Assembly: GCF_009914755.1 (NCBI RefSeq)
Contig: NC_060925.1
Source: the human T2T-CHM13v2.0 reference genome, Homo sapiens
Length of the DNA: 64,000 nt
Strand: one strand, 5' to 3'
Shown here: positions 1-64,000 of the stretch, one piece after another
Layout of the letters: the number at the start of each line of letters is the position of its first letter
Position numbering within the stretch: position 1 is the first letter of the stretch
Made by a program: the position numbers and the translations under genes
Notes under the pieces: generated by a model
What the model saw: only the letters and a program-made list of their open reading frames with translations
The model's database searches: none
Told to the model about the DNA's origin: nothing

Positions 1-413
1 GAAAAATAGTTGTCCTGGCCCATATTCTGACAGATATTAAATAAAATCACTTTGTTCCAAACCTGAATTCCTGAGACCAAGAGTTTGTTTCCAAATGAGG
101 TTTAGGAGTCCAGCCTGAGCCCTTCTTCCTTGCCCAGAGTAGCAGGGTTACATACACTAGAAACAGAGCTACATAGTCACCCCTCCAGGCCTGAGAAATC
201 AGTCTTAAGGGAAGAGGGTCTTAGGCCAGGTGGAAACTCTAAAATACAAATTCTGTTGTGTTTTTCTTTAGTGCTGAGAACAATTGCTTTATCTAGTTGT
301 TTTAATCTCTGGAGATTTGTTTGATGTCCAGTGCAATGCAGAAATCTAGAAAACAAATGGCTGAACTAAGCAGTAGCAATGAGGACATGAGCAATAAAGA
401 GACTGAATAAATA

Positions 414-492
414 CATTTATGTGCCACATAATATTTTGGTCAAGGATGGATGGCAAATACAACGGTGGATTCAAAGGATTATAATGCCATAT
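414..492 (+). mobile_element. Tigger3a/MER7-like DNA transposon, 5' part
   Basis: Matches the Tigger3 left end (CATTTATGTGCCACATAA...TTTGGTCAAGGATGGA...ACGGTGG...GATTATAATGCCAT), preceded by TA; continues at 4433. Confidence 0.8.
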
Positions 493-522
493 TTTAAAAA
501 TTATTATTATTATTTAAATGGG

Positions 523-3072
<2,550 letters not shown>

Positions 3073-3840
3073 ATAGGTTTTTGGGGAATGGGTGGTGTTC
3101 AGTCATATGGAAAAGTTCTTTAGTGGTGATTTCTGAGATTTTGGTGCACCCATCGCCCAACCAGTGTACATTGCATCAACGTGTAGTCTTTTAACCCTCA
3201 GCCCCCAACCCTTCCCTCCAAGTCCCTAGAGTCCATTATGTCATTCTTTTGACTTTGCATCCTCATAACTTAGCTTCCACTCATATGTGAGAGCATATAA
3301 TATTAGGTTTTACATCTCTGTGTTACTTCACTTACAATAGTGGTCTTCAGTTCCATCCAGGTCGCTGTGAATGCCATTATTTCATTCACTTTTATGAATG
3401 AGCAGTATTCCATTGTGAATACATATATATATAATTGATTGATGAGCTTTGGGGCTGGTTCCATGTTTTTGCAATTGTGAATTGTGCTGCTATAAACATG
3501 CATGTGCAAGTGTCTTTTTCATCTAATGACTTCTTTCCCTCTGGGTAGATACCAGTAGTGGGATTGCTGGATCCAATAGTAGTTTAGTTCTACTTTTAGT
3601 TATTTAAGGAAACTCCATACTCTTTTCCATAGTGGTTGTACTAGTTTACATCACCACCAGCAGTGTAGAAGTGTTCCCTTTTCACCACATCCACACCAAC
3701 ACCTATTATTTTTTGATATTTTAATTAAGGCCATTCCTGCAGGAGTAAGCTGGTATCGCATTGTCCTTTTGATTTGCATTTCCATGATAATTAGTGATGT
3801 TGAGCATTTTTTCATATGTTTGTTGGCCATTTGTATATCT

Positions 3841-4432
3841 TACCAAAATAGCATGGTACTGGTATAAAAGCAAGCATGCAGACCAATGGAACAGAATAGA
3901 GAACCCAGAAATAAAGCCAAATACTTACAGCCAAGTTATCTTCAACAAAGCGACCAAAAACATGAAGTTGGGAAAGGACGCCCTATTTAACAAATGGGAT
4001 AATTGGCAAGACACTGTGGGAGAATGAAACTGGAACCTCATCTCTCACCTTGTACAAAAATCAACTCAAGATGGACCAAGACCTTAATCTAAGACCTGAA
4101 ACCATAAAAATTCTAGAATTTAACATCAGAAAAGCTCTTCTAGATATTGGCCTGTGCAAAGAGTTCATGATCAGGAAACCAAAAGCAAATGCAACCAAAA
4201 CAAAGATAAATAGATGGAACTTAATTAAACTAAAAAGCTCCTGCACAACAAAATAAATAATCAGCAGAGTAAGCAGACAATCCAGAGTGGGAGAAAATCT
4301 TCTCAATCTATGCATCCAACAAAGGACTAATATTCAGAATCTACAAGGAACTCAATCAAATCAGCAAGAAAAAAAATTCCCATCAAAAAGTGGGCTAAAA
4401 GGCATGAATAGACAATTCTCAAAAGAAGATAT
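3841..4432 (+). mobile_element. Inverted L1 ORF2 segment of the same L1PB insertion
   Basis: Translates to L1 ORF2 ([24 protein letters not shown]; LNLRPETIKILE..DIGL..WNLIKLKS). Confidence 0.9.
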
Positions 4433-4708
4433 AGTGCCATAGTCATACGGTGACTTTCCTTTGGTTACTTATGTTTGGATACAAAAATACTTACTATTGT
4501 GTTACAATTGCCTTCAGTATTCAGTAAAGTAACAATGCTGCACAGGTTAGTAGTCTACTAGCAGTAGGATATTCCGTGTAGCCTAGGTGCGTAGTAGGCT
4601 ACCTCATCTAGGTTTGTGTAAGTACATCTTATAATATTTGCACAATGACAAAATCTGCTAAAGATGCTTTTCTCAGAACAGATCCCCATCGGTAAGTGAC
4701 TATGACTA
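4433..4708 (+). mobile_element. Tigger3a/MER7-like, 3' part
   Basis: GTTACAATTGCCTTCAGTATTCAG...CTAGGTTTGTGTAAGTAC...TTTCTCAGAAC...ATGACTA followed by TA. Confidence 0.85.
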
Positions 4709-5423
4709 TATTCAGAAGGCAGAATAACAGAATCTGATCATTAATAGGATGTGAGCAATGAGAAGGTTGGACAAAATAAAGAAGCACTTTAATTTTGTAG
4801 AGTCAGCAAATATAAAATCCTCTTGAGACGTAAGATAACACAAACTGCTCATTAGAGTGTGGAATTTTACATTTTGTTAATTTTCCCCTAGTGGATGAGC
4901 TAAACATATTGCATAATGTAACATAACAATAAATATTCCTCTCTGTAGGGAACTGAGTGATTGGCCTGGGCAGAGACTCTCCCCTGCCATTCCTACCTTC
5001 CCTGGTCCAGTTTGGCTCAGCAAAGGAACCTTCTCATGCTAGATGCTGGTGCCATCAGAAGCAAGGAGAAATATAAACCACCATAATAGAACAAAGTGGG
5101 GAATTTTGCTGGCCCAGTGGCTTACCACACACTAGTTTGGATGGCAGTAGGGGAGGATTTTTTGGATTTGGTTGACAAATAACTAAATTATACAGATTAG
5201 GAGGTCAAATGATTACCTACCACCTTGGTGCCATTATATCCTTCCACGGAGCCTGAGTGGGAAAATATAGCTGTGGATTAATAAACTGGAGATTGTACTA
5301 AAGCCGTCCTTGATACAGGTTTCCCTCATGAAAATATACTGAACCCTTTATTTGCTTCTGAAAAGCAATTTTAAAATCCAAGAATGAAAGAACAATATCT
5401 ATTGGTTGCAAAAGTTGTAGCTG

Positions 5424-5425
<2 letters not shown>

Positions 5426-5467
<42 letters not shown>
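5426..5467. repeat. (GT)21 microsatellite
   Basis: Pure GT run. Confidence 0.98.
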
Positions 5468-5469
<2 letters not shown>

Positions 5470-5552
5470 CTTGCCTGTGTAACAACTCGAGTACACCTAA
5501 CACTGACCCCTTTCTCCCAATCCAGGTTAGTAGGTCAGGATATGTATTAGTA

Positions 5553-5862
5553 TGTATTTGTCTGGTCTTGCCTTGCTGTAAAGAAATACCTGAGACTGGA
5601 TAGTTTATAAAGAAAAGCTGTTTACTTGCTCACAGTCTCAGGCTGTACAAACATGGTGCTGGTATCTGCTTGGCTTCTGGTGAGGCCTCAGGGAGCTTTT
5701 CCTTATGGCAGAAGGCAAAGCGAGGGACAGGCACATCACATGGTAATAGCAGGAGCAAGAAAAGAGAGAGGGGGGAGATCCCAGGCTCTTTTAAACAACA
5801 AGATCTTGTGTGAATTTACTGAGCAAGAGCGCACTCATCACTAAGGGGATCGTGCTAAACCA
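5553..5862 (-). mobile_element. MSTA/MSTB MaLR LTR, truncated
   Basis: GCTGTAAAGAAATACCTGAGACTGG...GGCTTCTGGTGAGGCCTCAGG...TGCTAAACCA. Confidence 0.85.
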
Positions 5863-8004
5863 AGATATAAGTTATCTCTTACCAGATCAGTAGCAGGGCT
5901 CTTACCAGATCAGTAGCAGTGAAGTATGGATAAAGTCTTATTTCTCAGTGATCTAGTACCAGCTTTCTATACACCGTCCTTGTACGTGGCCTCTTGGATA
6001 CCCTGGGGAAATCAGGAGTGTAGTTTGCAATAAGGGATCTTCATTGATACCTTCTTTATCATCAGCAAAGAGCAGCTCATGACTATCTGATAGCTAGGCT
6101 AGTGGATATGCTCAGAAACTCCCTTATATTCACCTCCCTAGATCACAGTTTAGTTAATTCTGCTGCAGCATAATTGGGCATCTTCTTAACAAGAGGTAAT
6201 CTATACTATGGTAACAAGGAGATGCTAAACTGTTATATTAGAAGAAACAAATTAAGTCACCTAAGACCTATTGCTTGTGAAGAAAATGCAAATGTTCTAG
6301 GTTACTTATCTCTGAAAAAAAATTCTATATACCAAACTACATAAAAATTAATTCCTAACATCCAAGTATATTGTTTATGTATCTGTGTATTCATTCAAAA
6401 TATTCAAAGTTTGGTGAGATTACAGAAGCTAGATTACAAAAGGCAAGTTGAGTTGTTTTTATTTAACTCCCAGAAAAATAAGTCATTTAACATTATTAAA
6501 TTATGGAAATGAGTTCATGTATCTCTATATACATACCTTGAGATGCAATTTTTATAACGACACGTTATGTTGCAAAAATAAGACATGCATTTTTTGTGTT
6601 CTTGACTATTTCTGGAACATTGGCAAGTTTTCACCACTATTATACATATTTACTTATCTTTGTCTAAAAATGTATTATTTCACACATTGGATATTAATCT
6701 TTGTATGTATGTCTATTTTTGTAACGACCTCTCTTGAAGACTGATTCAATTTATTTTAATTTTTCAGTTAGCTGAAAATCGCAAGTTTTTATGGGAATGA
6801 AAGTAATTATGTTCTCTGCATGGATTTATTCGAAATTCAAATGAAAACAAAACCTAATGCTACAGTAAGACAATTTATGGAGAAATATTAATCACAGTGC
6901 CTCATTAATTAATTCATTTCACCTTCAAAGTACATCCGTGATGTGGTGATATTTGAAATTTTTCTCCTTTATATTTTATACTTTTAGTATGAGGTAAATG
7001 TGTAAAAAAAAATGATGTACTGATTCCTGCTGCTTTCTTGAGCAAAACAAAATTAAGCCTATCTACCTGAATTAGTAATAAAATGGTTGAAAAAGGGAAT
7101 AATTTACAAAACTGATCTTGTGTCAGTCAGTGACCAACCATTGAGAAGTCAAGTGTCTGATTTCATAAATAAATAAGGCAGATCAACTCACCTATTAACA
7201 GAAAATGTGTGTTTAAAATTCTTGTGAGGAAATTTAATGATTTTTGACCTGGCAATAGTATTTTAGAGGAATACATTTGAATTTATACCACACAAGTTGG
7301 TCTTTGGTAGGGAGTCAAGTAATAACTACATTTTGATTGTAATGTTTTCTGAAACATGTGGATCTGGAGCAATTGTGATGAAATGGATACTCATTGGCAG
7401 AGCACAGGTCTGGGCAAGACAGATCTCCAGCAGGTACCAACCCAGACAATTGTTATCTCGTGAACTGTGTTGAAGACCCTCAGCAATTTTATCCGAGGAA
7501 CGTAGCTCATTCTTTTGAATACATGGAGTTGTGAGGATTAAATGAAGTAGTTTTTCAGTGTGCCCATGTGCGTGACAAGCACTGTGGCAGACACACACAT
7601 CCCTCACCGAGAGCCTTTGCTGATGTATAACCCCAAATTTCTGTGAGGTGGAGGTCTCAGGCCTAATACTTCTAAGACTATAATAATTGAGTCTTAGGAA
7701 AAGAAACGAAAGATTGAACATGAAATCTTATGGTAATTTATTACAAAGTACTAAGGGAAGTAGTATTGAAGTCACATGTGAACGTAGAAAAAGGAGAGAA
7801 AGCAGTGTGGGTGGAAGGAAAAGCAAAATTCAGGGAGGTCGCTTTGAAGCACTCCTGTGTAGTCAGCCTGAAAATGAGCTCCCGCTTCTTGTTGTTTTCT
7901 CTTTCTGATGATTGGCTCTTTAAGGAGCAGTTTTCATGGAAGACGTGTTGACGTAAAAGCTTTCCCCACAGTCTCCTTGACTTCCTGCCCCAGCTCCGCT
8001 GCAA

Positions 8005-8478
8005 TTAAACGCTTGACTTTCTCCAGATCTCAGTCTCTGTCTGTAAAATAAAAATTACAAATATACTCTCCTGATAGGGTTGTGGTAAAAAGTCAACGAG
8101 AACATGCAAAGACAGCATTCTTTTTTTCTTTCTTTTTTTTTTTTTTTTAGATGGCATTAACCCAGGCTGGAGTGCAGTGACATAATCTCAGCTCACTGCA
8201 ACCTCCGCCTCCTGAGTTCAAGCAATTCTCCTGCCTCAGCCTCCTGAGTAGCTGGGATCACAGGCACGCACCACCACGCCAGGCTAATTTTTGTATTATT
8301 AGCAGAGACGGGGTTTCACCATGTTGGCCAGGCTGATCTCAAACTCCTGACCTCAGGTGATCCACCCGCCTCAGCCTCCCAAAGTGCTGGGATTACAAGC
8401 GTGAGCCACTGTGCCCGGCCAAAGACAGCATTTGACATAGTAATAGTACCAGCACAATATCAATAAACTTGTTATTAA
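8005..8478 (+). mobile_element. MIR split by an Alu
   Basis: CTCAGTCTCTGTCTGTAAAAT...ATAGGGTTGTGG...CAATAAA..TTATTA MIR core and 3' end. Confidence 0.65.
8120..8420 (-). mobile_element. AluS (Sx/Sz-like)
   Basis: Antisense Alu; TSD AAAGACAGCATT at 8108 and 8421. Confidence 0.95.
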
Positions 8479-9091
8479 ACCTTGAACATTCTCACATTGG
8501 CTGTTTTTTTTTTTTTTTTTTTACTGTGTAGTTTTTCCAGAAGCAAGCTGGTCCGCATACGAGTAGAATGACTAGTGAGCCTTGGGTAGCTCTGAGTCTG
8601 AGAAGCTTTCCTTTAGCCTTTTCTTTGGCAAGGACCTGGACAGGGATTGCCAGAGGGTTCAACTCTGAGGCCAGGTTGTGAGGGGTGAAAAGCATAAACA
8701 ATTCTGTTTTCTTTCTCCTTGAGAAAATATACCATTTCAGCTCTCATATCTCTTAAAGGAATATTTTATTTACTTAAAAATGTAATCTGATTGCCAGAAG
8801 GACTTTTGTCCTGCTAAGAACACAGACAATTATATGTAGCTACTTCTCTTTATGAAGTAAATAGGAAATTTTACATAACAAAAATAGCAGTGGTTGTATG
8901 TACAAATATAAGTTATTTGAATTTCTAAAGTCAGTACTTCAATTATTCCCTTAAATTAAATCAAATATTTTAATGGTCATTTATATTTACTTTATCGAAT
9001 CTAAATTGTTATTGTCCACATTGGAATAAAGTGAATATGTGTGAAATAGTGGATAATTAAGTGAATAGAATAGGTGTGAAATGGTGGATAA

Positions 9092-9323
9092 TTTTTTTTT
9101 CAACCTCTGCCTCCCAGGATCAAGCGATTCTCCTGCCTCAGGCTCCCGAGTAGCTGGGATTACAGGCATGCACCACCACACCTGGGTAACTTTTGTATTT
9201 TTTAGTAGAGATGGGGTTTTTCCATGTTGGTCAGGCTGGTCTCAATCTCCCAAACTCAGGTGATCTGCCTGCCTTGGCCTCCGAGAGTGCTGGGATTACA
9301 GGCATGAGCCACCGTGCCAGGCC
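9092..9323 (-). mobile_element. AluS lacking about 60 nt of the 3' right arm
   Basis: Poly-T joins directly to CAACCTCTGCCTCC. Confidence 0.9.
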
Positions 9324-10177
9324 CAATTTTATCCCCTATTGTATGAAATCTTTCTAATCCATGCTTATAATATAAATGTATAATATTATATATATTATAT
9401 GTTTATTATATATCATAATATATATTTTATATCGTATTATACTTCTCAATTTGGATGGAATTTTTTTAAAAACTAGATAGCTTTAAACATTAGTTATGTT
9501 TTTTGAAACCCACCAAAGCAATTAAGTATTGCATAAATATGCTTTTTAGAAACCATACATTTAAAGTATTAAGCAAAAAGTCTATCAAGATGGCTATAAC
9601 TCTTCAATATACAGTAATCGTGAGTGTCATTGGTTGCACCTTGCACTGTATAAGATGTGGGGAGAGGAAAGCTGCTTCTGCTCAGACAGTCCCCAAAGCA
9701 TCTGGAGGGCCGCATTGTGACTGACACGTATTCTTCTCCCCGTAACAGACCACACTCCCTCAGGTTTCTAATTTTTATTCCTTTTTTGGACTGCAGCTAT
9801 AAATGTTTCCTTGGTGGGTTTAGAGGACCTCTGTGGCACCTGTCAACAGTCTGCAGTTCTGTTACTGACCTGATTAACTCTCCAGTTGTCTTCTGGGCAG
9901 TACTCTCCTGGCATACAGCTACAAAGAATGTGGCATTTCATTTTATCCCAGGAACGGGGCAAGTAGGACCTGATGGAGTTAAGATTATACAAAATGGGAG
10001 TGGAGAGTGCAGGTGACTTAGAATTAGATAATAGAGGGAGTGTTAACACACTGCAAGAGAGTTAGGAAGGTTTTAAATTATGAAAAATAATTAACAGTTA
10101 ATAATCATCAACACAATAATTATAGCTGTGGTTTAGCAGATAAGTATGGCTTAGAGAATAATAAAACTAAGCGAAAA

Positions 10178-10297
10178 TATTGAGAGTTTTCTATGTGCCA
10201 GATATTCTTCTAAGCTCTAAGCATTACATACATTATTTAATTTAAGCATATAAACAAACAAAATATCTGTGAGATGTGATTTTTATTCTCACTGTAA
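10178..10297 (-). mobile_element. MIR fragment
   Basis: CTATGTGCCAG...CTAAGC...CATTATTTAATTTAA antisense MIR pattern. Confidence 0.55.
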
Positions 10298-10447
10298 TAC
10301 TATTCCCTTAACAGCGTATTCTGGAAATAATGGTCCCAAGTAAAATGAACACCCAATAACCCTTGTCAAAACACAATCAAGAAGCGTAATATTTCCTTGT
10401 GACCCAAACAAAAGTATATTTGATTCTTTAGAAAATTTTGGCTATTG

Positions 10448-10766
10448 AGCCGGGCTTGGTGGCTCATGCCTGTAATCCCAGCACTTTGGGAGGCCGAGGC
10501 GAGTGGATCATGAGGTCAGGAGTTCAAGACCAGCCTGGCCAAGATGGTGAAACCCTGTCTCTACTAAAAATACAAAAAATTAGCCAGGTGTGGTGGCAGG
10601 CGCCTATGATCCCAGCTACTCAGAGGCTGAAGTAGGAGAATTGCTTGAACTCAGAGGGCAGAGGTTGCAGTGAGCCGAGATTGAGCCACTGCACTCCAGC
10701 CAGGGCGACAGAGTGAGACTCTTTAACAAAAAAAAAAAAAAAAAGAAAAAAAGAAAAAAGAAAAAA
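10448..10766 (+). mobile_element. AluSg-like
   Basis: Full Alu with A/G-rich tail; TSD AGAAAATTT(T/G)GGCTATTG. Confidence 0.95.
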
Positions 10767-11558
10767 AGAAAATTTGGGCTATTGGCTAAGTGTTTTTTAG
10801 AAAGATTAAGAGATTATTTACATGCTTCTTTGGATTTCAGATAAATGAAAATGAAGCGTGGTGAAATAAAAAATAGGCTCATGATATTCCCACTCTGCCA
10901 CTAAATAAGCAGCCTTGGGCAAGTCATTGTCCCCTGGGGCCCCAGTTACTGGCCTGTTCTCTAAGTGGTGGTCCAGCTGTATGAAACTACAGCTACAAAA
11001 TTACTTAAGTGAACAATCAATACTTTACAAATTTTACAAAATGATTTTCAAACCTAGCATGTGCAAGTCTTTTGCCCCCCTTTTTCTTTTTTGCATTTTC
11101 ACAAGTTCTCAGTTAAGTTTCCACCATGAGTAAACAACACTTGGCAGTTTGTAACAGACGAAGCAATAACTACCTTTTACTGAATATCACGATTGCAGTT
11201 CAGAATAAAAATGGCCTGGGTATGCTGATTTCTCTGGGTGAGGAGTTGATATTTTTGAGTTTAAAGAAGTTGCACTAGCCTCAAAAAAGTTTAAGACAAA
11301 TGCCAAATTTTGTTGATACGTCACGCTAAAACAGAAAACAGCTGTGTGTTTTAATAGAATAATTTCAGACCGTTTTATTCTAAAAAGATGTGTAAATGTA
11401 GGTGCCCACCTCTTCATTCTTCTGGCATTGGTTATTAACCATTAGCTGATAATAGTAAGCAAAATGAAGTTAGCGACGTTTACCAGATAGCAGTTGGAAG
11501 TCATTACTTATGTTTTTATTATTATTTGAACATACAGACACCCTAATACATTTTACAA

Positions 11559-11968
11559 TGATCTCAGTCCATTTTGTGTTGCTATAAAGAAATATCTGAG
11601 ACTGGGTAATTAAAAGAAATTTACTTGGCTCATGTTTCTGATGTCTTGTACGGTTCAGGATTGGACACCTGCATTTGGTGAGGGCCCCAGGTTCCTTCCA
11701 CTCGTGGTGGAAGGTGAAGGGGAGTTGGTTTGTGCAGAGATCACAGGGTGACAGAGCAAGAAAGAGCAAGACAGGGGAGGTGCCTATCTCTTTGTAACAA
11801 GTAGCTCCCCAGAGAAATGATAGAGTGAGAATTCACTCACTGTGCCCCCAACCAGGGAAGACATTAGCCTATTCATGAGCAATCTACCTCCCATTGGACC
11901 CCACTTCCAATATCAAATCTCAACATGAGATTTGGCAGAGACAGAAAACCCATATGCAAACTATAGCA
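11559..11968 (-). mobile_element. MST (MSTB-D) MaLR solo LTR
   Basis: CTCAGTCCATTTTGTGTTGCTATAAAGAAATA...CAACATGAGATTTGG...CAAACTATAGCA. Confidence 0.85.
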
Positions 11969-14611
11969 AAAGTCTTTGTCAATCTAAGTCTTGACCTGTT
12001 TACTTCCTGTAAATTATCTACACATTACATTATAAGGGTGACTGAGGGTATGCCAATAATATTAACAACTGTCATCAAATATTATGTGCAAGATACTTAA
12101 GGGGAATCTATGTTACTTGGACAAAAGAGTAAAGGATCTCATTTAAAATTTCTTCTGTGCTATATGGAATTTTATTTATCTTTACATTAATCTCTGTAAA
12201 ATCATTAACACAATTATTTTCCTACTGATGCGTTGTGCCTCATTTAATTTTTGGTGTCTCAGTCAGGTATGTAATTATTGAAAAACCACACATGAAAGAA
12301 GCATGTCCACTGGCACGCTGTCACAGAGGACAGCCAAGCCAGTGCTTAGTTGTGAATACAGTTGCCCTGCTCTGGTGGCTTGGCATTCTTGAACTGCTTT
12401 GCTCCCTTTACAGAATCATCAATTGGTCTAGGGGCTGAGTCAATGAAGAAATGCAGCCCTGTCCAGAGACAGCCTTCAGTGACCCTGTGAACAGTAGCCA
12501 CGTTCATGTTCACATGTGCTCACTCTTTACAGTCTCTAAAAATTCTATTTTTTTATTGCTCTATGTTTCCTCTATTTAACCAGGTATAATCCTCATGAGA
12601 GAAAATAAGAGCAGAGGGGATGGGTACTGGAAAGGTATTTTAATGTCTCTCTTTACCAGAAAGAAAAGTATCAATTTCCCATATAGAATGTTGGAGAGTC
12701 CAGACCAATGAGAATTACTTTTATAACCATAATAGAGAAATATAATTAGATGATAATATGAAGAACAATTCAAGCTGGTTAATTAAATGTAAAATGGGTT
12801 CCCAAACAGCTCTGTCTTTAACTTTTATGCCAATAATAATGAATCCTGTGATTATATTTTGTGTGTATACAAATTTCATTTTGTTTTAGTAGAGACTTAC
12901 TTGAGATTGATTGTCATTTTTTTTTCTTTAATAGGAAAACATCATTTAAAATAGTATTAAGTGCATAGTAGAGCAACGATGCAATTTCATTTTTGAAAGG
13001 AAGATAAGGTACTAATTCAGTATAATATAATGTGAGATTTGGATGTGTTTTCTCTCATTCTTGGGTTGACCAAAGTGTGGGGAAATTTTATGGCTTTTCC
13101 TAATAACAAAGCAAATATCTAGCAGAAGAAATAATTATAACCAGTTTCTCTTACTACTTCCCAATATGTTTCTGCTGTGGTATAATTTGTTTCACCTATT
13201 TAAATGAATGGCTCCATGATGCTAGCTGATGTCTTTCAAAAAATCATTGCATGAATCAGATGAACTCATTTAAAAGGAAGAAAAATGAATTACCTGACTT
13301 TTTAAATATGTATGTATTTTCTGTCATAAGTCATCCAAAAAATTGCACTTAACCAACTTTTTAATTAAAAAGCGTGATTTTTTTTTTAAGTTGGGCTCTT
13401 GCTACTTAATTGGGAAAAGAGGCTGTAACTAGCAGAATCAGCTGAGGGGCTGTCTTCATCTCATTAGACACCGCTTAGCAGGAGAGTCCAGTAGTAATGT
13501 TAAGAAATGCAGGTGAGGGGAAACAGAAGTTTTTATTTCATGTAGACTATAGTTATAAAAAAATCATATGGATTATCACCAATATTTTATAGCTTTGGGG
13601 GTATCATTAATTTGGGGATCAAAAGTAGAAGTATTGAAATAAGTAGTTTCCTAAACAAGTTAAAATCGAAGGGCACCCTTGACTGTACAATTACTTCCAC
13701 AATGTCCATTCATTCACTGTTTAGTCATATAGTGCCTTCTATGTGCTCACATAACAGTGAATTCTTTGAACTTGGTCCAAATCCTAAGAATCATTACTAC
13801 TCATTGTTCTGTTCTTATTTCTCTTCTTGTTTTACATTCTTGGGTGATATCCTCATCCCATACGACCTCAAGAAGGATCTCTGTGGTGATGGTTAATCAA
13901 GAATAAGCAAGATGCTTGATTCTAGGTGCCAGATGTTTGATTAGCAGAGCGATTCAAAGAGATGTTTGACATTAATCCTTATTTTGGAAAACAAGTGTGT
14001 CAGAATTTTCCTGTAACAAAGCCCACACACTCAGTGGGACAAAATGACATATGCTGTATCCCATGATCCTGGGTCTGCAGGTCAGTGGGGTGGCGCTGCC
14101 TCTTCGTGCTGCTGGTCGGCAGGTCACTTTCCTGGGTACCTAATCAGGAGCCTGAAGGGATGATGGCAATTCAAGAGACACTTGTCTCATGCATCGGTTG
14201 GAAGTACGTGAGAGCAAGTGCCCGTCAAGCAGACGCATCTCCAAACAACTCTTTGACCAATGTAAGTCACAGGACTGAGCTCAAAATCAAAAAGGAGGAG
14301 TTCTTTTGTCCCTCATGGTGTGTTAGGGGTGCATGGAAATATTTTAAAACAATAAGCTAATCTCCCACCATACAAGGAAGGATAATGATTAACGAGCATG
14401 TGTCTAACTGGAGACAATAGCACAAGAGTAATATAACTAAACTTAATGAGGCAGAAGAAAGGGGAGATAAAGATAGCAGCATATGTTTATGACATAGAAT
14501 ACCAAAACATAATTGAGATGGTCAACAAAGCCAAAAGTTGATTTTCAATAATAACATTAAATATAGTCAAATGGGAAATTTGATTATGAAGTAGAAAGGA
14601 TAGAGAAAGAC

Positions 14612-14615
<4 letters not shown>

Positions 14616-14654
<39 letters not shown>
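14616..14654. repeat. (AG)n microsatellite, followed by nearby (GT)n at about 14705-14738 and (TA)n at about 14796-14814
   Basis: Dinucleotide runs. Confidence 0.95.
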
Positions 14655-14659
<5 letters not shown>

Positions 14660-15793
14660 AATGCACTTAGTTTTCCACTGCTTTATTCTTGTTTTAATTC
14701 ACTGGTGTGTGTGTGTGTGCGTGTGGGTGTGTGGGTGTTGATATGGGGGACATGTAGACACTTTTTATTTGCTTTGTTATCCTAACAAAAGAGTGTATAT
14801 ATATATATATATATGTTTGTATTTGTTTTAATTTTCCAGAATCTAGTTGTACTATAGTTGCTAGACCCTGCAGTGTGTCCAGTTTGTCATATTTCTGAAA
14901 ACTAAAGTCTCTAACACTTCACAGATCCCAGAATGTATGTGACTGATTCAGGAATGGGCCCTGGAGATGGAGGGATTAAATCTTCCCTGTGCTTGCTTTA
15001 GTTGTGGCACAGAGAGGACTCTGTGTGTGAAGGAATGAGGCCTTTACCTGAGAGAGTGCACTGGAAAAAAACACTATCTTTGCACTGTTACAGCAAATAG
15101 AGCACTTGGAGTGTGGGTGTGGGGATTAATAGGGCCCAGGTGGTGCTGAAGCAGACAAGCACCTCCTTCCCTTCTCAGGCTGTATGGGACTGTTCCCTGA
15201 AAGCTGCCTCCTCTAATAGTGATCCTGAAGACAATGGCTTTGCACACTTGGCAGGTAATACCCTAGGCTCTCTATCCTGTTTTCGTAGGCACCAGACAGG
15301 GTGGGGTTGCAGTAACAAATATTTTATTTTCTATGTCTCATTCTCTCCTGAGTGACAAAGCATTTTAAAGAGGAGAAGATGAGCATCCCAATATCTAAAA
15401 TGTCTAGTTGAGTTTGACAATGACATATCACCCATAAAAGCTGCAGTGATGAGGCAAACTCAGAATTGTAGAGGTGAGCAGGTGTGCATGTGCATGCGCA
15501 ACTGTGTGTTGTGACTACAATTTTGGCAAAAATTTACTTCCAGTTGTGTGCTAGATCTTAAAGTATAAAAATGAAAAGTTAGGTGAAGAGGAAGGTGAAG
15601 GAAAATGTTGCAAGCAGCGAGGATGACATAGGACATACTTAAGGGCTCTGAAGCAGGAATATATGTGCTAATTTCTAAAATAAATTAGCATAACAGGAAG
15701 CACGACTAGAGAGTTAGGCAGAAACCATTTTCTGGGGTCACTTGAACTTTTTAAGAAGTTTTCATACTCCATCCTGCCATTGCCGCCTCCATC

Positions 15794-16082
15794 TTTTCTT
15801 GAGACAGCGTCTTGCTCTGTCACCCAGGCTAGAGTGCAGTGGCATGATCAAAACTCACTGCAGCCTCAAACTCCTGGGCTCAAGCGATCTTCCCTCCTCA
15901 GCTTCCTGAGTGGCTGGGTATAGGTGTACACCACCCCACCCAGTTGATTAAAAAAAGTTTTTTTTTTGTAGAGATGGAGTCTTGCTGTGTCACCCAGGCT
16001 GGTCTCGAATTTCCAGCCTCAATCTTCCAGCCTCAGCCTCCCAAAACTCCAAGGTTACAGATGTGAGCCACTGTGCTCAGCC
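15794..16082 (-). mobile_element. AluJ
   Basis: CTCACTGCAGCCTCAAACTCCTGGGCTCAAGC; diverged, J-type diagnostics. Confidence 0.9.
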
Positions 16083-16441
16083 ATCAGTTCTGATTCTAAT
16101 GTTATTTCCTCCAAGTCCTTATTCTTAGAACATATGTTAAGAGTTGAGTATTTTCACACCTGTGAAATCCAGTATATGAAACCACTGGTTTCAGGAAATA
16201 CCTTTCTATCTTTCTATTACTATGTCTTGAGTCAGAAGGAAAAAGACTGACGGATCATATGAGGAGATAGTTATTAATGAAATGACTAGGATAGCCATGC
16301 TAAGAACTTAATGAATTTAAATGCCCGTTTTTGTGGCAGGAAGCATAGAAAACATATATGAAATCTTTTGCTATCACTTTTACATTAGCTTTCTGATAAT
16401 ATTCATATACATACACACACGCATGCATGTACATATATGTG

Positions 16442-16937
16442 CAGTTCACCCTTGAGCAACATGGGTTTCAACTGCACAGGTCACTTACAAATGAATTTTT
16501 TCCAATAAAAGTTACACAGAATGTGCCTGCCTCTGCTGTCTCCCCTTCCTCCTCCTCCACTTCTTCATCTGCCACATCTGAGACAGCAAGACCAACCCCT
16601 CCTCTTCCTCCTCCTCCTCAGTCTACTCAGTGTGAAGATGATGAGGATGAAGACCTTCACAATGATCCACTTCTACTTACTGACTAGTAAATATATTTTC
16701 TCTTCCTTACGATTTTCTTAATGACATTTTCTTTTCTCTAGCTTACTTTACAGTAAACATACAGTGTATAATATATATAACATACACAATATGTGTTAAT
16801 TGACTCTTTATGCTATTGGAAGGCTTCCAGTCAGCAGTAGGCTATTGCGACTTAATTTTGGGGAAAGCCAAAAGTCGTATGCTAATTTTCAACTTTGGAA
16901 AGGGGGTAGGCACTCTGCATTGTTCAAGTGTCAACTC
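16442..16937. mobile_element. Tigger2a-like DNA transposon
   Basis: TIRs CAGTTCACCCTTGAGCAAC / TTGTTCAAGTGTCAACTC; internal GAGACAGCAAGACCAACCCCTCCTC...GAAGATGATGAGGATGAAGACCTT. Confidence 0.88.
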
Positions 16938-17161
16938 TATTTCTGGTAAGCTCAGAAAAAGATTCTTTTTCTATATGACTCTTCTGGTGTCCTTTTCTTG
17001 TTTTAATAGTTTGAGAAGCTAGCCAGTGTAAAATTTATCTCGAATAAGATTATTAAAAATGTGTTTACTAGGTCTTTGCTATAAGAGCCTTTTAACTTAG
17101 AGAATCTACACTGGGCAACCAAAGACCCTTGAAAACATCAGAGTCCAAGTTGAAAGGGCAA

Positions 17162-17535
17162 TGATACGGTTTGGCTGTGTCCCCACCCAAATCTCACCTT
17201 GAATTTTAGTTCCTATAATCCCCATGTGTGGTGGGAGGAACCCGGTGGGAGGTAATTGAATCATGGTGGCAGTTTCTTCCATGCTATTCTTGTGATAGTA
17301 AGTTCTCACAAGATCTGATGGTTTTATAAGGGGCTTCCCCCTTTGCTTGGCTCTCATTCTAATCTCTCCTGCTGCCATGTGAAGAAGGACATGTTTGCTT
17401 TCCCTTCTGACATGACTGTAAGTTTCCTGAAGCCTCCTCAGCCCTGTGGAACTGTGAGTCAATTAAACCTCTTTCCTTTATGAATTACCCACTCCAGGCT
17501 ATTTCTTTATAGCAGCATGAGAACGGACAAATACA
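17162..17535 (+). mobile_element. THE1 (C/D-like) solo LTR
   Basis: TGATACGGTTTGGCTGTGTCCCCACCCAAATCTC...AATACA. Confidence 0.93.
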
Positions 17536-18829
17536 GGCGGTACTCTTGACGTCTATACTGTGAGACTTGGCCCTACTGGGGAAATATTCTGAGGCACAGG
17601 ACTGAGGCTAAATGATAGGATCTCACTTTATGGAAAGGGTATCATTTCCTCCTTTTGTGTATATGTACGAAAGCCATCTTAAATCACCTCTGGAAAAAGT
17701 ATGTATAAATGAATAAGTAAATAATAAATACCCAGCAGTTACTCTTAATTCTATGGTGTCCATTTCTATACCAAAAAAAAAGTCCTTTTGTGGAATCTAC
17801 ATGTTGCCAATCATAACATTTATCTTAAGTCACTATGAACAAATTATTTAAGAAAAAATATGTGAACTTGAAGCAGATACTAATCATTTTAAGGGGGAAA
17901 ATTTGGAGTTGAGAGACAAAGCTCAATGGGGAAGAAGAACTACAGATGTCTGCAACACAGCCAAGGAGACAACAATGAAACACTATCAAAATCTTCCCAG
18001 GCCTTGGGGAAGGAGTTCAGTCATGGGGCATATTAGCAGATGTGGAATGGGGTGTTGGCCAATCTAGTTTAAAAAGTAAATATTCATTATCTGTGTGAAG
18101 CTAAGATTTCAAAACGCTGACTCAGAAGAGTGGTGAAGGAATAACACTTACTTGATTTAGAGATTCTCTTTTTTTAATTATACTGGGCTAAACTAATACA
18201 TTTAACCTCAACTGTTTTTATATTAAACATGCAGGTGGTTCTAACTGAAGTCAAAACAGAATAGAAATCAAGAATAAATACACACAGGCTTAAAAATGCA
18301 AAGTATGACTTTTTATGAAAAATAGTAAAATGTGTCTGCATTTGAATTAAGTCAAATAATGGAAGGTTGCACTTTCTGTTAACAACTTGACCTCAAAAAA
18401 AGGATAAAACAATTGACTGATACATTTTGTTACCGTGCTTTCTCTTTATAAAAACCCCATTAGTGAATGAATTAGCTATCCTTCTCTTGGTTAGAGTTTT
18501 GACTAGTTTATATGTTTACTGTTTGTGTAATTAACCTATTCATATTTAATAATTATTTTCACCACTGAGAATTTATTAGCATTTATATGACTATACCAAA
18601 TTAAATTTATTTTCATTTCCCTTTGTCCATAGTACTTCTCCACATAGACCCTTGATACAATTACACTTGATCTGATGGTAACACAATTGGCAGTAAAATT
18701 CCAGAAATACACAAAAGCACTTTATTAAATTATGTGAATAATTGAAGCCCATTTTCTTCTGGATCCAAAATTATAATTTATGAAATATCATCACCATATA
18801 TGATAATATATAAAATATATGTGTCTTCT

Positions 18830-19040
18830 TTACTCCTGGCATAACATTTGTAACACTATTTGTTTTTTGCCAATCTGGTTAGTATGAAGCGTCATCTCAT
18901 CATTGTCATTTTAAAATAGAACTTCCTAGACTCCTCATTAAGTTGCCTATAGATTCATATAGGAATTTCTAATTTTGTAACATTAGAGCTAACTTATTTT
19001 ATCCATTTTCAGGTTTGTATCTTTTTTATTTACAGATGAT
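18830..19040 (-). mobile_element. Old L1ME fragment
   Basis: TTTTTGCCAATCTGG...CATCTCATCATTG antisense L1 pattern. Confidence 0.5.
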
Positions 19041-19756
19041 CTTCACAAATACATCAATATGACAAATATTTATTCCCTACTGTGTGCCAGGCATTGTTTT
19101 AAGCCTACTAGATACATATCAGGAAATTGCACAGACAAAACATCAGTGCCCTAATAAACTTAATTCCCATGCTGTGGAGCAGGGAGAGATAATATATAAT
19201 AATCATAAATATTACATGGTGCCAAGTAGGAAAGCAGACAAGGAAAAGAGCATGAGGAAGCTGGGGGAGGTGATGTTGCTTGCAGTTTTTTTTAAGGCTA
19301 CTCAGGATCAGTCTCCCTGAGGTGTCGCTTCATGGAAGTCTTACGGGAGTGCTCTATGAGGCAGTCTTTGGGAACAGTTTATCAGATAGGGGAAATGCCC
19401 GGTGGAAATCTCAGAAATAACTGTATTCCTGGCATATTCAACATATGTGAGGAGGTCAGCATGGATGGAACCCAATGGGTAATGGGAAGAGATGTAGGTG
19501 ATGAGGTCCAAGAGGCAGCAGAGGGGCCAAATCCCACTAGACAGGTCAAGGCATTGCAGCGACTTTGCTTTTTTTTGTTACAGAATGGAGAGTCTTATGA
19601 GGTTTTGAGCAGAGGAATGTTGTAATCTGGCTTTTCTTTTTATATTCTGGTTGCTATGTTGAGAAAATTCTAGAGGGCCAGAGAGGAAACAAAAAGGCCA
19701 GTCAGGGGGTGACTATGACAATCCAAGGGAGAGATGTTGGTTTGTTTGAAGGAGGT

Positions 19757-20095
19757 TGTATTAGTCGGTTCTCACACTGCTAATAAAGACATACCTGAGA
19801 CTGAGTAATTTATAAAGGAAAGAGATATAATTGACTCACAGTTCCACATGGCTGCGGAGGCCTCACAATCATGGTGGAAGGTGAAGGGGAAGCAGGACAC
19901 GTCTTACATGGTAGCAAGCAACAGAGCTTGTGCAGGGGAACCATCAGATCTCGTGAGACTTATTCACTACCATGAGAACAGTATGGGGGAATTGCCCCGA
20001 TGTTTCAATTATCTCCACCTGGCCCCACCTTTGACATGTGGGGATTATTATAATTCAAGGTGAGATTTGGGTGGGGACACAGCGAAACCATATCA
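19757..20095 (-). mobile_element. THE1 (B/C-like) solo LTR
   Basis: TGTATTAGTC...AAACCATATCA; TSD GAGGT/GTGGT. Confidence 0.93.
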
Positions 20096-20163
20096 GTGGT
20101 AGTAGTGGCAGTCAGGAGAAATGCTAATAATTTATACGTATTTTGAAGGAAGAGATTTCCTGC

Positions 20164-20618
20164 TGTAGAACAATTCTCTGGGACTGACCCAATTTCCCCT
20201 TCTTTCTTGCTTTTCGATCTCAAGAATAACTGTAGAATATGCTGGGAATGCAACATCCTGAGATAGTGAGGGAATGGGCAGGATATCCCAGGCTCTGTTC
20301 CAGACCCCATCCTCCCCTTCCAAAACAAGAAATCTTTCAATGCTTTAGTCTGGTGCCCCGTGTGGCATCCAGGATGTAAAACCCAGTTGGGCTGCTTTCC
20401 GGGGTTCCTCAGCTGCAGTGTAAGTGGAAGGTTCCCCACTGAGACTCCATCTGCCCCAGGAGGCTTTCCTGAGTCTGGACAGACCTGCTTGCAATGCATG
20501 CAAGGCTTCTGCTGTCCCTTGCTGCCTATCTGTCAGTAATAAACTGGCTGCATGTGGGCGTTCAGTCTCGCCAGACTCAGAAAAGCAGGTAACCAATTCA
20601 CGATGACACTGCTTCACA
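20164..20618 (+). mobile_element. ERVL-class LTR (LTR47-like)
   Basis: TG...CA ends, AAGAATAACTGTAGAATATGCTGGGAATGCAACATCCTGAGATA motif, AATAAA near 20538. Confidence 0.7.
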
Positions 20619-22293
20619 AAATTGATACAGTGAGCATGGTCTAGCCTGACAAAACTATGACCTACTGGTGCAGTGAGAGGGGTGGGGTGGGGGCAAAACC
20701 TTCCTCCCAGGTAGCTGGCCAAGGGTGAAAATGTCAGCCTGGGGATATTTTATGAGGAAGAAGAAATTACACGTAGGACATTGTAAATTTCCCCTTATGT
20801 CCTGTGTGTCCTGCAGAGAGAAAAGAATGTGGAAATAGGGGGGTGCAGTACACAGTTCCCTGGTTGTTGGGCACCTATGTGATTGCTCGTTCCTGAGGCT
20901 GGAAACCTCAAAAGGAGGTGCCCAGACGTGTGCTTCAGGCCTCCTTAGAAAGGGAGATGCACTATCGACAGGATGGATATGGAGAAAGGCTACACAAGTC
21001 CTATGTGGTTTGGTTTGTGTGCTTGATGAAGAGACGTTGCAACTCTAAATGTCTCAGGTGGAAAGGTAGGGGTAGGAATGGGGCCCCATCCTCTGAGTCT
21101 TCACTGGGGACTGATGGTTAAAATAAAAGGGTAAAAGAAAGGAAGTCAGATTTTCTGGAGTTAGATACTGGAGCCCACAGGACACTATTTCCAGGTCCCC
21201 TTAGGAGAAAGATTAAGCTGATGACATTGGCAGATTCGGGGACAAACATGGTGCCCATGGTGCTTATATGCTTTTGGGTGAACCCTGTTGGCCATTTCAA
21301 GTGCTGGGGACCATGGTTTGCACCACAGAGTGCAATATAGGCATTGGCATGTTGGCTGCTGTGGCGCAGAACACCACTGCCACCTGAGGGAGATGCCTCC
21401 TCACAGCTAAGAATTGGATCCATAATACTGATGCAAACCCACTCTTACCTGTCCCCCAAGCTATGCAAGCTCCAATGGGTTATTCAACAAAATCCATACT
21501 GTACACTAAGTGAAAAAGTGCATTATTCAGTCAATTCAGGACTTGCTACAAGCAGAAATATTATAAGCAACCCTGACACAATGGAACAACTGAGTTTGGC
21601 TAGTAAAACAGGCCTTTGGGGTCTAGAGACTGACAATGGACTAATGCAGGCTGAATGCAGAGGCCACTTAGTAGGGAAGCAAATGGAATATGCCACATAA
21701 AACCAAGCAGATGTTGTTGGCCTTGATAGCACTCACTAACCAAGGTTATCCAACAACTGATATGTTTCTTTGGATACTAGAGAAAACATGGACCCACCTT
21801 GCTGCTCTGTTGACCTCCTTAGTCAAGGTGATCAACAAAGCCGTCCACAGTGAATGGGGCCCTTTGCAGCAGCAGGCCTTGGAAGCCATTCAATAAGCTG
21901 TGGCCCAGGCACTGCATCTGAAACCTTCACAGCCAGCGAGACTGATGGAATTACAGGCGTCTGAAACCTCCATGCATGCTAATTCCAAGTCCAAAACCCA
22001 GAGGCTCCCAGCTGGAACTCTAAGAGAACAGTAAGCTCCATGAACCAATGACAAACTTACTAGAAGGGACCAAGCAACTCACAGGGAATTATTTGGTTAA
22101 TTGGGGGCCAAGACTGAGAAATGTGCCTTCCAATGATACGGCGTGGCTTTCTGACAGCTCTGCAAAACAACAAGCAGAGGGGTCCACTGGGTCGTGGCCA
22201 CCATCTGGCCACAGGATGGTCATCTTTTGATTGAGACTGAACATGGAAGTTCCATCCAATGGACCAAACTCTGTGCAGTGGTGATGCCATGCC
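20619..22293 (+). mobile_element. Deleted ERVL internal region (defective gag/pro/pol)
   Basis: Protease LDTGA..TLFPG at 21161 and ECNIGIGML; pol EWGPLQQQALEAIQ*AVAQAL (cf. ERVL WGPEQEKALQQVQAAVQAAL); RNase H-like AWLSDSSA (cf. AWFTDGSA). Confidence 0.85.
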
Positions 22294-22596
22294 CCTGGAA
22301 TTGGATGTGGTGTGTGAGAGAGGAGTCAAAGGTGGCTACAAAGTCTTGGTCTGAGAAACTGAACTGACAGGGTAAATTTGCAACCATTGAGGATGGCAAA
22401 CTTGGGTGGACCAGATTTTGGAGAGGGTGGGTAGAGATTAAGAGTTTGTTTGTAGACATATTAATGACCATTCACCATGAATGAAGATGTCACTAAGCCG
22501 TTTGCAGTTCAGGGGAGACTTCAGGACTGGAAATATGTATTTTAGAGTTGTCTGCATAGAAATGTTACTTCAAGTCATTGACACTGGGTGAAATAA

Positions 22597-24130
<1,534 letters not shown>

Positions 24131-26299
24131 AATTTTGTAGGAAACCTCAATTTTGACATGGCTTTATTCCTTTGTAAGGCTGAAATCTGAAAAGAGAACC
24201 CCTTCAGTTTACTTTTCTTCCTATTTGGTGACATTAATGATGGCTCTCATGATGCTGTAGACTTATCAGTAATAATTCTGGTGATTAGGGCCAAGGTGAG
24301 AGCTGTGTAGAGCCATTCAAGAATTGTTCATCCCTTTTCTTAAACTATTTTTGACATAGAGCTGTTTTCACTTCCTTATTTTTACTGCTGCTAGTAATTT
24401 AAGCAAATAAATAGGAAGATAGAGAGAGAGAGAGGAAATGTCTGTTTACTAGCTAGTAGAGTAGCGCTGTTCTGTGGTATTTCTACACACATACATCTTT
24501 CTCCAACAGTCACCTTCTTCTTTTAGAAGTTAAAATAACACTAAAAGCGATAAATTTACTGAAATTTAAAAGTACAGGTTTTTGCAACCATTTATTACGC
24601 ACAAAAAAGGATTTTCAATTGCCTGAGTTTTGCAGTCAGGGAAAATAGAAAATGCTCGAATCTTTGAAAATTGCGAATGCCTCCAAAAGTCTTCTCTTTC
24701 ATGCTCTGACTTTGTGGACTTCCTAGCATGTTATCTGTTACCTGCAGGGATTTCATGTGTTATATCGTGACAAGAGGATACTACCTATTTCCCCCTCCTG
24801 ACTCCTCTTTGATTCCTACAATCTTTACATATTAATTCCTCACATTCTACCCATTTAAGTCAAAAACCTAAGAGAAATTGTTCAGATGTCAGCTAGCAGT
24901 CAAGACACCAAAAGAAATTGTTACCCGAAACACAATGCATGGCCCAGACTCTGGTTTGACCGTGGGAGATTCTTGAGGACTCCCCTGATAGCCAGAGCAA
25001 CTCCTATTTGTTTGGTACCCAACTTTGTAAGCTCTATAACTTGAATTGCAGCTTTATTTGCTATTTGTTCTTAGCCCCCTTCTGCGCCATAGAACTCAAA
25101 ATAGTCCTGTTCGGAATCATTTAGTGAGTATTTAAAAGTAACTGCAAATGAGTCACAATTTCCCTTCTGCAATTGTTCAATTGTCACACTTTTATTACAA
25201 TACCATTAGCTCTACATAGGGGAATGCTGCTTTTTCTTGATGTTATTTGCTATTATTCACACATATATGAAGAGCAACACTCGGTGCAGGGCGGCCACAC
25301 AGAGTTCTGTTTCTCCAGGGTGCCCTGGAGAAATTGATAAAGTAACATTACTTCTCACTTTAACCTTGAGAAGGAGGAAGGAGTTTCTTGGTTGGTAACC
25401 CAGAGTTAAGTCCTCCCACTGAATTCTGTGATATTCATTCCTGTGAATGAGATTGAATGTCATATGTCAGGAATTTATTGCTTAAGCACATCACATCCAC
25501 ATTCACAGATACTCCATCCTTATCATTTACAAAGCAAAATGATTAATAACTGATCCAAGAGAGTGAATTGAGTAGGCCCCCCATGATACAAAAAGCCTAG
25601 CATTTGATTTTACAAAAGACAAGCCACATGGGCTTTAGAATTCATAGAGAAATATGTCATGCCTATAAATAACTTCATCTCAAAATACTATATTCAGAAT
25701 TTTTACAGATATGTTGCTTCTGTGTCTAATTTTGCATAACAACTCACCTGATTCTTATAATATCATTATCCTACCTTCAAACCCTGGTTTAGTAATCAGA
25801 ACATTTGAGCCTTTAGTATTTTTCTGGAATCAATACAGCTTTTTGCTACAATGCAATAGTTTCTTGTGGATTTTTCCTGAAAACATTGTGCTCCTGTGGG
25901 TTGAAACACCTTCTACCTTTGTCTTTTAGCTCACCACCTCCACTTACCACTTCTGCTTCTCAGCTTCACAGTGAGCGTTCACAGAGTTGCAGTTTAGCAA
26001 ATTGATGTTCACAAAAATGAAATCACTAAATTAAAAAATGCTTTTCAAGAAAGAATCTAAGATTGTGGTGGGATGACAGCAGGCAAAATGGTTCAACAAG
26101 CACTGCTATAATCTTTCTTTCACTTTGTATTTTGCTTTCAATAATGGCTCATTGAATCTTGCCACTCCTTTCTGCCCACACTTAGTCTTTAAACCTCCAA
26201 TTACCCATTTAGTAAATTACTAGAAATTAATATTAAGACATGCTTATTCATTTTCTACATTCCCTTCTTTTCTTCCTCCTCTTTGAAATTTGATTCTTA

Positions 26300-26985
26300 A
26301 TTGGCACAATTCTTTTTGAGGACATATTGGCAATATATAGCAGATTCTCAAAAGAGAATACATGTAATACCCTAACAATCTGAGTTCCTAAAATGTATCC
26401 AAAGAAAATAAGCAAATTGAAGCATGCTTATTAACATGTTGTTTATATTAGTGCCTTCTACCTCCCTATGCCTCATCATGAAAGTCACAATCCAAATGTT
26501 GATGAATATAAAATTAAATTTTCAGTTTAAAAGTTATGGAACATACAAACAATGTATTGCTAATGATTACTTTAAAATTAACAATATGGATACACACACA
26601 AATACGCATATATACTTATATACATATATGTGTATATACATATATAATGTTGTTTAGGTGGTAGGATTATTAGAAAAATAGATTACAAAACTTTATATTA
26701 TACAATTATTAAAATATGTAATATTCAGGATCTGTATCAGATCCTGAAGCAGAAAAAGACATCAGTGGGAAAAAAAAGGTGAAATATAAATAAAGTCTGT
26801 AGTTTAGTATAGTAATATTCTAAAACTAATTTCTTAGTCTCAAAAATGTACCATGAATACATAAAGAATTAACATTAAGGAAAACTGGATGAAAGGTCAG
26901 AACTTGGTGAGAATTGTCTGTACTATGTTTGCAATTTTTCTGTCAATCTAAGATTATTCCAAAATAAAAAGTTTATTTAAAAATT
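26300..26985 (+). mobile_element. L1ME/L1MC 3' fragments
   Basis: GATCCTGAAGCAGAAAAAGACATCAGTGG...TTAACATTAAGG...CCAAAATAAAAAGTTT L1MC-type 3' end. Confidence 0.75.
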
Positions 26986-29134
26986 AAGTGGTTCAAAAAC
27001 ACATGCATATATATTACATGATGTAGAGAAAAAATTATTGTTGAGTTAATGATCTATGTCTTGGATTTTTCTTGTTGTAAGGCATAATAATAGGAACAAA
27101 TTTAAAATATATGTAAGTTTTATTACCACAATAATAAGAATCAGCAATAGACATCAGCACAGTGTAGAGCAATACATCTATCTGATCATCTTCTATAGCA
27201 GACAGAAACATAAAACATGAAGGGTTTCTCACATTATTTCTAAGACTGTCTAAGGTTGTATGAAACCATGTGGCCTAACATTTATCCATTGATGTATAAT
27301 GGTATCCATATTTATCTATCTAGTTTACAGAGGTCTACAGCATTTCTGATTCTCAGGATTACATGTTGGAAGTCACATATCAGACAGTAAAAAACACTTT
27401 CTCAATATTTCAGAAATGAGAATGATTAATTTCTGTGTTTATCATTTACCGCATCATTAACATATTTTTAAAAGTTTTTTTCCTCTCTCTAGGAAAATGC
27501 AAGCTACCCACTATCAAAATTAAAACATTTATGAACTGAAAATTTTCTTAACATCTTTACTTGTAACTTTTAAGTAGTTAGAATATATTTCATTGTAAAT
27601 TGAAATGTGCACAAGAGGATTCTCATATTACATGGAAAACTATTGTGGTAACAATGCTATGTAGCAGGGGTTAGTGTATTATATATTGTAGGTCCTTGAA
27701 AATCTCTTTTTAAATTACTTATATCAATAATTAATTAAGCAGTTAAAAAATAAGCCATTAAAATTAAGTTTTTTATATTTTTATTTTTTCTGTCACTTGG
27801 CACTTGATGTAATCATCCTTAATAAACAAGGTTGAATTCAAATAATTTTTAAGGCATCACTACACATGATATAAACCTCACAGAGAGTGGAACAATTGTT
27901 TTGAGAATAAGCATGTCTTTCATATTGAAATGTGTGAAATTTGATTTATTTTTCAAAACCAAAAGTTAAGCAAGATACTGGATGTTTTCTATATTAAAAT
28001 CTCTATTTCATGTTCTGCCCAAACATAACAACAGTGGAAAGAACAATGATCCTCTTGGAATTATTTCCTCTGCTAATCAAACAATTATGTAAAAATCTAA
28101 GATGGTAAGCTTAATCTGATTATGCTCTTGGATGTCATCTAGAAATTTTAAATGCATGAATATTGTATTAAAAAGTGGTTTTATATAATTATTAACATTT
28201 ATTAGGGAGAAAAATTCGTAACAAGATACGAACACAAAAGCTTTGTATGCTTCTGAAAGGTAATGCCTTTGTTTATTTATTACTGCATTAATATGAATAA
28301 GATTGATATATTTCACCCTTACAGATAAAGGGTAGAGACTGACTTCAGAAGGACTGACAACAGCTAACTTACCAACAGCCCTTTACAGAGATTAACAGCA
28401 ATTCCAAAATATTTGAAAATATTTGCTAATGATCCAGATTATGTAGTAAAAATATATGGAGATTTATTTTAAGTACGTTAAGTTTTAAACAAACAATAAA
28501 AGGGAGAGAAAAGAGCTTCAGGCATCTGCTGGATAATAGCGAAATGTTTAACATTGCTATTATTGAAGTCCCAAAAGTAAGGGAGATAGAGAGTAATTAA
28601 AGAAATAATGGCTGAAAGTTTTCCAACTTTGTGACAGACTTAAATTCATAGATCCAAAAAGCTAGGTGTTCCCAAATAGGTTAAACCCAAAGAGATGCTT
28701 ACCAAGACATATCTTAATTAAACTTATGAAAACTGAAGATTAAAGAAAATCATGAAAGTGGCTGAAAGATAAGACAAATTACATACAGAGAACACCAATT
28801 TGAATTAGTGAAATTTTCATATCTGAAACCATTATGGTAACAAGGAAATGGTTCAGGATTTTTTAAGTGCTGAGAGAAGATAACTCTCAACTGGAAATTT
28901 TACATTCAGTAAAATTACTCTTCAGGAATAAAGGGAAAATAAAATCTTCTCCTCATACTCCCTTTGCAATTTTTCTGTCAACCTAAGATTATTCCAAAAT
29001 AAAAAGTTTATTTAAAAATTAAATGATTCAAATACATGTATTTAAACACATGCATGTAGATTAAAGGAAAACTCTCTCTATATATATTATATATATCGCT
29101 AGCAGAACTACCCTTGAAGATTGGCTAGGGAGAA

Positions 29135-29547
29135 TGTTACCAAAACACCAGGGCTTCGGTCCAGGTTGTGTGACTTGCTTCGTAGAAAGCCAATCACTGA
29201 GACGACAAGTATTGCCAAGGAAGAAGGCTTTAATTGGCCGCTGCAGCTGAGGAGATGGGAACTCAATCTCAAATCTATCTCCATGACCAACTAAAACTAG
29301 GGGATTATATAGCAGGGAAGAAATGTAACAGTGTGCAAGAAAACACGAAGTAGGGAAGGGCAAGGAGGCATCCGGTGCCATGATCTGGTAAGTTTCAGTT
29401 CCTTGATACTTTTTTTGAGTGACCTGAAGATCCTTTTGTGAGGAAGGAACTCAGATAAAACAAATTGAAGTTTCAAGCTTCAACAGAAGCATCTATCTCT
29501 ATGTTTATTCAAAAACAACTGTCTGTGGTACTATTGGGCCCTTTTCA
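29135..29547 (-). mobile_element. ERV1 (MER4-group, MER39/LTR29-like) solo LTR
   Basis: TGTTACCAAAACACCAGGG...AGAAAGCCAATCACTGAGAC...CTATTGGGCCCTTTTCA. Confidence 0.75.
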
Positions 29548-30301
29548 AGTGTTCTTCAAACAGAAAGTAAATGATAAAAGGAATATTGGAGTACCAGAAA
29601 AGAAGAAACAAAATAAGGATAAGAAATAAGTGTAATACATGACACAACATATCACTCTTTATCTAGCCAGTTTTATAAATTATATTTGATGATTGAAACA
29701 AAAGTTATAATACTATTTGATACTCAAGATAATGATTTTAAATAGAGGAAAAGAAAAATGCACCTAAATAGAAATGGTATTTTCATACCACCCTCATGTA
29801 GTAAAATGTTTTTAACATAAGACTGTGATAAGTCACATAAGCATATTATAATACCAAGATAAACCAAAGAGATATAATCAAAACATTAATAATAAATCAG
29901 GATTGAATCCTGAAAAATGTTTAAATAACCCATTAGGAAGGCAAGAAAAGGGAAACACATAGGAACAATGATTAGAAAAAGCAAATATATAAACAAAAGA
30001 GTGATTTAGTTTGAAAAAATATGTAAAAGCTTTCCAAAAAATCAAATACACACACAAAAAATAAATTGACAGATGTGTGTGTTAACATAAATATTTTTTA
30101 AAAATGTAAATGTACTTAATACATCAACCAAAAACAGAAATTTGACAGTTTGTAAATAAGACAATGACCTGGCTATAAGCTATTTGCAAAAGTCTCACAT
30201 TAAATTCAACTATGTAGGTAAGTGGAAAGTAAAAGGATGGGAAAGGTAAACCATGTAAATATTAATTTAAACAGAGTAGATGTGCTACATCTGATAAATT
30301 A

Positions 30302-30671
<370 letters not shown>

Positions 30672-30851
30672 TTACATAACTATAAGGATCAATACACCAG
30701 AGAAACATAAGATCCTAAATGTGTATGCAGCAAACAACAGACCATCTAAATTAATCGCGTTAATTTAGGTAGATCTTAATGGAGAAATAAACTAATCCAC
30801 AAATATACTTAGAAACTTGAACACCTCCCTCTCAGAAACTAACAGAATTCC

Positions 30852-31166
<315 letters not shown>

Positions 31167-32843
31167 TAAAATCACTAAGAGCATAAGATAGCCAAACAAC
31201 ACAATAAATCAATAAGAGCTAATTGGCATATGTAGACCATCCTATCCAACAACAGCAGCATGTGTGTTTTTAAAATCATCAATGGAACAAAGATAAATTA
31301 TATTGTAAATCATAACACCAACCTCATTTATAATATAAAATTATAAAAAAAGAAATTATACAGAGTGTATTTGTGATCATGGTGGAATCAAACTAGAAAT
31401 TAATAAAAGGAACTTCTAAACACGTGAAAACTACATAGCTCACTTTTAAATGACTATGGGTTAAATACAATGTCTCTAAGACAATAAAAAACATAAAACA
31501 ATGGAATCATAACTACAACATAACAAAATCATAACTGAGAAGAAAATTCATATCACTGAATGCTCACATTAGAAAAGACAAGATGTCCCAAATCAGTTAA
31601 TTTTTTTTATCAATAAGCCACACAAAAAGAACACGATAAACTCAAACAACAAAAGAAGGGAATAGTAAATATAAGAGTAGAAATGAATTAAGCTGAAAAC
31701 AGCATACACAGAGAAAATCAATAAAACAAAAAGCTGGTTCTTTGAAAAAATCAATAAAAATGATAAAACTCTTACAGAGCTAAAAGGATCTAAAACACAA
31801 ATCATCAATATCAGGAGTGAAATGGGAGATACCTGCTAAAAGAATAATAATGAATACTAATGGGACACTATGAACACATTTAGTTTTATAAATTGGACAA
31901 CTTAGAAGATATTGATGAAATCTGTGAACCACTATCTCCTATATACAATGATCTCTATCTGAATAATCCTATAAAAACTAAAACCAATTACTTTGAGATT
32001 TAAAATCTTCTGAAAAAGAAATCTGAAAGCCATATGGTTTCGCTGAAAATTTCTATCAATTATTTAAATAAAGATGAGCACTAATCTTACACAAGCTCTT
32101 CAAGAAAATAGAATAGGAGGGGACACATCCAAACTTACTTGGGGGGACCCAGATACAAAAATTAAGCAAAGATAATACACACATAAAATAAACTACAGAC
32201 TAGTATCACACAGGACCTCATATGTAAACAAAACTCAAAAATTAAAAAAACTAAAAGAAAAAATTGAAGAAATAAAATATCTGCAAAAATTATGAGTAAA
32301 CTGAATCCAATAGTGTATAAAAAAACTATATATCAATAGACCATTACCAAGTGATATTTATTTCTGGCATTCAAGGCTGGTTCAATCGTTGAAAATCAGT
32401 GTAATACAACATATGAACAAGGTACAGATGAAAAATCATGTGATCATAAAAAATGATTCACAAAAATTATTTGACAATATCCAATACCCATTCATAAAAA
32501 AACAGCAGAAAGTTAGGAATAAGGAGAATTTTTCTCAGTTTCATAAAGAATATCCTAAGGAATCAAGTATTTAGTCTACATTTAATAAACCATGTACAGG
32601 ATCTATATGCTGAAATTACCAAATGCTAATTAAAGAAATAACAGAAACCTAAATAAACTGGAGAGAATTCTGTTTTCATAGATTATAATACAAAATATAG
32701 TAAAGTCTATTGTCCACAAATTGATCTGTAGGTTTAATGCAATTGACATACAAATTCCAGCAAGGAATTTTGTTGACATAAACATGATTATTCTAAAATT
32801 TATATAGAAAGGCACTATCCTTAGAATAGGTAAAATAATATTA

Positions 32844-33317
<474 letters not shown>

Positions 33318-33645
33318 CTAATTTTTGACAAAGATACAGAAGCCATTCAATGGAGAAAACGGAAAACATAACCTTTTCAACAAATAAAGTCAAGCAATTG
33401 GACAAACGTCAAAATGACGACACTTGACATAAAACTTATACCTTATATAAAATTTAACTCAAATGGGTCACAGACTTAAATATAAAACTTAAAATTACAA
33501 TACTTTTTTAAAAAACATAGGGGAAAATATTAGTGATGTAGGGCTCGGTAAAGAGGTTTTAGACTTGACACTGACAGCATTACACATTAAAACATGTTAA
33601 ATTATACCTCATCAAAATTAAAAACCTTTTGGCCTGGTGAAAGCC

Positions 33646-33970
33646 TGTATAATAGCATTATCTGGAGAAACAGAACCAATTGTGTGTGTGTCTGTGTACA
33701 CACACATATATATATATGAGTGATTGACCCACACAATTATGGCAGCTAAGAAGTTCCATAATCTTCCAGTCTGCCACGTGCAAGCTGCAAGCCCAAGAAA
33801 GCTGGTGGTGTGCTGGTTCTGGTCCAATCCCGAAGGCCTGTGCACCATGGGAACTAACAGTATAAGCTCCAGTTCAAATCTGAAGGTCTGAGAACATGTA
33901 ACACCCGATGTCTGAGGGTAAGGGAAGATGGATATTCTACCTCAAGTGGAAAGCAAATTCACTTCTTCCA
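33646..33970 (-). mobile_element. MLT2 (ERVL) LTR fragment
   Basis: GAGAAACAGAACCAAT...ATTATGG..GCTAAGAAGTTCCA...GAAGGTCTGAGAAC. Confidence 0.8.
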
Positions 33971-33971
33971 C

Positions 33972-34159
33972 TATGAGAGGATGCAGCAATAAGATGGCTA
34001 TATATAAACCAGAAAGTGGGTCCTCCACAGACACTGAACCTTCCAGTACCTTGATCTTGGATTTCCCAGCCTCTAAAACTGTAAGAAATAAACTTCTGCT
34101 GTTTATAAGCCACCAATTCCATAGTATTTTTGTTATAGCAGTCTGAACACACTAAGACA
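33972..34159 (+). mobile_element. MLT1A-like LTR 3' half
   Basis: ACCTTGATCTTGGATTTCCCAGCCTC...AATAAAC...CTAAGACA. Confidence 0.85.
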
Positions 34160-34559
34160 GCTCTTATAAGGAGAATGAAAGTACAAGATACAGATTGGAA
34201 AGATACTTGCAAACCACATATCCAACAAAATAGTACTATCTATAAAATAGAAAGAACTCGAAAAATTCAACAGGGCAAAACAAACTATCTCTAATAAATA
34301 GGTAAAGACATGAAGAGATTATTCAAGAAGATATACAAATGGAAAATAAGCACATGAAAATATCTTCAACATCATTAGCGATCAGGTAAACATAAATTGA
34401 AATGATATAGTACACACCTATCAGAATGGCATATTTTACAATCATTGCCACCAATATCTTACCCTTTCTTCTGGCAGGGATCATGTTTTCTTATGATTTT
34501 TTTCCTTAATACAATTTAATAGTAAGCTAATAAATACCTGTTGTATGACTGAGTTAAGT

Positions 34560-35035
34560 AATAGTAAAAATATAGTAAAAAATAGTAGTAAATATAGTAA
34601 ATTAGTAAATATAGTAAAAAATATAGTAAATATAGTATATTTATAGACTATATATTTATATATTTAGTGTATTTGTATACTATATATTTATATAGTTAGT
34701 ATATTTGTATACTATATATTTATATATTTAGTATATTTGTATACTATATATTTATATATTTAGAATATTTGTATACTATATATTTATATATTTAGTATAT
34801 TTGTATACTATATATTTAGTATATTTGTATACTATATATTTATATATTTAGTATATTTGTATACTATATATTTATATATTTAGTATATTTATATACTATA
34901 TACTTATATATTTAGTATATTTATATACTATATACTTATATATTTAGTATATTTATATACTACATATTTGTATAGTATAAAAATAGTAGTAATATAGTAA
35001 AAAAAGTAAGAATAAATAGTAAAAAACTAGTAAAT
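34560..35035. repeat. AT-rich minisatellite; 32-bp unit TATATATTTATATATTTAGTATATTTGTATAC, about 10 copies (34649-34960), with (ATAGTAAA)-like flanks
   Basis: Units read directly. Confidence 0.95.
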
Positions 35036-35097
35036 TCTATAATTGTCACACTAGAGTAACAGTTGTTCTAATACATTAAAAATACATAGGAAAGTGA

Positions 35098-35484
<387 letters not shown>

Positions 35485-35519
35485 TATTTTCCTTTCTTTA
35501 TACATTTTCCTGGTCTACG

Positions 35520-35720
35520 CACTCCACCATCTTGGAGCGTGACATCCAGGCCTGGCAGAGTATGATGATTTACTAGGACCCTGGGCTGCTGAAATCATCA
35601 AGAACCAATCCAGCCTAATTTGCCTACTCTGACTCTTATAAGAGTGATAACTATGTTTATGTCTTATATAAGCCACTTTTATTTTCAGTCACTCCTAGCC
35701 AAACCTATTTCTAACCAATA
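35520..35720 (+). mobile_element. Old MLT1 (J/K-like) LTR fragment
   Basis: TAAGCCACTTTT...TAGCCAAAC..TTCTAACCAATA 3' end pattern. Confidence 0.45.
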
Positions 35721-35983
35721 TCCTGGGCCACAAAAATAGAACTGGATTTGCCTTTGAAAGATGAATGAAAGGTAGTACCTGTATTAGTTCAGAAACTCAT
35801 ACTTGAGAATATTTTAGGAGATGAATTTTATTCTTGAATATTTATAGAACTTCCATGCTCCAGATTCCCTGTGAAACAGGAAGTAGAATAAATTCAGTCT
35901 TACATCTTTTGTAAATAGTAACTACTATTAATTTGGGTAAAAAATTGAATGGCACATCTTCCACTGATTAAAAATAATATCTC

Positions 35984-36288
<305 letters not shown>

Positions 36289-36425
36289 TTAATTTGTAGA
36301 CAAGTTCAGTTTTCTGCATAACTTAGACATGATAACATTAAATTTAAAAAGTGATCTTGCCTATTATACTTAAATTCTAACAGATTATGTGTTTAAAATC
36401 ACACAAACAGAAATAAATAACAAAA

Positions 36426-36523
36426 CAGAGACAAAATGTGCAAAACTTGAATAAAAAGAAAGCAGAGACAAAATGTGCAAAACTTGAATAAAAAGAAAGC
36501 AGAGACAAAATGTGCAAAACTTG
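36426..36523. repeat. 37-bp tandem repeat, about 2.6 identical copies
   Basis: CAGAGACAAAATGTGCAAAACTTGAATAAAAAGAAAG. Confidence 0.95.
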
Positions 36524-38231
36524 CAGAACTAGAAAGGTAAAAAATTTAAATTCTTAAAGAATGCTAGCGTGTAATTGAAATCAGGCTTCATTAACTCTAA
36601 TTAGGCTTCCTGCACACATACCTAAATTTCATTGCATCAGGCTTCACAGGTAGGTATACTTTGGAGTAAATGCCTATTCAAAGTTTCCTGACACAACAGT
36701 TTAAATTTTAAGTAGTCTAATATATTCTATTTTATTGAAATCTCTCAACAGTGTACTTCGATGTCCTAGAATATTTATCTTCACAAAATATGCATGATTC
36801 ACAAAGGCTTAGAAATCCAAAAGCTACAGTTTGCTTTATCATATATTTGTGTTATATTTCCCCTCTTACACAGTCAAAGAAACTATGAATAGTTGGTCAA
36901 TTTTAATGGTGAAATAGGTGATGTCATGATTAATTTTGATTATGCAATATACCGGAACCACCATTACCAAAAGTGTCAAGTTTTCTTTGCACAGCCTTAT
37001 TGTTTATTCCATTCTAGTTGCTATTGAAGTTGTTTGTCTGCCTCATTATAGTATAAACTGCCTGAGGATAAAAGAATGACTCCCTCGTTTTTTTGTTTGT
37101 TTTGTTTTTGGTTTTTTAAATTCCTACAGCTCTTTGACCACTGCTCTACACAATAAATGCTAAATTGAACCAACTTTTTTCTAAGGTAGGAATGACTCTA
37201 AAAATGTAAAAACAAAAACCTCAGATTGAATAATTTGCAAAGTTTATTTAAGCATAGTTTATTACTGAGCCCTGCCAGTCCTGCTCACTTCTTTTTAGTA
37301 AAGGTGGCCAAAAATGCAGGTCATAGGGGCTAATGTTGAGCTGGTACAGGTGGGTGTGGGGGTACCAGATGTTTATAAGTCATCTTTAACTTTGTGACCC
37401 ATCAATATCCAAGTTGTGGCAGCTGATCAGCATTAGAATATCACCTCTCTAGTTTATTCCACAAAATCCAACAGGGCAATGAAGAACTGCAAACTGGAAA
37501 AGGTTAACTTCAATTGAGGGTTAGACCAGTATTTTTACATGGAACGCTTCTAAACAGATGTTACTTGGTTAGAAGACAAATAAACAAATAACATCATAAA
37601 AATGGCTTAAGTAACCATGTGTGCCTTTTTGGTCCCAAAGCCAAGGTGGCGCATGAGTCTCTGCTGTGTATTCTCCCGAATTCAAATATAGAGGCATGGA
37701 GAGAAAGCTGTGCCAGGCATTAGCAGCAATTTTATTGTGGAATGAACATGGAGGAGACATGTTTTCTGTTATGTTTCAGCATGGCACTTTACATTTCTAA
37801 AGGAAAAAAGAATTCGTAAAGTAGAAGAAATCAGCTAATGAATAATTTTAAATTTTAGCACGGAAACAGAGACACTGAGGCTAATCTGCAGTTAATTTCA
37901 GCATAAATCATGGTGAAACACACCCTGGTGAACCATATCAAAGAGGGATTGGAAGATGAAACAAAACTGTTAAAAGGTCAAAGAAGATGTGGCAGAAAGG
38001 ACCTGCCCCCAATAGTTGATTATTCCACCAACTCCTTTGTGAGGACGAAATAGAGTTAATACCAGAACTATATTTTAGTACTCATAAATTCTATGTGATT
38101 GTGTATGTAAGTACCTTAATAAGACGTAAAATGAGATTATTCTAGCCTCAGTTTTAGCCTAAGCGCTGAGATAATAGTTTCTAACAGGTTTCATATTCCA
38201 GAATAAGTTTGAATGAATTTGCTAAGAAAGG

Positions 38232-38552
38232 TGTGGTGGACAGAGTAACAGCACACCCCAAAGGTATTCACATCCTAATACCTAGAACCTGCAAATACAT
38301 TATGTTACATAGCAAGAGGAATTACGATTGCAGATGGAATTAATATTTCTTATCTGCTAACTTTAAGATAGGTATATTACCCTGGATTATCCATGTGGAC
38401 ACAATGCAACCACAAGGATCCTTAAAAGTGGCAGCAAAAGGCAGGTGAGTCAGTGTTAAAGTAATGCAATGTGTAAAAGACTCAACCGGCCATTGCCAGC
38501 TTTGCCAATGGAAGGGGACTATGAGTCAAGGAATACGGGAAACCTCTAGAAG
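38232..38552 (+). mobile_element. MLT1D-like LTR (5' part)
   Basis: TGTGGTGGACAG...CACATCCTAAT..CTAGAACCTG...TTGCAGATGGAATTAA...CCTGGATTATCC. Confidence 0.85.
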
Positions 38553-41500
38553 GTAATTTGGGAAAGGAACCATAGGAAATGAATATAGCAGTCACTAAGG
38601 ATTAGTTTTGTTTCTCTGAGTTAGCCACTTACCTGAAGCCTATAACATATCTACAGCTTGTTGCAGAAGAATGTTGCAGATATCTAAAAATGGTGGTGGA
38701 AGATTAGAGGACTGTTTAGAGAGTTGCTTGTCTTCTAGCCCAACACTAGTGAGAAAGGGTTCAAAGAAACCTTTCAGGGAATATAATATGTGCCCTCTGG
38801 ATTTGGGGGACAAATGAACTGTTGTAAGAATCCTCTATGAAAACAAATTAGAAAGGAATTGCTAGTACCAGAAGCTGTTTATATTAAAAGCCTGCAATTC
38901 TACCAATACATGTAGTCAAATATTCAAGAGTTCTCTAAGAACAAATATACAAGCCATGGCAGTAATGTCATCACTGGGAAGCTTTGAAAGTAATTTTCAT
39001 TCAAAGCCCTTGTCAGTGGAGAAGTTACCTGAGCAATACATGATGGAGGTATACCTTTGGATGCAGAAAGCAGAGGTGCATTAGAAACCAGTCACACAGA
39101 AGCACTGCCTCCATCATGGGCATCATGTCAATGGGGCCACTGAAGAATTCATAGAAGATCCCTCAACAAAACGGGTCAATTTCAAACATATGCTACTGCC
39201 AAAGGAAATCAATGCTGGATTGCTTTGGTGCTGTTTAAGTCAGTTCTTTCCTGTCCCTTCATTTCTTCATTCTCCTTAGCTCCAACTCTAACTCTGGAGA
39301 GAATTTGTTTAATGGTACGATGCTTGTTTCCTATGTCTCTCAGTCCAAATGGTATAAAGGAGCTTCAACATACAGCTCTAATGTTTACAACAGGGTTGAA
39401 GAGAGCAGACACATAAAGCCTAGTATTTCATAAACAAACCTTGAATTTTGGTAGATGTTTTATTTAAGTGCCCCTCCCTAGCCCCATCACTTCTGCCCAG
39501 GTAATAGGGTTTTATTCACAGTATGGCTGCTTCTACTGGAACATTAGGGAGTGGGTAGGAGATAAGATCCCAGGAGGTGATGACAGAGACTAAAGAAAAG
39601 GACAAGGGGATCTAAACACAAGAAATTAGATGACCTGCCTAATGAATATTTGGGCATTCACACAAGCCTGCCTACTGTCAAACAAGAAATTATCTTCGTA
39701 CTTAGAAGAAAGAGAATCAAGCATAAGGGTATCAGGCTCATTTGTCAAGGGAAGAAACAGAGTGATTGCAGATCCCAAACTATAATTTTCCCAAAGACTA
39801 ACTTGATACTAAAGTAATTTAAATTTAGTTAATTAAATTTCACAGGAAAAAAAAAGGCAATAGATGTGTTCTACGTGCATGCATGCACACAAACACTGAT
39901 GTCCAAGACAGTTTCTGAAGTAATGAGAGAAGTGTTGATTCTAGAATCAAGGTAATCCTTTAATTAAAAATGGCCCATTTCGTTTCAAATTTGTAAAGCA
40001 AATGAACAGGTGGTGAAATGTCAGTGACCTTCTTTTAGTATGTCCTCATTACTTTGTTGCTTTCTGACTCTTAACAACTAAATTTGAAGTATTATCAAGA
40101 TGAAGTGGCTTTTTGGCAACGTTCAAAGGATTGGTTTTCAATTCTGGCTGATAATGCCAGCTCCCAATATGAGACTTTTATTTCTTTCAGTTAATTCCTT
40201 GTGTAATACACCTACTCACAGTTTTCATCTAATGCTCAAATCCAATTTCTTTTAAGAAACATCAGAATTATCTAAATCAGCACAAACATTTTCAAGTGAA
40301 ATAAAATAAGCCATCAGAGGGATGATATTTTCAGAAAGTTTTTTGTTGTTGTTCAGATTCAAATTGAAATAAAAACTGTTTTGGGAACATAAGCTAGAAA
40401 TTGAACTTTTTTTTCTTAACATCAGAAATATTTGAAACAGATTCTGTAGGCAAGACAATTGGTTTGATTTGAAAAGCCAGTATTTTTTTTTTTAAAGAGA
40501 CATGAAACAGATACTATGTTTTGAAGTAATGATTATATTTATTAACAGCTCTTTTTGTCAGTATATGCTTTTGAGTCTAGATTTCTTATACAGAACAAGT
40601 AAAAAATGAGTGTTTTGTCCTGTTAGCAGCATGATATTTTTTCATTAATAGATCAGAAAAGCTCAGAAATTTGTCATTAGCAACTATTTCCACTTGTAGT
40701 TTATAGCTCATCTGAAGGTTTTGGCTTTGTTTCTGTCTTCTTGTTGAGTGATGTTTTCTGGATTATTGTTTTTCAAAAAACAGCATGCTGCAGATTCGTC
40801 TGAGATTCCTGTTTTGTACTGATTCCTGGGCTCTGTCTCAAGTGCCACAGACTACAGTGTTAGAATTCATGAGGCTGAAACCCAGAGGTGAATTTTAATA
40901 AACTTTCCAGGTGACTTTTTTAGTAGTAAATTTTGAAAAGCCCTGTACTAATAAATAAAATCTGAATTGTAAATTGTCATAAACTTGCAGTTTCTGTGGA
41001 AACAGGCTCAGTTTAATCTGTTGTATTTTACTAATAAGTGGTAATCATCTAATTTAATTCAAGATCTCATTTATAAAAGGAATTGATTATTCTGCCCTCA
41101 CAGTAATACTAATCTATCTGTAAGAAATTGGAGTATTGGGCATTTTTCTTTGAGAAGTGAATTGAATATGCATAGGTCAATCTTTATTGGGAAATAGCCT
41201 CAAATTATTACTCTAGCAATTTCCTGAGTATCCATATTTCAACAGTTCTGTAAAAAGAAAATGTGTTAAATATGTCACATCTTTTGGAGTTGTCCCCAGG
41301 TCAAAATAAAGCTAACTAGAAAATTAATGCCCACAAGAAAATCAACAGACAGCCTACCCCATTACCCTGAAATGCTGAAAGGAATCAAGGTGGTTGTCCA
41401 GGTCATTTTTCATTCCAGTGTGTGACCTTCCGCTCAGAATGTTTTTAATCTGGCTAAGCATGAAATCTTTTCATCCCTGAAGGTCATCTTTTCTATTTGC

Positions 41501-41724
41501 AGATGGCTCAAATCATTGCAATGTTATTCTGTATGGTGAGCTACAGCTTTCCTCTTTTTAGCTTCTGCCTACTAGAATAATTTTCAAACTCCAAAAAAAA
41601 TACACAGCAAACCTAGCATTTATTTGATATGATAACTTTTTAAATCTTTCATTAGAAATATGTTCTCTTGGGCTTTCTCTCCAAACACACGAAGATATCT
41701 TTTTCAACTGCTCTGATTATAGTA

Positions 41725-41871
41725 TTTTTTGTTGTTTTTTGTTTGTTTATGTTTAGAGACAGGGTCTGACAATGTTGCCGAGGCTGGTCTCAAACTCCTG
41801 GGCTCTAGTGGTCCTCCTGCCTCAGCCTTCCACATAGCTGGGTCTATAGGTGCATGCCACCATGCCCAGCC
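41725..41871 (-). mobile_element. FLAM_A/FAM free Alu monomer
   Basis: Single 7SL-derived monomer with T-rich tail. Confidence 0.85.
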
Positions 41872-42687
41872 AGATCATAACTTTAAAACCTTTTCTATAC
41901 TTGGTCACTTTGTGCCAATTTCAGTTATTCCTCTTTGAAGCATATTTCACTGAAAATATTGTTTTCCTTATAAGATAAAGAATGTTGTATTTGTTGTATC
42001 ATTTATTCTGGAATTTATACTTTGGTTAAGACAATCTAAGATAGGACTGTTATTCATTTATTTTGTTTTTAAAAGTTGTTGTCATTTGTTTTATTTTCTT
42101 GGAAGTCATATCACATTATTATTAACTTATTTTTGGTTTTTAGGCAAAGAAATTCCAAATGATTTTGCTTTTCGGTACTGATACTTCATTGTATATTGGT
42201 ATAGTTGATGTGATGGATTTATTGAAATGGTAAATGTATCTCATCAGTGTAGCCCCATTCTCCTTGCAAAATCCACTCATTCTGTGAATATTCATGATAG
42301 TATTTTGTATCTGTCACTGAGGGAGGCATGTTATAGATAAGAAAGAAACAATTACAAACTTTGACTCACACTAAATTGAGGAGATAGAACCTCATGTGGT
42401 ATAAAACCATGAAAAAAGAAGAAACAATGTCGTACGTCATGTAGTAGACTTGTAAGAAGATTCCACTGGGAAAACAATGAGGGAACATTTAATGGATTGA
42501 GGAAACAAGGAAGAATTTTGAAGAGACTTCAAGTTTCAGAAGACAGAACGCAAAATAGAATTTTATTTCATTGAATTATATTATTTTGTTTGTTGGTTTG
42601 TTTTTGGTCTTCTCAACTAACTTTCCTTGCCTAATTAGGGAGAAACTTGTACACCAACAAAATTAATGTAATGCAAAAGGGTTTCTT

Positions 42688-42984
<297 letters not shown>

Positions 42985-43999
42985 GTGCAAAGGGGTTTCT
43001 TATAAAGCAAAGGAAAATATAGTTTTAAGAGAATTTGAAAAAGTGATGAAATTTAAATAAAGCAGTGCTTTTGGTTTTGGTCCTTAAATAAAACATTGTT
43101 TCACTAGGCTCAGTGCAAAGTAGGTCTCTCTAAAAGAGTAAACACCAGATCTAGACTGCAAAGTGAACTTAGGACCCTATTTCCTTGAAAACTACCACAA
43201 AATTAAGATAGATGTGGAATATTGTGTGCAGGAATCCCTTATCGAAAGCTGTGTATCTGGGTTGACGATCAAGGCAGCTTCTCTGTGTCAAAGCATGTTA
43301 GATCCTCTAGTCCTCCACAGTTTCTGATAGTCCACAATTTTAGATAACAAAGCTATTCGGTAACCAAACAAGAAATTATCACTCAAAGAAGGAATTATGA
43401 CACTTTACAACTGACAACTGTAGTGTGTATTTGGGAGGAACATTGTTTCCTATCAATTTTGCCACGGGTTTGTGTTTGTCAGGTATCCTGGCTTGATACA
43501 CGGCTGGGCAGAACTTTATTTTCTGAGTCTGAGCAAATGTTTACTCTTTCACAATATACTTCTAATTCCTCATACACTATGATGGCTCTAAGCACCCTGT
43601 TATCTCAGACTTTCTTGATTTTGCATCAACTTTCATCGTTTGTCATTGTGAACTCCACTTCATCTTCCTGGTGTTGGTTGAAGATTTCCCCTTCTGTAAG
43701 CCCTTTCTGCACTCTCTTCCCCCTCTCATTTGATGGCTTCCTCCTTGGTATTTTGAATGTGCCACATGTGCTGGTTATTCTCCTTTCAGTCTCCAGATTC
43801 ATTCTCATCTCTCTCATCCTTGCTGTGTATTGTAAGAACAAGTTTGGTGGTGGTGAACATTAAATGTAGGTTCCAGGCATGAGCAAAATTGAATTGATGT
43901 CACTTTCTAATTATATGATGGCACATTATCTTTTCTATATTGGGTACACAACTTTTTAGTTGAAACTAATTAAGGGCATAAATACTGAGTGATATAATC

Positions 44000-44770
<771 letters not shown>

Positions 44771-45169
44771 CCCAATTTAGCACCAATAATTGTTAGCATA
44801 AATAACAATAGCACTATGTTATTGATCTCACTGATAGCTATCTATTTCCACAAGTGTTTTAAAGACTTGATTATGTGAATAGGATATTATTATCTGTACA
44901 AAGGGTTTGGCATATTGCGAGAACTGAAGTATTATTGCAAGGACTAAAGAACTAAAATATTATTGAAGAAATGACTAACTGAATGAAAAAATAAATGAAG
45001 TAGCCTCAACAGGTTTATGAAAGACATTACTAAAATATGGAGTATAAGCCATGGCAAAAACTGTGAAGAATGTCATTACAAATACTACAATAGATGACTA
45101 CTATCTGTTTTGGTCTGGTTATTCAATCAGTTATTGGTTTATCATCTAGCTGCTAGATCCTAGCATGTG

Positions 45170-45370
45170 TTTTTGAATGTGATTTTCAAGGCTCTCATGA
45201 GAGACATTATAAAGTAATACATGTATTACAAGGTATTAGGTTCACTAGGACATGAAGTTAGTCTGGTATGATTTTCTTTTGGTGAATGTTCTTATCACTG
45301 ATAAATTACTCTAAGAACAATGCCCTAGATTGCAGGCAAATTCATTTGTTAGTGCTTTCCAGAATCTACC
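45170..45370 (-). mobile_element. Possible L3/CR1 fragment
   Basis: ATGAAGTTAGTCTGGTATGATTTTCTTTTGGTGAA resembles antisense CR1 RT. Confidence 0.45.
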
Positions 45371-47799
45371 TGCGGTGGTCATGATTCTTCTTCCACTAAC
45401 GTGGTTCCATAAAAATATCACAGCTATCCCTTTAAATCAAGTTCAATCTGAATGTATGACCCTATCCTGCTGAGCAAGCAAAAAATTGCATCTCAGTCAT
45501 TTTTTAGACTCTTTACCCCTACACCAGTAAGGGTCATATAATAGCCACGGAGATTTCACGTAGCAACATGGTATCTGACCATCTGAACACACATTTTTCT
45601 GAAATGCGCTTTACCCAATCTGAGAATCACTCTACAGTTGAGAATTCCATTGTTTCCGTTTGACGTGGGGCACAGAATATTTTGCTACATCTGGAAGCAA
45701 TCAGACTCAGACTCCAAACTCCCTGTATGCACCCTTTCCAGATACTGGGAAATTTCCTTAGGGCTGACTTAAAGAGAAAAGAATCCCCCCCGCCCACCAT
45801 AATCCAATCATAGAACTCAAGAAAAATTTGAAAAATCAAGATGGGATGATTGGTTGTTTGCGATCAGAGTTTGATTTCAGTTTTGCATGACAAACTTCCC
45901 CTGAGTAGAGAGACAGCTTAACATATCCTGGTACCTTCCTGAAACTGGGAGTGAAAACACACAGGTTATATGACTCAAAATATGTTAATTCAAGCAAAAT
46001 GGTAAGTTATAATTTGCCTGAGATCTATGCTTGTATGGTCCTTATCTGTTCAAAGTCAGCTGAGTGGCAAATAGTAGTTATGGTCAAAAAATTAATACAC
46101 TTGTGATTAATGAATGAAACGCAATAAAACAAAAGACAAAAAGCCTATATCAAAGAGGCTTTATTCTTTATTTGTTTTGCTTTTATGAAAATGTACCACA
46201 TAAGAGGTATGGGCATAATGATAAAAAGTATATTCTCATGCTTGGCATCATGAAAACTAGATATATAGATAATATTGTTTCATGGGTTGTTTGTACCTTT
46301 TTTTCCTTTTCCTTTTTTTGTATTGCATTACTACACAGTTAACAGGTTTAAAGTACTATTATTTATTTCATAAAATATACATAAAAGGCACACATCCATA
46401 TTACAAAAAGAATAAAATAAAATATATTTATATCATTTTATTGCCTCTATATTTAGATAGATCACACATTTTGGCATTTTTTGAACTAGAAATGGTTTCC
46501 AAACCTTGGCCTTTAAAAATGTTGAAGATAATATAAGCTTAAGGCATAATTTGTTTTTAAAATATGGTCATTTTTAAAGATTCTTGAATTATTATAAAAC
46601 TATCTTGAGAAAATACTTCACAACCTAATTTACCATCACATAATATAAAGAATATCATTAAAAATATTATTAGTTTGCCCTTCACAATGTAAGTGCTATA
46701 ATATTTCAAATTGTGTTGTCATATTTTTCTGATGTGACTATTTATGTTTGAGACTTAAAATATGTCCATAGAGGGAGAAGGAATTTAAATAGTCCATAAT
46801 CTCTTAGCCCTGAAAAGATGTTTTTAGTCATGTCTATATCTATGGTTGCATTTTCACATTCACGGTGAATTTTCTCCCAAATACAACACTAGATGATTAG
46901 AGGTTTTAGAAAAATAATAACAATAAAATTTTCAGCATAATTAATATCAGATGAATAAAAACGGTCACAGGCATGATAGCTGAAACATAATCTTAAAAAT
47001 GTAAGAGCAGTATCTTTAGAATTTTTTAATTTTAATTGCTTAATTCGGTTTTCAAAAGTATTTTTTTTCTTTTACGTCAAGGTAGTACTTAATGTTTATG
47101 GTCAAATGATCCAATCATGAAGAATAAAACATCCAACTGTTTAAAATGTATTTGGTGCTATTTGCTTGGGATGTAAAATTATAATAAGAACAACATAAAG
47201 CTCCTTTATGGAATTAATTTCTTTAAATTTATAAACCATTTATCAAGAAGAAGACTTGCCTCAGGATAGATAATATATTGAGAAGTTCTGGCTTCAAATT
47301 TTCTGAGAAGGAAACTATGGTTTCAGAATAACAAACAAATAATACACCGTTCAAAGTTAAAAACAGAAAGAGCTAATGTGTGAAAGCGATAACTAATACT
47401 TGACACTTTCTCTGAATAGCATGTGGGACTAGGCTTACAAAGTTTCAGAAATGGAAAGTAATTTGCCAGGTACAAAAGAAAGCAAATGATCCACACATCC
47501 TGTAACTGTAATAATACACAGGGACCAATGATTATTGACTCATTGACTGGCATACAGAACAAACCAAGTAAGTCAAGAAAAAATACTATTTTAAAAATAT
47601 CTTCCAATTCTTTCCTCATTATTTTACAGTTACCTTTATTTTATGATCTCTGTCATTTCTATGGTTTTCTATTGATGAGTTTCTCTTCTTACTATGATTC
47701 CTATTTTGTGGCATTTTACATGTGATTAATTATTAGATGCTGCATCTTTTGAGCTTCTGAAATTTATTCTCTTTCTTTAAAGCTACAAAGTTTATTTTG

Positions 47800-47945
47800 G
47801 TAACCATAAGCCACATTTGATTACTGAACATTAAAATTTGAATTTATATTTTTAAAATTAAATTAAATTAAAAATTGTATTTTTCAGTGACTCTAGTGAC
47901 ATTTTAAGTGCTTAATAACTACATGTTCATGTTTAGACAGTGAAA
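47800..47945. mobile_element. MER3/MER33-like hAT fragment
   Basis: AGCCACATTTG..TACTGAACA...CTAGTGACATTTTAAGTGCTTAATA.CTACATG. Confidence 0.6.
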
Positions 47946-48757
47946 AATAATATTTCCATCAGAGCATAAAATTCAATCAAACATTACTTTAAAGGATCTT
48001 TGTTTCTTTAAAGTAGGCAAATTATTTGCAGACCAATTTAAACTTTTTGAGATGTGATTTTTAGCTTTTTTTTATGGTAGATATACAGAGGTCTTTATTC
48101 TAGGGCAATTTTAGATCTTGTACTAAGCCTTGATCTTTCTGAAATCTTCACAGAAGGCCTCAGGTGTTCAAACAGGTTCTCCACTCTGGCTAGCTGGAAC
48201 TCCCACGCCCCTGAAGCATGTGTGTACTCTGAGACATCTTCAGCTAATGAAAACCTGGGACTTGTTTTTGTCAAGCCTCATAAAACATCACCCTGTAACA
48301 TGTGCAGCTTGGTATTTAGGCCGTGTAAGTGGAGCCCTACGCTGGAATTTTTCTTTGCTCCCTTTTCTCTGTGACTCTGACACACGTACTTTAGTCGCTT
48401 TATTCTCTCCCTGAACTCTCTATCTTCTCAACCAAGCAAACGTACTAAACCCTACTCAGGTTTCCCTCCTTGCAGCACGGTCCTCAAAATGTTTCAATGG
48501 ACAAATCCTGGGCTCTCCTTGTTTGTTTTCCTTCTCCCAGGAATAACTATCCCTCTCTACTTTTATCTGACATATGAAAAGTGTTGATTCAATGCATTTT
48601 TTCAATTTCTAGTCTTTCTGGTGAAATAGCAAATATAGCACATAACCGGTACTATTTGCTAATAATTTGTTCAGGATTTTCTGTCTATGTTTATAAAGAA
48701 TGGTCATTTATTTCCATTTCTTATAGTGTCTTTTGAGTTTTACTCTGTTTACTTGGT

Positions 48758-49578
<821 letters not shown>

Positions 49579-51713
49579 TAGGTTAGGCTGACAACACAAA
49601 ACATATTTGGAAATGTTTCCTCTTCTACTGTTGTTTGAATTTCAAGAAATTGTGTCAAGTAGGCGTTATTTTGTCTCTAAATGCTGGTAGAAGCCACAGT
49701 GAGACAATCAATTCCCAGAGTCACTTTTTGTACAGGTTCTTAATTACAAGTTCAATTTTCTTACGAGATATAATCTGTTGTGATTTTCTATATTTTCTTA
49801 TATCAGTATTGTCAATGGTAATTTGTTTTTCAAAGTATTTTCATCTCCACATTGTCAAGATGCAAAAAAAGTTCATAATAGTCCTGTATTCATAATTACT
49901 CTAGTATCCATATTGAAATCCTGTGTTCTCTTTCATTCCTGATAATGAAAATTTTTATTTTTTTCACTTTTTCCCTTTATCAATTTGGTTAAAGCTTTTG
50001 AAATTGTATCTCTTTTTCAAAGAACTTTTTGTTGTTCTTGTTGTATTGAGGATTTTTTTTGTTTATATATTTTCCTTTTGAAAAAAATTTCTACTTTTAT
50101 TTTAGATTCAGGGGTACACATGCAGGTTTGCTACTTGGGTATATTGTATGATGGTCAGATTTGGGCACAATTGATCCCATCACCCTGGCACAAAGACCTT
50201 TTTTTTTGCTTTTTTTGTTTACACAATTCAATTATGATATGTATTCAGTTGATCTTTTTTTTTACCCTAGTTTGCATTATAGAGTTTTTTGGAGTTGATG
50301 GTTTAACAGAAAAATCATTTATAACAATTATTTTTACAAAATTTGTTTTACCCCTTTCTCTTCTTCTTCTGAGATTAGAATTATATGCATGCTAGAATAC
50401 TTAATATTACTCTTTATGTCAGTAATATTCAACTCATATTTTAAATTTTTCTCTCTTTGTTTCAGTCTGTATAATTTTTATTATATCTTCGAGGTCACTG
50501 TTCCTGCCTTCTGCCCTGTTCAATTTGTTGTTCAGTCTATCCAATAAATATTTGGTTCCCATTGTGGAACTTTTTAGTTTTTAAATTTTCTGTGTGGATT
50601 ATAAGTTTTTCTGATATATTAATATTTCATCTCGTGACACATTATAGCCATATTTCTTGTAAATTTTTAAAAATATTTATAATAGTGCCTTTAAAATCCT
50701 TGTTTTCTGATCCTGACAACTGAGTCACTTGCGGGTCTGCTTCCACTGATTATATAATTTGTTTCTTATGGGCCACCATTTTTTGTACTTATACCTGCCT
50801 CATATATATATTTTTAACCGTATTTTACACCTTGTATATTAGACAATGGACACACACACGTTTGTTTTGTTATGTGTATTATCTAGAACATGCAAGCTCT
50901 TTTTATTGTCTAACAATTAGCGTGAGAGAGGCTGATCCTGTAAATTTTTCCTAGGGTTGGGCTGGTCTGGGGAATAGTTTTATTTAGACTGAGTTTATGT
51001 GTGATTATGCAAAACCTGAACCTTCTGGATCTTCACTACCTTTTTGATCTTGTCAGTCTTTGAGCTGCAAGGGTATTACATTGCTGTTTTAAATATTTTG
51101 GTTTACCTTTGGATTCAATCAGCTCTGGAATCCATGCACTCTGAGAATGTGTAAACTTTTGCTGTTTCTCTCTGCTTTTCAGTCCCTTCACCAGTGCCTC
51201 TTTCTTAGTAAAATTCAGGGAAAATTATTTGATGAAGTGGTGTCTCCTTGCATCTGGGGCTTGTACAGTTAAAATCATCTTCTTAATTCACAGCATTGTA
51301 TAAGAATTAGCTGATTTCTCCTGCTCCCTGCAGTATCTTTCTATCTACAGCCACCTTACACCTTTGTCTGCTCATATTTTGCCTAGGCCCTCCACTTTGG
51401 CATTATGTTCTCCTGTGACAGGCTTATTGATGTCTAAAAGTTAGCTTCTCAAAGCCCCTTTGTATGTATCACTGTTTGATAGCCCAATATCAAAAGTATA
51501 AATTTTTTCTTCTGGGATTTTTCTTATTTTTACCGTGCAAGTCATTTGCTGTCATTGTATATTTTAACAGGAAGTGGAAAGTCCTCTCATAGTGTCTTTA
51601 ACATTATACTCCATCAATCACTGTGACTATAATAGTAATAGGACTTTGTACTTAATTTTAAAATGTTTTAGTTAATGCAAAAAGTTACTGTTGATTTCCA
51701 CAAATTACAAATA

Positions 51714-52014
51714 GGCTGGGTGTGGTGCCTCATGCCTGTAATCTCTCAGTTTCGGAGGCTGAGGCAGGAGGATGGCTTGAGGCCAGGATTTCAAGACCAG
51801 CCTGGGCAACATGGCAAGACCCCACCTCTACAAAAAATTTTTAAAAATTATTTGGGCATGGTGGTATGTTCCTGTAGTCCTTCCTACTCAGGAGGCTTAG
51901 GTGGGAGGATCACCTGAGTCCAGGAATTTGAGGCTGCAGTGAGCTATGATTGTGCCACTGCTCTCCGGCTTGGGTGACATAACGATCCTGTCTCAAAAAG
52001 AAAAAAAAAAAAAA
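51714..52014 (+). mobile_element. AluJ
   Basis: GGAGGATGGCTTGAGGCCAGG; GAGGCTGCAGTGAGCTATGAT. Confidence 0.92.
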
Positions 52015-52612
52015 GACCAAATAAATGTATTTGGATTAAAGTGTTCTTTCCCTGGAAGTCCATGATTCAATCTTTTCAAACTTCATTTACTTACCAGATT
52101 TTGAGTTTCTGGTATATGTATGGCATGATGATAGATTTTGAGGACTCAAGAATAAATAATCAAATGAGTCCATGCTTTTCACTAAATATCAAGAGACATT
52201 TCAGAAAAATAACTATAAAAAACAATAACATATAAAACTAGAATTTACTGTCAACTGGCTGTGAGAATTGAAGAAGAATTTCTGATTAAGATCCATAGAG
52301 CTGAAATGTTAACCTGTGGATTTGATGTGAGGATCACACTTGGCAGTTGATGCTGACACACGCTTTCCTGTCACTCGACACAGAGCAGACTGACTGACGT
52401 GAAAGTCTTTGAAATCATTTGTCTGTCGTGCCATGACTTAGCTTTGGTCACCAACACAGACTCTGTGCTATCATGAAAAAAAAAATGCAGCTATCTTCTA
52501 TTATGTAAAGTTTGCTTTATGGTCAGTATACAATTGCTTTATGAGGTATGATCAGAGAACAATTAATTACTGTAAGCATACTGTTAATTGTCCTGATATT
52601 CCATGTAGGTAA

Positions 52613-53020
<408 letters not shown>

Positions 53021-53658
53021 TAATTCCAACAGAAAATTACTGTGGTAAAGCCATGGACAGGAAGCAGACTGGTACCAGTCCTGTTGGAGACTTCAGATTT
53101 CCAGGTGTTCTATTGGTTGGGAGGGTCAGAAATTGTGATCTTCTATTAGAAGAGCAGTACATCTTAAAGTGACACCCTCCATGGATATTTCAGAATTAGT
53201 GGAAAATGGGGACAAAACAACTTGCTTTATTGCTATAGAGCTGTGAATGTGATTCTGTCGGAAGCCAAGTTTAGAATTTCCAGGAAATTAGTTTTAAATA
53301 AGCAGTTATATATATTTTTGATCATGACACAAAGCTATGAATAAACTAAAAATGTATTATGCATTGACTTTCTTATTCACTTTTTGGTTTGCACTGGGAA
53401 CCACTGAATGCTTGGATCTAAGAGTATGTGAGACAAAAAGTCTAATACTTCTTTTGAAACTCTCCAAAAATCCTTATGCCAGGGTTGGTAATCAGAGTCA
53501 AATTAATGGTGCGGTGTTGACAATCATCAGATCTATAAATAAGTCTCTTTGTACTAAGAGGAGTAAATAAGACATATAAACCTCTTCTTAGCAACAATCA
53601 TAATAACTAAAAATACCTAGGCAGGGGAGAAACACGCAAGAACAGAGGGATGGAATAT

Positions 53659-54049
53659 TGTTTTAGTTTGCTAGGGCTTCCGTTAGCAAAATACCACATA
53701 CTGGGTGGATTAAACAGCAGGAATTAATTTTTCTCACAATTCTGGAGCTAGAAGTCTGAGATCAAGGTGTCGGCAGGGTTGCTTTTCATAAAATCCTCTC
53801 TCCTGGGTTTGCAGGTCGCCATCTTCCTCCAATGTCTTTACGTGATCTTACCTCTGTGTGTGTCTGTGTCTTAATCACCCCTTCTTGAAAGGATACCAGC
53901 GATAGTGGATTAGCACCCTATTCAAACAACCTCATTTTACCTTAATTACCACTTTCAAGGCCCTATCTACAAATACAGTCACATTCTGAGTTACATGGAG
54001 ATAAGTACTTCAGCATACCAATTGGAGGGAAATAATTCATCTTATAACA
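53659..54049 (-). mobile_element. MLT1A/B solo LTR
   Basis: TGTTTTAGTTTGCTAGGGCT...AGAAGTCTGAGATCAAGGTGTCGGCAGGG...ATAACA. Confidence 0.88.
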
Positions 54050-55823
54050 ATTATCTCTTAAAACAATTTAATATATAAATCAGAATAGATGCTCTAATAT
54101 TGACTATTTATAAAAACAACTTTTTATGAAGCCACCTCACACCACTCCTATAAATACACATGATTTTTTGATTCTTTCAAAATTATTTCATATTTAATTT
54201 GGTACGATTTTTAGGCAATAATGTAAATCGAGAGAAATTTATCAAGGCCCTTTTGCAAGATATAATGCAGACGGACATTTTTAGGAAATAAATCTGTAAT
54301 TTATTATTCCCTGTGCAGGAAGCAGAGTTCAACTAGAAGCAAATGAAAGACAATGCAAGATAATCTTACAATATTAATTCACTGTAAGCCAAGAGTGGCT
54401 TGATCTGAGATTAGGAGGAATCATATGACATTTGTTGGGTGGCAAGTATGAGGGTGAACACACCTCCAACTTATCCTTCTCCAAGAAATACAGAGCAGAC
54501 AACCTGAGATGGTACTTATTCACAATTGATGTGTGGCAGATAGAGTAATCAATCAGAAGGAGAGACTGATTGTAGCTAGCTATTAATGAGGGTAGCCATG
54601 TGGGAATAGCGTAGCTTCAGCCAGATCTGAAATCTTGCCTTGGATTCTGCTAGCTTGTAAGAAGAACCACAAATATATATACTTTCCTTTTCCTTATCTA
54701 AAAATATTTCAAACAGGTCCGGACATCTCTGAGAGAAATCTTAATAGTATTCTGAAATAGGTTCAATCTTATATAAGAATTTGATATGATAAATGTGAAA
54801 TATTTTACATTAGTGGAGATACAATGGACTTTGGGAGAATGTGCAGAGAGACTGAAAGGAGTAAGATTGCCATTTCAATAAAGAAAAGTATAATTTATTA
54901 ATATTATAGGAACTTGAGATGTAGTTATGTTGCAGGAGTTCTGGGCATGTACTCAGAGGCTTTAACATTTTCAACGATTTGCCTTGCGTGCTACACATTA
55001 TCTTCTTAAAGTAACAGGGCTTGTGACTTTGAGTGAGCAGCCATTTACGTGGTGACCTTCACAGTCATCCATTTTTACTTCTTACTATTTTCTCAACAAA
55101 TTGCATGACATGATAATGCATTATTGTTTTGGGATCACTTAGAGACTTGGATTTACACAATATAAATAAGTAGCATATTATCTTCAGGCGTTTCAGGATT
55201 TAAATTACATGACTTAGGGCTCTGAGGAGCCCATTAAGGCCTCTTAAGACCATAGAAAAACTTAATTGGATCAGAAACCCCCCATGTGGGTCATTATTGC
55301 TACGTGGATTTCTTCAGAGTCTGAAAAAGTCCTAGGGGAGAAAGACTTTGTTACTATGATAATGTGTAATTTGTAGAATCAGTTGAACCATTTTTCTCTG
55401 TGTTTGTCTTGGAAGAGTCAGTGTCTAAATCCAGTTACACGGAGGGATATAACATGGCCAAAATAATGCCTTCAGATTGTTTCCTGGCTAAAAAGTGTCT
55501 GTCCGTTCCCCTGTTGTTTAATTTCCTTGAGGTGTTCATGTCACATAAATTTGTAGGAGAAAGGTCCTGCTAGCAATGAAGTGAACCTTAACTCAAAATT
55601 AGTATTTAATGTGTGTGTGCATGTATACCAGAATTGGATCAGTAGAATTAATACAAGAAAATATAGATAATTATGCAGACAACTTTCTAGTAGATGAAGA
55701 TTTTCTAAGTATATCTCAAATATAAGCACCATGAAACATGTTTTTAAAAACATTAAAAAGATTTCTCTTTTTGAACATATCATAAAGTGAATATAACAAA
55801 AATGGATTAAAAGATTTATTATA

Positions 55824-56250
<427 letters not shown>

Positions 56251-56546
56251 TTAATCTTTCTGCTATCCACAGATGTAAGAATTAAAGTAATAATGTGAAA
56301 GTGTCTTTCTCTTACTAACTTGGTAAAGATTTTTGTAAAATGTCTAAAAATCTCATGGCAATTATTTACAGAGAAAACACATTTCTTAATTAAAGTGTGA
56401 TTTTTGGAAAATTATTTTGGGGCAAAGTTAATTTCTGCCATTAATATTTTGCATATCACTTCACCTTAAAATATAAATATAGTTTGCACAATACTGTCTA
56501 CCCAGGAGTTGAGACCATGGAGGTTTAAAGAAAGGGAAGAATAAAG

Positions 56547-57855
56547 TACAGTCAATGATAGAAAGCCTATAATGTGAGAAACTTTGGAGGGATTTGATTA
56601 GGATTCCTCTCTTTTAAAGGATACTTTTGAAAAAAACAAAACATTGCAGTTTACAATAGGCACATATGATAATCAACTATTTCAATGGTATTCAGTGTTT
56701 TAGAAAAGACCAAAGGCATGGAAGTGGGGATGCTGTTCTTAATGTCTAACAAAATATCTTAATCATCTTCTCTAATCTTCCACTATTTTCCACACAGGCA
56801 GAAGCTGCTACTTTGTAAATCAATTCCCCATTCCCAGTTCCCCACTACAGAATATTCCCCCCACATGCACCCAGCACAATGTCTTCCACTCAACAGTGCC
56901 TGACAATCTGATTCTTCCTCTCCCATTCCTGCCTTTCCTTTACTTCCACATGGCTCCTCTATTTCCCCTTCACCCTCACTCCCACTCTAGAGCCTCCATT
57001 TGTGCTCCCCACAAAAAACTTTGGAAAGTGTAGTCTGGCCTCTTACTCCAATTATTTTTCTTGGGAAAAAATTTGTCCATTTCCCAGATTCTGCACCAAA
57101 AAGGAAAGTTCAGGTGCTGACAGCCACAAAGCAAAAACCCTTCCTGAAAGGCAGAAAGAAGATAGAAAGACTTCATACTCATTAATCCTTCCTGTCCTTG
57201 CTCTGCTTCAACAGGCACTAGGCACATCTTTTCCTGTGTGCCATGCTGTGGGATTGCATAATCAGGTCAAGGAAGCTACAAGCCCCTACGGGCCATAAAA
57301 ATGTAATGCTCAACAAACACAATGCTAAAGTCTTCTCATTTCCCAAACCACGTATTCTTCCATTTGATTTGCACATGCTTCTTTCAGGAACATTTTTGCT
57401 GAAATTTTTTGGCAGGAAAAGTTAATCTTATGCTCCAAAATGTAAGACAGGAAGTCAGTTGTGGTGCTGTTGGGAAAGGGACATTTGGCCTGAACTGATC
57501 TCAATCAATGCCAGTTTTGGGTGATTCTGGAATCAGTTGATGGGGTCAGTTAGAAAAGAGCAAAACTATTTAATACAGATTTACTTGTCTGTTTGTGGGA
57601 TATCATCTCAAAATTGTAACTGGTGATATGATCTATAGAATTATTTTAAAGATCTTTCAAAAGCAAAACAGTACATGCTTCTGTTGTAGAGATCAAGTGT
57701 AAACACAAACAAGATACACAAAAATCAAAACAAGTGATCTAATATTTCACAAATGGGTACTTAATCCTTGGGATGACATTCCCAGTGATGACATAATACA
57801 TGCTGTCAATGCTATTTCTCCAACAACTTGGGTACAAATAAAGATGATGTGTTCT

Positions 57856-57887
<32 letters not shown>
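56547..57887 (+). pseudogene. L1-mediated retrocopy of a non-repeat polyadenylated sequence (processed 3'-UTR fragment or orphan 3' transduction); parent unknown
   Basis: AATAAA 57837-57842, A30 57858-57887, perfect 20-bp TSD AAAGAAAGGGAAGAATAAAG at 56527-56546 and 57885-57904, TT/AAAG endonuclease site. Confidence 0.85.
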
Positions 57888-57889
<2 letters not shown>

Positions 57890-58110
57890 AAGGGAAGAAT
57901 AAAGAGAAAAAGAAATAGCCCTTTCTTCTGAGCATAGTTAGCTCATGGAAAACCTGAACAGTTAACCATAAATAAAATATTTTTTTGAGAAAAACAAAAC
58001 ATGTGGGCGTGTGTGGTTTGTGTGGGGTGTGTGTGTGCACGCGCATGCAGGCATGTTTCCTATGTTTCTAGGTCACATTTAATTTTGAAATTCGCAATTG
58101 CCAAAATCTT

Positions 58111-58413
58111 TTTTCTTTTTTTTTGAGATGGAGTCTTGCTCTGTCGCCCAGGCTGGAGTTGTAGTGGTGCGATCCTGGCTCACTGCAACCTTGCCTCCTG
58201 GTTCAAGCAATTCTCTTGCCTCAACCTCCCGAGTAGCTAGGACTACAAGTGTGCACCACCGCACCTGGCTAATTTTTGTATTTTTAGTAGAGACGGGGTT
58301 TCACCATGTTGGCCAGACTGGTCTTGAACTCCTTGGCCAGATGATCTTGAACTCCTGGCCACCTGGGCCTCCCAAAGTGCTGGGATTACAGGTGTGAGCC
58401 ACCGCGCCCGGCC
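58111..58413 (-). mobile_element. AluS with internal duplication/deletion
   Basis: TSD CAATTGCCAAAATCTT. Confidence 0.93.
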
Positions 58414-60053
58414 AGACAATTGCCAAAATCTTAATTGCCCTCATGTCCATTCCCTAGGAATGTTAATTTGAATGGTTCAATACTCTGACATGCTTTAAGT
58501 TTCCAAATGTCAGCTGTTTAGCGCAATTTATCTCAATCAGGAGAAAAACAGGGTGCTGTAATTAATTCAGTACCCTGACTGGAGCCTGTTCTTATTTCAA
58601 TATTTAACTTAAAAATGTGGTTATTATCTAATGATCTCCTAGGTAATAGAATTCATTCATAATAAACAAGTAAGAGTTGTCTCATGGTATGAGAAACTGC
58701 TCTTGAAGGAGGATAATGGAATTTAAAAAGGTCATGAAATCTGGTCAGCACTTGACATGCTTAGATGCAGTGCCGATCTCCTCAAACATACTTTTAGCTA
58801 ATCTCAGATGCAGAGTCTGGGGTAGTGAGGGTGATGGGGGTAATATGGAGGAGACCTTGCCTGCCTGCCTGCCTGTCTGTCTATCCACCTACCAACCTAT
58901 CAATCTTCTATCATCTCTCTGTTCATTGTATTCTACTCTTACTCAATTTTGAAAAATTATGCATTTTTTATAGTTGAGTAAGCAGAGTACCTTTGGAAGC
59001 ACAGGAAATAAGGAAAGGGAAGTGAGCGCTAATAAATCGATGGGGAACCAGAAAGATGAGTGTCTGAAATTTGGGATATGTCTTTACTGAAAAACCCTAT
59101 AAATCAATGCAAGCTAAGTGCCTTTCAAACATGCTTCACCATAGTGGAATTCAATACTGAGTTAAAGGGTAATTCTCATAGTTTACACTGATTGACACTT
59201 ATTTAATTGACTTCCATTTCATTAGCTGTTTGTCACATAAGATGCATTACTCTGCAATGTCATTGACATTTAAACATTTGTTAAAATATTATCAATAAGT
59301 TGTTGAGAAAACTTGCTATATTCTTTCAAAAGTTTAATTTTAGATATTTTAATACTTCCTAGTTATAATTGTGTATACTATGTAGAAAGAATAAATTTTA
59401 CTTTGAAAGAAGTATTTATAAAAGATAATATAATCTAGATATCTCTAGAATTCAAGAATTCAAAGATCAAATTAATTTTAAAGTCTATCTAAAAGTTTCT
59501 GGAGAAGACAGGATAACATACCCATTCATTATGAAAAATCAACAAAATGTGTTATAAACTAGTAAAAATAACTGAATATATATTTAAATCCCTATCTAAA
59601 ATAATCTTTCACAGGTGTTCCATTACAGGAATTGGTAATTTGCAATCTACATAATAATGAGACTAAGTACTTAAGGAAATAAATTTACCTGGATTGAAGA
59701 TAAAGTACATTTTCTGAAACACATTTTATTCCTCAAAGAACTTAAAGTTACATTGTTAAAATGCTTAGCTATACATAGGTGAAGAATCAGCAGAAGACTC
59801 ATAATTAATCTAAATCATTTGGTGAGTGAATGCTTTTCTGATTTCAAATCAGCTTTCTTATTTCCACTCCAACTTCTCTGAATTCTAGAACCTGCCAGAA
59901 TCTCTGTGATGTTCAGAGGAAGAGCTGGCACAATAATTTTTACTTCAAGTATGATTTAAATGGTGTGCAATCCTGCTGAGAACAAAAAGGAACTGTGAGA
60001 CTCCTGTAGAGCACTGGACGAGATGCCAGAATGTGATATCCTCACACAGCTTT

Positions 60054-60160
60054 GTGTGTGTGTGTGTGTGTATGTGTGTGTGCATGCATGTGTGTGTGTG
60101 TTTGAGAGTGAGAGAGACAGAAACAGAGAGACAGAGCCTGTGTGTGTGCACATGCACACA
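60054..60160. repeat. Compound (TG)n/(GA)n microsatellite
   Basis: Dinucleotide runs. Confidence 0.9.
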
Positions 60161-61102
60161 CGACTGTTTGCAGTGTAGATAGCTCTTCGATCTATGTAAC
60201 CAAGAACCTATCTCTCAGAATATAGAACTAACATACTTTGAGTATCATCTTTACTTATTTGTACCTCAGTTTAGGTCTGTATGAAATAAGAATTCATCAA
60301 GGGTTGTGTTTTGAGATTTTTCTCCTTCAATTTTCATCTTCTTTCATAAAAGTCTGCTTCAAAATAGATACGTGAATTATCTCTCTGATGTTGGAAGAAA
60401 GTCAAATGTATTCTAACCCTTACCTGTGTGAGTGCTTTTCACACATGGAAAAAAAGAAAAAAAAAAAAACTCCATTATAATAAAATATGCATTTTTTTTC
60501 CTTAGTCTAAATTTGAGATCCATTGAAGTATAAAAGGATCATTGGTTGGCCATGAGTCCAGTAAATTATGAAAAGAGCTTGATCTAAGCCTTATCTTTCC
60601 CTAGCTTGGTATAATTATGCCACTGTATAAGATTATTTAGGTTGTGTGGAAACCCATTAATTCACAGCTTATAAGAGCATGTACATATAGGAAGAAAAAG
60701 AAATTTTATTTTCATAATCTCTAATAATTAGTAGGATCCTTATTTGCCCTTTCATCAGGCCAAAATTCATAGTGGACACTACTTACAAGGAACAAGTGAT
60801 ATGAAATCATAATTAAATAAGACTGTTTTCAAGGTTAATTAATCCTAGTGAGGTTAAGTTCAATAATACTAAAATAAGTCCAGTAATACTAATGAGGCTA
60901 AGTTCAATAAAATCGAAGTAGACAATGAACGAAATCCAAAGATTAATACTAGAAGAAAATAAGAATTTTGAGATCTGTTAAAGTATCTCAATTTGCATCA
61001 GGATATAAGAATAAATATTGCCACTTATATGCATAGGTCTCTAAGGTGAGAATGTCATGAATTGAGTTAGAATTTGATGATGTTTAAATTTCAGTAACAA
61101 AG

Positions 61103-61226
61103 GGCCGGGCGCGGCGGCTCACGCCTGTAATCCCAGCACTTTGGGAGGCCGAGGCGGGCAGATCACGAGGTCAGGAGATTGAGACCATCCTGGCCAACAC
61201 GGTGAAACCCCGTCTCTACTAAAATA

Positions 61227-61261
<35 letters not shown>

Positions 61262-61438
61262 AAACCAGGCATGGTGGTGTGTGCCTGTAGTCCCAGCTAC
61301 GCGGGAGGCTGAGGCAGGGGAAATCACTTGAACCCGGGAGGCGGAGGTTGCAGTGAGCCAAGAGCCAAGATCACGCCACTGCACTCCAGCCTGGCGACTG
61401 AGCGTGATTCTGTCTCAAAAAAAAAAAAAAAAAAAAAA
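61103..61438 (+). mobile_element. AluSc with expanded central A-tract
   Basis: CCTGGCGAC; degenerate TSD TCAGTAA(C/G)AAA. Confidence 0.95.
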
Positions 61439-61709
61439 TCAGTAAGAAATATGTGCAGGTAAAGAAAGGTAATTTTAATGTTGTTGGGAGGCTAGAACAT
61501 GCATCTCATAAGCACCAGGTGTATTGACTTTCACAAGCGTTGAAAGAGATGTTTTTCAGTTGTATCTTAATCATGTGGTATACTTCCTGAATTATATGTA
61601 GTATATAGGTAGATTCCACATATGTAGTGGTAGTACAACTTTTAATAGTCTTATTTCAAAAACAAACAAAAAACATTGTTTTCTGTCTTTCGATTTAGGA
61701 TGTATTTCT

Positions 61710-61930
61710 TTTTAAATTTTTATTTCTACATTTTAATTGATACATTGTAATTGTATATCATTATGGGGTACCATTTGATGTTTTGAAACATATCTGTGTT
61801 GTATGATGACCCAATCAAAGTAGTTAGTGTATCACTTTATGCACTTGTCATTTCCTTGTAGAGAACCTTAAAAAGCCTGTATTGTAGCTGTTTTGTAGTA
61901 TATAATATTTTCCTGTTAACCATAGAGACC
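61710..61930 (-). mobile_element. L1MA 3' end
   Basis: TTTTAATTGATACA..TAATTGTATA..TTATGGGGTAC...TGTTAACCATAG. Confidence 0.8.
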
Positions 61931-62239
61931 CTCCTTAAAAAAATAGTATATCTTTTTTAAAGCAAGACTTATGATTGGACTCATCAGGGTTTTATGAGTT
62001 TTCAAGAAGCCTTTCTAATCCAAGTCAATTCCTCTTGTATTAGTTCCAATAATTGTTTTCTTTCTACTTCTACTACTATTTGTGCAGAGTGTGAATCATG
62101 CTGTATATTATTCCTCTAGGGTCCCCTAGCGAATCATACTTCTTACCTAGTAAGAAGTATGGTCCCCAGTGAGAGCTTGATAAGGGCTTGTGCATTTGTC
62201 TTGACCTCTTAAAATAGTGCCCTACAACTATTCAAAGAA

Positions 62240-62481
62240 GATTAATCTAACCAGCCCACTGAAAGATGAGAGACTGCGAGGAAAACTGAGGTGCTCCATT
62301 CACTAGCCAGAATTAAGAACAGTTGCAGCTGTGGGTATGATCGTAGGTGAGAAGAGCAAAAGAGCTCTCCAGTGAAGCCCAGCCTTAAATGCTGATTTTC
62401 AGAACTGTGAGTAAATAAATGTTACTTGAAGTCAGTACATTTTGGCGTGGTTTGTTGCACCTCAGTTGATAACTGATGCAC
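62240..62481 (+). mobile_element. Old MLT1 (H/J-like) LTR fragment
   Basis: CAGAACTGTGAGTAAATAAATG...TTTTGG.GTGGTTTGTT...GATAACTGATGCA. Confidence 0.65.
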
Positions 62482-63454
62482 ACCCCTGTTTCGTAACATG
62501 ATTTTTATCTTTCACATCCACCTCTCTAGCTGAATAGCCAGACTATACAGCTAATTTCCTTTCTTGACTCATAACGGAAGAAGATTGAAGGCGCATATGT
62601 TGGGAAAGAGAAGATTTAGTGTAAGTAGCAGCATGACAAAAAGCCTGAGTCATACACAACCTCATAAGATCAGGGACATTTAAAAATCAGGTAATGAGCT
62701 GTAGGGGATATTAATCTAAAAATCCATGGAGCACAAATCCTGTGTAGCTCTTACTACATCACCTTAGTTAAAAAGATTTTTACTTAATCTCTAAGTGAAT
62801 AAATTATATTTAAATCCCCCTTTCCTCTCACTTAAATATTTCTATTCAGTAGACTCACACCGTGGATTCTTAGCTGATTTCTGCTTCATGCTTCAAATTT
62901 AATTTGTTATTTACATGTGCAAATTGGTTTTGCATAGATATGGTAAGCCATATCTGCTTATGAAATGTTAAATTTTAAGAAATAGGCATCTTAAAACATT
63001 CTCTCATATTAAGTTTTCATCTTCCGTCATTCTGCATATTGCAGACATCTGATCAGACTAAATCAGCAATAATTAGGCAGTATTTACAATTAAGCCAAGC
63101 TTAGAACATTGGCATATGGCTTGTGAGATCAGGTGGCTTTGTGTAGGATTTTTTGCTTGGTTTATTAAGAAGTAATCGTGTATACCTATTCGTATCACAA
63201 AACCTCTGAAAATATTTTAAACCATCAAAAGAAATTATTGCTGCTTTTTCTTTCCCATCTTTTTATATTTCCCTTAAAGCTCCTGATAGAAATGAGTAGA
63301 AAGAAACTATTTTATTTAGAATAAAAAAACTCTAGGTTAGTATTTGAGACTCTGGCCTAATTTTCTCTAATAGCTTATCACTCGGTCATTGTGGCTTTGT
63401 GATTTGGAAGGAAAACTATCTAGAATAGGTGTCAGCATGCATTAATGCAGACAT

Positions 63455-63577
63455 ATTCATTCATTCAACAAATTATTTTGAATGTCTACTACATCTCAGC
63501 ATTGTTCTATGTCCCACAGATACAGCATTGAACAAAATGGGCTAAGCCTCTAATCTTTTGGAGCTTATATTCTAATT
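63455..63577 (-). mobile_element. L2 3' end
   Basis: ATTCATTCATTCAACAAAT...CTACTAC...GGAGCTTATATTCTA. Confidence 0.8.
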
Positions 63578-64000
63578 GTTGTTTTAATACCTCCAACCCA
63601 AATTTAGTTGGATGTTGAGACTGATGATCCCTATATACACACCAAGAGGATATAAAAGATTACTCATGTATCGAGGCTTTCAGGGTGGAGTGCAGGATAG
63701 GCATCCAAGCTGATAGAAAATAACTTAAACATAGAGAAGAAAACATCACTAGTATTTACTGTGGTTGGGGGTGTGTCTGGGGTGAGGGTTTCCCCTGCAA
63801 CAGTCTGTTGGTTACTCAGTTTCGACTTCCCCCGTCTCCAGAGAGGGAGCACAATGACTTTCTTACTTGCTTGCCCAGAAGGGGGACAAGAAGGGAGGAG
63901 AGCGGGATGGGGTATAAAAGCTGTCAGATGTAAAACATCAGAAGTAGCGTTAGTTCCATTAAAGTTCATGTTTGATATTTAGTTGATTACCAAAATGTGT

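What the first reader, a model, noticed from the sequence alone, without database searches (positions are those of the whole stretch)
56527..57904. Hidden 1.34-kb retrocopy of a cellular transcript 3' end, with perfect 20-bp TSD and A30 tail
Seen: a non-repeat-looking block ends in AATAAA, then 15 nt, then 30 uninterrupted A's. The 20-mer AAAGAAAGGGAAGAATAAAG occurs identically on both sides (56527-56546, 57885-57904), and the left copy follows TTT. Known: these are the hallmarks of L1 target-primed reverse transcription (TT/AAAA-type nick, TSD, polyA). Inference: the block is a processed 3'-UTR copy or an orphan L1/SVA 3' transduction. The intact TSD and pure tail suggest it is young and possibly presence/absence polymorphic. 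No ORF is recognisable, so ORF- and repeat-based annotation would miss it. I could not identify the parent gene.
Basis: partly seen in the sequence, partly recalled or inferred. Interest (0 to 1): 0.8.

Follow-up and report, generated by a model that had tools for sequence, protein, structure and literature searches.

The report
Old inverted retrocopy of chr7 transcript
This is an ordinary but neatly preserved L1-made copy of the last 1.3 kb of an unspliced chromosome 7 transcript, whose front 915 bases were pasted in backwards, and it looks millions of years old rather than recent.

Summary
An exact 20-bp duplication (56527-56546, 57885-57904) brackets a 1311-bp block that ends in AATAAA, 15 nt and a run of 30 A's. 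The last 3 A's are shared with the right repeat.

The only other copy in this assembly is at chr7:24,577,102-24,578,415. It has no A-tail and no flanking repeat, so it is the source. It lies between an NPY-type exon and MPP6-type L27 exons, both gene names recalled.

Bases 56547-57461 (915 bp) are antisense to the source; 57462-57857 (396 bp) are sense. The two pieces sit 9-16 nt apart on chr7. The last 7 nt of the left repeat are complementary to the source RNA exactly where the inverted piece starts, and that 7-mer occurs once in 1314 nt. This is the signature of L1 twin priming.

No intron was removed. I found no L1 or SVA in the 5.8-9.1 kb upstream of the source, so an orphan transduction is unlikely.

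The copy differs from the source at 36 of 1298 positions (2.8%) plus two indels. That suggests an insertion of roughly great-ape age, not a young polymorphic one. The source now reads AAGAAA where the copy keeps AATAAA.

This is a known kind of event and of low interest.

The parts
56524..56526 (.). TTT just left of the duplication. With the AAAG that follows it gives the first-strand nick site, 5'-CTTT/AAA-3' on the bottom strand (TT|AAAG on the top strand).
   Evidence: read directly. It is near the L1 endonuclease consensus but is not one of the three strict motifs (TTTT/A, TTTT/G, TTTC/A) counted in PMC12016303.
56527..56546 (+). Left copy of the 20-bp target-site duplication. Its last 7 nt (56540-56546, AATAAAG) also match the source and mark the internal priming site of the second cDNA.
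   Evidence: exact repeat, not expected by chance. BLAST homology to chr7 runs 7 nt into the duplication (56540-57461 = C7:24578023-24577102, minus strand); the complementary 7-mer occurs once in the 1314-nt source stretch, at this position.
56547..57461 (-). Inverted cDNA segment of 915 bp, antisense to the source transcript. It copies C7:24577102-24578016.
   Evidence: 892 of 915 identical (97.5%), no gaps, plus/minus orientation.
57462..57857 (+). Non-inverted, poly(A)-primed cDNA segment of 396 bp, sense to the source transcript. It copies C7:24578033-24578415.
   Evidence: 348 of 359 identical with one 1-nt gap. Then a 12-bp stretch present only in the chr1 copy (57821-57832). Then 22 of 25 identical up to the cleavage site.
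57837..57842 (+). AATAAA polyadenylation signal carried over from the source RNA, 15 nt before the tail. The chr7 source now reads AAGAAA at this position.
57858..57884 (+). Poly(A) tail not encoded at the source: 27 A, or up to 30 counting the 3 A's shared with the right duplication.
   Evidence: Searches show that chr7 continues past the same point as ...CTCTGC/AACACTGTGG with no A-run.
57885..57904 (+). Right copy of the 20-bp target-site duplication.

Best explanation
A polyadenylated, unspliced RNA was transcribed from the + strand of chr7 and ended at C7:24,578,415. The L1 machinery copied it into chr1q43 by target-primed reverse transcription with twin priming. Shown: the anatomy. Inferred: the order of steps that follows. 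L1 endonuclease nicked the bottom strand at 5'-CTTT/AAA. The T-rich end primed on the RNA's poly(A) tail and made the sense cDNA back to source position 24,578,033. The top strand was cut 20 bp downstream. Its 3' end (...AATAAAG) annealed to the single complementary CUUUAUU in the RNA (24,578,017-023). From there it primed a second cDNA running upstream to 24,577,102. Joining the two cDNA ends gave an insert whose 5' 915 bp are inverted. Nine nt of the RNA (24,578,024-032) are missing between the two pieces. The insert has a 27-30 A tail and a 20-bp duplication. It sits in an intron of the predicted lncRNA LOC124904565 and has no recognisable function. From 2.8% divergence to its source I infer that it is old, roughly of great-ape age, and probably fixed.
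For: The 20-bp duplication is exact and not expected by chance. AATAAA, 15 nt and an A-run that the source lacks are all present. Whole-assembly searches with the full insert and with its 3' 396 nt each find only chr1 and one chr7 locus, 2 of 2 first-look candidates. Against 20 kb of chr7, homology outside the insert is limited to Alus and A/T runs, so this is not a segmental duplication. Window 56540-57461 matches C7:24578023-24577102 on the minus strand at 97.5%, and 57462-57820 matches C7:24578033-24578390 on the plus strand at 96.9%. The 7-nt complementarity between the duplication's 3' end and the RNA sits exactly at the start of the inverted piece, and that 7-mer occurs only once in 1314 nt. 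The piece lengths (915 and 396 bp) and the 9-16 nt gap fit published germline 5'-inverted L1 insertions. In PMC12016303 (passages and section 8 read) 46% of those had cDNA ends within 20 bp. The same paper reports 5' inversions in 3 of 23 polymorphic processed pseudogenes. Age: 36 of 1298 mismatches plus indels of 1 and 12 nt. CpG losses are seen in both copies, 2 in the retrocopy and 1 in the source, so the differences are not all reverse-transcription errors.
Against: The nick site CTTT/A is one base off the strict TTTT/A consensus. The junction between the two cDNAs (57461/57462) shows no clean microhomology; there is only an imperfect CAGTTGG/CAGCTGG resemblance. No transcript annotation for the chr7 locus was available, so the existence of the parent RNA is inferred only from the retrocopy. 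The present chr7 sequence has AAGAAA, not AATAAA, and lacks 12 bp that the copy has. The age rests on recalled primate divergence figures and on one donor locus. No orthologous site in another species could be examined.
Confidence: 0.88

Rival explanations
1. This is an orphan 3' transduction. A sense-strand L1 or SVA upstream of the chr7 donor read through into flanking DNA, and only the flanking part was inserted on chr1.
For: The insert is unspliced genomic-type sequence ending at a downstream poly(A) site, as transductions do. The 5' truncation and inversion would hide any L1 part. A donor element that was polymorphic and later lost cannot be excluded.
Against: None of the 102 ORFs of at least 45 aa in the 10 kb of L004 (the 9.1 kb upstream of the copied stretch plus its first 0.9 kb) hit L1 ORF1 or ORF2 families in Pfam; the only hit was a sub-threshold DUF4647 match. 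Tandem Repeats Finder found only an AT-rich microsatellite and no VNTR. Genome searches with the 5.8 kb upstream returned an Alu (mostly 85-88% identity) and old repeats (70-85%), and nothing with the high identity expected of a recently active L1 or SVA. Only 40 candidates were scored per search. The nearest Alu upstream is on the opposite strand.
Confidence: 0.07
2. One reading: a young insertion, possibly presence/absence polymorphic in humans.
For: The 20-bp duplication is perfect and the A-run uninterrupted.
Against: Divergence from the only donor locus is 2.77%, with two indels and CpG decay in both copies. At that divergence an unchanged 20-bp duplication has probability 0.57, so it says little about age. 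A-runs also keep themselves pure by slippage (established knowledge).
Confidence: 0.04
3. The inversion is not from twin priming. It arose later by DNA rearrangement on chr1 or on chr7, or the block is a DNA-level duplication.
For: None specific. Inversions do occur by other routes.
Against: One inversion breakpoint coincides with the 5' boundary of the insertion. There the flanking target DNA shares 7 nt with the source, at the one site in the RNA where that 7-mer exists. The inverted piece has no tail of its own. The A-tail begins at a poly(A) site and is absent from chr7. No flanking homology exists.
Confidence: 0.02

Closest known systems
L1-mediated processed pseudogenes or retrocopies with a 5' inversion (twin priming; Ostertag and Kazazian 2001, cited in PMC12016303 but not itself readable here)
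   Same: It shares the target-site duplication, the A-tail, a near-consensus endonuclease site and the sense 3' piece with an inverted 5' piece. The two pieces are nearly adjacent in the template, and the target's 3' end is complementary to the internal priming site.
   Different: The template is not a spliced mRNA of a protein-coding gene. It is colinear with intergenic chr7 DNA, so no intron loss marks it as 'processed', and catalogues built from protein-coding parents would not list it.
Orphan L1/SVA 3' transductions
   Same: Both are unique, unspliced, non-repeat sequence with a poly(A) tail and target-site duplication, mobilised by L1.
   Different: No L1 or SVA was found upstream of the donor in this assembly.
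5'-inverted, truncated L1 insertions
   Same: The inferred mechanism and geometry are the same. Published germline medians are 751 bp for the inverted piece and 571 bp for the non-inverted piece; here they are 915 and 396 bp.
   Different: The cargo is a cellular transcript mobilised in trans, not L1 RNA.

Membership tests
L1-mediated (TPRT) retrocopy | Flanking target-site duplication | tested here: met
   20-bp exact repeat with 2 matches in the window; none of 100 shuffles reached 2.
L1-mediated (TPRT) retrocopy | 3' poly(A) tail that is absent from the donor locus and starts at a poly(A) site | tested here: met
   27-30 A's lie 15 nt after AATAAA. At the same base chr7 continues as unrelated sequence, with T/GT-rich stretches 35-55 nt downstream.
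L1-mediated (TPRT) retrocopy | Insertion at an L1 endonuclease-type site (TTTT/A-like) | tested here: inconclusive
   The site is 5'-CTTT/AAA-3' on the bottom strand. It is close to the consensus but is not one of the strict motifs TTTT/A, TTTT/G or TTTC/A used in PMC12016303, which only 63-70% of real insertions met.
L1-mediated (TPRT) retrocopy | A donor locus elsewhere, with homology confined to the insert | tested here: met
   There is one donor, C7:24577102-24578415. Only Alu and A/T-run matches lie outside the insert.
Processed pseudogene in the strict sense | Introns of the parent removed; parent is a spliced mRNA | tested here: not met
   The insert is colinear with 1314 bp of chr7 DNA apart from the inversion, a 9-16 nt gap and small indels. 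No gene annotation for the donor was available.
Twin-primed (5'-inverted) insertion | 5' piece inverted and 3' piece sense, with the two adjacent or overlapping in the template | tested here: met
   The 915-bp piece is minus and the 396-bp piece plus, separated by 9 nt of template (16 nt if the 7-nt priming site is counted).
Twin-primed (5'-inverted) insertion | Complementarity between the top-strand 3' end of the target and the internal priming site | tested here: met
   Seven nt (AATAAAG against CTTTATT). This is the only occurrence in the 1314-nt template and it lies at the predicted place.
Orphan L1/SVA 3' transduction | Sense-strand L1 or SVA immediately upstream of the donor sequence | tested here: not met
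   None of 102 ORFs carry L1 domains, no VNTR was found, and the upstream repeats are an Alu and old elements only. This covers the one assembly only.
Young or polymorphic insertion | Near-identity to the donor; empty allele in other genomes | tested here: not met
   Divergence is 2.77%. The empty-allele test is not possible with these tools.

The most novel reading that the evidence does not exclude
The retrocopy may be a molecular fossil of an unannotated, germline-expressed, polyadenylated transcript from the desert between the NPY-type exon and the MPP6-type L27 exons on chr7. That transcript may have been driven from the CCAAT/GC-box CpG-rich stretch about 6 kb upstream. Its canonical AATAAA signal has since decayed at the source (now AAGAAA, with a 12-bp difference) but survives in the chr1 copy. 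On this reading the copy records the exact ancestral 3' end of a non-coding gene that has died or been rewired.
Probability: 0.35. Interest if true: 0.25.

Novelty: new member of a known kind. Interest (0 to 1): 0.15.

Why it matters
The scientific weight is small. The insert is a clean example of twin priming acting in trans on a non-L1, non-coding template, with the internal priming site still readable after several per cent of divergence. It shows that retrocopies of intergenic or unspliced RNAs exist that catalogues based on protein-coding parents and on repeat libraries do not list. It also dates germline expression of a chr7 transcript and fixes its poly(A) site. For the scan, the lesson is that a perfect target-site duplication and a pure A-tail are weak evidence of youth.

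Tried and rejected
I replaced it with 102 stop-free ORFs given as references.
- The original twin-priming paper (PMC311219) is not held. It is cited only through PMC12016303.
- The literature search for lncRNA-derived retrocopies gave 6 papers, judged off-topic from titles and abstract starts. The search for NPY, MPP6, intergenic and lncRNA gave one cattle GWAS. Neither named the parent transcript.
- Rfam gave only sub-threshold matches to Alu-type families (7SL RNA, mir-1268, mir-3135), all in the flanks, and nothing in the insert or the donor.
- The promoter/terminator scan uses bacterial consensus motifs, which do not apply here. Its counts equalled the shuffle expectation.
- The first upstream genome search was swamped by one Alu, so I repeated it on the two sides of the Alu.
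- I considered that the inverted segment might be an independent minus-strand retroelement on chr7 ending in the T23 run at C7:24576619-641. I rejected this because no flanking direct repeat was found and the copied stretch starts 460 bp from that run.
- ORFs inside the insert are at most 128 aa, and I did not search them against Pfam. Of the ORFs in the chr7 donor, those of at least 45 aa within L004 (up to C7:24578000), including a 159-aa one, had no Pfam hit.
- The mismatch spectrum shows no A-to-G excess that would point to RNA editing.

Full report
**Observation.** One search shows TTT at 56524-56526 and the 20-mer AAAGAAAGGGAAGAATAAAG at 56527-56546 and again at 57885-57904. AATAAA is at 57837-57842, followed by 15 nt and then 30 consecutive A's (57858-57887). 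The last three A's are also the first three bases of the right 20-mer, so the added tail is 27-30 A. In one search the 20-mer has exactly two matches in the window even with two mismatches allowed, and none of 100 shuffles reached two matches.

**Donor locus.** A search of the window's own assembly with the 1311-bp insert found the insert itself and one other place, on contig 7. Insert bases 1-915 match C7:24577102-24578016 on the minus strand. Bases 916-1311 match C7:24578033-24578415 on the plus strand. A second search with only the 3' 396 nt found the same two places, 2 of 2 first-look candidates.

Local BLAST gives 892 of 915 identities without gaps for the inverted piece. The first 359 nt of the sense piece give 348 of 359 with one 1-nt gap. 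The last 37 nt align once a 12-bp stretch present only on chr1 (57821-57832) is allowed for; 22 of the remaining 25 nt then agree.

At the base where the chr1 copy starts its A-run, chr7 continues as ordinary sequence with T/GT-rich stretches downstream. I compared a 6-kb stretch of the window with 20 kb of chr7. Everything outside the insert that matched was Alu or A/T runs. So chr7 is the donor, chr1 the derived copy, and the copy was made through polyadenylated RNA.

**The inversion.** The two pieces are nearly adjacent on chr7 but lie in opposite orientation on chr1. The inverted piece begins at the left duplication with the donor position closest to the sense piece (24578016).

BLAST carries the homology 7 nt into the duplication (56540-57461 = C7:24578023-24577102). 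The 3' end of the left duplication, AATAAAG, is therefore complementary to CTTTATT of the RNA at 24578017-023. That 7-mer occurs once in the 1314-nt template, at exactly this place.

This is what twin priming predicts. The top-strand end released by the second nick anneals inside the RNA and primes a second cDNA, which ends up inverted. Nine template bases (24578024-032) are missing between the two cDNAs. The internal junction (57461/57462) shows no clean microhomology.

PMC12016303 (passages and section 8 read) reports 5' inversions in 18.4% of germline L1 polymorphisms and in 3 of 23 polymorphic processed pseudogenes. In 46% of inverted L1 insertions the two cDNA ends lay within 20 bp of each other. 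Median piece lengths were 751 bp inverted and 571 bp non-inverted, against 915 and 396 bp here. The original twin-priming paper could not be opened.

**Later rearrangement as an alternative.** A later DNA inversion on either chromosome would need a breakpoint that coincides by chance with the insertion's 5' boundary and with the 7-nt match. The inverted piece has no tail of its own, so it is not a second insertion. I also checked whether it could be a separate minus-strand element on chr7 ending in the T23 run at 24576619-641. No flanking direct repeat exists there, and the copied stretch starts 460 bp away from the run.

**Nick site.** On the bottom strand the first nick reads 5'-CTTT/AAA. 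This is close to the L1 endonuclease preference but is not one of the strict motifs used in PMC12016303.

**What the parent is.**
- A Pfam Hormone_3 exon lies at C7:24423322-423. I take it, from recalled synteny, to be NPY.
- L27-domain exons on the + strand lie at C7:24761662-24787677. I take these, again from recall, to be MPP6.
- The donor lies between them, about 154 kb from the first and 184 kb from the second. By my recalled hg38 coordinates it is upstream of the MPP6 start, near hg38 chr7:24.44 Mb.
- No annotation of that region was available to me, and two literature searches did not name a transcript there.
- The copy is colinear with genomic DNA, so no splicing is recorded.
- A CpG-rich stretch with a CCAAT box and GC boxes lies about 6 kb upstream at C7:24570760-24571045. 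It is a candidate promoter, by inference only.
- Rfam finds nothing in the insert or the donor.
- ORFs inside the insert are short, at most 128 aa, and were not searched against Pfam. The donor-region ORFs within L004 have no Pfam hit.

**Transduction rival.**
- None of the 102 ORFs of at least 45 aa in the 10 kb covering the donor's upstream side hit L1 ORF1 or ORF2 families.
- Tandem Repeats Finder found only an AT-rich microsatellite.
- Genome searches with the upstream 5.8 kb returned one Alu (mostly 85-88% identity), a roughly 240-bp repeat (74-83%) and a roughly 470-bp repeat (70-78%).
- Only 40 candidates were scored per search, but a recently active L1 or SVA would have ranked first.
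- A donor element that has since been lost from the population cannot be excluded.

**Age.** Over 1298 aligned positions there are 36 mismatches (2.77%; 95% CI 1.95-3.82%; K2P 0.028; 20 transitions, 16 transversions), plus a 1-nt and a 12-nt indel. There is no A-to-G excess that would suggest RNA editing. CpG sites have decayed in both copies, 2 in the retrocopy and 1 in the donor, so the differences are not all errors of reverse transcription.

I compared this with recalled genome-wide divergences: about 1.2% for human-chimpanzee, 1.6% for gorilla, 3% for orangutan and 6% for macaque. That puts the insertion around the great-ape ancestor, give or take. At this divergence an unchanged 20-bp duplication has probability 0.57 and an uninterrupted 27-A run about 0.47 or more.

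**A small oddity.** The last 37 nt before the tail are more changed than the rest: the 12-bp indel plus 3 of 25 mismatches, P = 0.026 against the rate elsewhere. One of these changes turns the signal AATAAA (chr1 copy) into AAGAAA (chr7). Canonical signals are far commoner than AAGAAA (recalled), so the likelier reading is that the donor lost its signal after the copy was made. An outgroup is needed to settle this.

**Verdict.** The finding is real and the retrotransposition reading is right. The parent is located but not named. The insert is a twin-primed, 5'-inverted retrocopy of an unspliced intergenic transcript. It is probably old and fixed. This is a well-known kind of event and deserves a low score.

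Noticed in passing
L004:2760-3045 (C7:24570760-24571045): A CpG-rich stretch (GC 0.56-0.64, CpG observed/expected 0.74-0.78) with a CCAAT box and GC boxes abuts a 5'-truncated Alu. It lies about 6 kb upstream of the donor sequence and is a candidate promoter of the parent transcript.
   Followed up: partly
window 57821-57857 vs C7:24578391-24578415: Changes cluster at the very 3' end of the copy. There is a 12-bp stretch present only on chr1, 3 of 25 mismatches (P = 0.026 against the rest), and AATAAA on chr1 versus AAGAAA on chr7. The direction of change is unknown without an outgroup.
   Followed up: partly
L002:1018-1040 (C7:24576619-24576641): A pure T23 run lies 460 bp upstream of the copied stretch, next to old repeat-like sequence. 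No flanking direct repeat was found, and its origin is unexplained.
   Followed up: partly
window 55806-56116 (+) and 58109-58413 (-): Two Alu elements in opposite orientation flank the insertion about 400 bp and 200 bp away. The sub-threshold Rfam hits to 7SL RNA, mir-1268 and mir-3135 all fall inside these Alus.
   Followed up: no
window 58003-58050: A GT-rich, imperfect (TG)n-like microsatellite lies about 100 bp right of the insertion.
   Followed up: no
L004:541-832 (C7:24568541-24568832): An AT-rich compound microsatellite of about 290 bp, with period 12 the best-scoring among those reported.
   Followed up: no
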